From: Bacteroidales bacterium | Lineage (GTDB): Bacteria; Bacteroidota; Bacteroidia; Bacteroidales; UBA4417 | Reading direction: 5' to 3' | Length of the DNA: 64,000 nt | Assembly (NCBI GenBank): GCA_963665485.1 | Contig: OY762227.1 | Span: 688,426 to 752,425 of the forward strand | In this document: positions 1-64,000 of the stretch, one piece after another | How the letters are laid out: every line of letters begins with the position of its first letter | How positions within the stretch are numbered: position 1 is the stretch's first letter | Position numbers and translations under genes: made by a program | Notes under the pieces: model-generated | The model's database searches: none | Told to the model about the DNA's origin: nothing | What the model saw: only the letters and a program-made list of their open reading frames with translations

Positions 1-24
1 ACAGGACGTGACATATATTTAATT

Positions 25-48
25 AAGCCCGGTTCACCCGGGCTTTTT
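25..48 (+). terminator. Rho-independent terminator closing an off-window upstream + strand gene
   Basis: Hairpin AAGCCCGG (25-32) / CCGGGCTT (38-45) with loop ttcac, followed by a T-run. Confidence 0.5.
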
Positions 49-79
49 AATGTCGTTTTATTTGTATTGGAAACTTTTA

Positions 80-87
80 TATATTTG
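80..87 (+). promoter_or_regulatory. Candidate Bacteroidota -7 promoter box (TATATTTG) for the 159-1403 gene
   Basis: Matches TAnnTTTG, 72 nt upstream of the ATG, in an AT-rich spacer downstream of a terminator. Confidence 0.35.
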
Positions 88-158
88 ATATAATTATTGA
101 CATACAGTTATCAGACCTGGTTACTTGTTAGCGGCTATCATAAAAACGACAACTAAAT

Positions 159-1403
159 ATGACTATTAGTGGAATCATAATCTGCTCGACTTGCGGACAT
201 AAAATAAGATTAAGACATCAGGTTGGATACGTCTTTCCTGCTGTTGTAAAAATTGCATGTAACCAATGTGGTAAGATAATAAAAGGACATGTAAAACGGG
301 CAGACCCAGCTTTTGTCTTTCCAAACGAAACCGTTTCAATGGAATACGAAGAGACAACTCAAACAATGAGTGTGTCAACAGAATTGCCTATTGCATTAAA
401 ATCATCAAACATCCCAGGGATGGTTGCTTTGACCCCCTTCATTGGCATTGGAACGATTATCGAATTTGAAGATATTAAAAAATATGAACTGAAAATCCGT
501 GACTTCATTCAACTTTACGATCCTCAATATCAGAAATTGCAAACTTGTTTTGAATTGTTTGAAAGTAGAAATTGGGAATACTATCTTGTTGAAACCAAGA
601 AGCACTTTAGGAAGGAAATCAGTCTTGAAATTAAATCTTTCGAAGAATGCTCTACTGTTTTTAAAGAAGTAAATAAAGACTTCTTTAAATATATTGAAAC
701 TGAATATTACCAAACCAATTTCAATAAAAAATTACAAGCAGAAACCATTGATAAAGTCTCATCTAAAATTCCAGAACTCAAAAATCTTAGAGCTACAATT
801 GAAACATACATTAATATTGAAAATGAGTTTATAAAAGGTGTTAAACTCATTGACAATTTTTTAAGTAATGTAAAAAGCTTTTTCCCAGTAGTCGCTTTGT
901 CATATAGCAACAACTATTCAAAAGAATATCTTGATGAAGTTGGCATTACGACATTTGAATTTCTTGATTTAAAAGAGATGTATATTGAACAGTTTGAATA
1001 TCTTTCAAGGATTTCATCTTTATATTTCGGGCTTTTAAATTTAGCAGAACGAAATAACTTCGATGACTTTGGAGTCATACCAGATGCAGCTCAACTTACT
1101 TCGTATTTTGCCAAAGACAATGGTATTAAAAAAGATATAATTAAAAAGCATGCCTTACTTGACGGTTATTTTATTGACACTTTGAATAGTCAGATTAGAA
1201 ATGGTATTGGGCATCTAAAAACTATTTATGACCCTAAAATTCAATTAATTAAATATTATCCTTATAAAGATCCTGCAAGAATGAACACGCACAAAGAAAT
1301 ATTTCTTATTGACTTTGCAGTACAAGTTTATGAACAAGCATTGAAAGTTAGAGACAGCCTAGAGATTCTATGCAAATTTGTAAACCTGACAAAACAATTA
1401 TAG
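159..1403 (+). CDS. Orphan 414-aa protein: N-terminal CxxC...CxxC zinc ribbon, helical middle region, C-terminal R-x4-H (HEPN-like) motif; candidate abortive-infection or defence RNase
   Basis: C9-x2-C12 and C34-x2-C37 lie at 183-269. QIRNGIGHLK places R347 (1197-1199) and H352 (1212-1214) 60 aa from the C-terminus. The gene is visibly more A+T-rich than its neighbours, converges on terL, and sits between a terminator and the phage genes. Confidence 0.55.
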   Translation: MTISGIIICSTCGHKIRLRHQVGYVFPAVVKIACNQCGKIIKGHVKRADPAFVFPNETVSMEYEETTQTMSVSTELPIALKSSNIPGMVALTPFIGIGTIIEFEDIKKYELKIRDFIQLYDPQYQKLQTCFELFESRNWEYYLVETKKHFRKEISLEIKSFEECSTVFKEVNKDFFKYIETEYYQTNFNKKLQAETIDKVSSKIPELKNLRATIETYINIENEFIKGVKLIDNFLSNVKSFFPVVALSYSNNYSKEYLDEVGITTFEFLDLKEMYIEQFEYLSRISSLYFGLLNLAERNNFDDFGVIPDAAQLTSYFAKDNGIKKDIIKKHALLDGYFIDTLNSQIRNGIGHLKTIYDPKIQLIKYYPYKDPARMNTHKEIFLIDFAVQVYEQALKVRDSLEILCKFVNLTKQL

Positions 1404-1443
1404 CCGCCAAAACACCCACCCATCTTCGGATAGCCGCAGAATG

Positions 1444-2619
1444 TTACACCCTCCCCACTTTCACCATCCTCTTCCGGTTCACCATCACCTTCGCCAAGCA
1501 AACATACCTTACCGCATCAATTCCATGATTGAACTTATCAATCGGTTCATTGATTGCTTTTCCTGCCTGGTCTTCCTTCCACTTATAATTCTTAAACTCC
1601 CGGATCAGGTTAACTGAACCTTTCGTGATATAGATTTTATAACGCTTCATTATATCAAGACCGGCCAAAATACTGTCCTTACCTTTAAAGGTAGCCTGTA
1701 CATTATACCCTTCTTTCTTTATTTCATAAATGCACTTCGGCTGGTTATCTGCGATAACCTCATCCGTCCATCTCAATCCTAATTCGCCCAGCCATTTAGC
1801 AATATCCTGGTTAGTTAATCCCCGGTTATAAATAAGTTCATCAAGATAAAGTTCGCCACCGCACAAACCCACTTTTATTAATGCTGTCGGGTCATTCGAA
1901 AAACCGAAGTCCATCCCGTAAACCACCCACTTGCAATCATCCGGGAATGCTTCGCATTGCTCCCAATTCGTAAATATCAGTCCTTTTATTTGTCCAGGTA
2001 ATCCAAGCCCATAAACCCGCCAGTAGTTTTCATCAACATATTTCAGTTGCTCAATCTCCTTCACAACCTCTGCCGGTAGAAACTCTTTATTGTCCAGGTA
2101 GGTAGATTGAATAAATGTGCAATCTGGTCTTGGAATCACAAGATCATAAATCCAATGTTCATCCATAGAAGGATTATAGTCAATAAAGATTTGCTTCTCT
2201 GTCCTGATGCTCAACTGAATCCAGTCTTCCAGGCTCAGCTCATTAGCCTCATTGATAAAAAGATATGTTCGCTTCGCTCCCCTCTTTTTCTGCGGCTGGT
2301 CCAGGCTGACAAATTCAAACAAGTTCCCGTTAAGCATGTAGGTGTTTTCAGTCTTATTATGGAATTTCTCATCATACATTTCCGCATTCTTCAATATCTC
2401 AAAGAAATCTCTCATTGCCGACGCTTTCAGCGACGGCATAGTTTTCCGGACGATTGTAAAAACAGCATCAGTTTCCTCAAACGCTTTCTTTATAATCAGA
2501 AGCTGAAGGATCGAATAAGTCTTGCCCGATCTGCTGGAACCCTGATTCACAACTATCTTGGTCGTAGCAGCTTCATTCTTCTTGAATACCTTCGATACTC
2601 TGAACTCTAAATCTTTCAT
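1444..2619 (-). CDS. terL: Phage terminase large subunit (PBSX-like family)
   Basis: Walker A QGSSRSGKTYS near the N-terminus, a Walker B-like YLFINEANEL, and a C-terminal nuclease half; 391 aa, directly downstream of a TerS-like gene. Confidence 0.88.
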   Translation of the reverse strand: MKDLEFRVSKVFKKNEAATTKIVVNQGSSRSGKTYSILQLLIIKKAFEETDAVFTIVRKTMPSLKASAMRDFFEILKNAEMYDEKFHNKTENTYMLNGNLFEFVSLDQPQKKRGAKRTYLFINEANELSLEDWIQLSIRTEKQIFIDYNPSMDEHWIYDLVIPRPDCTFIQSTYLDNKEFLPAEVVKEIEQLKYVDENYWRVYGLGLPGQIKGLIFTNWEQCEAFPDDCKWVVYGMDFGFSNDPTALIKVGLCGGELYLDELIYNRGLTNQDIAKWLGELGLRWTDEVIADNQPKCIYEIKKEGYNVQATFKGKDSILAGLDIMKRYKIYITKGSVNLIREFKNYKWKEDQAGKAINEPIDKFNHGIDAVRYVCLAKVMVNRKRMVKVGRV

Positions 2620-2628
2620 GCAGTAGCC

Positions 2629-2961
2629 CTATTGTTTGCCTTCCTGATCACTTTTAGTTGATTCGTATTCCGACTCACCAACAACTACAAAGGTTATCTT
2701 CCTGATTTCTTTATCATCAGTACCTACTTCAAGATTAACCCGCTGCAGTTTCGGCCGGATATACTCTTGTAGTTCCGCCCAGAGTTTTATCCGCTCCTGT
2801 GGTTTCATCTTTTTCAGGTCTTCCTCAGCAGTTTCATCCAGTAATTCAAGCACCCATTCAACCTTTGCCTGAATCTCCCGGGTAATCTTATTTTTAACAC
2901 CCTTTGGCCGCCCATTGTTTCCAGCCTTGAATTGCCAGTCTTTTGTCTTTTCAGTTTCCAT
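2629..2961 (-). CDS. Probable terminase small subunit or DNA-recognition protein
   Basis: 110 aa, ending 9 nt upstream of terL. It has an N-terminal basic motif KAGNNGRPKGVKNK of the type seen in phage small terminases, followed by a helical acidic region. Confidence 0.5.
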   Translation of the reverse strand: METEKTKDWQFKAGNNGRPKGVKNKITREIQAKVEWVLELLDETAEEDLKKMKPQERIKLWAELQEYIRPKLQRVNLEVGTDDKEIRKITFVVVGESEYESTKSDQEGKQ

Positions 2962-3061
2962 TTCAACGTATTTTATCGTTTTTTACGTTATCATATTAAG
3001 AATATCCCCATGTGATCTGTCATCACAAACAAAGCGAAGTCTTCTCTTCCCTAAAGGCAAT

Positions 3062-3298
3062 TTACCTCCGGTAAATTAGCTTCTCAATCGCACTCACTGA
3101 TATTCCATAATTATCACTCAACTCATATTTAATATCTGTAAAAGTCCTTCCAGGTTTCTTCATTTGAAAATACTTTTCTCTCACTAACCATTTTCTGGCT
3201 TGATCAAGTGTGAGCAAACCCATGTCAAATAATTGGCTTGCATCTATCCCGGCAAGTTCTTTTATTTCCCTAAAAATCAAGGTCCTGAATGTCTCCAT
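3062..3298 (-). CDS. Small phage regulator with a C-terminal helix-turn-helix (Mor/sigma-region-4-like)
   Basis: 78 aa. The C-terminal TFTDIKYELSDNYGISVSAIEKLIYRR resembles an HTH. It is the first gene of the leftward packaging operon. Confidence 0.45.
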   Translation of the reverse strand: METFRTLIFREIKELAGIDASQLFDMGLLTLDQARKWLVREKYFQMKKPGRTFTDIKYELSDNYGISVSAIEKLIYRR

Positions 3299-3321
3299 AT
3301 TTCTACTTGTTTTTGTTATCG

Positions 3322-3329
3322 CAAAGATA
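3322..3329 (-). promoter_or_regulatory. -7 promoter box (TATCTTTG on minus strand) for the leftward HTH-TerS-TerL operon
   Basis: Plus-strand caaagata is the reverse complement of TAnnTTTG, 24 nt upstream of the ATG at 3298. Confidence 0.45.
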
Positions 3330-3405
3330 CAAAATAATTTATTATATTATACTGTTAAACAGATATTTTGCCAATGTTTACTAAAGTATTACTTTAAGTA
3401 TTTTG

Positions 3406-3413
3406 TACCTTTG
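3406..3413 (+). promoter_or_regulatory. -7 promoter box (TACCTTTG) for the rightward head operon
   Basis: Matches TAnnTTTG, 27 nt upstream of the first mini-ORF ATG at 3440. Confidence 0.45.
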
Positions 3414-3439
3414 AACACAATTTTAAAATCTACATTCCA

Positions 3440-3559
3440 ATGGCTAAAACAAATGTTAAAACCTCCGGTCTACCAAAGGTAAAAACTGCAAAAAAAGTAT
3501 CACAACCGTATCAAAGAGCGAGAGGCGGAGGTGCTGACCTAGTAAAAACTGTTAAGTAA
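3440..3559 (+). CDS. Lys-rich mini-protein (39 aa), paralog 1
   Basis: ATG...TAA ORF below the track cutoff, reading MAKTNVKTSGLPKVKTAKKVSQPYQRARGGGADLVKTVK. It shares conserved N- and C-termini with the next mini-ORF. Confidence 0.5.
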   Translation: MAKTNVKTSGLPKVKTAKKVSQPYQRARGGGADLVKTVK

Positions 3560-3591
3560 TTCTTTAGTTCTAATTTTTAATCCTTTTCATC

Positions 3592-3705
3592 ATGGCAAAA
3601 GCAAAAGTTAAAACCAGCGCAAAGAGCAAAGCAAAATCCTCAACTAAAACTCCTAAAAAAGGAGTTGGTAAGGCTGGTGCTGATCTTGCAAAAAATGTAA
3701 AGTAA
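3592..3705 (+). CDS. Lys-rich mini-protein (37 aa), paralog 2
   Basis: Reads MAKAKVKTSAKSKAKSSTKTPKKGVGKAGADLAKNVK. Its stop TAA overlaps the ATG of the protease gene (TAATG), which suggests translational coupling. Confidence 0.5.
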   Translation: MAKAKVKTSAKSKAKSSTKTPKKGVGKAGADLAKNVK

Positions 3706-4886
3706 TGCAACGCTATTTCTCAACACCTCCAATCTTCTCAGCCCCTGTCACTAATATCGACAGGGAGCTTGGGATTATTCAGGGCGTGACTATTGCCAGG
3801 GTTGGAATTGCAAAAGGTCATGGTGGATTTGTCGACCGCACTTTTCTCCTGCAGATAGTCGACAATGCAGCTTCGAAACCTGCTGGTATAAAGGCCCGGT
3901 TTGGTCACCCTAATATGTGCAGTCAGGCTCTTGGAACATACCTTGGCCGTTTTAAAAATTATTCTTATTCAGGGGACCAGGTCAAAGCTGACCTTCATCT
4001 GGATGAGACTTCAAAAAATACACCTAACGGTGATCTGTTTTCCTACGTCCTCGATATGGCTGGGAAAAATCCTGACATGTTTGGAGCTTCAATTGTTTTT
4101 GAGATCGGAGAATCAGTATTCCTTGAAGAGGAGGTGGATGGGAAAAAGGTTGAAAAGGAATACTTCCGGCTCCAGGAACTAAGAGCAACTGATATTGTAG
4201 ATGAACCGGCCGCAACTGAAGGACTGTTTTCAGCCAACACCTTCCCAGGAATTGCAACTCAATTTCTGGATGAGAATCCCGAAATCATGGACCTGATTTT
4301 CTCCAAACCTGATTCCGTAGTAGAATTTCTTTCAAATTATATAACCAATTCCAAGATGAATCTTTCAGAAAAGATAAAACAAAACTTCGCAGCTTTCCTG
4401 GCTGCATTCTCCGCCCCGGTTGCATCGGTTACTGAACCTACCGGAGTCGTCGAAGGACAAGACAACACGTTGAATACTCTCTTTGATGCCGTTTCTGCTT
4501 CCTATCCTGAATCCTTCACTTCAGTAGAAGGATTTACATCACTCCAAAAAGCGGAAGCTTTAACAGCTTTCTTTTCCTCTGTAAGTGACAAACTGCAAAC
4601 TTCTCTGGAAACAGAGCAGAATCAAAGAACGGCATTTGATGCTCTAAACACAGAGCATCAGTCTTTGGTATCATCGAACGAAGCAACTTTGGCAGAACTT
4701 TCAGAAGCCAATACTCGCATTCAGGATCTCACTGCTCAGCTTGGTGCTCGTCCTTCCATTCCTCTCAATGTAACTGATCCTGCAGTCGGTCTTTCTTCGG
4801 GTTCCCAGGAAAAGGATGAAACCGGCAAACAGATTCTTGCCGCTATGCCTAAAGACATCAAGCGTAAACTTAAAAATAACGGTTAA
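3705..4886 (+). CDS. Prohead protease (HK97/S78-like) fused to a C-terminal scaffold-like coiled coil
   Basis: The N-terminal ~180 aa carry ARFGHP, GASIVFE and LRATDIVDEPAA, resembling the S78 H/S motifs and the terminal V..PA. The C-terminal half is Q/E/L/S-rich and helical. The gene lies immediately upstream of the capsid gene. Confidence 0.6.
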   Translation: MQRYFSTPPIFSAPVTNIDRELGIIQGVTIARVGIAKGHGGFVDRTFLLQIVDNAASKPAGIKARFGHPNMCSQALGTYLGRFKNYSYSGDQVKADLHLDETSKNTPNGDLFSYVLDMAGKNPDMFGASIVFEIGESVFLEEEVDGKKVEKEYFRLQELRATDIVDEPAATEGLFSANTFPGIATQFLDENPEIMDLIFSKPDSVVEFLSNYITNSKMNLSEKIKQNFAAFLAAFSAPVASVTEPTGVVEGQDNTLNTLFDAVSASYPESFTSVEGFTSLQKAEALTAFFSSVSDKLQTSLETEQNQRTAFDALNTEHQSLVSSNEATLAELSEANTRIQDLTAQLGARPSIPLNVTDPAVGLSSGSQEKDETGKQILAAMPKDIKRKLKNNG

Positions 4887-4906
4887 CCTTTAAATACTTT
4901 TTCAAC

Positions 4907-6256
4907 ATGTCAAATATTTTTTCACAATCAACTTCCCCTGCCTTTAAACGCCAGGCCATCGACGAATACTTTATCCAGCCTATGTTTATGGCTGAAGATA
5001 TTCGTGGACTCATCACTGTCAGAACCGACATTAAAGGTACAGAAACCCTAAACAGGGTTGGTCGTCCTTCCATGCTTACCAAGCCAAAAACCTCTCCCGG
5101 TTTCACTCCGGCAGGTGGTTTCAACCTGACTTATACTGACATCACGGTTAAGCCAATGGCCCTCGAATTTGAACAGAACGCACGAGCTTTCTGGGGTTCT
5201 ATTGTTGAGCAATTGCTTGCTTCAGGGTATAAAGAAGATGACGTTGAGCAAATGAAATCCCCTGATGTTTGGAACAAAGTCATGCTGCCATTAATTGCTC
5301 AGGCAGGCCAGGATGACCTTATTCGTCAAATGTTTTTTGCTAACCCGGCAGCCGAAACATTGGTTTCAGGTATTCCAAACGGAGTGCCAGATTCAAACTA
5401 TACCGGCTACACAGGATTTATGTCTTGGCTCTTCAATGATTTGTATGCCGGTGTTATTCCCTCCGTCCAGCACGTTCCTATCGCTTCAGCTGTAGCTTCT
5501 GTTAAGCAGGAAGTGATCCATACTTATACTGCCGGCACAGATACGGCTCTGAATATCACCATTAACGGCGTTCTTTATACACAACCTTATGCCACGAGTG
5601 CAGCTGCAACAGCAACCGCATGGCTCAATACCAACAAGGCCAATGTTGAATCACGCGCAGGTATCAATGGTGTTATTGTCACCAATCCTTCAGCAGGTGC
5701 CATCAAAGTTACCGGCAAAGTAAAAGGTCAGAGCTTTACATCGGTTGCATCTGTAACCGGAACCGGCACAGTAGCAAACTCAGGAATAGTTGCAGCAGTA
5801 AAAGCCGGAGGTTTGGCTGCCAATGAAGCTGATGTTACCCTTGAATCTATGCTTGATTCTGTTACTCCCGAAATGCATGAATACGACCTCCAGTTCATGC
5901 TTACCGCTTCCATGTGGCGTAATCTGGTTCACACCCTGAAAGATCGTCAAACTATTATGGGTGATGCAGTATTGAAAAACGGGCTCAAAGTTCCTACCTA
6001 TGAAGGCTTCCCTATCATTGTTCGCCCTGATTGGGATAAATGGATCTCTGTTGCACAAAACGGAATCAAGCCTCACCGCGCCATGCTGACCACTTCAAAG
6101 AATCTGCTTTTCGCTACCGATGGTACAAGCGATTCCGAAATGATCGAAACCTGGTACAATCAGGAAGCACAAATGCGCAGGTATCGCGTTCAGTACAAAG
6201 CTCAAACCGCATACCTCCACAAAGAGCTTGTCGTTCTTGCTGGATTCATAGATTAA
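4907..6256 (+). CDS. Major capsid protein (probable HK97 fold)
   Basis: 449 aa directly after the protease/scaffold and followed by a terminator hairpin. The call rests on position and size; I recognise no specific family motif. Confidence 0.6.
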   Translation: MSNIFSQSTSPAFKRQAIDEYFIQPMFMAEDIRGLITVRTDIKGTETLNRVGRPSMLTKPKTSPGFTPAGGFNLTYTDITVKPMALEFEQNARAFWGSIVEQLLASGYKEDDVEQMKSPDVWNKVMLPLIAQAGQDDLIRQMFFANPAAETLVSGIPNGVPDSNYTGYTGFMSWLFNDLYAGVIPSVQHVPIASAVASVKQEVIHTYTAGTDTALNITINGVLYTQPYATSAAATATAWLNTNKANVESRAGINGVIVTNPSAGAIKVTGKVKGQSFTSVASVTGTGTVANSGIVAAVKAGGLAANEADVTLESMLDSVTPEMHEYDLQFMLTASMWRNLVHTLKDRQTIMGDAVLKNGLKVPTYEGFPIIVRPDWDKWISVAQNGIKPHRAMLTTSKNLLFATDGTSDSEMIETWYNQEAQMRRYRVQYKAQTAYLHKELVVLAGFID

Positions 6257-6293
6257 TTAGCTTAAAAGCACAGTCATTGCGAACCTGAAAAAT

Positions 6294-6312
6294 AGCCCAT
6301 CCGGGCTTTTTT
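6294..6312 (+). terminator. Terminator or attenuator after the capsid gene
   Basis: AGCCC-atcc-GGGCT hairpin followed by TTTTTT. Confidence 0.5.
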
Positions 6313-6349
6313 CAGGTGAAGCAACCTCCACCTAAAAAAGCAATCTTTA

Positions 6350-7603
6350 ATGAAAGCCTTCTCCAGTTATAATTATGTCCCGCTTTTAAATCTCAAACGC
6401 TCCGACTTTATTGATTTACGGACCAATTATGATATTTTTATTCCCTTTGGAGAAGATAACCTGCTGCCCACGCAGCTTAATCAGTTGTCCAGGGAAGTGC
6501 CGGTTCACAGAGCCATCCTAAATTCAAAAGCTTCTTACATTATCGGCAGAGGGCTTTCTACTTCTAATAAAGTAATTCAGCAACTTATCAATACTCCAAA
6601 CAATACATATGAAGACCTCAACGCGATCTTTCGTTATGTCGTTCTTGATTATCTTAATATCGGTAATGCTTACCTTGAAATTATTACTGATCCTAAAAAG
6701 TCATTCATGTATTTGTATCACATCGATTCAAGTAAATGCAGGTTATCATCTGTAGAAAATGATGTTTTAATACATCCATCCTGGGCAGAGTTTACAGGAA
6801 AGAATGATGAAAATCTTATTTCACTTCCTTTGTTCCCGGATTTCCGGAAAGGTCCTGATGGACTTATGCACTCGGTTTACCACATCAAAGATTATGAACC
6901 GGAGTTTTACTACTATGGACTTTGCTCATACTTTGCCGGTCTCCGTTCAATCATTATTTCTGGATTAACAAATCTATGGAATCAGAACCGCCTCGAAAAT
7001 GGATTCACATCTCCTGGTTTACTGATTGTACCTGGCATAAATGACGATGATGAAGCAGCAGTCCTCGAAGCCGAATTTAACAAATTCAAAGGAGTGGAAG
7101 GAGAAAAGGCAGGTGATATAATCATTCAGTATCTGGCTGATTTATCGCCTGGACAAACCTCCCAACAGGCAAAATTTATCGAGTTTAAAAAGAACGAAGA
7201 AGGAAATTGGATGGACCTGCATACTCAGTCCGAATTATCAATTATTACAATTCATAACTGGTTCCGGTCTCTAACACCTTACTCCGGAGAGAAAACAGGA
7301 TTTGACGCAAACCGCATTGTAAATGAGTATGAAATTGCCCTCAATACGATCATAAACCCGCTCCAGGCGTTCTTTCTGCGACATCTTGATCAGGTATTTA
7401 AATATTTTTCATTACCGGTTGGTCAACTTTCATTTATCAACGAGCCGCCAATACAGCGTATCAATCCGTTGAAATTCGTTTGGGAAGCCAGGCAGGAAGC
7501 TGGCCTGCCTTTTGATCCAAACGATCCCGTACAAAAGTTACTGATTATGCAGCTTAAAAACACTTTTAATTCAGCCACCCCAGACCAAGGATCCACCATC
7601 TAA
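6350..7603 (+). CDS. Probable portal protein
   Basis: 417 aa. The segment LDYLNIGNAYLEIITDPKK...LYHIDSSKCRL resembles the portal-family core. The position after the capsid gene is unusual. Confidence 0.55.
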   Translation: MKAFSSYNYVPLLNLKRSDFIDLRTNYDIFIPFGEDNLLPTQLNQLSREVPVHRAILNSKASYIIGRGLSTSNKVIQQLINTPNNTYEDLNAIFRYVVLDYLNIGNAYLEIITDPKKSFMYLYHIDSSKCRLSSVENDVLIHPSWAEFTGKNDENLISLPLFPDFRKGPDGLMHSVYHIKDYEPEFYYYGLCSYFAGLRSIIISGLTNLWNQNRLENGFTSPGLLIVPGINDDDEAAVLEAEFNKFKGVEGEKAGDIIIQYLADLSPGQTSQQAKFIEFKKNEEGNWMDLHTQSELSIITIHNWFRSLTPYSGEKTGFDANRIVNEYEIALNTIINPLQAFFLRHLDQVFKYFSLPVGQLSFINEPPIQRINPLKFVWEARQEAGLPFDPNDPVQKLLIMQLKNTFNSATPDQGSTI

Positions 7604-7614
7604 TTCTGATTAAT

Positions 7615-8037
7615 ATGCCAATCATCACAGCCAAGGAAATCAACGCTATTGCTTTCACGGAGCCGATTGATCTGGCTTTAATTAATGATGACATCATTAT
7701 TGCTGCCGAAGGCAAGTATCTTATATCAGCCATCACAAAACCTATCCTTGATGATCTTTCGGTTCATCCTGGTAATTATATAAACCTTGTTGACAATTAT
7801 ATAAAACCCTACTTGGCCTATTGCGTTAAAATTGTTCTTTACAGCCAATATATAAATGAATCTTCTTCAGATGCAATCAATGTCCAACAAAGAGAAAACA
7901 TAATAAATGAGGCCAACTTAATTTCTCAAACAAAAAGAACCTTGCTTGTTAATCACATAATTTCTGGATCCTATGGGCTATATGTTAATCCAGTTAAAAG
8001 GAGAATCAATGGTTTTCTTATCAATAATAAGAAATAA
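7615..8037 (+). CDS. Hypothetical phage protein (possible head-completion or connector protein)
   Basis: 140-aa ORF, the last gene of the head operon. The function is suggested by position only. Confidence 0.4.
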   Translation: MPIITAKEINAIAFTEPIDLALINDDIIIAAEGKYLISAITKPILDDLSVHPGNYINLVDNYIKPYLAYCVKIVLYSQYINESSSDAINVQQRENIINEANLISQTKRTLLVNHIISGSYGLYVNPVKRRINGFLINNKK

Positions 8038-8111
8038 AATAATTCATTAATATCCATTAACATCCATCAAGTTTAATATTGATAGGAACTCCGCGCATAT
8101 CCCCTCTTCAA

Positions 8112-8133
8112 TGTTTGTACAATTGTTTGTACA
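8112..8133 (+). repeat. Two exact copies of TGTTTGTACA spaced 12 bp apart
   Basis: Copies at 8112-8121 and 8124-8133, about 50 bp from the tRNA-Asn 3' end at the edge of the phage element. Confidence 0.6.
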
Positions 8134-8180
8134 TAAAGAAAAAACACCTACAAATTTCTTCGTAAGTGTCTGATTTTCAG

Positions 8181-8254
8181 CTCCCCCTTCAGGACTTGAA
8201 CCTGAGACCCTCTGATTAACAGTCAGATGCTCTAACCAACTGAGCTAAGGAGGA
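8181..8254 (-). tRNA. tRNA-Asn (anticodon GTT)
   Basis: Manual cloverleaf:
- acceptor TCCTCCT/AGGGGGA (one G-U pair)
- D arm GCTC-AGTTGGTTA-GAGC
- anticodon arm TCTGA-CTGTTAA-TCAGA
- variable loop GGGTC
- T arm TCAGG-TTCAAGT-CCTGA
- discriminator G; CCA is not encoded. Confidence 0.93.
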
Positions 8255-8292
8255 ATGTTTGGTTTAGTGTTATTTCCCCTCGAAAGGGACCG

Positions 8293-8300
8293 CAAAATTA
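8293..8300 (-). promoter_or_regulatory. -7 box (TAATTTTG on minus strand) for tRNA-Asn
   Basis: Plus-strand caaaatta, 38 nt upstream of the tRNA 5' end. Confidence 0.4.
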
Positions 8301-8322
8301 CACATTCTATCGGAAATAACAA

Positions 8323-8330
8323 TATCTTTG
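8323..8330 (+). promoter_or_regulatory. -7 box (TATCTTTG) for the PfkB kinase gene
   Basis: Matches TAnnTTTG, 45 nt upstream of the ATG at 8376. Confidence 0.45.
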
Positions 8331-8375
8331 CAAAAAAAACTCAAATTCATTTAAATATTCTCTTAATACCCTCTT

Positions 8376-9302
8376 ATGAGTACCGTAATTGTTGGAACTG
8401 TAGCATTTGATAAAATTGAAACACCTTTCGGAAAAACCGATAAAATACTGGGGGGCGCTGCTACCTTTATCAGCCTCACAGCATCCCATTTTGCTGACGA
8501 TGTACATATTATTAGTGTTGTTGGCGGTGATTTCCCTGAAGAATATAGTAAACTGTTAACCGAAAAAGGTATTAATACCGATGGACTTCAGATTAAACCT
8601 GAAGGAAAATCTTTCTACTGGTCAGGCCGCTATCATACCGATATGAATACGCGGGATACCCTCGTAACCGAATTAAATGTACTTGCCGATTTCGACCCAA
8701 TTCTACCTCCTACTTGCCTTACACCTGAATTTGTAGTGCTAGGCAATCTTACTCCAAGCGTTCAGATGCGAGTACTTGACCAGCTTACTAAACGCCCAAA
8801 ACTGATTGTAATGGATACCATGAATTACTGGATGGACTCAGCATGGGACGACCTGATGAAGGTAATTGCAAAAGTTGATGTGCTCATGGTAAACGATTCT
8901 GAAGCTCGGCAGCTTACCGGCGAATATTCACTCGTGAAAGCAGCTCAGAAAATCCTTACCATGGGTCCCAAATACCTGGTTATTAAAAAGGGCGAACATG
9001 GCGCTTTACTTTTTCATGGTGAAAGCGTTTTCTTTGCCCCGGCCCTTCCTCTGGAAGAAGTTTTCGATCCAACGGGTGCCGGCGATACGTTTGCAGGTGG
9101 TTTTATTGGTCACCTGGCAAGCACCGGTGATATTTCTTTCGGCAACATGAAAAATGCCATTATTTATGGTTCTGCAATGGCTTCATTTACAGTTGAAAAA
9201 TTCGGAACCGAAGCGCTGCTTAACCTTACAAAGCAGGATATTTACGACAGGGTGAAACTTTTTGTGGATCTTGTTCAGTTTGATATTTCGCTGGTTGATT
9301 AA
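8376..9302 (+). CDS. PfkB-family carbohydrate kinase
   Basis: PfkB signature DPTGAGDTFAGGFIG near the C-terminus; 308 aa with a ribokinase-like layout. Confidence 0.85.
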   Translation: MSTVIVGTVAFDKIETPFGKTDKILGGAATFISLTASHFADDVHIISVVGGDFPEEYSKLLTEKGINTDGLQIKPEGKSFYWSGRYHTDMNTRDTLVTELNVLADFDPILPPTCLTPEFVVLGNLTPSVQMRVLDQLTKRPKLIVMDTMNYWMDSAWDDLMKVIAKVDVLMVNDSEARQLTGEYSLVKAAQKILTMGPKYLVIKKGEHGALLFHGESVFFAPALPLEEVFDPTGAGDTFAGGFIGHLASTGDISFGNMKNAIIYGSAMASFTVEKFGTEALLNLTKQDIYDRVKLFVDLVQFDISLVD

Positions 9303-9350
9303 TTCCAATTGGAAATAACTGATAACTTTTGTCAAAAAAATAGTTGAACG

Positions 9351-9370
9351 AAGCCGGAGAAATCCGGCTT
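9351..9370. terminator. Bidirectional terminator between convergent genes
   Basis: AAGCCGGA-gaaa-TCCGGCTT hairpin flanked by an A-run and a T-rich tail. Confidence 0.55.
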
Positions 9371-9391
9371 TCGCATTTTACCCTGGCGTTA

Positions 9392-9979
9392 TTATTTCAC
9401 AACAGGTAAACCGTTTTCTTTTTTAGGTGGCAATGATTCAACCAATTCCTTATACCAGGCCTCACCATATTTCCGGATAAGTGAATCTTTCAGGAAAACA
9501 TATAAAGGAACATCGTTTTTCTTCCCGTTCAAAAGTGCCGGTTTGCAGATATGCCATTCATTATAATTAACAGCATCAAAATCATTGTATTTACTGATTC
9601 GAACCGGGTATAAATGACAGGATATAGGTTTCTGAAAAGGAATTTTTCCTTCTTTCCAGGCTTTTTCGACAGCGCAAAGAGCTATCCCGTTTTCGCGGTA
9701 CACAAAGGCACATTCGCGGCCATTCACCAGTGGTGTCACATACATTCCAAACATATCATAATCGAACACCCCGGAGAGCTCTACCTGATCTACACCATCC
9801 TGAGTCATATACGGTTTTATCTCGTCGAAATAATCTTCAAGAATACTGATTTCTTCTTCATCCAAAGGTGCGCCTGCATCGCCGTCTACACAACATTGTC
9901 CCTTGCAGGCTGAAAGGTCGCAACAGAAGCGGATGCTTCCGAGCTCATCAGATATTAAGGTTTTATCAATTGCTATCAT
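9392..9979 (-). CDS. Cys-rich conserved hypothetical protein (DUF3109-like)
   Basis: The N-terminal motif RFCCDLSACKGQCCVDGDAGAPL and the 195-aa size match my recollection of the Bacteroidota DUF3109 family. This was not verified by a search. Confidence 0.5.
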   Translation of the reverse strand: MIAIDKTLISDELGSIRFCCDLSACKGQCCVDGDAGAPLDEEEISILEDYFDEIKPYMTQDGVDQVELSGVFDYDMFGMYVTPLVNGRECAFVYRENGIALCAVEKAWKEGKIPFQKPISCHLYPVRISKYNDFDAVNYNEWHICKPALLNGKKNDVPLYVFLKDSLIRKYGEAWYKELVESLPPKKENGLPVVK

Positions 9980-10012
9980 GCGGCAAAAGTACTGCTTTTT
10001 GGAAAATGAAAC

Positions 10013-10111
10013 GATGGAACGCGGATGAGGGAGAAAATACGGATGGCATAGGATTTTCTTTTCCCTTCGCCTTTCCCTAGTCTCCCTCAGCCCTCGACCT
10101 TTCGCTCCATC
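10013..10111. repeat. Imperfect ~100-bp inverted repeat (purine-rich arm / pyrimidine-rich arm)
   Basis: GATGGAACG (10013-10021) pairs with CGCTCCATC (10103-10111), and TGAGGGAGA (10026-10034) pairs with TCTCCCTCA (10081-10089), in nested order. Confidence 0.5.
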
Positions 10112-10153
10112 ACTCCCTCTCCTTCACTTCTTTGTCAATCTATTTTTTTTGGC

Positions 10154-10161
10154 TACCTTTG
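10154..10161 (+). promoter_or_regulatory. Possible -7 box (TACCTTTG) only 4 nt before the glyQS ATG
   Basis: Matches TAnnTTTG. The spacing would imply a leaderless or near-leaderless mRNA, or a coincidental match. Confidence 0.3.
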
Positions 10162-10165
10162 CCAC

Positions 10166-11686
10166 ATGGCACAAAACGAAGAAATTTTCAAAAAAATTAT
10201 TTCCCATTCCAAAGAGTATGGGTTTGTATTTCCGTCGAGCGAAATATATGATGGCCTTAGCGCAGTATACGATTACGGTCAGAACGGAGTTGAGTTGAAA
10301 AACAATATCCGCCAGTATTGGTGGAAATCGATGGTTCAATACCATGAAAATATTATGGGTCTTGATGCGGCTATTTTCATGCATCCTACCACCTGGAAAG
10401 CATCAGGCCATGTTGATGCTTTTAGTGATCCTTTGATCGATAACAGGGATTCGAAAAAACGATATCGAGCCGATGTTCTGGTTGAAGACCAGATGGCTAA
10501 ATGGCAGGATAAAATAGATAAGGAAGTTGAAAAAGCCGCGAAACGTTTTGGAGATACTTTCGATAAAGATCAGTTTGTGGCTACCAATGGCCGTGTACTT
10601 GAATACAAGGAGAAAATTGATTCGACGACCAAACGTTTTTACGGTGCCATGGAACGCAACGACCTGGCCGATGTAAAAAAACTTATCGAAGACCTGGAAA
10701 TTGTTTGCCCCATTTCCGGAAGTCGTAACTGGACCGATGTTCGCCAGTTTAACCTGATGTTCAGCACTTCCATGGGTTCGGTGAGTGAAGATTCAAATGT
10801 AATTTATCTTCGTCCCGAAACTGCGCAGGGTATTTTTGTAAACTACCTGAATGTGCAGAAAACCGGCAGGATGAAAATCCCGTTTGGAATCGCACAAACC
10901 GGCAAAGCATTCCGTAATGAAATTGTAGCTCGCCAGTTTATTTTCCGCATGCGCGAATTTGAACAGATGGAAATGCAATATTTCGTTCGCCCCGGCACCG
11001 AACTCGAATGGTTCGAATACTGGAAGACAGAACGCATGAAATGGCACCAGTCGCTGGGAATTCCTGCCGCAAAATACCGCTGGCACCCGCACGACAAACT
11101 TGCTCATTACGCCAATGCGGCTATAGATATTGAATTTGAATTCCCAATTGGATTTAAAGAACTGGAAGGAATACATTCGCGTACCGATTTTGATTTAAAA
11201 GCGCATCAGGAACATTCAGGTAAGAAAATTCAGTATTTCGATCCTGAATTGAACGAAAATTATGTGCCTTATGTAATCGAAACTTCCATCGGCCTCGATC
11301 GTACTTTCCTGGCTGTACTCAGTTATGCATATACCGAGGAAAAACTAGAAGACGGGTCGGATCGCGTCGTACTTCGTTTGCCTTCGATGCTGGCTCCAAT
11401 TAAATGTGCCATTCTTCCACTTGTAGCCAAAGATGGTTTGCCGGAAAAAGCGCGTGAGATCATGGATACACTGAAGTACGACTTCATGTGCCAGTACGAG
11501 GAGAAAGATTCAATAGGCAAGCGCTATCGCCGCCACGATGCCATTGGTACGCCATACTGTATCACAGTCGACCACCAAACGCTTGAAGATAATACCGTCA
11601 CCATCCGCGATCGCGATACAATGAAACAGGAGCGCATCCCGATTGAAAAAATCGGAGAATTGGTAAAGATTAAGATCAAAGGGTAA
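10166..11686 (+). CDS. glyQS: Glycine--tRNA ligase (dimeric class II type)
   Basis: 506 aa. The N-terminus KEYGFVFPSSEIYDGLSAVYDYGQNGVELKNNI and class II motifs (FRNEI..R, GIGLDR-like SIGLDR) support the call. Confidence 0.93.
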   Translation: MAQNEEIFKKIISHSKEYGFVFPSSEIYDGLSAVYDYGQNGVELKNNIRQYWWKSMVQYHENIMGLDAAIFMHPTTWKASGHVDAFSDPLIDNRDSKKRYRADVLVEDQMAKWQDKIDKEVEKAAKRFGDTFDKDQFVATNGRVLEYKEKIDSTTKRFYGAMERNDLADVKKLIEDLEIVCPISGSRNWTDVRQFNLMFSTSMGSVSEDSNVIYLRPETAQGIFVNYLNVQKTGRMKIPFGIAQTGKAFRNEIVARQFIFRMREFEQMEMQYFVRPGTELEWFEYWKTERMKWHQSLGIPAAKYRWHPHDKLAHYANAAIDIEFEFPIGFKELEGIHSRTDFDLKAHQEHSGKKIQYFDPELNENYVPYVIETSIGLDRTFLAVLSYAYTEEKLEDGSDRVVLRLPSMLAPIKCAILPLVAKDGLPEKAREIMDTLKYDFMCQYEEKDSIGKRYRRHDAIGTPYCITVDHQTLEDNTVTIRDRDTMKQERIPIEKIGELVKIKIKG

Positions 11687-11842
11687 CGCTTAAAAATTTA
11701 TACTACAAACGGGATAAATTTCCACGTTTGTAAAGTCCCAAAGCCCAAATTACAAGAAGTATTGCAGAGTAGTCCTTGGAATTTGGTTCTTGAGAACTGG
11801 GTCTTTGATTAATGCGAAATTTTGCCCCATGTCAGATATAAA

Positions 11843-11879
11843 AAAAAAGGTACAAAGTATATAACCTTGTACCTTTTTT
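11843..11879. terminator. Bidirectional terminator between glyQS and rplY
   Basis: AAAAAAGGTACAA / TTGTACCTTTTTT stem with an 11-nt loop. Confidence 0.6.
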
Positions 11880-11898
11880 AATGTAATATTAATCTGAT

Positions 11899-12474
11899 TT
11901 ATTTCGCTCCAGGCACAGCTGTAGGTTCAACTGCACGGGTCGAAGCAACTGAAATAACCAGGTTGCTCATAACTTCCAGAATTTCAATATTAGGAATCTT
12001 GATATCGCTAACCCTCAGGCTATCTTCAATTTCCATTTTCGAAATATTGATAACGATTTCTTCCGGCATATGCTCAGCAAGACCTTTTACTCTCATCTTG
12101 CGGAATTTTTTAACCAGTTTACCTCCACGTAATACTCCGGGCGAATTTCCTTCAACACGGATCGGAAGGCTTACAATAATCGGTTTTCCTTTAGTTACCT
12201 GCAGGAAATCGGCATGCAGAGTTTTATCCGAAACCGGGTGGTACTGAACATCCTGAAGGGTTGCGGTGAATTTTTTTCCTTCAATGTCAAGGTCAATCAG
12301 GAAAGTGTAAGGAGTGAAGATGATTGTTTCAAGCACTTTTTCCTCGATTGCAAAATGAAGTTCTTCCTTACCACCGTAAATTACGCATGGCACCTTGCCG
12401 CTGGCCCGGTTCATTTTCGCATCTTTTTTCCCTACGTTCGCGCGAAGCGAACCGCTCATAGATACTGTTTTCAT
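11899..12474 (-). CDS. rplY: 50S ribosomal protein L25 / general stress protein Ctc
   Basis: 191 aa. The N-terminus R..VGKKDAKMNRASGKVPCVIYGG is typical of L25/Ctc. Confidence 0.9.
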   Translation of the reverse strand: MKTVSMSGSLRANVGKKDAKMNRASGKVPCVIYGGKEELHFAIEEKVLETIIFTPYTFLIDLDIEGKKFTATLQDVQYHPVSDKTLHADFLQVTKGKPIIVSLPIRVEGNSPGVLRGGKLVKKFRKMRVKGLAEHMPEEIVINISKMEIEDSLRVSDIKIPNIEILEVMSNLVISVASTRAVEPTAVPGAK

Positions 12475-12500
12475 TTGATTTGATGTTAAATTGTTAATTA

Positions 12501-13436
12501 TTATTTGATGTTAAAAAGAGACGAAATTGATTCGTAATTGTGAGCCCGTTTAATAACATCAGCCAGTAATGTGGCTGTAGTTAGAACTTTCACCTTTGGA
12601 TTTTCGTGTTTCAATGGAATGGTATCGGTTACAATTACTTCGGTGAATGCTGATTTTACAATATTATCAAAAGCATCACCCGATAATATGGGATGAGTAC
12701 AGAAACCCCGTACACTGGATGCACCATTATCGATCATGATTTGTGCCGCCTTTGTGATTGTGCCGCCGGTATCAATAATATCGTCGAGCAACACAACATC
12801 CTTACCTCTAACGTCGCCAATGAGTGACATGGAATCAACCTGGTTTGCTTTTGAGCGCTGTTTATAGCAGATTACGAAACCTGTATTCAGTGCTTTGGCA
12901 TAGCTGGCTGCCCTTCGTGTTCCTCCTGTATCAGGTGACGCAAATACCAGGTTAGGAAGATTCAGTTTTTTGATATACGGTAAAAATATCGAAGATGCAT
13001 AAAGATGATCAACAGGAACATCAAAAAATCCCTGTATCTGATCAGCATGCAAATCAATGGTTATCATTCGTTGCACACCGGCTGCGGTAAGCAGATTGGC
13101 AATAAGTTTAGCTGAAATCGGAACGCGTGGTTTGTCTTTCCTGTCCTGGCGCGCAAATCCGAAATAAGGAATTACAGCGGTGATAGTCCTTGCCGAAGCA
13201 CGCTTGGCTGCGTCTACCATCAGTAAAAGCTCAAGGAGGTTTACTGCCGGCGGAAATGTGGATTGAACAATGTAGACATCATTACCCCGGAGATTTTCCT
13301 CAAAGGAGATAGTAAATTCACCATCACTGAAAACAATAACCTGAACTTCACCAAGTTTTGTTCCAAAGCTAAGCGCAATATTCTCGGCAAGGTAGCGAGT
13401 AGCCCTGCCTGAAAAAATTTTTACCTCATGTGCCAT
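12501..13436 (-). CDS. prs: Ribose-phosphate pyrophosphokinase
   Basis: DLHADQIQGFFDVPVD and the PRPP-binding loop VLLDDIIDTGGT. Confidence 0.93.
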   Translation of the reverse strand: MAHEVKIFSGRATRYLAENIALSFGTKLGEVQVIVFSDGEFTISFEENLRGNDVYIVQSTFPPAVNLLELLLMVDAAKRASARTITAVIPYFGFARQDRKDKPRVPISAKLIANLLTAAGVQRMITIDLHADQIQGFFDVPVDHLYASSIFLPYIKKLNLPNLVFASPDTGGTRRAASYAKALNTGFVICYKQRSKANQVDSMSLIGDVRGKDVVLLDDIIDTGGTITKAAQIMIDNGASSVRGFCTHPILSGDAFDNIVKSAFTEVIVTDTIPLKHENPKVKVLTTATLLADVIKRAHNYESISSLFNIK

Positions 13437-13462
13437 GTCCGGTGGATTTAATAATCGAGCTG

Positions 13463-13470
13463 CAAAGGTA
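13463..13470 (-). promoter_or_regulatory. -7 box (TACCTTTG on minus strand) for prs
   Basis: Plus-strand caaaggta, 27 nt upstream of the ATG at 13436. Confidence 0.45.
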
Positions 13471-13608
13471 TAATTTTTTTGTATTCTTCAAAGATATTTT
13501 AATGCCTCTTTCTGTATAATACTGATTATTAACTGTGTAAATATCGAATTAAATAAATGTCGTTAAATCATTTATGAAATTAGTATTGGCTCGAATGCAT
13601 TTGTAAAG

Positions 13609-13616
13609 TATCTTTG
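13609..13616 (+). promoter_or_regulatory. -7 box (TATCTTTG) for the exonuclease/GIY-YIG gene
   Basis: Matches TAnnTTTG, 21 nt upstream of the GTG at 13637. Confidence 0.45.
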
Positions 13617-13636
13617 AAGCCTTACAATACAGGATA

Positions 13637-14983
13637 GTGTACGCAATAATTGATATTGAGACTACCGGTGGCAACGCCAGCCGCGAACGGATTACTGAGA
13701 TAGCCATTTATGTTCACGACGGGAAAAAAGTCGTGAATGAATACTCCACCCTTATAAATCCTGAATGCAAGGTGCCTCCCTTCGTAGCCCGATTGACAGG
13801 TATTTCGGACGAAATGCTTGTTAATGCTCCGAAATTCTTCGAAGTGGCCCGCGACATCGTTGAAATTACCGAAGGCTGCACTTTTGTCGCACATAATGCT
13901 GCCTTCGACTATAGTTTCGTAAAACAGGAGTTTTTAAATCTTGGATATAAATACAAAAGACCAGTTTTATGTACTGTTAAAATGGCGCGTAAACTTCTGC
14001 CCGGGCATCCGTCCTACAGCCTGGGAAATCTTTGTAGTAGTTTAGGCATACAGATTACTTCACGCCACCGGGCTTCAGGTGATGCTTTAGCCACAGTAAA
14101 ACTTTTCGAGCGTTTGTTGAGTGTTGATCCAACTCTGAGCCAAATCCCTACCGACGGATTGCATCCTTCGCTTGACAGGTCTATATTCAGCAGGTTGCCC
14201 CTTACAGCCGGAGTTTATTACTTCCACGACGAGAACGGGAAATTGCTTTATATCGGGAAAAGCAAAAATATTCACGCCAGGGTTTTGTCGCATTTTCAAA
14301 ACAGTACTACCAGCAAAGCCATCGAAATGCGATCGAACACAGCAAGCATCAGTTTCGAAGAAACCGGAAGTGAACTAATTGCGCTCCTGCTCGAATCGGA
14401 TGAAATTAAAAAGCACAAACCGCTGTATAACAGGCTTCAAAGACGTACTCTTTATAAATATGGTTTGTATTCATTGTATCTTCAATCAGGCTATCGGATG
14501 ATACAGATTGAAAAAATCAAATCAACCGGGAAACCACATACTGTTTTTGCATCGTTTGACGAAGCTTTGGTTTTGGTTCATGAAATAGTTGCCAAATACA
14601 ATCTTTGCCAAAAATTATGTGGGCTGTATCAGAACCATGGCGCGTGCTTTCAGCATTCTATAGGACAATGTTCGGGAGCGTGCATTGGCGTTGAGCCAGC
14701 AGAAATATACAACCTAAGAGTGGACGCAGCTTTAAAAGAATTTCGCCACAAATGGACGGATATGGCTATTGTTGACCGCGGGCGTAATGAAGATGAAGTA
14801 TCGGTTGTACTTATCGAAAATAATGTTTTTGCCGGATTCGGATGGATGTCGAATGACGAAAGTATTAATGATCCTTCACGAATAAAGGATTTTATCAAGC
14901 CATACAGCGATAACCGCGATGTTCAACAAATCATCAAAGGTTTTCTGAATACAGGCAGAGCGTTAAAAATTATCCGGTTCTAA
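13637..14983 (+). CDS. DEDDh 3'-5' exonuclease (DnaQ-like) fused to a GIY-YIG nuclease domain
   Basis: Exo motifs DIETTG, AHNAAFDYSF and HRASGDA, then GIY-YIG GVYYFHDENGKLLYIGKSKNIHARV. The gene has a GTG start. Confidence 0.8.
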   Translation: MYAIIDIETTGGNASRERITEIAIYVHDGKKVVNEYSTLINPECKVPPFVARLTGISDEMLVNAPKFFEVARDIVEITEGCTFVAHNAAFDYSFVKQEFLNLGYKYKRPVLCTVKMARKLLPGHPSYSLGNLCSSLGIQITSRHRASGDALATVKLFERLLSVDPTLSQIPTDGLHPSLDRSIFSRLPLTAGVYYFHDENGKLLYIGKSKNIHARVLSHFQNSTTSKAIEMRSNTASISFEETGSELIALLLESDEIKKHKPLYNRLQRRTLYKYGLYSLYLQSGYRMIQIEKIKSTGKPHTVFASFDEALVLVHEIVAKYNLCQKLCGLYQNHGACFQHSIGQCSGACIGVEPAEIYNLRVDAALKEFRHKWTDMAIVDRGRNEDEVSVVLIENNVFAGFGWMSNDESINDPSRIKDFIKPYSDNRDVQQIIKGFLNTGRALKIIRF

Positions 14984-15267
14984 AACGGACAGGTTTTCCC
15001 TTTTTGGCACTTTCTTATAAATTTTCTTTAGTATCTCTCGGGATTAAGGTATCCTTAACAAAATAATATTTAAATGTAAGTTATTCTCTTTCTGATTGTT
15101 AAAAGGATTACTCCGGTTTGATTTCTACGCATCATAAGTTTTTCCCTCTTCACCTTATTTTTTAGCATGATTTTTATTCAAATGTACTAGTATCTGTTGC
15201 TCATAAGCAACTCAAAGAAATTTCTTTTGGCAAAGGGAAACACAGTGAAATGCTGTGATGTGAAAAA

Positions 15268-15298
15268 GGCGGGTGGAAACTCCCGCCATTTTTTTTGA
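15268..15298. terminator. Bidirectional terminator (serves adk on the minus strand)
   Basis: GGCGGG-tggaaact-CCCGCC, with an A-run upstream and a T8 run downstream; 19 nt beyond the adk stop. Confidence 0.6.
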
Positions 15299-15316
15299 TG
15301 AACAACCAGGAGATGG

Positions 15317-16486
15317 TTACCGCATATTCTTAAACCCGTTTTCCATCGCGGCCGAAATGCGCGTAAATACTTCACCAAATGTACCCAAACCATCAATCTT
15401 GATAACTCCGTGCAATTGGTTGTATTTCTGAATAACAGGAACTGTTTTGGTTTCGTGTTCCTGTAGCCGCTTTACAATTTTGGCAGTACTGTTATCGTAA
15501 GGCATGCAATTATCTGTTTTGCTTCTTTCATCGAGCCGGCTGATCAGTTCCAGCGTAGGAACTTCGATCTCTATAATTTTTGAAATGGATGAACCGTATT
15601 TTTTCAACAAACCATCCAGGATGTATGACTGTACCAACGTGCGGGGAAATCCTTTGAAGATAAATCCTTTAACGCCTTTGGAGTTAGCCAGTTTCTTTTC
15701 GATAAGCTGAACCACAATTTCATCGGGTACCAGCTGTCCGTTTTCGTAGAGATCAGTGATTTTCCGGCCTGTTTCGGAATTAGACGCAATTTCCTGCTCA
15801 AGCATAGCACCTGTGGCCACGTATTCAAGCCCAAATTCCTTTGCGAGCGCTTTGCCTTGCGAACCGCGACCTGAACCAGGGTAACCAAAAAGTACAATAT
15901 TGAACAGACTTTTACTCAACTCATGGTTGATGATTTTTGTAATAGCAAGGTTAACATTTTCGATACTGTCGATACCATTCACTTCCACATAAATGCCTTT
16001 ATCCCGGTAAAACTGAAGAACGGGCAAAGTTTTTTCATTGTATTCCTTCAGGCGGTTACGGATAACTTTCTCGTTGTCGTCGCTGCGGCCTGAGGTTTTA
16101 CCCCTGTTCAGAAGCCTGGCTACAGATTCCTCTTCCGGAACCGTAAGGCTAATCAGGCAATTTAACGAGGTATTCAGTTTCAGCATCAATCCCTCAAGGA
16201 TGTAGGCTTGTATATAGGTACGCGGGAACCCATCAAACAAAAATCCATTGGAATCAGGATTATCAGTAATTGTTTTTTCAATAATCTGAACGATAATTTC
16301 ATCACTTACCAAACCACCGGAAGAAATACTGCTCTGTGCCTCCAATCCCAGCCTTGATTTTTCGGCAATCTCTTTTCTTAAAAGATCACCGGTTGAGATG
16401 TAAAAGAGATTGTACTTGCTGATAAGGAATTCTGACTGTGTTCCTTTTCCTGCGCCCGGAGGGCCGAATAACGCTATATTCAACAT
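15317..16486 (-). CDS. adk: Tandem (two-domain) adenylate kinase; the second domain is degenerate
   Basis: Domain 1 has FGPPGAGKGTQ (16439-16465), GDLLR, DGFPR and GRSDD. Domain 2 has FGYPGSGRGSQ (15860-15886), GAMLE, KGFPR and SKTDN. The likely start is M14 of the track ORF (16486), giving MLNIALFG. Confidence 0.8.
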   Translation of the reverse strand: MLNIALFGPPGAGKGTQSEFLISKYNLFYISTGDLLRKEIAEKSRLGLEAQSSISSGGLVSDEIIVQIIEKTITDNPDSNGFLFDGFPRTYIQAYILEGLMLKLNTSLNCLISLTVPEEESVARLLNRGKTSGRSDDNEKVIRNRLKEYNEKTLPVLQFYRDKGIYVEVNGIDSIENVNLAITKIINHELSKSLFNIVLFGYPGSGRGSQGKALAKEFGLEYVATGAMLEQEIASNSETGRKITDLYENGQLVPDEIVVQLIEKKLANSKGVKGFIFKGFPRTLVQSYILDGLLKKYGSSISKIIEIEVPTLELISRLDERSKTDNCMPYDNSTAKIVKRLQEHETKTVPVIQKYNQLHGVIKIDGLGTFGEVFTRISAAMENGFKNMR

Positions 16487-16580
16487 AGTGGCTTGGTTAT
16501 AAAATATGGTTATGAATGAATTCAACCCGGGGTTTGATATGATCTGACCTCCAGGAAATTGTTATTCAAAACTACAAAAA

Positions 16581-16606
16581 AAAGCTGCCTTATTCAGCGC
16601 AGCTTT
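16581..16606 (-). terminator. Terminator after the ferritin gene
   Basis: AAAGCTGC / GCAGCTTT stem. Read on the minus strand it is followed by a T8 run. Confidence 0.6.
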
Positions 16607-16625
16607 TATAAATATTTTCGGAAAA

Positions 16626-17147
16626 TTATTCAGTAACCAACGTCGCTACTACTTTAGCAGCTGCCAGAGCCGAGAGTTCTTTATCGATATGAAATAAACC
16701 TCCGGCTTCGTTACCGGCAAGTTTCATCTTATCGAGTATGCCGTGCATGGTTCTTTCTTCTTCTATCTGCTCATTGATATACCATTGCAGGAAATTCCCG
16801 GTCGTGTAATCTTTGTTAGTTAACGCTACTTCGTACAAATCGTTGATTGAAGCGGTAATAAACTCTTCATGAATCATCACTTTTTCGAATACATCAAGCA
16901 ACGAGCTATATTCGGCGGTAGGATTATCGAGGGCAAGCAACTGGCTGTAACCATCTCTATCGTTAAGATAATGTACAAACTTAAGCTGGTGCATGCGTTC
17001 TTCATCCGTTTGCTTGAAAAGAAAAGCTGCAGCCCCCGGATAACCATTTACCTGGCACCATGAAGCCATTGACAAGTATAACCGTGAAGAATGTTCTTCA
17101 TTCTTGATCTGATTTATAATTGCTTTTTCGACGGCATCCTTTATCAT
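16626..17147 (-). CDS. ftn: Non-haem ferritin
   Basis: 173 aa with ferroxidase-site residues in the context E..SSRLYLSMASW...EERMHQLKF. Confidence 0.88.
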   Translation of the reverse strand: MIKDAVEKAIINQIKNEEHSSRLYLSMASWCQVNGYPGAAAFLFKQTDEERMHQLKFVHYLNDRDGYSQLLALDNPTAEYSSLLDVFEKVMIHEEFITASINDLYEVALTNKDYTTGNFLQWYINEQIEEERTMHGILDKMKLAGNEAGGLFHIDKELSALAAAKVVATLVTE

Positions 17148-17223
17148 GATAACAAAATTTAAAGTCCTTAAATGGTATAAAACAATTGAAAAGATGGTTG
17201 TCTCGCTTCCTTCCGGATCTTGT

Positions 17224-18111
17224 TTACTGGTTTTTCAACGCTTCGGCACCACTTACAATTTCCAGAATTTCCTTGGTAATTGCTGCCTGGCGGGCTTTGT
17301 TATAGGCAAGGTTTAGTTCCTTGATAAGATCGCCGGCATTATCGGTAGCCTGGTGCATGGCAGTCATACGAGCTCCATGTTCGGAAGCGTATGAATCGAG
17401 AACAGATTTGTAAAATTGTATTTTGAGTGACTTCGGAATTAATTCCTCTACAATTTCTTCCTTTGAAGGCAGGAAGATATAGTCGGTGCTGCTTTTTGTA
17501 ATAACAGCATTTTCGGCGGGAGCTTCAACCGGAAGAAACTGCTCTACTACCACCCTCTGAACAACCGCATTTTTAAATTGATTGTAAACTATATCCACCC
17601 GGTCGAATTCCTTGCTGGCAAACGCATTCATAACTGATAATGCTATTGCTGAAATATTTTCATAGGTGAGGCTATCGAATACCGAATCGTGGGAAGAAAT
17701 AACATTATACCCCCGTTTGTTAAAAAACTCGGTTCCCTTGCGGCCAATTGTGAGGACACTCACATTCCCCGCATTTAGCTGAGCTGCATAATCAATTTGA
17801 ATCCGCTGTGAAGCCGTGCGCAAAATATTTGTATTAAAAGCGCCGCAAAGTCCGCGGTTTGAAGTGAGAACAACAATCAGCACTTTGTTGGGAGTGCGTT
17901 GCTGGGTATACAAATTACCATCGCCCGAATCGAGGCTGGCACTCAGATTCTGCAGAATATCCTTCAGCTTGGCAGCGTACGGACGCATTTTCAGAATGGC
18001 ATTCTGAGCCTTTCGCAACTTCGATGCCGCCACCATTTTCATGGCGCTGGTGATCTGCTGTGTCGATTTTACCGAAGCAATCCTTATTCTGACTTCCTTT
18101 AAATTCGGCAT
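17224..18111 (-). CDS. atpG: F0F1 ATP synthase subunit gamma
   Basis: N-terminus LKEVRIRIASVKSTQQITSAMKMVAASKLRKAQ and C-terminus ITKEILEIVSGAEAL. Confidence 0.93.
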   Translation of the reverse strand: MPNLKEVRIRIASVKSTQQITSAMKMVAASKLRKAQNAILKMRPYAAKLKDILQNLSASLDSGDGNLYTQQRTPNKVLIVVLTSNRGLCGAFNTNILRTASQRIQIDYAAQLNAGNVSVLTIGRKGTEFFNKRGYNVISSHDSVFDSLTYENISAIALSVMNAFASKEFDRVDIVYNQFKNAVVQRVVVEQFLPVEAPAENAVITKSSTDYIFLPSKEEIVEELIPKSLKIQFYKSVLDSYASEHGARMTAMHQATDNAGDLIKELNLAYNKARQAAITKEILEIVSGAEALKNQ

Positions 18112-18175
18112 AGAATTGAATTAAACACTTTCGAAATAAACATTCCGTTAAATACCTGAATGAACAGGAACTTTA

Positions 18176-19756
18176 TTAAATATACTTTGCTGATACTTCT
18201 TTTGCCAGATTGTCGATCGTGCCAAGAATCTGATCATCAAGTTTTCCTTGTTTCAAGTCAGCCAGAAGTTCTTTATGGCTGGTTTCGAGATGATGGAGAA
18301 ACTCAGTTTCAAAATCACGAATCGATTTTACCGGTACTTTCTGGAGCAAGCCACGGGTTCCGCAGGCAATGATAGCAATTTGTTTTTCAACCGGTACAGG
18401 TGTATACTGGGGTTGTTTCAGAATTTCAACATTGCGGGCACCTCTTTCAAGGATGTTTTTGGTAGCGGTATCCAGGTCGGAACCAAATTTCGAGAAAGCT
18501 TCGAGTTCGCGGAATTCAGCCTGTGCCAGCTTAAGTGTTCCGGCAACTTTTTTCATCGCTTTGATCTGGGCATTTCCTCCTACACGTGATACCGAAATAC
18601 CTACGTTAATTGCCGGACGAATACCTGAATTGAAAAGCGTTGTTTCGAGGAATATCTGCCCGTCGGTAATTGAAATTACATTGGTTGGTATATATGCTGA
18701 AACGTCGCCTGCCTGGGTTTCGATGATAGGAAGAGCCGTTAATGAACCTCCGCCTTTTGCAAGTGACTTGATCGATTCGGGAAGATCGTTCATCTGCCTG
18801 GCAATTTCATCACTCTTGATGATTTTAGCCGCACGCTCGAGCAAGCGGGAGTGAAGATAGAAAACATCACCGGGGTATGCTTCGCGTCCGGGTGGGCGGC
18901 GAAGCAATAATGAAACTTCGCGGTAAGCAACTGCCTGTTTCGAAAGATCATCATAAATAACTAAAGCTGAACGGCCTGTATCACGGAAAAATTCACCGAT
19001 TGCAGCACCGGTAAACGGAGCATAAAACTGCATGGCTGCCGGATCACTGGCAGTAGCCATAACGATAACCGTGTAAGCCATAGCACCGTGATCTTCCAAT
19101 GTTTTCACAATATTTGCAACGGTTGATCCTTTTTGACCAATAGCTACATAAATACAGAAAACCGGCTCGCCTTTTTCGTAGAATTCTTTCTGATTGATAA
19201 TGGTATCAATAGCGATAGCCGATTTACCTGTTTGGCGGTCGCCGATGATAAGCTCGCGTTGTCCACGACCAATAGGAATCATTGCATCGATAGCTTTGAT
19301 ACCCGTTTGCAATGGCTCGGTAACAGGCTGACGAAAAATAACACCCGGCGCTTTGCGCTCAATCGGCATTTCGTAAAGCTTCCCTTTAATCTCGCCCTTC
19401 CCGTCGATAGGTTCGCCCAGTGTATTAATTACACGGCCAAGCATTCCTTCACCAACGCGTAAACTTGCAATTCGCTTGGTGCGCTGAACCTTGTCGCCTT
19501 CTTTAATGTTTTTTGATTCACCCAGCAGTACCACGCCCACGTTATCCTCTTCGAGGTTGAGCACTATACCTTTGGTGTCGGTTTTTACAAATTCAACCAG
19601 CTCACCTGATTGTGCGTTGGTAAGGCCATAAACACGGGCAATGCCGTCGCCTACCTGTAACACAGATCCGATTTCCTTGATTTCGGCTTCAGTCGAAAAA
19701 CCGGCCAATTCCTGCCGCAGTATTGCAGTTACTTCTGCGGGTTTAATTTCTGCCAT
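18176..19756 (-). CDS. atpA: F0F1 ATP synthase subunit alpha
   Basis: Walker A GDRQTGKS; 526 aa. Confidence 0.95.
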
Positions 19757-19773
19757 AGGGTTAATATATTAAT

Positions 19774-19798
19774 GGTTATTGGTTATTGGTTATTGGTT
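19774..19798. repeat. (GGTTATT)x3+GGTT tandem array, period 7, in the atpH-atpA spacer
   Basis: Direct reading gives units at 19774-19780, 19781-19787 and 19788-19794, then GGTT. Confidence 0.8.
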
Positions 19799-19807
19799 GA
19801 ATTAACT

Positions 19808-19832
19808 CCCAAAACCTAACCCCTAAAACCTC
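19808..19832. repeat. CCCAAAACCTAA / CCCCTAAAACCTC imperfect direct repeat
   Basis: Contains CCCTAAAACCT (19821-19831), the reverse complement of AGGTTTTAGGG found at 43560-43570. Confidence 0.7.
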
Positions 19833-19836
19833 TTTG

Positions 19837-20394
19837 TTAAAATCCTTTTATAAACAGATTCTTTTCAAAATCCTTTTTAAGCTGTTTTATTTTGGTTGCA
19901 ATACTCTGATCAAGCTGGAAGTTATCAAGATTAATGACAAAACCACCAATCAGGGCTTCGTTGGTTTTTTCGACCAAGTCAATCTTTTTGTCTGTAATTT
20001 TTTGAAGTATTTCTAATATCCGTGGCTTTTCGATAGCCGCTAGACCGGTAGCTGTGGTTACATAGGCTGTTTTTATACCCTTGGATGCCTGGTAAAGATC
20101 GGCAAAAGCTTCAGCAATTGCGGGCAGATAGCGTTCACGGCGTTTTCGGATCATAAGGTTCATAAAACCAAGAGACATCACACTTATGGACGGTCCAAAA
20201 ATGTGCGCTATCACTTTTTTCTTTTTCTCGGCATTTATTAACGGGTTTTGAAGCATGTTCACAAAATCACGGTTCGAAGCGCTAACGGTACCAAGAAGCA
20301 TCATATCCTCGTATGCCTTTTCAACAATGCCTTTTTCTTCGGCAAGGTCGAAAAATGCTGCAGCATAACGAATGGTTATTTTATTATAGCTCAA
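19837..20394 (-). CDS. atpH: F0F1 ATP synthase subunit delta (OSCP)
   Basis: 185 aa between atpF and atpA with an OSCP-like sequence. The start appears to be TTG. Confidence 0.85.
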   Translation of the reverse strand: MSYNKITIRYAAAFFDLAEEKGIVEKAYEDMMLLGTVSASNRDFVNMLQNPLINAEKKKKVIAHIFGPSISVMSLGFMNLMIRKRRERYLPAIAEAFADLYQASKGIKTAYVTTATGLAAIEKPRILEILQKITDKKIDLVEKTNEALIGGFVINLDNFQLDQSIATKIKQLKKDFEKNLFIKGF

Positions 20395-20432
20395 TGTGCT
20401 AATGTGTTAATGTGACAATGTGCTAATGTGCT
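20393..20432. repeat. (AATGTGNN)x5 tandem array, period 8, in the atpF-atpH spacer
   Basis: Units aatgtgct, aatgtgtt, aatgtgac, aatgtgct, aatgtgct. On the minus strand this reads CACATTNN. Confidence 0.8.
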
Positions 20433-20459
20433 AATTATTTTATCAGCACAATACCTCAA

Positions 20460-20954
20460 TTAATTGATTTTCACTTCTTTCAGAAGTTTTTCGGTAAGCT
20501 GTTCCTGCTGCTTTTTATTTTCCAGTTCTTTGCCTATCAGCTTTTCAGCGATTTCAATTGAAATGGAGGCAATCTGGTTTTTCAGGTCGTTGATGGCAGC
20601 CATTTTTTCGTACTGTATGTTTTCGCGGGCATTTTCCATTATTCGGCTTGCCTCTTCATTTGCTTTAACACGGGCTTCATCCAGGATTGCTTCTTTCACT
20701 TTGCGGGCATCACGCATCAAAGCATCGCGTTCGTCCTTGGCATCACGTAAAAGTTGTTCGTTGCCGGCTTTTAACTGAAGCATTTCCTTTTTTGCATCGT
20801 TGGCAGCCTCCAGCGCTTTTTCGATAGAATCTTCACGTTGGTGTATACCTTTCATGATAGGTTTCCATGCATATTTGCCAAGGACAAACAATACCAGGCT
20901 GAAGGAAACCAACATCCAGAATATCAAGCCTATACCAGGAGTTACTAATTGCAT
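20460..20954 (-). CDS. atpF: F0F1 ATP synthase subunit b
   Basis: A single N-terminal TM helix followed by a long charged coiled coil; 164 aa. Confidence 0.88.
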   Translation of the reverse strand: MQLVTPGIGLIFWMLVSFSLVLFVLGKYAWKPIMKGIHQREDSIEKALEAANDAKKEMLQLKAGNEQLLRDAKDERDALMRDARKVKEAILDEARVKANEEASRIMENARENIQYEKMAAINDLKNQIASISIEIAEKLIGKELENKKQQEQLTEKLLKEVKIN

Positions 20955-21020
20955 AGTTCTGGGTATGAGTAGTTTATAATATAATTACTTTGTTTTCAGT
21001 TACATTTATTCAACTACCGC

Positions 21021-21041
21021 ATCCCTGCCAGTCGCAGGGAT
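21021..21041 (-). other. Intercistronic hairpin between atpE and atpF
   Basis: ATCCCTGC-cagtc-GCAGGGAT, an 8-bp stem. Confidence 0.4.
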
Positions 21042-21062
21042 ACAGCAGCTGAAAATTTGTTT

Positions 21063-21341
<279 letters not shown>

Positions 21342-21353
21342 TTAATAAAAGAT

Positions 21354-22508
21354 TTAGTGTTCAGTTGTATGTTCTTCGGTATGTTCGTGTTCTTCCATTG
21401 CCATTCCGAAGTAAATGGATGAAAGCAATGCAAATACATAAGCCTGGATAAATGCTACCAGCAATTCGAGAAGGCTCATAAAAACGCCAAAGGCAATAGA
21501 AAAAATGGAAACTCCGTAACCAGCCACAATATTCATGTTCCCGAAAATAAATATCAGGCTCATAAATCCGAGCAGGATAATATGACCTGCAGTCATGTTG
21601 GCAAACAAACGGACCATTAGTACAAACGGCTTTGTAATTACTCCTACAATCTCTACGATTGGCATAAGAGGAACAGGGATTTTAAGCCACCAGGGTACTC
21701 CGGGAGCGTTAATAATATGTTTCCAGTAACTTTTATTTCCATTGAATGTGGTTATCACGAATGTGAAAAGAGCCAGAACCATTGTAATTGCTATATTACC
21801 GGTAAGGTTAGCTCCTCCCGGGAAAATAGGCACAAGTCCCAAAAGGTTATTCAGAAAAATAAACCAAAACACGGTCAAAAGGAACGGCATAAAACGCTCG
21901 TAATTTTTTTTGCCTAAACCAGGAATCGCGATATCATCACGAACAAAAAGAATCAGAGGCTCAAGTACCGACTGAAGACCTTTGGGCGCGGTATTGGGAT
22001 TTTTCTTGTATTTATTACCAATCGAAATAAAGATGAGGCATAGCAACAAGACGCTGATAAACAGGGACAGAACATTTTTGGTAATCGAAAAATCGAGCGG
22101 GAGTTTTGCGGAAGTATCCACTGATTCACCATCTTCCAGTGTTTTTACAATTTTGCCCTCGTTAACGCCTTCAGTCATCAAACGATATCCGCGGTATGCT
22201 TCGTGACCATGATGAAAATGTGCAGAGCTGAAAGAAACAAGTTTGCCGTTATCGAGTAAAATTACAGGTAAAGGGATCGAAAGATGAAAATCGTTGTACG
22301 TTAAAATGTGCCATTCGTGCGCATCCACAATATGATCGATGATCATTTTACCTGCATCAAAAGCTTTTTTCTCAGTTTGTTCGTGCGCCGGAACCGATGG
22401 GCTTGCAACAGTGTCGTTCGTTGTTGTATTCCCATAAGAAAACCCTGATAAAAACAAGGCAAATAAAACGACCTGCAACCTGGCTGTATGTAATAACTTT
22501 CTGATCAT
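21354..22508 (-). CDS. atpB: F0F1 ATP synthase subunit a (with a long N-terminal extension)
   Basis: The C-terminal core carries RLFANMTAGH (essential Arg). The ~130-aa N-terminal extension has a signal-like segment, as is common in Bacteroidota. Confidence 0.9.
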   Translation of the reverse strand: MIRKLLHTARLQVVLFALFLSGFSYGNTTTNDTVASPSVPAHEQTEKKAFDAGKMIIDHIVDAHEWHILTYNDFHLSIPLPVILLDNGKLVSFSSAHFHHGHEAYRGYRLMTEGVNEGKIVKTLEDGESVDTSAKLPLDFSITKNVLSLFISVLLLCLIFISIGNKYKKNPNTAPKGLQSVLEPLILFVRDDIAIPGLGKKNYERFMPFLLTVFWFIFLNNLLGLVPIFPGGANLTGNIAITMVLALFTFVITTFNGNKSYWKHIINAPGVPWWLKIPVPLMPIVEIVGVITKPFVLMVRLFANMTAGHIILLGFMSLIFIFGNMNIVAGYGVSIFSIAFGVFMSLLELLVAFIQAYVFALLSSIYFGMAMEEHEHTEEHTTEH

Positions 22509-22573
22509 TAGCCTATTTTCGAATTTGAATGCAATATTACTAAGATTTAATGAAATTATCCCCCTATCCCCTT

Positions 22574-22581
22574 CAAAATTA
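22574..22581 (-). promoter_or_regulatory. Possible -7 box (TAATTTTG on minus strand) for the atp operon
   Basis: Plus-strand caaaatta, 66 nt upstream of the atpB ATG. Confidence 0.3.
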
Positions 22582-22772
22582 CGAAATTCTTTCAGGATTT
22601 ACGTCGAAAGAGTAAAATAGTCACATGCGATTAGATTAAATTTGATTCTGGAGGCTGAACCGGTGTGAATTAAACTTTTCATTTTGCTGTTTAACATGGA
22701 GAAATACCAATCAACTCCGTATGGTTTTCAGAATTGTTTAATTCGAAATGTAAATATTGATTCGAAAAAAGA

Positions 22773-22780
22773 TACTTTTG
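22773..22780 (+). promoter_or_regulatory. -7 box (TACTTTTG) for tadA
   Basis: Matches TAnnTTTG, 20 nt upstream of the ATG at 22800. Confidence 0.45.
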
Positions 22781-22799
22781 TTTAACCGATAAACAACTT

Positions 22800-23246
22800 A
22801 TGGAATTTACTGTTTTCTCCGATGAATCCTTTATGCGTGAGGCACTTAAGGAAGCCCGAAAAGCTCTGGGCAAGGATGAAGTTCCGATCGGAGCCGTTAT
22901 TGTTTGCGAAAACCGCGTAATTGCCCGGGCTCACAATCTTACCGAGCAACTTAACGATGTTACCGCTCACGCCGAAATGCAGGCTTTTACCGCCGCGTCA
23001 GGGTTTATGGGCGGGAAATACCTCGAAGGATGTACCCTGTATGTTACCGTTGAACCTTGTGTAATGTGCGCCGGGGCTTCTTTCTGGAGCCAGATAAGTA
23101 GAATTGTTTATGGTGCAGATGATATAAAGCGTGGATACTCTTTGCTCACCTCCTCCGTTCTACATCCGCGAACAAAAGTTACAAGCGGTGTGCTTGCCGA
23201 AGAATGCGGAGAGTTGATGAAAGATTTTTTCAGAAAAAAACGATAA
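22800..23246 (+). CDS. tadA: tRNA adenosine(34) deaminase
   Basis: CDA zinc motifs HAEMQA and PCVMCAGA; 148 aa. Confidence 0.9.
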   Translation: MEFTVFSDESFMREALKEARKALGKDEVPIGAVIVCENRVIARAHNLTEQLNDVTAHAEMQAFTAASGFMGGKYLEGCTLYVTVEPCVMCAGASFWSQISRIVYGADDIKRGYSLLTSSVLHPRTKVTSGVLAEECGELMKDFFRKKR

Positions 23247-23504
23247 AAATGAATCCGAGCTCGGGGTATACATTAAAATATAAGTCACTAATCAGCCTAC
23301 TCAAAAAGCATTTTAGCCACAGATAACGCCAATTACAATGATTAAAACAGTTTTTAGCAGTTTATCAGATGAATTCTGAGCATAAGTTATATGAATTTAC
23401 CTGTGTGCTCTGTGGCAAATATCTGTTTGTCAACTTTTTAAGCCACCTGCTTGGTTGCAAATATAAATGTTTTCGATTTTTATAGCTCACCTTGCGGGAA
23501 ATCG

Positions 23505-23512
23505 TAATTTTG
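23505..23512 (+). promoter_or_regulatory. -7 box (TAATTTTG) inside the 5' part of track ORF 23467-23748
   Basis: Matches TAnnTTTG, 27 nt upstream of an in-frame GTG at 23539. This argues for the shorter CDS. Confidence 0.4.
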
Positions 23513-23538
23513 CCACACTTTATTTAACTGGAAGTACA

Positions 23539-23748
23539 GTGAAGAATATCAGATATTTTACCAATGGCGAAGAAACTATTGAGTGGAATGTAGAAGAATG
23601 CGTGCATTCGGGAAGATGCCTTAAAAACATACCTTATATTATCGACAGGCCCGGCATATATAGCATCAGCGTTTCTGAGCGCCAGTTCAACAGCATACTT
23701 GATCAATCAGAAATGTGCCCCGCGAAAGCTTTGAAATTGACAACATAA
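23539..23748 (+). CDS. Small (4Fe-4S)-binding protein (divergent mono-cluster type); start refined to GTG 23539
   Basis: The pattern EECVHSGRC...CPAKAL (C-x-H-x2-C ... CP) and the ~70-aa size fit. The upstream part of the track ORF contains a promoter box. Confidence 0.45.
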   Translation: MKNIRYFTNGEETIEWNVEECVHSGRCLKNIPYIIDRPGIYSISVSERQFNSILDQSEMCPAKALKLTT

Positions 23749-23891
23749 TTTTTTCCGAAAATGCTATTCAAAGGATAATTTGAATAAAAGATCAACACTG
23801 TATTACATACTTACTGAATCATCCGCTTGCCGAATGAAATAAAACATACTTTGGAACGTTTTTTGAAGGTTAGTTCATAAAAAGTTTACAG

Positions 23892-24683
23892 ATGCCCCGG
23901 CTCCTAGTTATATTACTCATTTTCTGCTGTTTGTCAGCGTTTCCGCAATCGTACCGCAAAGTTCACAATACAGCATTTGTACGCGGCGAGAAACTGGCTT
24001 TCCGTGTTGCCTTTAATTCGGCCCTTACCGGAAGCATAACCGGGGGGAAAGCCACGCTGGAGGTGAAAGATGACGATAAAATTCTGAACAACAGGAGCAC
24101 ATACCATGTGATTGGTGAAGGCAAAACCACCGGGTTTATTGAACTATTTTACAAGGTTCACGATAAGTTTGAAAGCTATTTTGATCAGGATGCAATAGTT
24201 GGACGACAGTTTATACGACGCACCCGTGAGAATAGTTATAAAAAAGATGACCTGGTTGTTTTCCGCCAGGAAGATCTTTTAGCTGTTAGCCTGACAAAAA
24301 TTGTAAAAGTCCCTGCTAATATGCAGGATGTAATTTCAGCATTTTATTATGCGCGTACACTGGATATTACAAATCTGGAACCAGGAGGGATTGTACATGT
24401 CCCTTTCTTCCTGGATGATTCGGTTTACAATTCGAGAGTTATTTTTAAAGGCCGGGAAACCGTGAAAACCAAAATTGGCAAATTCAGATGCATTGCTTTC
24501 CGCCCAATGGTTGCAACCGGGTATGCTTTCGATGATCCTTATCCTATTACTATTTGGTTAACGGATGACGCTAACCGCATGCCTGTACTTATTGAGTCCG
24601 AACAATCTGTTGGCCGCGCCAGGGTAGAACTGATATCATATTCAGGATTGGCGAACCCGGTTACTGCGAAATTGGCAGATTAG
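23892..24683 (+). CDS. Secreted hypothetical protein (DUF3108-like)
   Basis: N-terminal signal peptide MPRLLVILLIFCCLSAFPQ and a beta-rich 263-aa body. The family assignment is from memory only. Confidence 0.45.
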   Translation: MPRLLVILLIFCCLSAFPQSYRKVHNTAFVRGEKLAFRVAFNSALTGSITGGKATLEVKDDDKILNNRSTYHVIGEGKTTGFIELFYKVHDKFESYFDQDAIVGRQFIRRTRENSYKKDDLVVFRQEDLLAVSLTKIVKVPANMQDVISAFYYARTLDITNLEPGGIVHVPFFLDDSVYNSRVIFKGRETVKTKIGKFRCIAFRPMVATGYAFDDPYPITIWLTDDANRMPVLIESEQSVGRARVELISYSGLANPVTAKLAD

Positions 24684-24778
24684 AGTTTTTTCCTGAGTTC
24701 TTAAATTCAAAAGAAGGGCGATTAGGCGAAGCACGACACTCCGGCTCCGCTGATTGCAGCCGTTGAGATGGCTAAGTT

Positions 24779-25315
24779 CTATTCCTGAATTGTATTACTA
24801 ATTGTATTTGCCGGAAACGGCACCAGCGGGCTTATTAACGGGATATCAAAACGGGTTAAGTTATAGCGCTTAATCATTTTATCCACATGGCTGACCCATG
24901 TTGGCGAAGTCGCATATTTTGAAGCGTGTATGGCTTTAAGCCATTTCATATAGTCCATATTTCCTTTCAGTGCCAAATAATATTTTCTACTTGAGATTAA
25001 CTCCCCGATATGAGTGTACGCGGCTATATCAGAATCAAATTTACGATAGGATGTTTTATACCCCGACTTCGTTTTGGGCGATTTTACCCGTCCTTTCACG
25101 CCAAAATGATTATGGTTTAACCTGCACAATTTGCTGGTTCCCGCAGCACTTTCCTGTAAAGCAATTCCCAGAATAAGGCTGGCAGGAATCTGGTACGTTT
25201 TCATTATTTCAATAGCCAGGGAATCAAATTTATTAATATAAGCTTCAGCAGTGCTCTGAGCCTGCAGACTGAAAAGCAAGGAAAAAAAGAAAACATTTAC
25301 AAACAAAAAGCGCAT
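24779..25315 (-). CDS. Glucosaminidase-domain (LytD/FlgJ-like) peptidoglycan hydrolase, secreted
   Basis: IPASLILGIALQESAAGTSKL...NHFGVKG motif. The likely start is the internal ATG (25315), which gives the signal peptide MRFLFVNVFFFSLLFSLQA. Confidence 0.78.
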   Translation of the reverse strand: MRFLFVNVFFFSLLFSLQAQSTAEAYINKFDSLAIEIMKTYQIPASLILGIALQESAAGTSKLCRLNHNHFGVKGRVKSPKTKSGYKTSYRKFDSDIAAYTHIGELISSRKYYLALKGNMDYMKWLKAIHASKYATSPTWVSHVDKMIKRYNLTRFDIPLISPLVPFPANTISNTIQE

Positions 25316-25545
25316 ATGCAATTTCAAATTTCGTCTAAAAGTAAGCAAATTATTATATGTTTAACTTTTAATACCGGCATTTGTTCATCCTAAGTCATGC
25401 CGGCTTTTCATTTTATACAGGAATTCCGGGGCATGCTTTTTGCTATAAAAGAACAATTGAATGGCTTTTATGGAAAAAACGACATCCATTCATTCTGATG
25501 TTTATTAAAACCTATACCTTTATATTTTCATCAACAAATTTCCCT

Positions 25546-28500
25546 ATGAAAACTGTTTTCAGCATAATTCTTTTTTTAACAGCCTTCACAGGCATATCGC
25601 AGAACCTATACAAAACCGAGTGGAAGCAGGTGGACTCGCTCGCCGGAATCGGGCAATCACAATCTTCGATGGATATTGTTATCGGTATCTACAATCAGGC
25701 CAAAGTTGCCAACCAGGCCGACCAGTTTGTAAAAGCATCGTTGTACCGTATGAAACTTGAATCGGATTTCGAGGAAGATTATTTCGAAAAAAGCATAACC
25801 CGGACACAACTTGAAATTGAATCGGCACAAGCCCCGGTAAAACAAATCCTGCATTCCATTCTTGCTGAACTTTACTGGCGTTATTATCAGAATAACCGTT
25901 GGCGGATACTAAGCCGAAGCGAAACTTCCGACTTCGTTGAAGATGATATTAAGACATGGGATTTGAAAAAGCATGTTACGGCTTGTATGGAGAATTATTC
26001 TTTGTCACTTGCCGGCAAGGAAATTCTGAAAAACACACCAATTTCAACCTATTCCGAAATTCTTGAAAAACAAAAAGATTCCGAAAAATTCAGGCCAACC
26101 TTATTTGATTTCCTGGCGCACAGAGCCATCGATTTTTATTCATCATCCGAAGCAGGATTAACAAAACCGGCAAATACTTTTTTGATGGACAAGGTCGAAT
26201 ATTTTGCTCCGACTGCTGAATTTTCAAATCTAAGTATTACATCGCCCGACGCGTTTGCTTTTGATTTCCAGGCACTATTGCTTTTACAGGAAGTTGTTAA
26301 ATTCCATTCAATTGATAAAGATCCTACTGCTTTTATTGATGCTGAAACTGAGCGGCTTTCGTTTGTTCATGAAAAAAGTATCTTACCGGAAAAAGACAGC
26401 CTTTACCTTGAAGCTCTTTATAAATTAGAAAGTCGTTTTAAAGCTCATCCTTCTTCAACCGAAATAGCTTATGAAATTGCCTCTCAATTAAATAATGATG
26501 AAGCCATCGCGATTCCTTTTACTGAAGAAGATCAATCCGGCCCGGTAGTATCTGAGGCTAAAAAATGGGATAAGAAAAAAGCAATAGAAGAATGTGAAGC
26601 AGCCATCAGCCGTTTTCCTGAAAGCTTTGGAGCTAATAATTGTCATTCGTTGACAGAAAGTATTAAACAACCTTCATTATCGGTAACTGCAAATTATGCT
26701 ACAATTCCGGGAAAGCCATCGCTCGCTTTGGTTAGCTATAAAAATGTAGGCAAAGTATATTTTCGCCTTATTAAAATAAATCCTGAAACCGACCGTGAGC
26801 TTCAGGAAAAGCAACAGGAATTCCGTCTTGAGAAATACCTGGGACTGAAAGCAGAAAAATCCTGGGAACAGGCACTTCCTGATGATGGCGATTACAGAAA
26901 TCATTCCACCGAAATACCGATTCCGGCTACAAAATCCGGATATTATATTTTGCTCTCAAGTAATGATGCCGGGTTTCCTGCCAAAACTGCAATTATTACC
27001 GCTACCCCTTTCTGGGCATCCAGTATCAGCTATCTCAGCCGCAGAGATGGGAATGGAAAAAATGAGATTGTCGTATTACACCGCGAATCCGGCAAACCAT
27101 TACAAAAAGTGAAAGTACAGGCTTTTTACCGCGAGTATAATTTGAATTCCCGAAAATATGAAAGTAAAGACTTCGGAGTATCTGCAACTGATAAAAACGG
27201 GATGGTCACTATTCCGTCCAGAAGCGGCAATAACAGGTACCAACAATTTTACCTGGTTTTCACTTCGAAAGGTGATCAACTGATAACGGAGAGCTATTTT
27301 TCGTCTTTTTCGAATGATAACAATGAGCCAAAAACTGTTGTTCAAACCTGGTTTTTTACGGATAGGGCTATTTACCGGCCGGGACAGACGATATTTTTTA
27401 AAGGAATAGTACTCGAAAGAAAAAGTGAAGACGTTCAACTGAAAACAAAGTATAAAACTGATGTAACTCTTTATGATGCCAACGGACAGGTTGTTTCGAA
27501 ACAGACTCTTACAACAAATGATTTTGGATCATTCAGCGGGAACTTTATTGCTCCTCAAGGCGTACTAACCGGTCAGATGACAATCCGTTGCGAAACCGGA
27601 TCGGTTTCGGTGCAGGTTGAAGAGTACAAAAGGCCTAAGTTCGAAGTAAACTTTGAACCTGTAAAGGGATCATATAAACTGGGCGAAACTATTGTTGCCA
27701 AAGGGAAAGCGCTGGCTTATGCCGGAAGCACTGTTTCGGATGCCAAAGTAAGTTACAGGGTGGTTCGCAACGCAAGTTTCCCCTACTGGTGGGGCTGGCG
27801 TGGTATGCCAACATCTCCTGAAATGGAAATTTCCAATGGCGAAACAATTACGGGCAATGATGGATCATTTACGGTGACCTTTAAGGCAATTCCCGACCTT
27901 TCGGTTGGCAGAAAATCCGATCCGGTCTTTAACTATACTGTTTATGCCGATGTCGCCGATATAAATGGTGAAAGTCACAGCAGCGAAACCGTAATTTCGG
28001 CTGGTTATAAAGCATTGCTGGTAAAAACTGATTTGGCTGATGATATTAATATTGAAAAGCCACTTCAATTTTCGCTTTCAACTACCAATCTGAATGGTGA
28101 AAAAGAAAAAGCTACAGGAATTATAACTATTTCGAAACTCCGCAAACCGGCTCAGGTTCTGTATTCCCGTAAATGGGCGAAACCTGATATGTTTGCGATG
28201 ACAAAAGCCGGGTTTGAGAAAGATTTTCCCGGCGAAGTATATAAAGATGAAGATGATGTATCTACCTGGCCTGTTGAATCTACGGCGATTTCCGCAAATT
28301 TCAGTACTCCGGCAGATTCTGTATTTAAAGTTGGAAATCAAATATCGGCAGGCATGTATGTAATTGAAATCAAAACCAAAGACGCGTTTGGGGAAGATGT
28401 TTTGTACAAGAAATATTTCAATATCTTTCAGCCTGTGTCTGCCGGTTCCGATGCCGTTTCACCCGCATTTTTTACTTTACTAACACCAATCGCCGAACCT

Positions 28501-31500
28501 GGTCAGGATGTGAAATTTATAATCGGCACACCGGTTAAGAATGCTTGTGTTATTTATGAAATTACGCATAAGGATAAAGTCGTACATCGCGAAATTCTTA
28601 CACTAAGCAAGGAACAAAAACTGATCAGCATTCCTGTAAAAGAAGAATACCGGGGCAACTTTGGCATCAGCCTGGCCTTTGTAAAAAACAACCGTACATT
28701 CGTGATAAGCAAACTAATCACTGTTCCGTACACGGATAAAAAACTGGATATCAGCTTTGCTACTTTCCGGAATAAGTTGCAACCCGGACAAGAAGAAGAA
28801 TGGCAGATTACGTTACGCGACAGCAAAGGCGAAAAAGCTGTTGCCGAAATGCTTGCAGGGATGTACGATGCTTCGCTCGACGCATTTGCACCTCACAGCT
28901 GGTCGTTTGATATTTTCAATTATTATTATGGAAACCAATCCTGGAGTGACAATCAGTGCTTCGGGACTAAAAACGGAGAGTTGTTTTACGAATATGAACC
29001 AGTATATAGTCCATCATCACATGAATACGACCAGCTGAATTGGTTTGGGTTCAATTTTGGGTATTCCGGTGGAATCCGGATACGAGGTATGAAAAGTTCT
29101 TCAAGATTCGTTGCTCCGGTGATAGCTGCTGAAGTTTCTGAAATAATGGACCAGGATGAAATGTCCGTTTCGTCCAAAAATGGAGATGCTGCCGACCAAA
29201 GGATCAAATTTAAACCACCTGTAATTTCTGAAGAAAATGTTGCTGAGGAAAGCACGGTTTCTGTGCCACAACCTATTCAAATCCGTAAAGATTTTAACGA
29301 AACCGCTTTCTTTTTCCCGCAGCTGTCCACCAACGAAAATGGCGAAATTGTTATCAAATTCAAAGCGCCCGAAGCCCTTACCCGCTGGAAAATGATGGGA
29401 TTGGCGTATACCAAAGATTTGAAATACGGACAGATAGAGAAATCTCTTGTGACGCAAAAAGACCTGATGCTGTTTACCAATCCTCCGCGTTTCCTGCGCG
29501 AAGGTGATAAAATGGATTTCTCAGCCAAAATCTCAAATATCAGCGATCGCGATCTGTCGGGAACTGCCGAACTCCATTTCTTCGATGCATTAACCATGAA
29601 GCCAGTTGATGGAGTTATGGGTTTAACGCAAACTAGTATTTCATTTACAGTAAAAAAAGGTGTTAGCTCACCTGTAAGCAGGGAAATTAGTATTCCGGAA
29701 GGATTGCAAGCTGTAATTTACCGTATTACAGCCTCCGCCGGCGCTTTCAGCGATGGCGAAGAAGCAGCGATTCCTGTCCTTACCAACCGGATGCTGGTTA
29801 CTGAAAGTATGCCTTTGCCGCTAAACGGAATGCAACAAAAGAAATTTAACTTTATAAAACTGGTAAATTCCGGTAAAACAGGCTCAACTATAAAAAATTA
29901 CAGGCTTACGCTCGAATACACTTCGAACCCGGCCTGGTATGCTGTACAAGCTTTGCCTTACCTGATGGAATACCCGTACGAATGTGCCGAACAGCTTTTC
30001 AGCCGCTATTATGCCAACAGCCTGGCCACTCATATCACCAACAGCGATCCTAAGATAAAAGGAATATTCGAAAGCTGGAAGAACATTACTCCTGACGCGC
30101 TGAAATCAAATCTCGAGAAAAATGAAGAACTGAAATCGGTGCTTCTGCAGGAAAGTCCATGGGTGCGTGAAGCCACAAACGAGAGTGAACGCAAACAACG
30201 CATTGCTTTGCTTTTCGACCTTAACCGCATGGCTTCGGAACAAACTTCTGCCTTGAAAAAACTGCGTGATATGCAGAACCCTAATGGCGGATGGCCCTGG
30301 TTCCAGGGGATGCCCGAAAGCCGTTACATCACACAACATATTGTTACAGGGCTTGGACATCTTTACTTTCTTGAAGTGCTTAATCCTTTAGGAAACAAAG
30401 ACATACACGATATGCTTCAGAAAGCTGTTGAGTACCTAGATGTGACTGCTGAAATCGATTTTGAAAAGCTCAAAAAGAACGATAAGGATTATCTGAAAAA
30501 CAACCACCTTGGGTACGAAGACATTCAATATTTGTATGCCCGAACGTATTTTCTGGCTGATTTCCCGGTTGGAAAAGAAAACACGGAAGTTCTTGCGTAT
30601 TTCAAAGCACAGTCCGTTAAATACTGGAAGTCGCAGAACAATTACATGAAAGCTATGATTGCCTTGTACCTCAAACGTTTTGGCGAAGAGAATACAGCTT
30701 CGCTGATCATGCGTTCGTTGAAGGAAACCTCCCTACACAACGAAGAAATGGGAATGTACTGGCGAAATGAGCAACGCGGATATAACTGGTACCAGGCTCC
30801 TGTTGAAACACAAGCTCTATTGATTGAAGCTTTCGATGAAGTTAGCAACGATCAGAAATCGGTTGAAGAAATGAAAACCTGGCTCCTGAAACAAAAACAA
30901 ACTCAGGACTGGAAAACCACCAAAGCTACGTCAGAAGCAGTTTACGCGTTGTTGCTTCGTGGAACTTCGCTGCTTGCGTCGGACAAACAAGTTGAAATCA
31001 GCTTAGGAAATGAAAAAGTTGATCCCTACAAACCGGATGGATCAAAACCGGAAGCCGGAACAGGATATTTCAAAACAAGCTGGGAAGCATCGGCAATTAA
31101 GCCGGAAATGGGAAAAGTAACTGTTAAAAATCCAAATTCAACAGTTGCATGGGGCTCGCTGTACTGGCAGTATTTCGAACAGCTTGATAAGATTACCCCG
31201 GCCAAAACACCATTGAGCCTGAGTAAGAAACTTTTCCGTGAAATAAATACGCCAACTGGCCCGGTTATTGAACCAATCACGGATAATTCGCCTCTGAAAG
31301 TTGGAGATAAAATTGTTGTCCGCGTACAACTTCGCACCGACCGCGATATGGAATACATACACTTAAAAGATATGCGGGCATCTGCGTTTGAACCGGTAAA
31401 TGTGCTTTCGGGATATCGCTACCAGGATGGACTTGGATATTACGAATCCACCCGCGATGCTTCGACAAATTTCTTCATTGGTTATTTGCCAAAAGGAACT

Positions 31501-31629
31501 TACATTTTCGAATACAAGCTGCTTGCTACGCAAAAAGGAGAGTTTTCGAATGGGATAACTTCGGTGCAATGCATGTATGCGCCTGAGTTTTCGGCGCATT
31601 CGGAAGGGATAAGGGTAAAGGTGGAGTAG
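25546..31629 (+). CDS. Alpha-2-macroglobulin family protein with an intact thioester motif
   Basis: About 2027 aa from ATG 25546 (signal peptide MKTVFSIILFLTAFTGISQ). It has repeated MG-type beta-sandwich regions and the thioester motif YPYECAEQ (CAEQ at 29983-29994). The track start at 25381 is probably a 5' over-extension. Confidence 0.88.
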   Translation: MKTVFSIILFLTAFTGISQNLYKTEWKQVDSLAGIGQSQSSMDIVIGIYNQAKVANQADQFVKASLYRMKLESDFEEDYFEKSITRTQLEIESAQAPVKQILHSILAELYWRYYQNNRWRILSRSETSDFVEDDIKTWDLKKHVTACMENYSLSLAGKEILKNTPISTYSEILEKQKDSEKFRPTLFDFLAHRAIDFYSSSEAGLTKPANTFLMDKVEYFAPTAEFSNLSITSPDAFAFDFQALLLLQEVVKFHSIDKDPTAFIDAETERLSFVHEKSILPEKDSLYLEALYKLESRFKAHPSSTEIAYEIASQLNNDEAIAIPFTEEDQSGPVVSEAKKWDKKKAIEECEAAISRFPESFGANNCHSLTESIKQPSLSVTANYATIPGKPSLALVSYKNVGKVYFRLIKINPETDRELQEKQQEFRLEKYLGLKAEKSWEQALPDDGDYRNHSTEIPIPATKSGYYILLSSNDAGFPAKTAIITATPFWASSISYLSRRDGNGKNEIVVLHRESGKPLQKVKVQAFYREYNLNSRKYESKDFGVSATDKNGMVTIPSRSGNNRYQQFYLVFTSKGDQLITESYFSSFSNDNNEPKTVVQTWFFTDRAIYRPGQTIFFKGIVLERKSEDVQLKTKYKTDVTLYDANGQVVSKQTLTTNDFGSFSGNFIAPQGVLTGQMTIRCETGSVSVQVEEYKRPKFEVNFEPVKGSYKLGETIVAKGKALAYAGSTVSDAKVSYRVVRNASFPYWWGWRGMPTSPEMEISNGETITGNDGSFTVTFKAIPDLSVGRKSDPVFNYTVYADVADINGESHSSETVISAGYKALLVKTDLADDINIEKPLQFSLSTTNLNGEKEKATGIITISKLRKPAQVLYSRKWAKPDMFAMTKAGFEKDFPGEVYKDEDDVSTWPVESTAISANFSTPADSVFKVGNQISAGMYVIEIKTKDAFGEDVLYKKYFNIFQPVSAGSDAVSPAFFTLLTPIAEPGQDVKFIIGTPVKNACVIYEITHKDKVVHREILTLSKEQKLISIPVKEEYRGNFGISLAFVKNNRTFVISKLITVPYTDKKLDISFATFRNKLQPGQEEEWQITLRDSKGEKAVAEMLAGMYDASLDAFAPHSWSFDIFNYYYGNQSWSDNQCFGTKNGELFYEYEPVYSPSSHEYDQLNWFGFNFGYSGGIRIRGMKSSSRFVAPVIAAEVSEIMDQDEMSVSSKNGDAADQRIKFKPPVISEENVAEESTVSVPQPIQIRKDFNETAFFFPQLSTNENGEIVIKFKAPEALTRWKMMGLAYTKDLKYGQIEKSLVTQKDLMLFTNPPRFLREGDKMDFSAKISNISDRDLSGTAELHFFDALTMKPVDGVMGLTQTSISFTVKKGVSSPVSREISIPEGLQAVIYRITASAGAFSDGEEAAIPVLTNRMLVTESMPLPLNGMQQKKFNFIKLVNSGKTGSTIKNYRLTLEYTSNPAWYAVQALPYLMEYPYECAEQLFSRYYANSLATHITNSDPKIKGIFESWKNITPDALKSNLEKNEELKSVLLQESPWVREATNESERKQRIALLFDLNRMASEQTSALKKLRDMQNPNGGWPWFQGMPESRYITQHIVTGLGHLYFLEVLNPLGNKDIHDMLQKAVEYLDVTAEIDFEKLKKNDKDYLKNNHLGYEDIQYLYARTYFLADFPVGKENTEVLAYFKAQSVKYWKSQNNYMKAMIALYLKRFGEENTASLIMRSLKETSLHNEEMGMYWRNEQRGYNWYQAPVETQALLIEAFDEVSNDQKSVEEMKTWLLKQKQTQDWKTTKATSEAVYALLLRGTSLLASDKQVEISLGNEKVDPYKPDGSKPEAGTGYFKTSWEASAIKPEMGKVTVKNPNSTVAWGSLYWQYFEQLDKITPAKTPLSLSKKLFREINTPTGPVIEPITDNSPLKVGDKIVVRVQLRTDRDMEYIHLKDMRASAFEPVNVLSGYRYQDGLGYYESTRDASTNFFIGYLPKGTYIFEYKLLATQKGEFSNGITSVQCMYAPEFSAHSEGIRVKVE

Positions 31630-31637
31630 ATATTTTT

Positions 31638-34310
31638 CTAAAAAGATATTTCCAGCTGTTTATTAGTGAAAACGGAAAATGATAATCTGAATCCAACGGA
31701 TTTAAACCCCGAATTATTGAAACCGGAATAAACTCCGATAGTGTAAAGCTCATTTCCAATACCATACCCGAATTCGAGGTGATAGCCGTTTTCGGGTACA
31801 AACAGATAATTTGCCGAAAGGCTCTCGTTCCACATCCTGTTACGGATTAGTGGAAGTCGTTTGACCACGAGCATAGGTGTTCTATACATCATATGGCCTT
31901 CAACATATCCTTTGGCTGTACTGCTTGAATAATAATTCATCAGCTGAAAAACCGGGTAGGTGTTTTTAATGCCAACCTCATACGGGGAAGTCGCAAAATG
32001 ATTGAATTCATTGAAATAAATTGTTCTGTTATTCGCAAAATATCCGGCTTCGAAGTTGTACTGTATCGTCGAGCGTAATCCGGATTTCAGTTTCTGGGAA
32101 ATGCCGATTTTTACCAGGTCAAAATCAGTTTCAAAACCTGGTGCCGGTATCCCTTTTTTATAACCCAGAAACATAGTTGGAGTATTATTGAAGCCGGCGC
32201 GGGGAATTTTAACGCCATCCTTAATAAAATAATAGGGAGATGGCTTGTACGATAAGGTAAAGTCCAGTTGCAGGTTGCCATGATCAGCCATGGTATATGA
32301 CTCAACATCCGGGATATTGGATCTATACGCTCTGCTTTCCCGGTAGAAGAAGGAAAATCCGGTATTGTTTTCCTGTGTTTTGTTTTTTTCGGCTGTAAAT
32401 GCTGATTCCAGGTTAAATTCGTGCGTTACCCTTATGCTGTGATTCAGAGAAATAAAATTCCTGAGATAGAGCCTGGAAATATTATCATGCAGAAAGAGTG
32501 ACGATACTGAGTTTTCCAATGCCATAGCTCCTTTCGGATTGAAATCGCTACTTCCGGAACCGGCTTTAATACTGATATTCTGTTGGTATCTTCCGGAACC
32601 TTTAAAATTGAGCCCGGCATCCCACACCAAATCTTTTCTCGAAAAAGCATACCCCGGCGAAAGAGAAACAGAATACAAACCTTGCTTTTTTACGTTTCGG
32701 AAGAGCTCAAAATTCGTTTTGTAAACAAGGCCATCCACTGCGTTAAAATTCAGGCCAAACGGGTAAAGCAAGCCCTTACTTTTGATATACCTAACGGTGT
32801 CAGGTTCATACCGGCCTCCCAGTAACATGACTTTGAAGAATTTTTTATTTTTAGCCTTGTTTGTATGGGTTGAATCGCTTGCCTGTTTTGCATTTTCCCT
32901 CTTGATGGAATCAAATTCCATTGTGCTGGCTTTTTCGACAGATGAAAGTGGTATTGGCCGCACCATATTCCAGTAGAGAGTATCACGGGTTCGGGCAGCA
33001 CTGTCAATCTGTGTTTTGTATGTTTCCACAAATGTATGGTCGTTCCTTATAGTATCCTTCCTGATCATTTCTTTTTTGCGAAGTATAAGTTTTGAAGTCC
33101 GATTAGCCCCTGAAGTTGTTGGATTAACATTGGTCGAAAGCTTTGACAGCCTTTCATCGATTTTATTAACACGCGATTTGGTTTTATCCGAAAGGATCTC
33201 CTTTTGACGAAGCAATTGTTCCGGATTTTTTTTATTTGCGTTAATAATCGCCTGGTTTACTTCCAGTTTGTTGTATTTTATGGATGTATAGTAGTTCATC
33301 ACGGATTTATTGTCCATAATTTCTATATCCAGGTAATAGTGGTTGTTCACTGCTAACCAAACGCCATCCTTTACTTCGCCAAATGATTGGCTGATTTTAA
33401 TAGTCGTGCCCAGTTGCGCGTTGATGGTTAACTCCATATTATAGATGCACCATAGTCCTTCAATCACATATAAATAGCCGCTAACATACTGTGATCCATT
33501 ACCTTTTGGGATAATTTTGATTTTATCAACCGACACATTGCCGTACTGATTTGTTCCCTCATAGTGATACCTGTAATATTCAAATGCACCTGCGGTAATG
33601 GGTGAAACAGCGTTACCAAATGATTTGGGGTTATAGGTATTCTGCGTAATGAATCCCATTGCTCCCGAAGAGCTGCTTTGGCTGCTGCCAGGAAATGTAC
33701 TATGTAAAGATTTTACTTTTTGATTAATGATATTTGGAGATTTGAAACCGATCTCATTTACAGATTCCTCAAGATATGTATCACCTTCTTTAATATGCTG
33801 TTCTTTCAGTTCATCGCGTGCCATCCATTTTACCATGGCTGAAAGTTTCAGTATTTCCATGCTTCCTCTTATATACACATCAGCATTGTAGGATTTAATG
33901 ATGGATGCATGTTCGGGAGCCTTGCTTATTACATTCCGCATAATTTTATACGCAGGGTCTTCACCGTTCGAAGTTATAACAACCGCCTTGAGATCATAAG
34001 CCATGGCGGGTAGTACAATGTGCAGGTTTTGGGTGTTTTTATCAATTACAATATTTTGAATTACCGGTTTGTAGCCCATGCACTGAAATGTACAGGTATA
34101 TTTTCCGGCCGGAAGTTTTAATTCAAACTCTCCTTCCATATTGGCCGAAGTGCCATATGAAACTTCTTTAATATATACTGTTGAGAAAGGAATCGGCTTG
34201 CCGTCGGAGTCATTTATTGAACCTTTCAGAACTTGTCCAAAAACGGTAGTGCTGAAACTGATAATGACTAATACAAAAAATAGATTTCGCTGCATATCAT
34301 GAAATATCAA
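31638..34310 (-). CDS. CarboxypepD_reg-like domain plus large beta-rich C-terminal region (DUF5686-like outer-membrane protein)
   Basis: Signal peptide, then GSINDSDGKPIPFSTVYIKE...GEFELKLPAGKYT (carboxypeptidase-regulatory-like fold); 890 aa ending in an aromatic residue (ISF). Confidence 0.6.
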   Translation of the reverse strand: MIFHDMQRNLFFVLVIISFSTTVFGQVLKGSINDSDGKPIPFSTVYIKEVSYGTSANMEGEFELKLPAGKYTCTFQCMGYKPVIQNIVIDKNTQNLHIVLPAMAYDLKAVVITSNGEDPAYKIMRNVISKAPEHASIIKSYNADVYIRGSMEILKLSAMVKWMARDELKEQHIKEGDTYLEESVNEIGFKSPNIINQKVKSLHSTFPGSSQSSSSGAMGFITQNTYNPKSFGNAVSPITAGAFEYYRYHYEGTNQYGNVSVDKIKIIPKGNGSQYVSGYLYVIEGLWCIYNMELTINAQLGTTIKISQSFGEVKDGVWLAVNNHYYLDIEIMDNKSVMNYYTSIKYNKLEVNQAIINANKKNPEQLLRQKEILSDKTKSRVNKIDERLSKLSTNVNPTTSGANRTSKLILRKKEMIRKDTIRNDHTFVETYKTQIDSAARTRDTLYWNMVRPIPLSSVEKASTMEFDSIKRENAKQASDSTHTNKAKNKKFFKVMLLGGRYEPDTVRYIKSKGLLYPFGLNFNAVDGLVYKTNFELFRNVKKQGLYSVSLSPGYAFSRKDLVWDAGLNFKGSGRYQQNISIKAGSGSSDFNPKGAMALENSVSSLFLHDNISRLYLRNFISLNHSIRVTHEFNLESAFTAEKNKTQENNTGFSFFYRESRAYRSNIPDVESYTMADHGNLQLDFTLSYKPSPYYFIKDGVKIPRAGFNNTPTMFLGYKKGIPAPGFETDFDLVKIGISQKLKSGLRSTIQYNFEAGYFANNRTIYFNEFNHFATSPYEVGIKNTYPVFQLMNYYSSSTAKGYVEGHMMYRTPMLVVKRLPLIRNRMWNESLSANYLFVPENGYHLEFGYGIGNELYTIGVYSGFNNSGFKSVGFRLSFSVFTNKQLEISF

Positions 34311-34416
34311 TCAAATATATCTAACGATAACGTAAACAAATTGTTGTTAACAAATTTTATGAGAAAACAAACAAGGCTGAGCATTCGCCGGGTGACCTGG
34401 AGTCACCCTGTAAATA

Positions 34417-34454
34417 GAAAAAAGCCAGGGCTTCACATCAGTGAAATCCTGGCT
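34417..34454 (-). terminator. Terminator after aspS
   Basis: AGCCAGG (34423-34429) / CCTGGCT (34448-34454) stem. Read on the minus strand it is followed by T7. Confidence 0.55.
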
Positions 34455-34507
34455 GACATCCATTCGGAGTATGATTTTAAGTCTCACCCCGAAAATTACG
34501 GGTTATT

Positions 34508-36253
34508 TTATATCGAAACCTTTAAGCTCAATTCCTTTAGCTGATCATCCGAAATGTTTGAAGGCGAATCAATCATCACATCGCGGGCAGCGTTGTTTTT
34601 TGGGAAAGCAATATAATCGCGGATGGATTCGCTGCCACCAAAGAGTGAGCATAAACGGTCGAAACCAAAGGCAATTCCTCCGTGAGGTGGTGCTCCGAAT
34701 TCGAATGCATTCATCAGAAAACCAAACTGGGCCTGTGCGTCTTCTTCGCTGAAACCGAGCAACTGAAGCATCTTATGCTGAAGCGGTTTGTTGTGAATAC
34801 GGATTGATCCTCCGCCAACTTCCACCCCATTAATAACCATATCATACGCATTGGCACGAACGGCTCCCGGATTGGAATCGAGCAGCTCAATATCTTCAGG
34901 TTTTGGTGAAGTAAACGGGTGATGCATGGCATAATAACGCTGGCTGTCTTCGTCCCATTCCAGCAATGGAAAATCATAAACCCAAAGTGGTGAAAAATTA
35001 TCGGGATTGCGAAGGCCAAGACGTGTACCCATTTCGAGGCGAAGATCATTTAAGGCTTTACGGGTTTTGTTGGCTTTTCCGGCTAAAACCAGAATCAGGT
35101 CGCCGGGTTTTGCATCAAATGCTTCGGCCCATTTTTTCAGTTCTTCGGGTGTGTAAAATTTATCAACCGATGATTTCAATGTTCCATCAGCAGCATAGCG
35201 CAGATAAATCAATCCGCCCGCACCAACCTGGGGTTTCTTGACAAAATCAGTGAGTTCGTCTAATTGTTTGCGTGTGTATTCAGCACAGCCATTGGCGTTG
35301 ATACCGACAACCAGTTCGGCATCATCAAAAACTTTAAATTCTTTACCTTTCACAATATCCGACAGTTCAACGAATTGCATGCCGAAACGGGTATCCGGTT
35401 TGTCACTTCCGTAATATTTCATGGCATCAGCCCAGGTCATGCGTGGCAATTTAACTACATCGATGTTTTTAACTGTCTTGAACAGGTGAACAACAAGCCC
35501 TTCGAAAGTATCGAAAATATCTTCCTGGGTAACGAACGACATTTCGCAGTCGATCTGGGTAAATTCCGGCTGGCGGTCGGCACGAAGGTCTTCATCGCGG
35601 AAACATTTTACGATCTGGAAATAGCGGTCGAAACCGGCAACCATCAACAATTGCTTGAAGGTTTGAGGCGATTGTGGCAACGCATAAAACTCACCCGGGT
35701 TTACGCGTGAAGGAACCACGTAATCGCGAGCTCCTTCGGGAGTACTTTTTATCAGGACCGGAGTCTCAACTTCAATAAAATTAAGGCTGTCCATATAGTT
35801 ACGGGTCTGGAACGCCAGGCGGTGGCGCAGTTCCATATTGCGTTTCACAGTATTACGGCGCAAATCGAGGTAACGGTATTTCATACGGAGTTCATCTCCG
35901 CCGTCGGTATTATCTTCGATTGTAAAGGGTGGAGTTTTCGATTCATTCAGGATTTCCAGTTTTTCAACTGTAATTTCAATATCGCCGGTTGCCATTTTGG
36001 CATTTTTGTTGCTTCGTTCCGAAACTTTTCCTTCAACAAGGATTACAAATTCACGTCCGAGTTTGCGTGCCTGATCGCATAAAGCAGCATGGGTTTCCAT
36101 ATTGAAAACCAGTTGAGTGATCCCATAACGATCCCGTAGATCAATAAATGTCATTCCTCCCAGGTCGCGCGAACGCTGAATCCAACCGGTTAATTGCACG
36201 TTTTGGCCCACATGAGCCATATTCAGTTCTCCACAGGTATGTGTACGAAGCAT
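34508..36253 (-). CDS. aspS: Aspartate--tRNA ligase
   Basis: Class II motifs [18 protein letters not shown] and GGIAFGFDR. The start is refined to [10 protein letters not shown] (36253) because a -7 box sits 25 nt upstream. Confidence 0.93.
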
Positions 36254-36277
36254 AATACTTTGATTTAATAAAGGCTG

Positions 36278-36285
36278 CAAAAGTA
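36278..36285 (-). promoter_or_regulatory. -7 box (TACTTTTG on minus strand) for aspS
   Basis: Plus-strand caaaagta. It lies inside the over-extended track ORF, 25 nt upstream of ATG 36253. Confidence 0.45.
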
Positions 36286-36519
36286 GGAATTTTTTGGACG
36301 AGAAAATTGTGGAAGTTCTGGAAGTGTTCCACCGGCTCCGCTCAACCAGCAAGATTCCGGCGACCGAGTGAAGCCGGGGGCAACAATGCTTTAAAATTTA
36401 TTACTGAAATGCATCTTCGTGATAATGAATTGAAAAATTATTTAACATGGTTTTCACAAAAAGCGTTAAAAGCACTGGTTGTAATTGCTAAAACACTTGA
36501 TTTCAGCGCTTAAATTCAT

Positions 36520-36527
36520 TACCTTTG
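36520..36527 (+). promoter_or_regulatory. -7 box (TACCTTTG) for queA
   Basis: Matches TAnnTTTG, 40 nt upstream of the ATG at 36567. Confidence 0.45.
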
Positions 36528-36566
36528 CACACTTTTCTGAAAAAATAAATACGAAATACTGACTAT

Positions 36567-37622
36567 ATGAAACTCTCACAATTCAGGTATCATTTGCCAA
36601 ATGAACTGATTGCTCTTCACCCGGTTGAAAACCGTGACGAATCACGCTTAATGGTACTCGACCGTAAAACGCAAACCATTGAACACAAAACCTTCAAGGA
36701 TGTACTTAATTATTTTGGAGACGGCGATGTTTTTATTCTGAATAATACCAAAGTTTTCCCTGCACTTTTATTAGGCGAAAAAGAGAAAACAGGAGCTAAA
36801 ATTACTGTTTTTCTTCTTCGCGAACTCAATAGCGAAGCCCGTTTATGGGATGTATTGGTTGATCCGGCACGTAAAATACGCATTGGCAACAAACTTTATT
36901 TTGGTGATGACGATTCCCTGGTTGCAGAAGTAATTGACAATACCACTTCACGTGGTCGTACCTTACGCTTTTTGTTCGACGGTCCTTACAGCGAATTTAA
37001 GCGTACTATTGAATCTCTGGGCCGCACTCCTCTTCCTGAAGAATTGCAACGTCTTCGCGATATTGTACCCGATGACAAAGAACGTTACCAGACTATTTAC
37101 GCAAAGAACGAAGGAGCCGTTGCCGTACCTTCAGCAGGGCTGCATTTCAGCCGCGAACTGATGAAACGCCTCGAACTCCAGGGTGTTAATTTTGCGGAAG
37201 TAACTCTACATGCCGGCCTGGGAAACTTCCGCGCTATCGACGTTGAAGATCTTACCAAATATAAAATGGATTCGGAAGAACTTTTGATTGAAGAAGATCA
37301 GGCAGCAATTGTGAACAAATCAATTGAATCACGCAAGAAAGTCTGCGTAGTTGGAACCACGACCATGAAAGCGGTTGAATCATCGGTAACCATTTCCGGC
37401 CAGCTTAAACCATACAGCGGATGGAGCAATAAATTTATCTTTCCTCCTTACGATTTCAGCATTGGTTCAAGCATGATCACTAACTTCCATTTACCTCAAT
37501 CTCCTATGATGATGATGGTTGCAGCTTATGCAGGTTATGATCTTCTGATGAAAGCCTATAAAGAAGCTGTAGCACAGAAATACCGTTTCTTTACTTACGG
37601 AGATGCGATGCTGATCCTTTAA
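36567..37622 (+). CDS. queA: S-adenosylmethionine:tRNA ribosyltransferase-isomerase
   Basis: N-terminus [18 protein letters not shown] and the segment [10 protein letters not shown]; 351 aa. Confidence 0.92.
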
Positions 37623-37655
37623 TTCCAGATTAATTCGTGTTCCTTTACTGAATTG

Positions 37656-37679
37656 AACCCCTTGAAAGAGGGGTTTTTT
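37656..37679 (+). terminator. Terminator after queA
   Basis: AACCCCT-tgaaag-AGGGGTT followed by TTTTT. Confidence 0.65.
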
Positions 37680-39006
37680 ATTTTACATCCACTTTGTTTC
37701 CGGCACCGTTACTTCCATTAAAAAACGCATTGAGGAGAATAGCCGTTATTGAACCGAGTGTAATCCCACTATGAAGAACCGTCTGGCTCCAGGCAGGGAA
37801 AAACTGGAAGAATTTGGGAGCTACCAAAGGGATCAATCCAATCCCTATGCTGATAGCTACAATAAAAATATTGTTTCTATTTTTCTCGAAATCAACTTTC
37901 GAGAGGGCTTTAATTCCGCTGGCAGCAACGATTCCAAACATGGCAATTCCTGCGCCGCCAAGCACTGCATTGGGCAGTGAAGCTATAATTGTGGCAAGTT
38001 TAGGAATAAGGCCCATTAAAACCAGAATCGCCCCAGCCATCGCAACAACAAAACGACTTTTAATGCCTGTTAAAGCTACAAGACCTACGTTCTGGGCAAA
38101 CGCCGTATATGGAAAAGCGTTAAATACACCTCCAAGCATGGTAGCTAATCCATCCGCCCGTAACCCGGAAGCAAGTTCTTTCTCCCCGATTTTCTTCCCT
38201 ACAATCTGACCAATTGCCAGGAAATCTCCGGTAGATTCAACCATAACAACTACCATGACAAGGATCATGGCAAGAATTGCCCCAATCTCAAACTTAGGCA
38301 TGCCAAACGCAAATGGATAATCAAGTCCGACCCAGGAAGCGTCGGCAACTCCTGAAAAGCTAACAAGCCCGAAAGGAATAGCAACAATCAAACCGACAAC
38401 AAGGCCAATCAGTACAGAAATATGAGCAATAAATCCTGTAAAATATTTATTGACCAGCAGAATAATCAGAAGTACAATCGCCGCAATCGCGATAAACGAT
38501 AAGGCTCCGTAGTTTGGATTTCCAATTCCGCCAGCAGCCCAGTTTGCAGCTACCGGTAACAGTGATATACCTATTATTGTTATAATACTGCCGGTAACAA
38601 TAGGTGGAAAAAAGCGGATAAGTTTACTAAAGTATGGGGCAATTAAAAAAGTGAACAGCCCGGCCGCCATCACTGATCCAAAAATCAACGGCATACCTCC
38701 ACTTGTAGCCATAATAACCATAGGTGTAACAGCAGCAAAAGTAACTCCTTGAATAACCGGAATCTTTATCCCGATTTTCCAGATACCAAGCGTTTGAAGC
38801 AGGGTTGCCAGGCCACAAGTAAATAGGTCGGCATTGATTAAAAAAGCGGTTTGTGATTTTGTGAGACCGGCTGCTCCGGCAATAATCAAAGGTACTGCAA
38901 CCGCTCCGGCATACATGGCCAGCACATGTTGCAATCCCAATATAAAAAGTTTCCCGGTGGGCATCATTTCGTCAACAGGGGCAATTTGTGTGTTCGGGTT
39001 GGCCAT
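37678..39006 (-). CDS. NCS2-family nucleobase:cation symporter (xanthine/uracil permease-like)
   Basis: 442 aa with about 12-14 TM segments and the motif FAQNVGLVALTG. Confidence 0.85.
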   Translation of the reverse strand: MANPNTQIAPVDEMMPTGKLFILGLQHVLAMYAGAVAVPLIIAGAAGLTKSQTAFLINADLFTCGLATLLQTLGIWKIGIKIPVIQGVTFAAVTPMVIMATSGGMPLIFGSVMAAGLFTFLIAPYFSKLIRFFPPIVTGSIITIIGISLLPVAANWAAGGIGNPNYGALSFIAIAAIVLLIILLVNKYFTGFIAHISVLIGLVVGLIVAIPFGLVSFSGVADASWVGLDYPFAFGMPKFEIGAILAMILVMVVVMVESTGDFLAIGQIVGKKIGEKELASGLRADGLATMLGGVFNAFPYTAFAQNVGLVALTGIKSRFVVAMAGAILVLMGLIPKLATIIASLPNAVLGGAGIAMFGIVAASGIKALSKVDFEKNRNNIFIVAISIGIGLIPLVAPKFFQFFPAWSQTVLHSGITLGSITAILLNAFFNGSNGAGNKVDVK

Positions 39007-39063
39007 TTTGTTATCCTTATTTTTAGATTAGCAGAAACTACTAGCAGGGCATATTTATTGAGT

Positions 39064-39071
39064 CAAACTTA
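39064..39071 (-). promoter_or_regulatory. -7 box (TAAGTTTG on minus strand) for the NCS2 permease
   Basis: Plus-strand caaactta, 58 nt upstream of the ATG at 39006. Confidence 0.4.
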
Positions 39072-39217
39072 GGCAAAAAATTCATTTGTCAATGTAATTC
39101 ATGGTATTAAATTTCATTTTAGAAGAATTTAAATTCTGTAAGAGTCTCTTATTGCTTCACTAAAAATGACGGTCTTAATTATTGCAGAGGTAGCTCATCA
39201 TTCCTTTCCTAATTGAT

Positions 39218-39225
39218 TACTTTTG
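39218..39225 (+). promoter_or_regulatory. -7 box (TACTTTTG) for sdaA
   Basis: Matches TAnnTTTG, 60 nt upstream of the ATG at 39285. Confidence 0.4.
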
Positions 39226-39284
39226 CATTACTGCCAGAACTAAATGTTTCCAGCTTTATTCTTCACAAATATCATTTTCGATAA

Positions 39285-40478
39285 ATGGAATCCATCCGTA
39301 AAATATATAAAACCGGTCTTGGCCCATCGAGCAGCCATACTATGGGGCCACGATTCGCAGCTGAGAAATTCAAGCTAAAGAATGAAATGGCAACCCAGAT
39401 TCGGATTACACTTTATGGAAGTCTTGCAGCCACGGGCAAAGGACATCTTACAGATAAAGTTCTTCGGGAATCGTTTCCTGAAGACAAAGTGAAAATTATC
39501 TGGCAGAAAGACACTGTTTTGCCTCAGCATCCCAACGGGATGAAATTTGAAGCACTCGATGACAAGGACAATCTCCTGGATGAATGGACTGTTTTTAGTG
39601 TTGGTGGAGGCGATATTGAGGATGACGAAATGAAATCTCAGAAAGTAAACGTGTATCCTCACACTAAAATGACCGATATCCTGAAATGGTGCCAGCAAAA
39701 TGGCCGTACACTCTGGGAATATGTTGAACTGCATGAAGGAGAAGAAATTTGGGATTTCCTGGCTGAGGTATGGAAAACCATGAAGGAATCCATCATTCGT
39801 GGACTGGAACACGAAGGCGTGTTGCCGGGTATATTGCATCTTCCGCGAAAAGCTTCATCCTACTATATTAAAGCTAAAAGCTCCGCAGGAACTTTGCAGA
39901 AACGAGCAATGGTTTTTGCTTATGCTCTTGCGGTCTCGGAAGAGAATGCCGGTGGCGGTACTATTGTTACTGCGCCAACCTGTGGATCGTGCGGTGTGGT
40001 TCCTGCAGTGTTGTATCATACCCAGAATACGTATGATTTTTCAGATATCAAAATACTCCGTGCTCTTGCAACTGCCGGGCTGATTGGCAACCTGGTGAAA
40101 GAAAATGCTTCCATTTCCGGTGCTCAGGTAGGATGCCAGGGCGAAGTAGGGACAGCTTGCTCCATGGCTGCCGGAGGCGCTGCCCAACTTTTTGGCGCAA
40201 CGCCTTTTCAGGTGGAATATGCAGCAGAAATGGGGCTCGAACATCACCTTGGATTAACTTGCGATCCTGTCGCCGGTCTGGTTCAGATTCCATGTATCGA
40301 ACGCAATGCCATCGCAGCTGGACGAGCAATGGACGCCAGCGCTTATGCCTCACTTTCCGATGGACAACATCGCGTGAGTTTCGATAAAACCTGCCTGTCT
40401 ATGAACCAAACAGGACACGATTTGCCGGATATTTACAAAGAAACTTCTGAAGGTGGATTGGCTTTGTTGATTAAATAA
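39285..40478 (+). CDS. sdaA: L-serine ammonia-lyase, iron-sulfur dependent (single chain)
   Basis: GLGPSSSHTMGP at the N-terminus and a Cys cluster APTCGSCGV...GCQGEVG. Confidence 0.85.
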   Translation: MESIRKIYKTGLGPSSSHTMGPRFAAEKFKLKNEMATQIRITLYGSLAATGKGHLTDKVLRESFPEDKVKIIWQKDTVLPQHPNGMKFEALDDKDNLLDEWTVFSVGGGDIEDDEMKSQKVNVYPHTKMTDILKWCQQNGRTLWEYVELHEGEEIWDFLAEVWKTMKESIIRGLEHEGVLPGILHLPRKASSYYIKAKSSAGTLQKRAMVFAYALAVSEENAGGGTIVTAPTCGSCGVVPAVLYHTQNTYDFSDIKILRALATAGLIGNLVKENASISGAQVGCQGEVGTACSMAAGGAAQLFGATPFQVEYAAEMGLEHHLGLTCDPVAGLVQIPCIERNAIAAGRAMDASAYASLSDGQHRVSFDKTCLSMNQTGHDLPDIYKETSEGGLALLIK

Positions 40479-40492
40479 AAGATAAGTGGAAC

Positions 40493-40528
40493 CACGGAGA
40501 CACTAAGAACACGGAGGAACACTAAGAG
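40493..40528. repeat. Two tandem copies of a CACGGAG(G)A(A)CACTAAGA unit
   Basis: cacggagacactaagaa (40493-40509) and cacggaggaacactaagag (40510-40528), in the sdaA-ispD spacer. Confidence 0.75.
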
Positions 40529-40623
40529 AATTATGATATAAATAGAAACTTCGTCAGATTATTTAGTTATAAATCATAGTGTCTCAAAGTGAACAAAGTA
40601 GCTTATCAGTTAAAAAAACAGAG

Positions 40624-41337
40624 ATGAAAACATATACTATAATAGTTGCCGGAGGAACCGGAAGCCGAATGAAAGGCGAAGTACCAAAGCAGTTTATGCT
40701 GTTAAATGGCAAACCGGTTATTATGTATTCGATTGAGGCTTTCTTTGCTTATGATCCTACGGTTGAAATCATTCTTGTTATACATCCTGATTACTTGTCA
40801 GTATGGAAGCAGCTTACCGGTGAATTTAAAATATCCATTCCTTTCAAAGTTGCAGAAGGAGGCCAAACCCGCTTTGATTCAGTGAAAAATGGATTGAAAT
40901 TAATTGAAGATGATGGTTTTGTTGCGGTTCATGATGCTGCCAGGCCTGTAATAAATGCAGCTTTTTTACGAAAATTATTTTTAGCAGCTTTAACTTATGG
41001 TTCCGCAATTCCTGTTGTACCTGTAACTGATACCATACGAATCATTGATGGTGATACTTCGCACCAGCAGGACCGTACGTTTTTACGTGCCATACAAACG
41101 CCACAGGTGTTTAAAGTTTCGGAATTAAAGCGCGCTTATATGCAACCCTTTGAGCCAAATTTTACTGATGAAGGATCGGTAATGGAATCTGCCGGATTTC
41201 CAGTGCATCTGGCAGAAGGCAGTCGGGGGAATATTAAAATCACACACCAGGAGGATATTGCTTTAGCAGAAGTGTTGATAAAGAACTTAACCACTGGGGA
41301 TGGAGAACATAGAGAAACACGAAGAAATTCTGTTTAG
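40624..41337 (+). CDS. ispD: 2-C-methyl-D-erythritol 4-phosphate cytidylyltransferase
   Basis: MKTYTIIVAGGTGSRM is the P-loop-like IspD signature. The start is refined to ATG 40624. The last ~14 codons run into a GAGAACA/AGAGAAACA/CGAAGAAA repeat-like sequence. Confidence 0.87.
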   Translation: MKTYTIIVAGGTGSRMKGEVPKQFMLLNGKPVIMYSIEAFFAYDPTVEIILVIHPDYLSVWKQLTGEFKISIPFKVAEGGQTRFDSVKNGLKLIEDDGFVAVHDAARPVINAAFLRKLFLAALTYGSAIPVVPVTDTIRIIDGDTSHQQDRTFLRAIQTPQVFKVSELKRAYMQPFEPNFTDEGSVMESAGFPVHLAEGSRGNIKITHQEDIALAEVLIKNLTTGDGEHRETRRNSV

Positions 41338-41387
41338 TAATTCTTCCTTTTGTGGCAGAAATAATTTAATCCGCTCTTGCCGCGTTC

Positions 41388-42542
41388 TCAGCGTTCCACA
41401 ACTTTACTGGAAACCTGCCGTTCCTTCCATTCATATTTTCCAACGTTCCCCGCAATCCCGATCAGCAGGGTATAAACAGCGTTCAACAGTTCCATAACCA
41501 GGAATAGCCATAACAGGGTTTTGCTCCTTTGAAAACGGCTATAACTCAGCATTAATGGCAGATCGATACTCATTTTTAAAACGTACAGCGCCAAAAACAG
41601 TTTTATAAACCCAGGGCTAACTATTGCAGCAAGTGCTGTTAATACCAAACATACATTTGTAAGAAAAACCAATATTGAGGTTGTAATTAACATGGAATCC
41701 GTATACCCGCGGCTTTTGGAAACCCAACGTAAACGTTGCTGAATAAATAATCTGAAACCAACCGACGCGGGAGTGGTAACAATAGCATCTTCTGACCTTA
41801 AAAAACAGATTGCTTTTGCTCCGAATTTCTTTTTAATACTCGTCATTAAAAACATATCATCACCTGACGAATATTGTAAATTCCCTGAAAAACCTCCGCA
41901 GCTTTCGTAGGCCAGACGGGTGAAAGCAAGGTTAGCGCCATTTGAAAGAATTGGAAAACCTCCGTTGCACGATCCGGCAGCTGACGAAATAAGACTCATA
42001 AATTCTACCGACTGAAGTTTACCAAAGATACTTCCATTGTCTGTCATCCGTACCGGCCCCAGAATCATTTTTGGATGATTTTCAGCATAATAAGCAGCTA
42101 ATGTAGATATCCAGTGGCTATCTGAAGTACAGTCGGCATCTGTAATTACTATCAGTTCGCCTTCAGACTTCTGTATTCCGCGATCGATCGCTGCTTTTTT
42201 CCCGAAACTTCCCTCTTCTTCCAATCGGATTAATTTGAGATTCAGGGATTCCCTTTTCTTAGCAATAAATCTTTCCACCAAACTTGATGAAGAATCAGTA
42301 GAGTGATCGTCAACAATAATAATTTCAAGCAGCTGCGCAGGATAATCTTGTGCCATCAAACTAGTAAGCAGCGTTTCAATATTCGCCGTTTCATTGCGGA
42401 CTGCCACAATTACGCTCACTCTAATTGAGGGTAACAAACCGGCTTTTCTGAAGACCTTCAATCTCAGCCAACCTATGGTTATAGCTGTAATTAAAAGAGC
42501 ATAACCAACGAAAACAATAACCGATATCAGTATAACTATCAT
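41388..42542 (-). CDS. Family-2 glycosyltransferase, membrane-anchored
   Basis: N-terminal TM helix, VDDHSTDSS and ITDADC (DxD) motifs, and C-terminal TM helices. Confidence 0.8.
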   Translation of the reverse strand: MIVILISVIVFVGYALLITAITIGWLRLKVFRKAGLLPSIRVSVIVAVRNETANIETLLTSLMAQDYPAQLLEIIIVDDHSTDSSSSLVERFIAKKRESLNLKLIRLEEEGSFGKKAAIDRGIQKSEGELIVITDADCTSDSHWISTLAAYYAENHPKMILGPVRMTDNGSIFGKLQSVEFMSLISSAAGSCNGGFPILSNGANLAFTRLAYESCGGFSGNLQYSSGDDMFLMTSIKKKFGAKAICFLRSEDAIVTTPASVGFRLFIQQRLRWVSKSRGYTDSMLITTSILVFLTNVCLVLTALAAIVSPGFIKLFLALYVLKMSIDLPLMLSYSRFQRSKTLLWLFLVMELLNAVYTLLIGIAGNVGKYEWKERQVSSKVVER

Positions 42543-43549
42543 CGCCGGAAGAATTGTAATCTGAAAATAACCAGTACGCCTGCCAGCGATGGAACGGCAA
42601 TATTAAGAAACCAGATTAATGAAGATGCCGAAATTACAGCAAGTGTTGCTTCCGCATCTAAAATACCGCTCGTAGTTAGTAATCCGAAAAGAAAAACCGA
42701 AACAGAGCCACGTACACCAAGTTCGGTTAATGCAACTGTTGGGATTGCCGCCAGAACAAGGTAAATCACCGGTATCACCAGCAAACATTGCAGCGCTGTG
42801 AAATTTAAACCCATTAATACTATTGCGAGATAAAACTGGGTTGAAAACACTATATATCGTAATGCGCTAAACAATAAGATTTTAAGCAACAAGGGTGTCG
42901 GGCAAGCGGCCATAGCATCGATACCGCTCCTGATCCTTTTCGAATATTTTCCAGGTATAAGGATGGAAATGCGGTGTAATGCTGAAATATTAAAGAAGAC
43001 AAAAACAGAAAAGATTGACACGGTAACCAGCGTAAATGAAAATCCGGTGACAAGCCAGGTACTGTCGTACAGGAGTGATGCCAGGAATGTTGGAGCAAAA
43101 AATAAGTATGCTGCAGTCCCAAAAATAACAGTCACCAGTAACTGGCTGAAACTGCCAACAATCGTGAGTAAAATTGCTTTAAGCGGATCGGTTTTTTTTA
43201 AAATAAAAACCCTGCCCATAAACTCTCCTACCCTGTTTGGTGTAAAAATACTTACCGCCAATCCTCCAAGAACCGCCTCGAACGCGGTAATAAAACTCAC
43301 TTTTTCAGCCTGCTGAATTAGCATTTTCCATTTCAGAGATTCTATTCCCCAGTTGATAAGCATTAAAATTATCAGCGTTACGATGATATAAATTATATCT
43401 TTCCCGTTAATTATAGATTCGAAAAACGTTTTTATTTGCCCGTCAGGAAGCGAATAAATGCGAAAAAAAATATACGAAAGAGATAGCGCGGCAATCAGAA
43501 GCCGGGTGGCAATATCCAGTGTTTTTCGTACTTTTGGCGTTAGGATCAA
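42539..43549 (-). CDS. Flippase-like / lysylphosphatidylglycerol-synthase-TM-domain membrane protein
   Basis: 336 aa with about 8 TM helices and a TTG start. Its stop overlaps the ATG of the GT2 gene (ATGA at 42539-42542). Confidence 0.65.
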   Translation of the reverse strand: MILTPKVRKTLDIATRLLIAALSLSYIFFRIYSLPDGQIKTFFESIINGKDIIYIIVTLIILMLINWGIESLKWKMLIQQAEKVSFITAFEAVLGGLAVSIFTPNRVGEFMGRVFILKKTDPLKAILLTIVGSFSQLLVTVIFGTAAYLFFAPTFLASLLYDSTWLVTGFSFTLVTVSIFSVFVFFNISALHRISILIPGKYSKRIRSGIDAMAACPTPLLLKILLFSALRYIVFSTQFYLAIVLMGLNFTALQCLLVIPVIYLVLAAIPTVALTELGVRGSVSVFLFGLLTTSGILDAEATLAVISASSLIWFLNIAVPSLAGVLVIFRLQFFRR

Positions 43550-43591
43550 AGGATGCTGTAGGTTTTAGGGATTTCGGAACAAGATTTATTT

Positions 43592-43631
43592 CTGGGATTT
43601 GGAAACCTGGGATTTGGAACCTGGATTTTCC
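43592..43631. repeat. CTGGGATTTGGAA(A)C tandem array (2.7 copies)
   Basis: ctgggatttggaaac (43592-43606), ctgggatttggaac (43607-43620) and ctggattttcc (43621-43631). A related GGGATTTCGGAAC lies at 43568-43580. Confidence 0.8.
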
Positions 43632-43678
43632 TAAACCACAAAGGTCAAAATATTGAATACTATAACACTAAAAGAAAA

Positions 43679-44230
43679 TTGGCAAGCGAACGCATTATAT
43701 TAGGCATCGACCCGGGAACCAATATAATGGGCTTCGGTTTAATTTTGGATAAAGGTAAGAAAATTGAGTTGATTGCACTCGATGTGATTAAACTTGACCA
43801 CCTGGATTCGCATCCGCTGAAACTGAAATCCATTTTTGAAAAAGTGCTTGGCCTTATCGACCAATACCACCCCGATGAAGTTGCCCTGGAAGCGCCGTTT
43901 TTTGGTAAAAATGTGCAGAGTATGCTCAAGCTGGGCCGGGCGCAGGGTGTCGCCATGGCTGCAGCACTCTATCGTGATTTACCTATTTTCGAATATTCGC
44001 CGCGTAAAGTAAAACAATCTATCACCGGCCATGGAAATGCATCAAAAGAACAGGTTTCGGCCATGATAAACCGGCTGGTAGTAATTGCTGAACAACCCAA
44101 ATATTTCGATGCTACTGATGCTGTGGCTGTGGCTTGCTGCCATTATTTCCAGCGAACTGCCGACGGACCGGCCACAAGTTATACTGGTTGGGGAGCGTTT
44201 GTGAGTAATAATCCGGGAAGGGTGAAGTAA
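43679..44230 (+). CDS. ruvC: Crossover junction endodeoxyribonuclease RuvC
   Basis: ILGIDPGTNIMGFG (catalytic Asp), a central E and a C-terminal D; 183 aa with a TTG start. Confidence 0.9.
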   Translation: MASERIILGIDPGTNIMGFGLILDKGKKIELIALDVIKLDHLDSHPLKLKSIFEKVLGLIDQYHPDEVALEAPFFGKNVQSMLKLGRAQGVAMAAALYRDLPIFEYSPRKVKQSITGHGNASKEQVSAMINRLVVIAEQPKYFDATDAVAVACCHYFQRTADGPATSYTGWGAFVSNNPGRVK

Positions 44231-44237
44231 AAATGTT

Positions 44238-44265
44238 GGATTTTCGATTTCGGATGTCGGATTGA
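44238..44265. repeat. Period-7 array GGATTTT CGATTTC GGATGTC GGATTGA
   Basis: Four units read directly, in the spacer between the convergent ruvC and arginase-like genes. Confidence 0.65.
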
Positions 44266-44327
44266 AACAAGACGTTTGCCAAGATACCAGCAAATTCAGC
44301 TAACTTTTTTCGATTACCCTCAAATAG

Positions 44328-45503
44328 TTACATCAGCTTCTGATACGCCTGCCACCAGCGATCGGGAATTTCATCAGCCAGTGCTGTTTGATAATCGGCA
44401 GCAGAACACGGTACAATATAATGGCGGCGGTACTTTTCGCGGATATTATCTGAGCATTTTATTTCCATCCACCAGCGTTCAGTTGGTTTGCTTTTATAAA
44501 AAACTATCCCATCATCAAAATCGGTAACCTGCACCGTATAACGAACATAATTTTCGGCACCCGTCGAAGGATGATCGTCCTGGCGGTGATAAAAACCATC
44601 AATAAAATACCATATCATTTGTGCAAGTAAATGCGCAGTTTGACCGTTGCGATCGAGAGCCGGGTTCATTTCGAAAAAACCGGCCGACGTAATTTTGTCG
44701 CTCATTCCAGCGTAACGTACCATCTGGCAGGCTTCCTCGCCATAAAAACCGTTTGGCGTAGCGTTGGCATTTCCGGGTGCGTCACTCTGCCTGATAGATG
44801 ACATATCAAACGAAAACAAATCGGCATTCCGAACAAGCGGTTCAACCTGCGAAATATCACTATGTAAAACACCAAGTCGGTAAATATCGAAAAACAAGTT
44901 GCGCATCAGATCGATGGCGCCTTGTTCAACAAAATACGTCTGGTAACCTATGTTGGTATAATTAAATAAATAATTCGGTTTATGCAGAATGATATGACTT
45001 AGGTAAGAGCGCGAGTTAAGCTGGTCCTCACTTTCACCAAGGTCGAAAAGATTATCGACCGCAGCTATATTGATAATATTTTTGCGGTTTTTGTAGGCGC
45101 GGTACATGGCATAGGTTAAATCCTGGCCTCCGCCGATAATTACCGGAACAATATTGAGTTCGAGGAGTGTTTCAACTACGGCTGTAACGGCAAAATAAGT
45201 ATCGTCAACAGTATTTCCACGCATAATATCTCCCAGGTCGGCAACGCGCGTTTTGTAATCTCCGGGCAAAAGCCGGTAAAGATATTCGCGAACGCTGAAG
45301 GAAGCCATACCACAACCCTGGTTATCAACTGCATTACGGTCTTCATCTACTCCAAATATAGCTACTTCAATATCCGCCAGATCAGGAAACCCTTCCTCCT
45401 GGTTATGTGTTTCGAAAACCTCACCTAATCGTTTACCCGTATGTGCAGCAACGTGCGGCAGAATAATTTCCTGAACAGGTTTAAAGTAGCTGGAGATATG
45501 CAT
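44328..45503 (-). CDS. Arginase/ureohydrolase-fold protein (formimidoylglutamase-like) with substituted metal-ligand motifs
   Basis: Recognisable family blocks are IGGGQDLT (vs GGDHS), AAVDNLFDL (vs DAHxD) and FSFDMSSIRQSDAPG (vs SxDxDxxDP). Confidence 0.6.
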   Translation of the reverse strand: MHISSYFKPVQEIILPHVAAHTGKRLGEVFETHNQEEGFPDLADIEVAIFGVDEDRNAVDNQGCGMASFSVREYLYRLLPGDYKTRVADLGDIMRGNTVDDTYFAVTAVVETLLELNIVPVIIGGGQDLTYAMYRAYKNRKNIINIAAVDNLFDLGESEDQLNSRSYLSHIILHKPNYLFNYTNIGYQTYFVEQGAIDLMRNLFFDIYRLGVLHSDISQVEPLVRNADLFSFDMSSIRQSDAPGNANATPNGFYGEEACQMVRYAGMSDKITSAGFFEMNPALDRNGQTAHLLAQMIWYFIDGFYHRQDDHPSTGAENYVRYTVQVTDFDDGIVFYKSKPTERWWMEIKCSDNIREKYRRHYIVPCSAADYQTALADEIPDRWWQAYQKLM

Positions 45504-45507
45504 GATT

Positions 45508-45541
45508 GAGTTATGAGATATGAGTTATGAGATATGAGATA
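45508..45541. repeat. (GAGWTAT)x5 tandem array, period 7
   Basis: Units gagttat, gagatat, gagttat, gagatat, gagata, starting 5 nt upstream of the arginase-like gene's start codon. Confidence 0.8.
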
Positions 45542-45578
45542 CCGGTTAGCACTTACCTGCAAATATAAGGCGAATCAA

Positions 45579-45618
45579 CGCATTAACACATTATCGCATT
45601 AACGCATTATCGCATTAC
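45579..45618. repeat. (CRCATTNN)x5 tandem array, period 8
   Basis: Units cgcattaa, cacattat, cgcattaa, cgcattat, cgcattac. It shares the 13-mer CATTAACACATTA (45581-45593) with the reverse complement of 20400-20412. Confidence 0.8.
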
Positions 45619-45625
45619 AACATTT

Positions 45626-47950
45626 TTACTTTTTACCACGTGGAACAAACTTCTTTTTAGACGGAGCCGGAGCCGCATCTCCCAGTTTAATACATTCTTC
45701 AAGGGTAAGTTGAGCAGGATCGGCGCCTTTCGGTATTTTGATGTTGTTTTTACCAATAGCAATATACGGGCCATACCGACCATTAAGGACAAGTACATCG
45801 GGGCGTTCAGGAAACGATTTAATAGTGCGGTTTGCAGCTTCGGCGCGTTTTGCCTCTATGAGTTCGATAGCGCGTTCAATTGTAATAGTCGCTGGATCAT
45901 CAGTACTTTTTAGCGAGCAGAATTTGGACTGATGTAGGACGTAAGGGCCAAAACGACCGATGGCAACCGTAATATCAGCATCTTCAAACTGACCGAGCAA
46001 GCGTGGAAAATCAAACAGTTTTATTGCTTCTTCCAGGGTAATGCTTTCAAGGGTCTGACCTTTTCGTAATCCCGCAAACTTTGGTTTATCAGGCGAATCA
46101 GTTTCACCAATCTGAGCAATCGCTCCATACCTTCCAAGTTTTACATAAATATTTATTCCGGTAGTGGGGTCTTTTCCGAGCAGTTTTTCACCTTTGGCTC
46201 TTTCACCGCTTTCCATGGTTTCGAGCACTTTTGCGTGAAACGGAGTGTAAAACTCACCTATCATCAGGTTCCATGCTTTCAGACCGTCAGCAATTTCATC
46301 AAATTCCTTTTCCACGCTGGCAGTAAAGTTGTAATCCATAATATCGTCGAAATACTGTTGCAGGAAACGGGTTACCAGTTCGCCTGTATCGGTTGGGAAG
46401 AGTTTCGCTTTTTCGAAACCAAACTTTTCGTGTTTTACAGTTTCCTTGATTTTCCCGTCCTTCAGCATAAGTTGTTTGATGTCGCGTGTATTTCCATCGC
46501 GATCTTCTTTTACAACATATTCGCGTTTTATGATGGTCGAAATAGTTGGTGCATAGGTTGAAGGACGTCCGATTCCGAGTTCTTCAAGTTTTTTGACAAG
46601 GCTGGCCTCTGTATAGCGAGGCTGGCTGGCAGTAAACTTCTGAACAGCCTCAATATGATGCATTCCGAGTTTTTCACCTTTTTTAACCGGAGGTAAAAGT
46701 CCTTCAGTCTGTTCGGTATCATCGTCGGTCGATTCCATATAAACTTTAAGGAATCCATCGAATTTAATTACTTCGCCCAGCGCGACAAATTGCTCTTTGC
46801 TGTTCGAAAGTTCGATGTTAATATTTGTTTTTTCCAGGATAGCATCGGCCATCTGGGAAGCGATGGTCCGTTTCCAGATCAGGTCGTAAAGTCGTTTCTG
46901 AGACGCGTCACCTTCAACAGTAACCTGGTTCATATAAGCAGGACGAATGGCTTCGTGAGCTTCCTGCGCGCCTTTGCTTTTGGTTGCAAACTGACGTGAT
47001 TTATGGTATTCAGGACCAAATTGCTTTGTAATTTCTTCTTTTGCCAATCCCAACGCGGTTTGCGAAAGATTAACAGAGTCGGTACGCATATAGGTAATTT
47101 TACCACTTTCGTAAAGTTGCTGGGCAACAGTCATGGTGCGACTTACCGAGAAACCCAGTTTGCGGCTTGCTTCCTGCTGTAAAGTAGAGGTGGTGAAAGG
47201 AGGCGCTGGTGAACGTTTGCCTGGTTTTTTATCAACATCAGAAACTGAAAATACTGCTTTGCTGCATAATGTAAGGAAATCACGGGCTTCTTCAAGCGTC
47301 GGGAATCTTTTAGGAAGATCGGCTTTAAACGTTGCGTTTCCTTTATCGTTATTTACTTCGAACACACCACTTACTTTGTAAGAAAATGTGGATTCGAATT
47401 TGCGGATATCTTCCTCGCGTTCAACAATAAGCCTTACAGCAACGCTTTGTACACGTCCTGCCGAAAGCGATGGTTTAACTTTTTTCCAAAGAATGGGTGA
47501 TAATTCAAAACCAACCAGCCTGTCGAGTACACGGCGGGCCTGTTGAGCGTTTACAAGGTTCTGATCAATTCTGCGCGGAGTTTTTATAGCTTCGGTGATG
47601 GCCGATTTTGTAATTTCATGAAATACAATCCTGTTTGTTTTTAACGGATCAAGGCTCAATACTTCGGCAAGGTGCCACGAAATCGCTTCTCCTTCGCGGT
47701 CCTCGTCAGTTGCGAGCCAGATGGTTTCACAACCATCAGCCAGTTTCTTCAGTTCAGTAATTACCTTTTTTTTGTCGGGCATTACTTCATACACAGGTTT
47801 AAACTGGTTATTAACCTCAATACCAAGATCTTTGGTTGCAAGATCGCGGACATGACCGAAACTGGATTTCACAATAAAATCCTTTCCAAGGTATCCTTCA
47901 ATGGTTTTGGCCTTAGCCGGTGACTCAACAATTACAAGATTTTTACTCAT
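45626..47950 (-). CDS. topA: DNA topoisomerase I
   Basis: TOPRIM N-terminus LVIVESPAKAKTIEGYLG and an active-site Tyr region; 774 aa. Confidence 0.95.
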   Translation of the reverse strand: MSKNLVIVESPAKAKTIEGYLGKDFIVKSSFGHVRDLATKDLGIEVNNQFKPVYEVMPDKKKVITELKKLADGCETIWLATDEDREGEAISWHLAEVLSLDPLKTNRIVFHEITKSAITEAIKTPRRIDQNLVNAQQARRVLDRLVGFELSPILWKKVKPSLSAGRVQSVAVRLIVEREEDIRKFESTFSYKVSGVFEVNNDKGNATFKADLPKRFPTLEEARDFLTLCSKAVFSVSDVDKKPGKRSPAPPFTTSTLQQEASRKLGFSVSRTMTVAQQLYESGKITYMRTDSVNLSQTALGLAKEEITKQFGPEYHKSRQFATKSKGAQEAHEAIRPAYMNQVTVEGDASQKRLYDLIWKRTIASQMADAILEKTNINIELSNSKEQFVALGEVIKFDGFLKVYMESTDDDTEQTEGLLPPVKKGEKLGMHHIEAVQKFTASQPRYTEASLVKKLEELGIGRPSTYAPTISTIIKREYVVKEDRDGNTRDIKQLMLKDGKIKETVKHEKFGFEKAKLFPTDTGELVTRFLQQYFDDIMDYNFTASVEKEFDEIADGLKAWNLMIGEFYTPFHAKVLETMESGERAKGEKLLGKDPTTGINIYVKLGRYGAIAQIGETDSPDKPKFAGLRKGQTLESITLEEAIKLFDFPRLLGQFEDADITVAIGRFGPYVLHQSKFCSLKSTDDPATITIERAIELIEAKRAEAANRTIKSFPERPDVLVLNGRYGPYIAIGKNNIKIPKGADPAQLTLEECIKLGDAAPAPSKKKFVPRGKK

Positions 47951-48146
47951 ATATTTAAAATTATTTCCGGAAAATCGGCTGCAAAGTAACGCAATAAAAT
48001 TACACCTGAGCTGACATTTTGTTATTTACACCTTATTATAATCATATTATATGCATAAAACAATGGATCATTTTATACATTTCTTTTTTTACTATATGTC
48101 TGATTAACTGATATTTATTGGCCGTAATTCGTGATTGAATTTGTTG

Positions 48147-48154
48147 TAATTTTG
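48147..48154 (+). promoter_or_regulatory. -7 box (TAATTTTG) for miaB
   Basis: Matches TAnnTTTG, 48 nt upstream of the GTG at 48202. Confidence 0.4.
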
Positions 48155-48201
48155 CATCCCCAAAAAAACTAAGTGTTTACCTTAATTTTCGGATTTATAC
48201 T

Positions 48202-49533
48202 GTGGAAAATAAAAAGAAAGCCTATATAGAGACCTACGGATGTCAGATGAATTTTTCGGATAGTGAGATTGTAGCATCTATACTTGAAACCCAGAATTAC
48301 GAATCAACAACTGACATAAAAGCTGCTGACCTGATTTTGCTGAATACCTGTTCGATACGCGACAACGCCGAGCAACGGGTGCGTAACCGCTTGAATGAAC
48401 TTCATGCTTTGAAACGTAAACATCCCGGCCTGGTTATTGGGTTGCTGGGTTGTATGGCTGAACGGCTGAAAGACAAGTTGCTTGAAGAAGAGCGACACAT
48501 CGACCTGATTGTTGGCCCCGACGGATACCGGCAGTTGCCTCAATTGCTTGAGCAGGTTGAAAGCGGACAAAAAGCAATTAACGTTCTACTTTCGGCAGAT
48601 GAAACCTATGCTGACATTAATCCTGTTCGTACAGGTGGAAGTGGTGTAACCGCATTTATCAGTATTATGCGTGGATGCGAAAATTTCTGTGCCTATTGTG
48701 TTGTGCCTTATACACGCGGAAAGGAACGCAGCCGCAATCCGCAAACAATTATTAAGGAAGCAAAGGAACTTTTTGAACAGGGATTTCGTGAGGTTACTCT
48801 GCTTGGACAAAATGTAAACTCTTACCATGGGGAAGAAAATGGGAAACCTATTGATTTTCCCGCGTTGCTGGAGCAAGTAGCTTCGATAAACCCTTTGCTT
48901 CGCGTTCGATTCGCCACCTCGCACCCAAAAGATATTTCGGACAATTTGCTTGAAGTTATTGCCGCAAACGAAAATATCTGCAAATCAATACATCTTCCGA
49001 TACAGTCGGGCAGCACAAAAATGCTGGGAATGATGAAACGCAGCTATACCCGCGACTGGTATATGGATCGGATTGCAGCAATCCGAAGGATTGTTCCCGG
49101 ATGTGCTATTACGACTGATATTATTGCCGGTTTCTGTTCCGAAACAGAGGAAGACCACCAGGAAACTATTTCGGCCATGCGCGAAGTGGGATATGATTAT
49201 GCTTATATGTTCAAGTATTCGGAGCGCCCTAATACCATTGCGGCCAAAAAATATCCCGACGATGTTCCCGAAGATGTGAAAAGTCGCCGCCTTGAAGAGA
49301 TAATTTCTTTACAACAGCAACTCTCACTGAAAAGTAATAAACTCGAAATCGGTAAAGAATATGAAGTATTAGCCGAAGGGGTATCGAAGCGCTCAGAACA
49401 GCAACTTTTTGGCCGGACAAGCCAGAACAAAGTGGTTGTTTTTCCCCGTGATTCTTATAATCCGGGCGATTACGTAAAAGTTAAAATTCTGTCGTGCACA
49501 GCTGCAACTTTAAAAGGTGAACTTGTAAAATAA
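48202..49533 (+). CDS. miaB: tRNA-2-methylthio-N6-dimethylallyladenosine synthase
   Basis: N-terminal UPF0004 Cys residues (YGCQMN...NTCSIR), a radical-SAM motif GCENFCAYCVVPYTRG and a C-terminal TRAM domain. Confidence 0.92.
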   Translation: MENKKKAYIETYGCQMNFSDSEIVASILETQNYESTTDIKAADLILLNTCSIRDNAEQRVRNRLNELHALKRKHPGLVIGLLGCMAERLKDKLLEEERHIDLIVGPDGYRQLPQLLEQVESGQKAINVLLSADETYADINPVRTGGSGVTAFISIMRGCENFCAYCVVPYTRGKERSRNPQTIIKEAKELFEQGFREVTLLGQNVNSYHGEENGKPIDFPALLEQVASINPLLRVRFATSHPKDISDNLLEVIAANENICKSIHLPIQSGSTKMLGMMKRSYTRDWYMDRIAAIRRIVPGCAITTDIIAGFCSETEEDHQETISAMREVGYDYAYMFKYSERPNTIAAKKYPDDVPEDVKSRRLEEIISLQQQLSLKSNKLEIGKEYEVLAEGVSKRSEQQLFGRTSQNKVVVFPRDSYNPGDYVKVKILSCTAATLKGELVK

Positions 49534-49591
49534 GTAAATTGCAGTGTAAACAAAGCACTATTTACATGTAAATATTTAAGTTAATTTATTA

Positions 49592-49599
49592 TATCTTTG
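49592..49599 (+). promoter_or_regulatory. -7 box (TATCTTTG) for the polysaccharide-export gene pair
   Basis: Matches TAnnTTTG, 44 nt upstream of the ATG at 49643. Confidence 0.45.
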
Positions 49600-49642
49600 C
49601 TGCATTGTGATCTGAATTTAATACTCTGATAAAATTATACTT

Positions 49643-50431
49643 ATGAATTCCAAGCTTGTTGAATTTAAGCTTCTCTTTTTATTGATCATCAGCCTGGCTA
49701 TGATTTCTTGCGTGCCACAGGCCAAAATGAAGTATCTTCAAACTAAAGAAGGTGACTCCATTGTGAGTGAATTTAAAAATATTAAACCGGATTACAAGCT
49801 TAAACCTGGTGATTATCTGTATATACGTGTTCTCACCCTCGACCAGAAAAGCAATGAGTTATTTGCATCCATGAACGGTTCCGGAGGAACAAACGGATAT
49901 ACGAATACTACCGATCAGAGTCTTTACCTTACCAGTTACCTTGTAAATGATTCAGGGTTCATCTCTTTCCCGCTATTGGGAAATATCCCAGCTGCCGGTC
50001 ATACCGTGAACGAAATGAAACAAAGTCTGAATAAGATGGTTTCTGAAATAATCCGTGAATCGAGTGTTGTTGTTAAACTCGTTCTTTTCGACATTTCAGT
50101 ACTCGGTGAAGTTAAAAACCCGGGTAAATTCTCAGTAAACAAAGATCATATTAACATTTTTGAGGCGCTTTCACTGGCCAACGACATCACCGCATTTGGC
50201 AATCGCACCAAAGTACAGATAATCCGCGCTGATCTGAACAAGAATAAAATTGTTACAATTGATCTGTTGAGTAAAGATATTCTGTCCTCCCCCTATTACT
50301 ACCTTCAACCAAATGATATAGTATATGTTGAGCCTATGAAAGAAAAGGCTTACGCATTCGAAACCTTCCCGTATGGCCTGGTGTATTCAACCATAGGATT
50401 AGTACTTGTTATCTTAACCTTCTTCAAATAA
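49643..50431 (+). CDS. Wza-like polysaccharide export protein (Poly_export + SLBB)
   Basis: Signal/lipobox-like ISC, then KLKPGDYLYIRV and VLGEVKNPGKF motifs. Its stop overlaps the start of the next gene. Confidence 0.8.
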   Translation: MNSKLVEFKLLFLLIISLAMISCVPQAKMKYLQTKEGDSIVSEFKNIKPDYKLKPGDYLYIRVLTLDQKSNELFASMNGSGGTNGYTNTTDQSLYLTSYLVNDSGFISFPLLGNIPAAGHTVNEMKQSLNKMVSEIIRESSVVVKLVLFDISVLGEVKNPGKFSVNKDHINIFEALSLANDITAFGNRTKVQIIRADLNKNKIVTIDLLSKDILSSPYYYLQPNDIVYVEPMKEKAYAFETFPYGLVYSTIGLVLVILTFFK

Positions 50432-52914
50432 TGGATTACAATTCCCCCAATTATACCGAAATGCAGCAGGAGCAGTCTGTTGACATCAAAGCCCTGTACT
50501 ACAAATTTCTGAGCTACTGGTATTTGTTTTTTATCACTATTGTTCTGGTTATGCTTATTGCATTTCTGTTCAATAAATACACAGAGCCGGTATATAAAGT
50601 TAAAACAACTGTTCTGATCACTGAAGAAAAAGGTGGGCTGAGTGACGCTCAATCGCTTTTGGGATTCGGCAACATCACCAATACTCAGAAACTACAAAAC
50701 CAGATTGGGGTTTTGAAATCACGTTCACTTGTTTCGCGTACCTTAAAATCTTTGAATTTTAATGTCTCCTGCTTTAAAGAAGACAATTTCATTACATCTG
50801 AAGTGTATAATGAATCGCCTTTCGAAGTAATTCTCGACACATCGCGCCTTCAGCCGGTAGGGAATGTGAAATTTTATGTAACCATACTTTCGGATAATGA
50901 ATACAGGCTTGAAGCGGATGGACAAGACCTGACGCTATACAATTTCAATGGTTTCCACGAAACTGATAAAAAAATCACCTCACTTAAATACGACAAAAAG
51001 CACACTTTCGGAGAACAATTATCCACAAAGGAGTTTGCCTTCCGGGTTGTAAAAACCGCAAAATACGATTCGAAAACGTCTCAGAACCAACGTTACTATT
51101 TTGTTTTCAACTCATTAAACGCGATGATATCCCAATTTTCGGGTTACGAAATTGAGCCCATAAACAAGGAAGCATCAATTGTTGAAATCGCTTTAAAAGG
51201 CAGCAATTCTCAAAAAGCCGTCGATTTCCTCAACCGGCTTTCGATGGAATATATCAGGCAAGGCCTCGAAAAGAAGAATCAGATTGCTATAAATACCATT
51301 ATTTTTATTGACGGACAATTAGGAGAAATCCGCGATTCGCTCAATACCAACGAAAATGTGCTGCAAAACTTCCGCACAAGCAATCAGATCATGAATCTTG
51401 ATGCCCAATCGCAGCAGGTGTATACCAGCATAACCGAACTTGAAAAAACCAAAGCGGAATTACTCGTTAAAGCAAAATACTACAACAACTTAAAGGAGTA
51501 TATCCAAAAGAATAAAGACGACATAAACGATGTTGTTGTTCCATCGGCAATGGGTATTGAAGATCCTGTAATGACGCAGATACTGACCCAGTTACAGCAA
51601 TTATATGCCGAAAAATCTGAACGCCTGCTCACTGCAAAGCCCAACAATCCTATGATTCAGGCTATGGATCAGAAAATCAGCAACACCAAAAGAGCGCTTA
51701 CCGAAAGTATTACCAATATTGTAAAAACATCGGATATCAGTATTAAGGATATTGATGGCAGGATTGACGCACTCTCCGGATTTTTCCGCAACCTGCCTGC
51801 CACGCAGCGCCAATTGCTGGGTATTGAGCGCAAATACAAACTCAATGATGCGATTTATACCTACCTGTTGCAGAAAAGGTCTGAAGCAGCCATTACAAAA
51901 GCAAGTAATACTCCTGATAACGAAATTGTAGATTTGGCAGATCCTGTTGTTCAGGAAAAGGTGTTTCCCAAAACGAGTCTCAATTATACCATTGCATTTA
52001 TACTTGGGCTGATTATCCCCTTGCTTTACATCCTGGGTAAGGACTATCTGAACGATAGGGTCGTTAATAAAAATGATATTGAAAAACACACGAATCTTCC
52101 GGTAATAGGTCATGTTCTGCATAACAAACATGAAAGCAATATCGTAGCTTACACTTCGCCTAAATCGGCCATTTCCGAATCATTCAGGGCCTTGCGAACT
52201 AACCTGCAATATATGACACATGGAAAAGATAAGTTTACAATACTTATCACAAGTACCAGTGTTAGCGAGGGTAAGACATTTACATCCATGAACCTTGCCT
52301 GTATATATGCGCAATTCGACCGTAAAACATTACTGATGGGATATGACTTGCGTAAACCAAAAATTTACCAGGACTTTGGACTGAAAAATACTGTTGGAAT
52401 CACTTCGTACCTTATCGGTAAAAATACACTCGAAGAAATCATTCAGAAATCACCTGTTCCCAACCTCGATATTATATCAGCAGGACCTGTTCCGCCAAAC
52501 CCGGCAGAACTTATTGCTTCACCTCTGAATGTAAAATTGCTGACTGAACTTAAGGAAATATACGATTACATAATTATTGACACACCACCGGTAGGCATTG
52601 TAACTGATGCATTCCTGCTGATTCCTTATACCGATGCCAACATTCTTTTGGTTCGCCAGAATCTGACCAATAAAAAAGTATTTGAATCAATCGCCGGTGA
52701 TTTTGAAAAACGGAACGTGCCCAACACTACTGTATTGGTTAATGATGTGAAGCCTGACAGGTCAGGTGCCGGTTATGGATACGGTTATGGATACGGTTAT
52801 GGTTATGGTTACGGATATGGTTATGGCCATGGTTATGGCTATGGTTATTACTCTGACGATGCCAAGAAAGAAGATGATGCATCTATGTTCAAGAAACTTT
52901 TCACCAAATCATAA
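50431..52914 (+). CDS. Wzc-like polysaccharide co-polymerase / BY-tyrosine autokinase
   Basis: Two TM helices flank a large Wzz/GNVR-type domain. The C-terminal part has the P-loop TSTSVSEGKT, Walker B IIIDTPP and a Gly-Tyr tail. Confidence 0.85.
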   Translation: MDYNSPNYTEMQQEQSVDIKALYYKFLSYWYLFFITIVLVMLIAFLFNKYTEPVYKVKTTVLITEEKGGLSDAQSLLGFGNITNTQKLQNQIGVLKSRSLVSRTLKSLNFNVSCFKEDNFITSEVYNESPFEVILDTSRLQPVGNVKFYVTILSDNEYRLEADGQDLTLYNFNGFHETDKKITSLKYDKKHTFGEQLSTKEFAFRVVKTAKYDSKTSQNQRYYFVFNSLNAMISQFSGYEIEPINKEASIVEIALKGSNSQKAVDFLNRLSMEYIRQGLEKKNQIAINTIIFIDGQLGEIRDSLNTNENVLQNFRTSNQIMNLDAQSQQVYTSITELEKTKAELLVKAKYYNNLKEYIQKNKDDINDVVVPSAMGIEDPVMTQILTQLQQLYAEKSERLLTAKPNNPMIQAMDQKISNTKRALTESITNIVKTSDISIKDIDGRIDALSGFFRNLPATQRQLLGIERKYKLNDAIYTYLLQKRSEAAITKASNTPDNEIVDLADPVVQEKVFPKTSLNYTIAFILGLIIPLLYILGKDYLNDRVVNKNDIEKHTNLPVIGHVLHNKHESNIVAYTSPKSAISESFRALRTNLQYMTHGKDKFTILITSTSVSEGKTFTSMNLACIYAQFDRKTLLMGYDLRKPKIYQDFGLKNTVGITSYLIGKNTLEEIIQKSPVPNLDIISAGPVPPNPAELIASPLNVKLLTELKEIYDYIIIDTPPVGIVTDAFLLIPYTDANILLVRQNLTNKKVFESIAGDFEKRNVPNTTVLVNDVKPDRSGAGYGYGYGYGYGYGYGYGYGHGYGYGYYSDDAKKEDDASMFKKLFTKS
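52771..52851 (+). repeat. Coding (GGN-TAY)n repeat giving the GY-rich tail of the Wzc-like kinase
   Basis: 27 codons encode nine GY, one GH, three GY and a final Y. The first 24 nt are an exact 12-nt duplication (ggttatggatac x2). Confidence 0.9.
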
Positions 52915-52970
52915 TCCTGAATTTGTGTTCGCATAAAACAGAGTAACATATTCAGTTTCAATTATACTAA

Positions 52971-52995
52971 GAGGGACGGCTATTAACCGTCCCTC
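52971..52995. terminator. Bidirectional terminator between convergent genes
   Basis: GAGGGACGG-ctattaa-CCGTCCCTC hairpin followed by a T-rich tail. Confidence 0.6.
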
Positions 52996-53017
52996 ATTAT
53001 TTTTGCATAGTTTCATT

Positions 53018-56000
53018 CTACTTGAACGCTTTCTCTAACAATCCGTCACCACTCAGTTTGAGCCTGTCGAAATAGCCAGGAACTTCTTTACCTATTAGTT
53101 TATCCACATAAATTTTTGCCAGGTATTGTCCGAGCATAAATCCTTGTCCGCGGAATCCAACAAACAGTCCAAGATCAGGATCAAGGATCATTCGGGGCTC
53201 AACATAATACCCTGCCCATACAGCCTGGAAACCTACCGATGAGAGTTGCGGCAACCAATCCACGAAAACTTCAGAAACTATTTCAAGAAATTCCTTCGAA
53301 TTGATTTTCAGATTTTTGTCCACTTCCATTGGCTCAACCAGCGGAGAAGCGCAGCCTATAATCTGGCCAGTTTCACCTAATTGCTGACCATAAACAGCAG
53401 AAAATCCTTTGTATTTACGCCGGTCAATAAGCATATCAAGCGGCTGACCGTTAATACCCATGTTGGGCAATCTTCGTGTAATAAATGCCTGGTGTTTTAC
53501 AGGATACAAGCCGGTTTCAATGCCAAGCTGCTTCGAAAACTTATCCGCTTCAGGGCCTAATGAATTTACAAAATGCGGGGTATGGAACTCAACATATTGC
53601 TTTTCGTGATCCCGGGCCAGAACGATATATTTTCCATTTTCTTTCCTGACATCAATAAGCTGGCAATCCTCATAAATCCTACCTCCTTTTTCAACCCCGA
53701 TACGCCGGATAAGGTCGATAACGCGTCCCGGAGTAGCCTGCCAGCAATCGCGTGTTATTTGGGCTGCCTGGTAGTGCTTACCAAGGTTTGGATTCAGGTT
53801 CGGTGAAATTTCCTTTTGATAATCTTTTGGATCGACCATATATGAATCCGACCAGGAACGGGAATCATCCAATGCCTTATAGGTAGCGTCATCATGAGCA
53901 AAAGTTACATAACGGGTCGAAAGGAAATTGATATCACGGATTTTCTGAAGGTCCTTGAAAATTTCCAGGTTGTGCCTTGCTATATCAGCAATTTCCGGCA
54001 AACTGAATGCCGGTCTGCCGCCCGCTATATTCCGCCACGAAGCGCCACGACCAAAGTTGATTAACGAGGGTTTCAGGCCAGCCTCGGACATATAACGGAA
54101 CAATGCACTTCCGCCAATTCCCCCGCCGGCAATCAGGGCCTGAACTTCCACGATGCGGGCTTTACTCTTGCTGTTGTTGATAATGATATTTTCGCGGACA
54201 TTTTTAGGAAATAATTCACCCATGGCAAGCTGGTTGCTCAATGGCCCGCGAGGAGTAGCATCGCCGACAACACTGATTCCTTTGTTACGCAAAACCTGCT
54301 TCAGTCTGCGAATGCAACGCTTTCCGCGACATGCTCCCATTCCAAGCCTGGTGGTATGCTTTATTTCGTCAACCGAAATAAACTTCCGGTCACCAATGGT
54401 AGTTACAATTTCACCCAGGGTTACATCATCGCAATGGCAAACATACATTTCATGCTCGCTGGCGTATTCGGTTGGCAGCATTACAACCGGCTCAGGATAA
54501 CTTTTCTTTATAATAAAACCGCGAACATCCAGTAATGCTTCCCCATGAATATCCAAAGATTTTACCCGGGCAATATTTGTCTTATTGGGTTTTTTCAGAA
54601 TTTTTTCAATGATACCGTTGCCAAGCTTTTTGCCTTGATTATCGACCAGATAAACTTCCTGTTTTTCGTCGGCAAAATACTCAATAGGCAGGAAAAGCCA
54701 GTCTTTTTTAGGCGCATAGCCAAAAATAGCCAGGCCCGGACATTGATAAACGCAATCCATACAACCAACACATTTGTCGAAATCCAATTGCGGAACAGTG
54801 CTGGTCGAAGTTTTGGTAATAGCTCCGTGCGGACAGGCAAACTCGCAGGGATTACAAGCAAATCCATACAAACAGTCAATCTGCACAAATGGCTTTTCGT
54901 TGAATCGTTCTGTTGTGGGTTTATAGGGTTCCTGGATTACGCGAAGCGGATGTTGCTGTGAATCAATATACTCCTTCGAAACGTTCAGGTATTTGTCATA
55001 ATCAACATTTTCACCCATATCCTGGAGTATCTCAAAAGCAACCTGGTTGCCTCGCAACACGGCACTTGTTCCTTCTCCAATTCGAATTGCATCACCGGCG
55101 CCGTAACAATTACGACCGAAAATTTCGTTTCCTTTTATAATCAGCTGATCATCAGCCACTAAACCAGTGCAAATATTAATTACATCAATGCCGTCAATTA
55201 TTTTCTCAGTTCCCGGAACAGCTTCAAAGTTTTTGCATTCGGCAACTACTGCACCAATAATCCCGGTGTTGTCTTCGTTAGGCAATGCTTTTAACAGGAT
55301 GTGCGATGTCATTACCGGAATCCCTAAACGGCGTACACGGTTTGCCTGAACCGGAAATCCGCCTTCATTAGCTTGTGCTTCAATGATAGCTTTCACTTCG
55401 GCACCTGCCTGCATCAATTGATATGAAGTTAGATATCCAATATTTCCGGCTCCTACTGTCAGAACTTTTTTCCCAAGTAGCGTCAGCTCATTGTTCATCA
55501 TTTTCTGAACAACGGCAGCGGTATAAACACCTGGCAAATCATCATTTTCGAATGTCGGCATAAACGGAACCGCGCCAGTAGCCACAACTAAGTATTCAGC
55601 ATCTACATAATAGATTTCGTCGGTTAATACATTCTTTACAGCAATACGTTTGCCTTCGAGCAAATCCCAAACGGTACTGTTGAGGAAAATGCCTTCGTGG
55701 CTGTCGCCTGCCAGTGTTTTTGCAATATCAAATCCACGCATTCCACCAAATTTCTTCTCTTTTTCAAAAAAGAAAAATTGATGAGTCTGCATTAAAAACT
55801 GACCTCCGATTTTATCATTGTTATCGATTACGATGGTATCGATTCCTTGTTTCAATAATTCTTCGCGGCATGCCAATCCGGCAGGACCGGCACCAATAAT
55901 GGCAACCGTGGTTTTGTACACATCCACAGGTTTTTCGGTATTAACTTCCCGCGCTTCCGGCGAATAATCGTGAGGAATTTCACTTACCTCTTTAACATTA

Positions 56001-56254
56001 TCCACCTTGGTGATGCATATACGACGGATTTGCCCGTCGACAAGCATTTCGCAGGCACCGCATTTGCCTATACCACATTCAAGACTGCGCTCCCGATTCG
56101 ACAAACTGTGGCTATGAACCGGAAACCCGGCCTGGTGCAATGCAGCAGCGATAGTGAAACCTTTTTCACCGGTAACTACAGTTCCTTCGTACTGAAAGTT
56201 AATCTTTTCGGTTACAGGTACTTCCAGAATAGGATGTTCAATAATTTTATTCAT
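53018..56254 (-). CDS. Multi-domain flavo-iron-sulfur oxidoreductase, fused in the order 2Fe-2S (Fer2_4) / NAD(FAD) pyridine-nucleotide reductase / 4Fe-4S / BFD-like 2Fe-2S / DAO-type FAD oxidase
   Basis: Domain signatures in order:
- 2Fe-2S: CGIGKCGACEM (aa 60-70)
- reductase: IIGAGPAG (119-126) and VGAGNIG (266-272)
- 4Fe-4S: C461-x5-C-x2-C-x3-CP plus CVGCMDCVYQCP (495-506)
- BFD-like: CHCDD...GMGACRGKRC (606-647)
- DAO-like C-terminal ~380 aa: IAGGGIGGS (708-716). Confidence 0.8.
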   Translation of the reverse strand: MNKIIEHPILEVPVTEKINFQYEGTVVTGEKGFTIAAALHQAGFPVHSHSLSNRERSLECGIGKCGACEMLVDGQIRRICITKVDNVKEVSEIPHDYSPEAREVNTEKPVDVYKTTVAIIGAGPAGLACREELLKQGIDTIVIDNNDKIGGQFLMQTHQFFFFEKEKKFGGMRGFDIAKTLAGDSHEGIFLNSTVWDLLEGKRIAVKNVLTDEIYYVDAEYLVVATGAVPFMPTFENDDLPGVYTAAVVQKMMNNELTLLGKKVLTVGAGNIGYLTSYQLMQAGAEVKAIIEAQANEGGFPVQANRVRRLGIPVMTSHILLKALPNEDNTGIIGAVVAECKNFEAVPGTEKIIDGIDVINICTGLVADDQLIIKGNEIFGRNCYGAGDAIRIGEGTSAVLRGNQVAFEILQDMGENVDYDKYLNVSKEYIDSQQHPLRVIQEPYKPTTERFNEKPFVQIDCLYGFACNPCEFACPHGAITKTSTSTVPQLDFDKCVGCMDCVYQCPGLAIFGYAPKKDWLFLPIEYFADEKQEVYLVDNQGKKLGNGIIEKILKKPNKTNIARVKSLDIHGEALLDVRGFIIKKSYPEPVVMLPTEYASEHEMYVCHCDDVTLGEIVTTIGDRKFISVDEIKHTTRLGMGACRGKRCIRRLKQVLRNKGISVVGDATPRGPLSNQLAMGELFPKNVRENIIINNSKSKARIVEVQALIAGGGIGGSALFRYMSEAGLKPSLINFGRGASWRNIAGGRPAFSLPEIADIARHNLEIFKDLQKIRDINFLSTRYVTFAHDDATYKALDDSRSWSDSYMVDPKDYQKEISPNLNPNLGKHYQAAQITRDCWQATPGRVIDLIRRIGVEKGGRIYEDCQLIDVRKENGKYIVLARDHEKQYVEFHTPHFVNSLGPEADKFSKQLGIETGLYPVKHQAFITRRLPNMGINGQPLDMLIDRRKYKGFSAVYGQQLGETGQIIGCASPLVEPMEVDKNLKINSKEFLEIVSEVFVDWLPQLSSVGFQAVWAGYYVEPRMILDPDLGLFVGFRGQGFMLGQYLAKIYVDKLIGKEVPGYFDRLKLSGDGLLEKAFK

Positions 56255-56464
56255 CTTAGTACAAAAAATATTATTTAATCAATCACGTGCCTAAGTGATT
56301 CACGGAGCAAAATTATATTTTTTTATCCAGCCGCTATCCACCATACAGGTAATTTAGAAAGAGTATTATTAACAGGAGTCAGGATAAAGAAATTAGGTTT
56401 TAATCATTGCAGAAAACAAAAAATTACGTGCGAAAAATGTTTATATGTCTGAGCTAATTATATG

Positions 56465-56472
56465 TATTTTTG
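56465..56472 (+). promoter_or_regulatory. -7 box (TATTTTTG) for the EFR1-like ferredoxin gene
   Basis: Matches TAnnTTTG, 32 nt upstream of the ATG at 56504. Confidence 0.4.
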
Positions 56473-56503
56473 ATTCGGACTGTGAGGTATAACAAGTTTA
56501 CTA

Positions 56504-57589
56504 ATGGAAAAACAGTACGACAACCTTCTGATGATTTATTATTCGGGCACCGGAAACTCGAAACGAGTATCGGAATGGATTGCACAGGAAGCGCAAGTCC
56601 TTGGATTAGAAACTCATATTTCGTCCTATCACCAGTTTAACCCGAACGATATTGCAGGTTTTAAAGGGAAGACGCTGATCGGATTTTTCTCAGCAACGCA
56701 TGGGTTTAATATGCCTCATTCCATGCTTAGATTTCTTTTCAGATTTAAGCTTTTAAAGGGATCGGATGTCTTTATTGGGAATACCAGGGCGGGAATGAAA
56801 CTTTCAAAATTGTTTTTACCTGGTTTGAGTGGAATTGCTATGTATTTCCCGGCTTTGGTCATGTTTCTGAAAGGTTATAAGATAAAAGCCATGTACCCGG
56901 TTGATCTGCCATCGAACTGGATTTCACTTCACCCGGGAATTCGCCGAAACGTAATCGATTCAATGGTTGAGCATTATGAGAAACTGACCAGAAGGTTTGC
57001 GGAAAGAGTTTTATGCGGAAAGCGTGTATTCCTGAAATCATTTGTTTTGCTTCCGCTTGATATTTTGGTTGCTCCCATAGCTTTAGGTTATTATTTTGTA
57101 GGTCGGTTTATTCTTGCAAAAACTTTTGTTGCCAATTACAACTGCAACAACTGCGGCTTATGCATGAATCAATGTCCAACCAAATCCATTATCCTTGAAC
57201 ACAACCGCCCTTACTGGAAATTCACCTGCGAAAGTTGTATGAAATGTATGAATTTCTGCCCCGAACGTGCCATAGAAACGGCTCATTCCATGGTGTTTAT
57301 ACTTCTCTTTCTGCTTATCGCAGTAGTAAATCCATACCTTTCAGCTAAAGTAACTGATCTGGTTGCTTTGTTATTTGGAGGTTCCAAACTGGCATTCGAG
57401 TCGTTATATCTTGTGGTGCAATGGTCTGTAGCACTTGCTATTTTCTATCTGGGGTATATACTGCTACATTACCTGATGCGTTTCCCAAGGATAAATAAGA
57501 TTATAACCTATACTACGCTTACGACATGGAAATTCTGGCGACGATATAAAATTCCAACGCATGTGTCTGTACACCCAAAGGGTGTCTGA
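56504..57589 (+). CDS. EFR1-like ferredoxin: flavodoxin-like N-domain, two 4Fe-4S motifs, multiple TM helices
   Basis: LMIYYSGTGNSKRV (flavodoxin-like), CNNCGLCMNQCP and CESCMKCMNFCP, with hydrophobic helices in the middle and at the C-terminus. Confidence 0.7.
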   Translation: MEKQYDNLLMIYYSGTGNSKRVSEWIAQEAQVLGLETHISSYHQFNPNDIAGFKGKTLIGFFSATHGFNMPHSMLRFLFRFKLLKGSDVFIGNTRAGMKLSKLFLPGLSGIAMYFPALVMFLKGYKIKAMYPVDLPSNWISLHPGIRRNVIDSMVEHYEKLTRRFAERVLCGKRVFLKSFVLLPLDILVAPIALGYYFVGRFILAKTFVANYNCNNCGLCMNQCPTKSIILEHNRPYWKFTCESCMKCMNFCPERAIETAHSMVFILLFLLIAVVNPYLSAKVTDLVALLFGGSKLAFESLYLVVQWSVALAIFYLGYILLHYLMRFPRINKIITYTTLTTWKFWRRYKIPTHVSVHPKGV

Positions 57590-57599
57590 CGCACAAAAA

Positions 57600-57631
57600 A
57601 ACCTGGCAGTTTCTGCAATCACTGCCAGGTT
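57600..57631 (-). terminator. Terminator (T-run on the minus strand) downstream of tonB; may also stop the + strand gene
   Basis: AACCTGGCAGT / ACTGCCAGGTT, an 11-bp stem preceded on the plus strand by A7. Confidence 0.55.
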
Positions 57632-57748
57632 AATAGAAAAGAGAGAAATATGGAAGAAGTGATAAGTTAATAGCTGGATGTAATGGTGTTACTCAATAAT
57701 AATTTTCAGCCTGAATACATCTGATCCAGGACTTAACCAACTTTGATC

Positions 57749-58537
57749 TCAACCCTGCAGCCTGAAACTAACGGGCATGGTGTAAAGCACACGCACATTT
57801 CTTCCGTTTTGCCTGCCAGGTTTCCACTGCGGCATCATTTTAACAACACGCAAAGCTTCTTCGTCGCAACCACCTCCTATTCCCCGAAGAATTTTAGCAT
57901 CAGTAATATTCCCTTTTGAATCCACAACAAACTGCAAATACACAGTGCCCTGGATGCCCAATTCCGATGCCTGTTGCGGATAGTGAATATTATCAGCAAG
58001 GAATCTATAGCGTTCGGTTTCACCACCAGGATATAAAGGCATTTCTTCGGCATTGATAAATATTTCTTGCTTTTCAATTGGATCAGTAATTATATCCGGT
58101 TGTTTATCGATTGTAGATTCCGGAGTAATCTCTATAGAAATGTTTTTTGATATTTTATTTATGTCTTCCATGGGCAAAAACCCACCATCATCAGGAACTT
58201 CTCCTATAACAACTTCAGGCACTTTAAATACATTTTGTTTTTGTGTTTCTGTAATTGGAGGGGGAGGAATGGGAATAACGGCATCTGGTGGCGGCGGGTC
58301 AGCAGTTAAAACTACAATACCCGGGTCATCCCAAACGTGTATTCTTCCTCCAGTGGCATTATAGCTTAATACAAACGGATACGCGAGCCCTGCAATCAAA
58401 ATTGTTACAGAAAGCAGCAATGCTTTCATCACTTGCTTGTTGTACATTTTTCGCAAAATATAAGCGCCGTACATTTTGTTCCTTTTTTCGAAGACGATTT
58501 CGTCCATTTGAGGGGATGTAGTTTCTTGCGTTTTCAT
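57749..58537 (-). CDS. tonB: Energy transducer TonB
   Basis: An N-terminal TM anchor, a Pro-rich spacer (PPPPDAVIPIPPPP) and a TonB C-terminal domain (YPQQASELGIQGTVYLQFVVD...). Confidence 0.85.
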   Translation of the reverse strand: MKTQETTSPQMDEIVFEKRNKMYGAYILRKMYNKQVMKALLLSVTILIAGLAYPFVLSYNATGGRIHVWDDPGIVVLTADPPPPDAVIPIPPPPITETQKQNVFKVPEVVIGEVPDDGGFLPMEDINKISKNISIEITPESTIDKQPDIITDPIEKQEIFINAEEMPLYPGGETERYRFLADNIHYPQQASELGIQGTVYLQFVVDSKGNITDAKILRGIGGGCDEEALRVVKMMPQWKPGRQNGRNVRVLYTMPVSFRLQG

Positions 58538-58799
58538 GATTTGGTGTTTTAAAAGTTGAATATTAAATTGGGAAACTGGTGAAAATAAGTTTCTGCACTC
58601 CCAACCCTTAGGTTGTCTGATATTGAATTTAAAAGAAAAGAAACGGGGTATTCATTACATTACCTTAAAAGATTGAAATTTACGCTTATACACATTAGAT
58701 GCGGGAAGCTTAAAATTTCCATAAATGGTAAAATTTATCATACAATTTATCGCACCGCTTGCTCTCGTTATATATCCTTGTCTTTATACCACAAAAACC

Positions 58800-58807
58800 T
58801 ATCTTTG
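58800..58807 (+). promoter_or_regulatory. -7 box (TATCTTTG) inside the 5' part of track ORF 58613-59437
   Basis: Matches TAnnTTTG, 18 nt upstream of an in-frame GTG at 58826. This argues for a shorter sigma-factor CDS. Confidence 0.4.
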
Positions 58808-58825
58808 TATAAATTACCCAAACAC

Positions 58826-59437
58826 GTGGCACTGAACTTTTTTCGTAAAGCCGATAAAAAAGAACTGCTTTCCCTATCGGATGAGCAGCTTGTAGCCCGT
58901 TACGCACAAACACACGACATTGAGATTATCGGTATTCTCTATGAGCGGTACACACACTTGTTATTCACCGTTTGTTATAAATACCTTGGCAACGATGCCG
59001 ATGCAGAAGATACCGTGATGCTGGTTTTTGAGAAGCTTTTCGCGTTATTGAAAAAATCTGATATACAAAATTTTAAAAGCTGGATTTACACTATCACAAA
59101 AAACGAATGCCTGATGCATCTCAGGCACAAGAAGTCGGGTGAACGCATAATTCAAGAAAATCTGAAAAAATTAGATAACGAGATTATGGAATCCCCGGCG
59201 CTAAATCATCTTTTAAGTGACAACGACGGAGAACATCGCATACGTTATCTCGAATCAGCTATTACCAGTCTGAGTTATGAGCAAAAAAAATGTATTGAGT
59301 TGTTTTACCTGAATGAAAAATCATACCGCGAAGTGGAACAGATCACAGGATATACTTACAACGAAGTTAAAAGTCATATACAAAACGGCAAACGAAATCT
59401 GAAGCAACTGTTGGAAAGGATGGATCGCTATGAATGA
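58826..59437 (+). CDS. ECF-type RNA polymerase sigma-70 factor
   Basis: Region 2 (DAEDTVMLVFEKL...WIYTITKNECLMHLR) and region 4 HTH (SYREVEQITGYTYNEVKSHIQNGKRNL). The track ORF has ~70 extra N-terminal residues with no sigma homology. The exact start is uncertain. Confidence 0.78.
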   Translation: MALNFFRKADKKELLSLSDEQLVARYAQTHDIEIIGILYERYTHLLFTVCYKYLGNDADAEDTVMLVFEKLFALLKKSDIQNFKSWIYTITKNECLMHLRHKKSGERIIQENLKKLDNEIMESPALNHLLSDNDGEHRIRYLESAITSLSYEQKKCIELFYLNEKSYREVEQITGYTYNEVKSHIQNGKRNLKQLLERMDRYE

Positions 59438-60626
59438 CAAGAATATTAAGTCGTCGGCTTTCTTTTTGACATCAGGTTGCCTTACAGAGGACGGGCTCAT
59501 GGTGTTTGTATCAGGCAGGCTGAAAGGTGACTCGCTTCTAAGAGCGCAGAAACACATTTCTGAATGTCCTTTATGCTCTGATGCCTCTGAAGGACTCCGC
59601 ATATGGTTAAATGAGAAAATCAAGGTAGGAAATATCAGCCCGGAACATCCTGATACCAATTACTCTGATTCATTTGAATTGCCCGGTAATCAAACCGTTT
59701 CTGAAGTAAATCCGGAGTCACTTCTCAAATCGCTTAATGAATTTCATATACGTACTGGCGTGATTAATGAGCGGATAAAGCAGCGCCTGAAAACCCACGC
59801 ATTGATTGAATCTGGTAAAATAAAACGGCTTTCGTACAAACCTTTTGTGTGGCTGGCAGCAGCTGCATCTATTATACTTTTCATTGGTGTGGGATATGTA
59901 TTATGGCTTCAAAATCAGCAGACTAATAAAATACAGGCTCAGAAACAACTACAAAGGGAAGCAGCTCTTATTGCCCAAATTCCTGAAACTTTGCCCTATC
60001 CTCCATCAAACAGCAAAGTTATACTTGACGTAAAATACAATAGTGAAAAGGGAACTCATATTCCGCCTGTATTAACTATAGTAAATGAAGATATCACGCA
60101 GGCTTCAGAAACGGCAAGGACAAGAAACAAAGCATTAAACACAGATGATAATGCTGAATATACCGAAACCAGGCATGGAGTGGAATCAGATGTTTACAAG
60201 GAAGAGTCCGGGATGTATAAAGGACAGAATTCAAAACGCGCGCTTACCACTAAAAATAGTGGTGGCGCGATGCAAAAAGCCGAAACCGACGATGAAACCA
60301 GCTCTGTTTTTATAAGTGTACAGCAAATGCCTTCGTTTCCCGGTGGTGATGCCGCGCGAAAAAAATACCTTTCCGGTAAACTCAAATATCCAGTCCAGGC
60401 TTCTGAAAATGGAATTCAGGGAGCAGTATTTGTCAGCTTCGTTGTGAAAACCGATGGCAGCCTGGCTAATATTAAAATCTTACATGGAATTGGCGGAGGA
60501 TGTGATGAAGAAGCCTTACGTGTGGTGAAACTTATGCCTCGTTGGAAACCAGGCCGCCAGAATGGCAAATCGGTAAGAACACTTATCAATATGCCGGTTT
60601 ACTTTAAATTGCAAGAGACATATTAA
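59430..60626 (+). CDS. Zinc-binding anti-sigma factor fused to a TonB C-terminal domain
   Basis: It overlaps the sigma gene by 8 nt. It has the ZAS motif H-x3-C-x2-C (HISECPLC), a single TM helix (FVWLAAAASIILFIGVGYVLWL) and a C-terminal ~95 aa that is about two-thirds identical by eye to the neighbouring TonB C-domain. Confidence 0.75.
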   Translation: MNDKNIKSSAFFLTSGCLTEDGLMVFVSGRLKGDSLLRAQKHISECPLCSDASEGLRIWLNEKIKVGNISPEHPDTNYSDSFELPGNQTVSEVNPESLLKSLNEFHIRTGVINERIKQRLKTHALIESGKIKRLSYKPFVWLAAAASIILFIGVGYVLWLQNQQTNKIQAQKQLQREAALIAQIPETLPYPPSNSKVILDVKYNSEKGTHIPPVLTIVNEDITQASETARTRNKALNTDDNAEYTETRHGVESDVYKEESGMYKGQNSKRALTTKNSGGAMQKAETDDETSSVFISVQQMPSFPGGDAARKKYLSGKLKYPVQASENGIQGAVFVSFVVKTDGSLANIKILHGIGGGCDEEALRVVKLMPRWKPGRQNGKSVRTLINMPVYFKLQETY

Positions 60627-60841
60627 TATATTGTATGTCTGCAAGTTAGTCTGCAACAACTGCTATCCGCATTTTATTGTGATGGAGATCAATACCTTTG
60701 ATTTTACGTTATTAACACCTTTTGTAATTAAAACCTGAAGGAAATTGATGGATTTTAAATCGCTGTTATTTTATTATGTACGTTTGATGTAATGTTAAAT
60801 CACGAAATCGTTTGATTTAATCCATTCAATATCTTTTACTT

Positions 60842-61840
60842 ATGAAAATACTTTTACACAAAACTTCCTTCCTGATGCTGATGTTTGCATCAATTTTAAC
60901 ATTTAGCGCCTCCGTAAAAGGCCAAACCAATCCTACGCCTTTCGATTTATCAACCGGATCGTATGAATTAACAGCCTGGGATTCACTAAGTCCGGCAGGA
61001 ACCTTTCCTCACAATATGGCATTTCATTATGTTGCGGCAAACCAGACTGCGCCATTTTATACTGACGGATCGTTCGACTTCAATTGTTCTTATAAAAAAT
61101 CGAAGCGGCCACGCATTAATGGTTTAATGAGCAAAGGAATAGGGATTGTAACTACAGGTAATTCACAATACGACGATTGTAACTCGGGGGCCGCCGACAG
61201 CCGGTTTATGGGAGCTATTCTTCTTTCGCTCAATGCCACTGATAGAACCAATATCAACGTTAGCTGGAAAAGTGAAACCGTAACACCCGGTGATGGTAGT
61301 CCAACCGAGCCCAGGGTTTGGAACCTGAGGCTACAATACCGGCTTGGGAACAGTGGACTTTTTACCGATGTTCCGGGTATGGCCGATTTTATTTCTTCCA
61401 TTTCAACAGGTGATTCCGTTCAATTCGGGCCTACAGAATTGCCTGGCGAATGTAATAATCAGCCTGTTGTACAATTACGCTGGATATATTTTGAAACCTC
61501 AGCCGGAGTCGTGGGTGGAAGCAGGCCTCAATTGCGTTTGGACGACATAGAAGTTACCAGTGTTCAAACGGTTGGTATCAATGAGACGCAGGTAAATGCA
61601 AACAAACTGCTTTCCGTATTTCCCAACCCGGCGCGCGCGCAGTTCACACTTTATAAAAATTCAAACAGCATGGGCACCATACAGGTAACCGACCAGGTTG
61701 GCAGGATGGTTATGCAGAAATCCTTTAGTCAGGCTTCGGCAACTTTCGATTGCTCTTCTCTTCCGAAAGGGATTTATTTTGTAAAAGTGACAGATAATTC
61801 CAATGGAATAAATAAAACCAGCAAGCTACTGATTCAATAA
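60842..61840 (+). CDS. Secreted protein of unknown function with a T9SS type-A C-terminal sorting domain
   Basis: A signal peptide, and a C-terminal ~80 aa LSVFPNPARAQFTLY...LPKGIYFVKVTD...KLLIQ typical of Por/T9SS CTDs. Confidence 0.8.
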   Translation: MKILLHKTSFLMLMFASILTFSASVKGQTNPTPFDLSTGSYELTAWDSLSPAGTFPHNMAFHYVAANQTAPFYTDGSFDFNCSYKKSKRPRINGLMSKGIGIVTTGNSQYDDCNSGAADSRFMGAILLSLNATDRTNINVSWKSETVTPGDGSPTEPRVWNLRLQYRLGNSGLFTDVPGMADFISSISTGDSVQFGPTELPGECNNQPVVQLRWIYFETSAGVVGGSRPQLRLDDIEVTSVQTVGINETQVNANKLLSVFPNPARAQFTLYKNSNSMGTIQVTDQVGRMVMQKSFSQASATFDCSSLPKGIYFVKVTDNSNGINKTSKLLIQ

Positions 61841-61862
61841 CCCGAGCATTGGGCTGAAAGAG

Positions 61863-61899
61863 ACTCTGCTGGTCAAATGAATTGACCAGCAGAGTTTTT
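61863..61899 (+). terminator. Terminator after the T9SS cargo gene
   Basis: ACTCTGCTGGTCAA-atgaa-TTGACCAGCAGAGT, a 14-bp stem followed by TTTTT. Confidence 0.7.
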
Positions 61900-61944
61900 C
61901 TATTTACGGGTCATCTTGAAGTCAGTCTGAAAGTATGCTGACTG

Positions 61945-62751
61945 CTATATCTTTTCATCCAGCAGCTCCGGGTTTTTAACTATCTTTTTCAGGTAACGAA
62001 ATAGTAATCCGCCGTGCGAAGCATCCACCACGCGATGATCGAGAGCAGCTCCCAGTGATAAAATGGTGCGGGGTAAAATCTGGTCTCCAACTACAGCAGG
62101 TTTTCGGTTTACACCGCCAAGCACCAGCACAAAGGACACATTCGAGGTTGGAAGCAGCGCCGGGTAACCCATATCGAGTCCCACATTACCGATATTTGAA
62201 ACTACAAACGAGCCAAAACTGTTTGCCGACAAGCCCAGCGAAGGAAATGAAAATCCCCAGTCGGCAGTAATAGTTTTCAGCGTACGGAAAATCCAGCCAC
62301 GCAAAGGCCATGGGATCCGTGTCAGTTTGTCCTTCATCTGCATGGTTTTATTTTCATTTCCTTTGCGCGAACTCTGAACTTCTTCATTCATTACCTTAAT
62401 TAGCTCTTCAAGGGTGAGCTGATCCGCATCCTTTATCAAAACAGAACCCATCTGCGACTCGCGTAGTAAAACGCTCACCATTACATCGATATGATCGCGT
62501 AAAATTACATTACCTCGTTTTATATACGTATTAAGTTCAGGAATTTCTTCTTTCAGGGCACGGGCAGCAGCGAGTATAAAAATGTGAGTAAGGGTGGCTT
62601 TCACACCATTTTTGCGTTTTTCGGCAATATACTTTTCAAGGTCGGTGATATCCATTTCAACCGAGCCAAAGAGTTTTGAATCGGTTGGTCTGCGGTAAAT
62701 GGATGACGCTGCTTTGCGCCATCCGGAGTTGAGTTCAGCTGGAGTTTTCAT
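61945..62751 (-). CDS. Stand-alone 2-oxoacid dehydrogenase acyltransferase (E2) catalytic domain
   Basis: The catalytic motif DHRVVDASHGG lies near the C-terminus. At 268 aa there is no lipoyl or E3-binding domain. Confidence 0.72.
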   Translation of the reverse strand: MKTPAELNSGWRKAASSIYRRPTDSKLFGSVEMDITDLEKYIAEKRKNGVKATLTHIFILAAARALKEEIPELNTYIKRGNVILRDHIDVMVSVLLRESQMGSVLIKDADQLTLEELIKVMNEEVQSSRKGNENKTMQMKDKLTRIPWPLRGWIFRTLKTITADWGFSFPSLGLSANSFGSFVVSNIGNVGLDMGYPALLPTSNVSFVLVLGGVNRKPAVVGDQILPRTILSLGAALDHRVVDASHGGLLFRYLKKIVKNPELLDEKI

Positions 62752-63052
62752 TTTGTAAAAATAATTGATTTTAGTATTCGGCTCCTGATTGAATAATGCA
62801 AGGCTGTAATTGATTTTTTACCATGCAGGCACTGAAAACAAAGAGGCTCGCAGAGGTTACATATTTTTGAAAGATTATAGATCATGGCTCTTTCGCCCAA
62901 TTCCTGAAAAGTGTATAACAGCATTGATGATTCGTTTCACTCTGTATTTCTTCGCACACTCAGTACCTCCGTGATAAACTTTTTCGTATCATCATAACCT
63001 AACAGGTTTTAATTATTTCATTCATTCTAAACTACATATTCCAATCTTTCCA

Positions 63053-63060
63053 TATCTTTG
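63053..63060 (+). promoter_or_regulatory. -7 box (TATCTTTG) for the EEP-family gene
   Basis: Matches TAnnTTTG, 22 nt upstream of the ATG at 63082. Confidence 0.45.
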
Positions 63061-63081
63061 AATAAACAAGCTCAATAAACC

Positions 63082-64000
63082 ATGAATATTCCAATTATCA
63101 AAAAAATAATTTTCCTCCTGATTCTGCCTCTGCTTTTAGTGGTCATCCATTCCTGCGAACCGCTTGCAACCAGCTTCGAAGATGTGGAAGACGCGGTAAT
63201 GTATACTAAAAGCGAAAAAGTTGCTCCGCCTCTTCCCGATTCCACTATAAAAGTAATGACATGGAATATCCGTTTCGGGATTGGCCGTCAGCCGTGGTTT
63301 GGCGATGCCTGCGGCGATAATACGGTTTTTAGGAAGGATGAAGTTATTCCAGGTTTGGATAAAATAGTCGCGCGCATCAACGAAGTAAAACCGGATATTC
63401 TATTCCTGCAGGAATGCGACGTAAAATCAAACCGTACCGCATATATCGATGAGCTTCAGTATATATTGGACAGAACCTATTTTAACTACGCCGCCTACGT
63501 TTCGGAATGGAAATCGGAGTATATTCCCAGCGATGGCCTGGGCCGGATGGATATGGGATTGGTGATCCTTTCGCCATGGCCAATAACCGATGCCAAACGC
63601 ATTAACCTTGCCACGCGTGGCGACCAGGCAGGAATTGTAAATTATTTTTATCTCCATTCGTGCATCGTTACAGGTAGTATAAAGATTCCGGGATTTAAGG
63701 AAGTTCCTCTGCTTAATATGCATGCTTCGGCTTTTGCCACTGATGATACAAAGAAGAAGCATTATGAGGAATTCAAGGCAGAGCTGGATAAACTGGAGGC
63801 TGCAGGCAAATATTTTGTTGCCGGCGGCGATTTTAATGAACTACCTCCCGGAAGCGATTCAACTGATTATTGCTATGAAGATAAATGCCCCGGCGAATCA
63901 TTTCACCAACCTGGTGACGATCCGCAACATAAAGCCGGAAGCGATTACACTTTGGAAAAGGACTGGCTGCTTCCGATATATTCCGCTTACAAATGTGCTT
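63082..64000 (+). CDS. Endonuclease/exonuclease/phosphatase (EEP) family lipoprotein, 3'-truncated by the window edge
   Basis: This ORF is absent from the track because it runs off the end. My translation gives MNIPIIKKIIFLLILPLLLVVIHSC (lipobox), then VMTWNIRFG, DILFLQEC and FVAGGDFNE motifs. Confidence 0.72.
   Translation, partial: MNIPIIKKIIFLLILPLLLVVIHSCEPLATSFEDVEDAVMYTKSEKVAPPLPDSTIKVMTWNIRFGIGRQPWFGDACGDNTVFRKDEVIPGLDKIVARINEVKPDILFLQECDVKSNRTAYIDELQYILDRTYFNYAAYVSEWKSEYIPSDGLGRMDMGLVILSPWPITDAKRINLATRGDQAGIVNYFYLHSCIVTGSIKIPGFKEVPLLNMHASAFATDDTKKKHYEEFKAELDKLEAAGKYFVAGGDFNELPPGSDSTDYCYEDKCPGESFHQPGDDPQHKAGSDYTLEKDWLLPIYSAYKCA

Follow-up and report, generated by a model that had tools for sequence, protein, structure and literature searches.

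A single-chain Fe-S flavoenzyme of Bacteroidales, probably an amino-acid dehydrogenase, with comparative links to proline and P5C

Introduction

What is oxidised, and where do the electrons go, when the modules of a heteromeric flavin/Fe-S dehydrogenase are carried on one polypeptide? The question is raised by a gene in the window, the whole 64,000-nucleotide stretch of Bacteroidales DNA analysed here. The original prediction described its 1078-aa product, P0001, as a single chain uniting modules that are elsewhere separate subunits, called its substrate unknown, and proposed that P0001 could be a self-contained amine or amino-acid dehydrogenase wired to the membrane through a divergently encoded EFR1-like protein.

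Results

The fused gene and its occurrence

The frame is intact on translation, with no internal stop, and its features are listed in Table 1. HMM annotation matched all five modules in Pfam, and every motif quoted in the original prediction was found on reading the sequence of P0001. The modules follow one another in the order Fer2_4 [2Fe-2S], two-Rossmann FAD/NAD reductase, 2x[4Fe-4S], BFD-like [2Fe-2S] and DAO-fold flavoprotein. P0001 shows neither an evident signal peptide nor a hydrophobic segment, and the protein is therefore probably cytoplasmic. The AF2 model (mean pLDDT 87.6, pTM 0.78) is confident across the domain junctions, short loops excepted.

Table 1. Positions of the features in the window
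Feature	Coordinates	Strand	Basis
Whole gene, single-chain Fe-S flavoenzyme (P0001)	53018..56254	(-)	ORF and translation, 1078 aa
Fer2_4 domain, residues 16-86	55997..56209	(-)	Pfam PF13510, 39 bits; Cys invariant
Two-Rossmann pyridine-nucleotide-disulfide-reductase-fold domain, ~residues 112-412	55019..55921	(-)	Pfam Pyr_redox_2
Ferredoxin-like 2x[4Fe-4S] domain, residues 455-510	54725..54892	(-)	Pfam Fer4_7, Fer4_9, Fer4
Beta-rich domain after ferredoxin module, residues 511-598	54461..54724	(-)	AF2 secondary structure
BFD-like [2Fe-2S] domain, residues 604-656	54287..54445	(-)	Pfam PF04324 (Fer2_BFD), 37 bits
DAO-fold FAD dehydrogenase domain, residues 705-1078	53021..54142	(-)	Pfam DAO 707-1050, 108 bits
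Divergent intergenic region, 249 bp	56255..56503	(.)	Sequence read
EFR1-family flavodoxin-like / 2x[4Fe-4S] protein (P0002)	56504..57589	(+)	NCBIfam NF038196

The fused gene is common in Bacteroidales. Among 201 evenly sampled genomes of the window's own order, 93 carry full-length, stop-free orthologues, mostly single-copy and 57-81% identical, and the carriers are spread over many families. A large protein database gave >2,400 matches to P0001, the best 120 of which are 1074-1109 aa long and 75-93% identical; Parabacteroides distasonis appears in a related cluster. In most genomes the immediate surroundings of the gene are not conserved (survey of 30 loci from other genera and families).

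Cofactor sites and split-operon relatives

None of the 16 cluster cysteines varies among 24 family members or among 13-14 relatives that are ~30% identical. Those of the Fer2_4 domain form the motif C60-x4-C65-x2-C68-x11-C80, and this domain is the counterpart of the OpnDH/D-HypDH gamma subunit, of HcnA and of the N-terminus of archaeal PDH alpha. The reductase domain (Pyr_redox_2 from residue 116, 71 bits) resembles 1y56_A (E 3.8e-12) and SoxA 2gag_A (E 1.8e-9) in the PDB. It contains an FAD motif, GAGPAG (121-126) with D144, followed ~30 residues past the GxGxxG by an invariant QTHQ (156-159). A second dinucleotide motif, GAGNIG (268-273) with E292, is nearly invariant and suggests an NAD(H) site; by analogy with the P. 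horikoshii alpha4beta4 enzyme, ATP could be bound there instead.

The ferredoxin-like domain (Fer4 dicluster match at residues 466-510) carries C461-x5-C467-x2-C470-x3-C474-P and C495-x2-C498-x2-C501-x3-C505-P. AF2 places the strands of the beta-rich domain that follows at 510-594 (pLDDT 89-97). The BFD-like motif is C606-x-C608-x33-C642-x4-C647 (C606-H-C608). The DAO domain, presumed to be the substrate-oxidising module, displays GGGIGGS at 710, KHQ with an invariant H921, and an invariant C968. Its sole significant sequence match in the PDB is 1y56_B (E 1.9e-8; Foldseek TM (target) 0.78).

Modules joined in P0001 occur as separate genes in split operons of five (L084), four (L080, L085) and two (L056) genes, all collinear with the fused chain, in agreement with the original prediction. 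The subunits of L080 align in turn to residues 3-428 (alpha490), 443-565 (Fd168, an alignment that still includes the first part of the beta-rich domain), 600-658 (BFD102) and 714-1057 (DAO381). Stand-alone equivalents exist of the Fer2_4 domain (100-101 aa; L084, L085), the 2x[4Fe-4S] domain (159-168 aa; L084, L080) and the BFD-like domain (93-103 aa, SO_alpha_A3/Fer2_BFD; L080, L084, L085), and the reductase domain is 42% identical to a separate 364-aa subunit, P0218. The fused gene would have arisen when the genes of a four- or five-gene operon were joined collinearly. As a whole, the explanation that we favour, with moderate confidence, is that P0001 is a cytoplasmic single-polypeptide alpha-gamma-delta-beta (pdhA-F-X-B type) Fe-S flavoprotein amino-acid dehydrogenase.

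Comparison with known systems

The module set is that of the Thermococcales L-proline dehydrogenases (alpha-beta-gamma-delta and alpha4beta4; T. profundus pdh, P. horikoshii PDH, 1Y56), whose order is also that of the split operons: Fer2_4 plus reductase (alpha), 2x[4Fe-4S], small A3/BFD, and DAO (beta). Kawakami et al. reportedly described, in 2004/2005, the archaeal gene order pdhA-F-X-B and an NADH dehydrogenase activity of alpha. Among solved structures, chains 1y56_A and 1y56_B match best or nearly so, in sequence as well as in fold, and a link to P5C metabolism holds for the fused family too. Nonetheless, P0001 is one polypeptide instead of two to five, is only ~19-22% identical to the 1Y56 chains, does not keep the beta Arg-X-Trp (FMN) motif, and belongs to a bacterial, mesophilic host; its activity is predicted.

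SoxA of the SoxABGD system is the top Foldseek match of the whole model (1vrq_A, 2gag_A, E ~1e-25), residues 115-330, in the reductase domain, match TIGR01372 soxA, and the small subunit of the split relatives carries the SO_alpha_A3 Pfam domain. However, the soxA match reaches 72 bits where the cut-off is 1164, the Pfam scan of P0001 found no folate-binding/aminomethyltransferase C-terminal half as in SoxA, and the DAO domain has no soxB match in the NCBIfam search. Sox uses O2 and is not known to carry Fe-S clusters.

OdhABC (opine), LhpBEF (D-hydroxyproline) and HcnABC (HCN synthase) share with P0001 a gamma-type C-x4-C-x2-C-x11-12-C [2Fe-2S] motif, a reductase-fold alpha with a BFD-type C-x-C...C-x4-C cluster, a DAO-type beta and two ADP-binding motifs (PMC4575208). 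Unlike P0001, these systems consist of three separate subunits without a 2x[4Fe-4S] module, and come from aerobes or facultative Proteobacteria in which they are dye/respiratory-chain linked. Their reported BFD spacer is 15-20 residues as against 33. They also contain an interface FMN, which the beta Arg-X-Trp motif has been proposed to bind; in the motif alignment of the fused family, this motif is replaced by Q-[A/S]-x-W.

Links to proline and P5C

Comparative evidence suggests proline/P5C chemistry for the fused enzyme. A P5C dehydrogenase (P5CDH) gene comes directly after the five-gene operon (TIGR01237, 792 bits against a cut-off of 660), and in G529 one lies directly upstream on the same strand (TIGR01236 above cut-off; Pfam Aldedh). 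A short Pro_dh gene abuts the fused gene in three cases (L046, G555, G551). Adjacency to P5CDH and Pro_dh was found in 5 of the 93 sampled carriers, against ~0.3 expected for each. Where Pro_dh is lacking in the 201-genome sample, P5CDH occurs in 18 of 28 carriers and in 4 of 42 non-carriers; in genomes with neither PutA-type Pro_dh nor HypD, the figures are 9/18 and 3/41 (we compiled these phyletic counts manually from tables of tool output, without correction for phylogeny). HypD, which makes P5C from hydroxyproline, is present in 40/93 carriers and 21/108 non-carriers. On the other hand, 65 of the 93 carriers also have PutA-type Pro_dh, so that a second proline dehydrogenase would be partly redundant, a point that we count against the favoured explanation. 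The divergence of the DAO domain, the replaced Arg-X-Trp motif, the possible use of the second dinucleotide site for ATP and the unconserved surroundings of the gene in most genomes weigh against it as well.

Discussion

The same architecture might serve another substrate, be it sarcosine, glycine, a D-amino acid, hydroxyproline, pipecolate, an opine or an N-alkyl amino acid, or else a hydroxy acid or a glycerol-3-phosphate-like compound; we regard this whole set together as possible but rather unlikely. In sequence, the DAO domain has departed far from the SoxB/ThiO type. Its best NCBIfam matches are weak and mixed (GlpA 26 bits, ThiO 22 bits), and it shares only ~22% identity with PDH beta and with the DAO subunits of split operons, and those subunits match the soxB or ThiO models where the fused domain no longer does; because of this low identity and lost match, its specificity may have shifted. 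Other points in favour are that the substrate of the heteromeric family varies with the beta subunit (opines, D-hydroxyproline, L-proline, HCN synthesis) (PMC4575208), that the neighbours of the two-gene form L056 are genes for a short-chain dehydrogenase and a D-2-hydroxyacid dehydrogenase rather than proline genes, and that most carriers already possess Pro_dh. Against it, P5CDH tracks the fused gene in genomes that lack Pro_dh and HypD, the gene adjoins P5CDH and Pro_dh more often than expected, an L-proline dehydrogenase is its closest characterised relative in both sequence and fold, and the 30-locus survey revealed no recurrent transporter or pathway genes for non-proline substrates nearby. 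The substrate left blank by the original prediction can be narrowed, in that comparison suggests proline/P5C.

A self-contained amine dehydrogenase passing electrons to the membrane via P0002 appears improbable. The divergent gene is as first described: it lies 249 bp away, in an interval with no Rfam match at E <= 0.1, and P0002 scores 119 bits against NF038196 (cut-off 75; model positions 2-232 of 242). Like EFR1-family ferredoxins, P0002 has a flavodoxin-like N-terminus (YYSGTGN) and two CxxCxxCxxxCP motifs, but it has extra hydrophobic segments between the modules and at the C-terminus. The membrane wiring could draw on this proximity, on recurrence of the pair at many same-genus loci, on P0002 being the sole family-level EFR1 in the genome, and on P0148, a distant relative in which the ~680-aa electron module is fused to flavodoxin, since EFR1 itself combines a flavodoxin-like domain with 2x[4Fe-4S]. 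However, adjacency is limited to part of the window's own genus, where it accompanies synteny of unrelated genes (Wza/Wzc, MiaB-like, TonB), and was seen in none of the 30 loci of other genera and families; at L032 the divergent neighbour is RDH/QueG-like, not EFR1. In congeners with an intact fused gene, the EFR1 orthologue is on other contigs (G036, G017, G012), reduced to a 61-residue remnant (G004) or not found (G019, 96% complete). The two genes are not co-conserved, which largely refutes the wiring; a dedicated partnership is not supported, and the EFR1-like membrane ferredoxin is a lineage-specific neighbour that we place outside the system.

The notion that the long ORF is artificial, created by a frameshift or by an assembly join of neighbouring subunit genes, has practically no probability. 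Nothing was found in its favour, and it is rejected by the 93 genomes, from many families, that carry independent full-length copies, the thousands of database entries of 1074-1109 aa, the source genome being a single contig of 5.47 Mb, and the AF2 model across the junctions.

For the favoured single-chain amino-acid dehydrogenase, we infer a mechanism in which the BFD-type [2Fe-2S] and the remaining clusters would relay electrons to the reductase-fold domain and its FAD. In this domain a canonical second dinucleotide site of the NAD(H) type appears to be retained. A third port, for soluble ferredoxin or flavodoxin, would probably be the ferredoxin-like 2x[4Fe-4S] domain at the surface, and P5C would be converted to glutamate by stand-alone P5C dehydrogenases whose genes lie elsewhere. 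The host genome encodes PFOR (1961 bits) and several NuoF/HydB-like genes; this anaerobic, ferredoxin-based background counts for the favoured explanation.

The potential of proline is about -120 mV. Since direct transfer from proline to NAD+ is strongly uphill, a soluble NAD-linked proline enzyme needs coupling. A tentative refinement of the favoured explanation, not an alternative to it and one to which we give a minor chance, is that the chain is a flavin-based electron-bifurcating (confurcating) oxidoreductase: oxidation of proline and reduced ferredoxin would jointly drive NAD+ reduction, and in reverse 2 NADH would reduce P5C and ferredoxin. Bifurcation would take place at the FAD of the reductase domain, with a high-potential branch made up of the DAO-FAD and BFD [2Fe-2S] and a low-potential branch formed by the 2x[4Fe-4S] domain. 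The model is FngABC (2026), which catalyses G3P + 2 Fd(red) + 2 NAD+ <-> DHAP + 2 NADH + 2 Fd(ox), and in which G3P alone does not reduce NAD+ (PMC13689815).

The thermodynamic problem is shared, in that a mid-potential donor alone cannot reduce NAD+, and so is the cofactor logic: a DAO-fold FAD dehydrogenase with BFD [2Fe-2S], a reductase-fold FAD/NAD(H) unit and a [4Fe-4S] ferredoxin port (PMC13689815). The nearly invariant GAGNIG...E292, the PFOR of the host and the flavodoxin fusion in P0148 are in keeping with it, as is P0140, in which the electron module is joined to Fer2, polyferredoxin and FlpD/MvhD and whose gene lies between a NuoE-NuoF fusion on its upstream side and a DAO gene on its downstream side. 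Nevertheless, the argument is purely one of analogy. The assemblies are not homologous: FngA has DAO then BFD on one subunit, the reverse of the order in P0001; FngC (DUF1667) is absent from the host genome and from the Pfam matches of P0001; P0001 carries an additional Fer2_4 cluster as well as a di-cluster ferredoxin domain; and its substrate class would be an amine instead of a polyol phosphate. Archaeal PDH complexes are reported as dye-linked enzymes only. The text on FngABC does not mention proline, words beginning with Bacteroid, fusions or HcnB, naming sarcosine oxidase only within an InterPro domain description (PMC13689815). If true, flavin-based bifurcation as in FngABC would be the exciting option for the mechanism of the fused enzyme.

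Architecture of the fused gene

All five redox modules that the original prediction had read in one 1078-aa open reading frame were recovered when the protein (P0001) was annotated with Pfam models, and every motif it had quoted was found (see the table). Three GxGxxG motifs are present: GAGPAG at residue 121, GAGNIG at 268 and GGGIGGS at 710. In the reductase-fold domain, the FAD motif is accompanied by a second GxGxxG and then by a near-invariant acidic residue, E292, the latter two making up a predicted NAD(H) signature. The gamma-type [2Fe-2S] motif, C60-x4-C65-x2-C68-x11-C80, fits Cys-X4-Cys-X2-Cys-X11-12-Cys, and its cysteines are unchanged in 24 family members and 13 distant relatives. 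The BFD-type motif, C606-x-C608-x33-C642-x4-C647, keeps the cysteine pattern and is invariant, with a spacer exceeding the published 15-20. The two 4-Cys motifs of the 2x[4Fe-4S] part are also invariant; in all, 16 of 16 cluster cysteines are unchanged across the fused family and relatives of ~30% identity. By domain and motif reading, a single chain holds two flavin domains and four Fe-S clusters. Its AlphaFold2 model was confident (pLDDT 87.6, pTM 0.78), and an Rfam scan of positions 52500-58000 gave no match at E <= 0.1.

Features of the fused gene, its neighbour, the split relatives (L084, L080, L085 and L056) and related genes elsewhere in the window's own genome (G000)
Feature	Location	Strand	Detail
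Fused flavoenzyme ORF	53018-56254	-	1078 aa, uninterrupted
Fer2_4	residues 16-86 of fused protein		Pfam, 39 bits
Pyr_redox_2	residue 116 onward of fused protein		Pfam
4Fe-4S dicluster	residues 466-510 of fused protein		Pfam
Fer2_BFD	residues 604-656 of fused protein		Pfam, 37 bits (cut-off 26)
DAO	residues 707-1050 of fused protein		Pfam
EFR1-like ORF (P0002)	56504-57589	+	361 aa, divergent from fused gene
EFR1 remnant, genome G004	L006:4906-5145		79-aa ORF between flavoenzyme gene and TonB-like gene
HypD, glycyl-radical hydroxyproline dehydratase	G000:C1:4693714-4696065		1180 bits
P5CDH paralogues (two)	G000:C1:4790191-4791774 and 5393758-5395344
Pro_dh	G000:C1:4429497-4430393		~390 aa, one copy
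Split operon	L084		five consecutive genes: Fer2_4 101 aa, reductase 364 aa, ferredoxin-like 159 aa, SO_alpha_A3/BFD 93 aa, DAO 381 aa
Split operon	L080		four genes; Fer2_4 already one chain with reductase
Partly fused relative	L085		reductase and ferredoxin module in one gene
Partly fused relative	L056		713-aa Fer2_4-reductase-Fd-BFD protein, then overlapping DAO gene

Distribution of the fusion

The reading of this gene as a true single-chain fusion proved right. The window's genome is a single contig of 5.47 Mb, 99% complete, in which the fused gene is single copy, the structural model is confident, and a full-length, stop-free match at 57-81% identity was found in 93 of 201 genomes drawn evenly from the same order. 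An even draw of the phylum yielded the fused gene in just 2 of 401 genomes, which marks it as a trait of the order. Among 5.8 billion proteins searched there were more than 2,400 matches, of which the best 120 are 1074-1109 aa long, share 75-93% identity and have an identical Pfam set; the named ones among these 120 are each a "FAD-dependent oxidoreductase" from Bacteroidales, Lentimicrobium or Bacteroidota metagenome-assembled genomes. Clustering at 50% reduced the family to essentially two clusters, the second of which (P0123, 64% identity, 1,435 members) includes proteins of Parabacteroides distasonis. A literature search found no paper and no experimental study of this family.

The full five-module architecture also occurs, at 31% identity, in a 1190-aa protein of the anaerobic protist Carpediemonas membranifera (P0141, KAG9389563.1; L058:7001-10573), annotated as a "sulfurtransferase" on a contig that also has WD40, LRR and zf-C2HC5 genes. 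This protein may have been fused independently, or its gene may have been transferred into a eukaryote.

Split relatives and a reused electron module

Contigs carrying matches below ~35% identity were inspected, and these contained split forms of the enzyme at several stages of joining (see the table). The reductase of the five-gene operon, L084, is 42% identical to the corresponding domain of the fused protein. The four proteins of L080, in order, map onto residues 3-428, 443-565, 600-658 and 714-1057, and the Bacteroidales protein therefore represents an entire operon fused collinearly, end to end. In L080 the genes for the ferredoxin-like 2x[4Fe-4S] and small A3/BFD proteins lie between alpha and beta, and the five genes of L084 follow the same order.

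The part preceding the DAO domain seems to be a redox cassette that is widely reused. A sediment metagenome contig (L081:3603-10526) carries, consecutively, a NuoE-NuoF fusion (793 aa), a 1310-aa megafusion (P0140; Fer2, polyferredoxin, FlpD/MvhD and Fer2_4-reductase-Fd-BFD) and a DAO gene, an arrangement that, read from sequence, would tie the electron module to the NADH/ferredoxin core that Bfu-type bifurcating enzymes have. A relative of the ~680-aa electron module, P0148 (867 aa), has an N-terminal flavodoxin domain, and another, P0165 (1179 aa), contains an inserted GltD/NfnB-like Fer4_20 and a second reductase domain.

Relationship to known enzymes

At the sequence level, the only confident matches of solved structure were the alpha (1y56_A, E 3.8e-12) and beta (1y56_B) chains of the Pyrococcus horikoshii proline dehydrogenase (PDH) and sarcosine oxidase alpha. 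Ranking by fold placed SoxA, 1y56_B (target TM 0.78) and 1y56_A at the top, with glycine oxidases and dimethylglycine dehydrogenase next. The cysteine motifs are as in the family of opine, D-hydroxyproline and L-proline dehydrogenases (PMC4575208). The gamma-type [2Fe-2S] domain, reductase-fold alpha, BFD cluster and DAO beta of the PDH-type, OpnDH, D-HypDH and HcnABC enzymes are all in the fused protein, which also keeps the order of the four-subunit PDH type, with the ferredoxin-like and A3/BFD parts between alpha and beta.

The fused protein nevertheless departs from these enzymes in its beta part. An Arg-X-Trp motif of the beta subunit was proposed as the interface FMN site (PMC4575208); it reads VRQW or RRVW in split and distant relatives, whereas residues 1010-1013 of the Bacteroidales fused family are Q-[A/S]-x-W, the Arg having therefore been lost. 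No other part of the protein is as divergent as the DAO domain, which has 22% identity to the L080 subunit. Unlike the split DAO subunits, it gives no match at the level of soxB (none at E <= 0.01) or ThiO, and at ~15-22% identity a DAO tree would not assign the substrate.

Identification as a sarcosine oxidase, an HcnABC enzyme or an Fng enzyme was in each case rejected on its defining features. GlpA models gave 26-61 bits against cut-offs of 425-553. With respect to SoxABGD, the soxA model (TIGR01372) covered residues 115-330 only, at 72 bits against a cut-off of 1164; soxB (TIGR01373) was unmatched by the DAO domain, and a Pfam scan of the fused protein found no GCV_T-type domain representing the folate-binding C-terminal half of SoxA. 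FngA places DAO before BFD, whereas the fused protein has BFD before DAO, and DUF1667 (FngC) is absent from the window's genome; homology to the Fng assembly was rejected on these two grounds. What the fused protein has in common with FngABC is only the cofactor logic, to which it adds a ferredoxin-like di-cluster domain, and the FngABC paper does not mention the fused family (PMC13689815).

The fused protein is a single-chain version of a PDH-type complex, and public databases list it by a generic name. Its sequence indicates that it works like, and descends from, the alpha-gamma-delta-beta complexes of this type.

The EFR1-like neighbour and the genomic neighbourhood

The divergent neighbour P0002 scored 119 bits with NF038196 (cut-off 75), and a flavodoxin-like domain and 2x[4Fe-4S] motifs can be read in it. 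It had been proposed to wire the flavoenzyme to the membrane. When 30 orthologous loci were searched by tblastn, EFR1 adjoined the fused gene only in loci of the same genus, some of which lack it, and synteny there extends to the unrelated Wza/Wzc, MiaB-like and TonB genes. In 30 loci of other genera or families, neither EFR1 (0 of 30) nor any other conserved neighbour was present nearby. Five congeners are without the pairing: three have the EFR1 orthologue on another contig, one (G004) retains a pseudogene remnant of 61 residues from the C-terminal end beside an intact flavoenzyme gene, and in G019 (96% complete) EFR1 was not found. Since the pairing is confined to one genus and is there unlinked, degraded or undetected in several members, the two genes are not co-conserved and the wiring idea is not borne out.

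Among the loci compared, the fused gene has no conserved operon partner. Its commonest neighbours are a housekeeping YceD-rpmF-plsX-fabH block (6 of 31 loci) and a nitroreductase. Small nitroreductase-family genes (177-191 aa; cluster c4) lie within a few kb in L032, L046, L068, L069 and L078, which belong to unrelated families, and another, annotated separately from this cluster, is at L082:3362-3937. L032 and L083 have an Fe/Mn superoxide dismutase gene immediately downstream of the fused gene, and L045 has one close by. The divergent 358-aa Fe-S neighbour in L032 was rejected as a distant EFR1, being RDH/QueG-like. In genome G038, which has P5CDH and HypD and is without Pro_dh, a class I/II aminotransferase gene (L035:10825-12141, minus strand, 438 aa) precedes the fused gene by 20 bp in the same orientation; the two look like an operon. 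The flanks in the window (48202-52914 and 57749-61840) hold nothing tied to redox metabolism; their genes encode a MiaB-like radical-SAM methylthiotransferase, Wza/Wzc-type polysaccharide export, a T9SS-sorted protein, and two TonB-C-domain proteins around an ECF-type sigma factor.

Proline/P5C as a candidate substrate

Several independent hints point to proline/P5C as the substrate. The nearest characterised relatives are L-proline dehydrogenases, and a P5C (glutamate semialdehyde) dehydrogenase gene directly follows the L084 operon (792 bits, cut-off 660). Among the 93 carriers, G529 has a P5CDH gene of the same orientation as the immediate upstream neighbour of the fused gene, and in G054 and G585 (one family) P5CDH is 4.5-5.6 kb away, while a short gene for PutA-type proline dehydrogenase (Pro_dh) abuts it in G555 and G551, against a chance expectation of ~0.3 for each adjacency type. 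The Pro_dh adjacency recurs in L046.

Stand-alone P5CDH was then tallied by hand, with one recheck, in the same 201 order genomes. Where Pro_dh is present, P5CDH was found in 58 of 65 genomes with the flavoenzyme and 48 of 66 without it; where Pro_dh is absent, the corresponding counts are 18 of 28 and 4 of 42 (odds ratio 17, p 2e-6, phylogeny ignored). HypD is another source of P5C, and it is enriched in carriers (40/93 vs 21/108 non-carriers). With the HypD-positive genomes removed from those lacking Pro_dh, P5CDH remained in 9 of 18 carriers vs 3 of 41 non-carriers. The anticorrelation expected if the enzyme replaced Pro_dh was not seen (65/93 carriers vs 66/108 non-carriers; odds ratio 1.5, p 0.24); Pro_dh accompanies the flavoenzyme in most carriers, and the enzyme is therefore not simply its replacement. 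The strong divergence of the DAO domain is a caveat on the proline/P5C reading.

In the window's own genome HypD, both P5CDH paralogues and Pro_dh, all far from the window, are a full set for anaerobic hydroxyproline/proline catabolism.

Possible electron bifurcation

On thermodynamic grounds, a soluble proline-oxidising enzyme alone cannot reduce NAD+. FngABC, described in October 2026, defines a new class of enzymes that bifurcate electrons at a flavin; it has DAO plus BFD, reductase-fold FAD/NAD and [4Fe-4S] subunits, couples NAD+ reduction to the oxidation of glycerol-3-phosphate and reduced ferredoxin and shows no activity with any two substrates alone (PMC13689815). By analogy, the fused enzyme would use one chain to couple proline/P5C with NAD(H) and with ferredoxin or flavodoxin. 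The host genome encodes PFOR and belongs to an anaerobe of wastewater or digester habitats; RnfC gave nothing above cut-off in it. In view of the putative NAD(H) site, the thermodynamics, the Fng cofactor logic, the module fusions and the PFOR-containing host, we rate bifurcation or confurcation as a serious but unproven refinement, though one that has the odds against it. That the protein is the first single-polypeptide bifurcating enzyme of the FngABC type, coupling proline/P5C, NAD(H) and ferredoxin/flavodoxin, appears, by the same analogy, a shade less probable still.

Significance

This large gene is present in about half of the Bacteroidales sampled and is strongly conserved (57-97% identity). 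Its carriers live in wastewater and digester communities, and the related cluster includes human-gut P. distasonis. Having every cofactor module in one chain makes the fused protein exceptionally well suited to dissecting how electrons are routed, and possibly to studying bifurcation. A role as a proline/P5C enzyme, if true, would close a gap in amino-acid catabolism in anaerobes without the PutA-type enzyme and would also connect it to anaerobic hydroxyproline use via HypD. If bifurcation were true, anaerobic Bacteroidales, P. distasonis included, could oxidise proline without a respiratory chain or, alternatively, could make reduced ferredoxin, with hydroxyproline-derived P5C serving as an electron sink.
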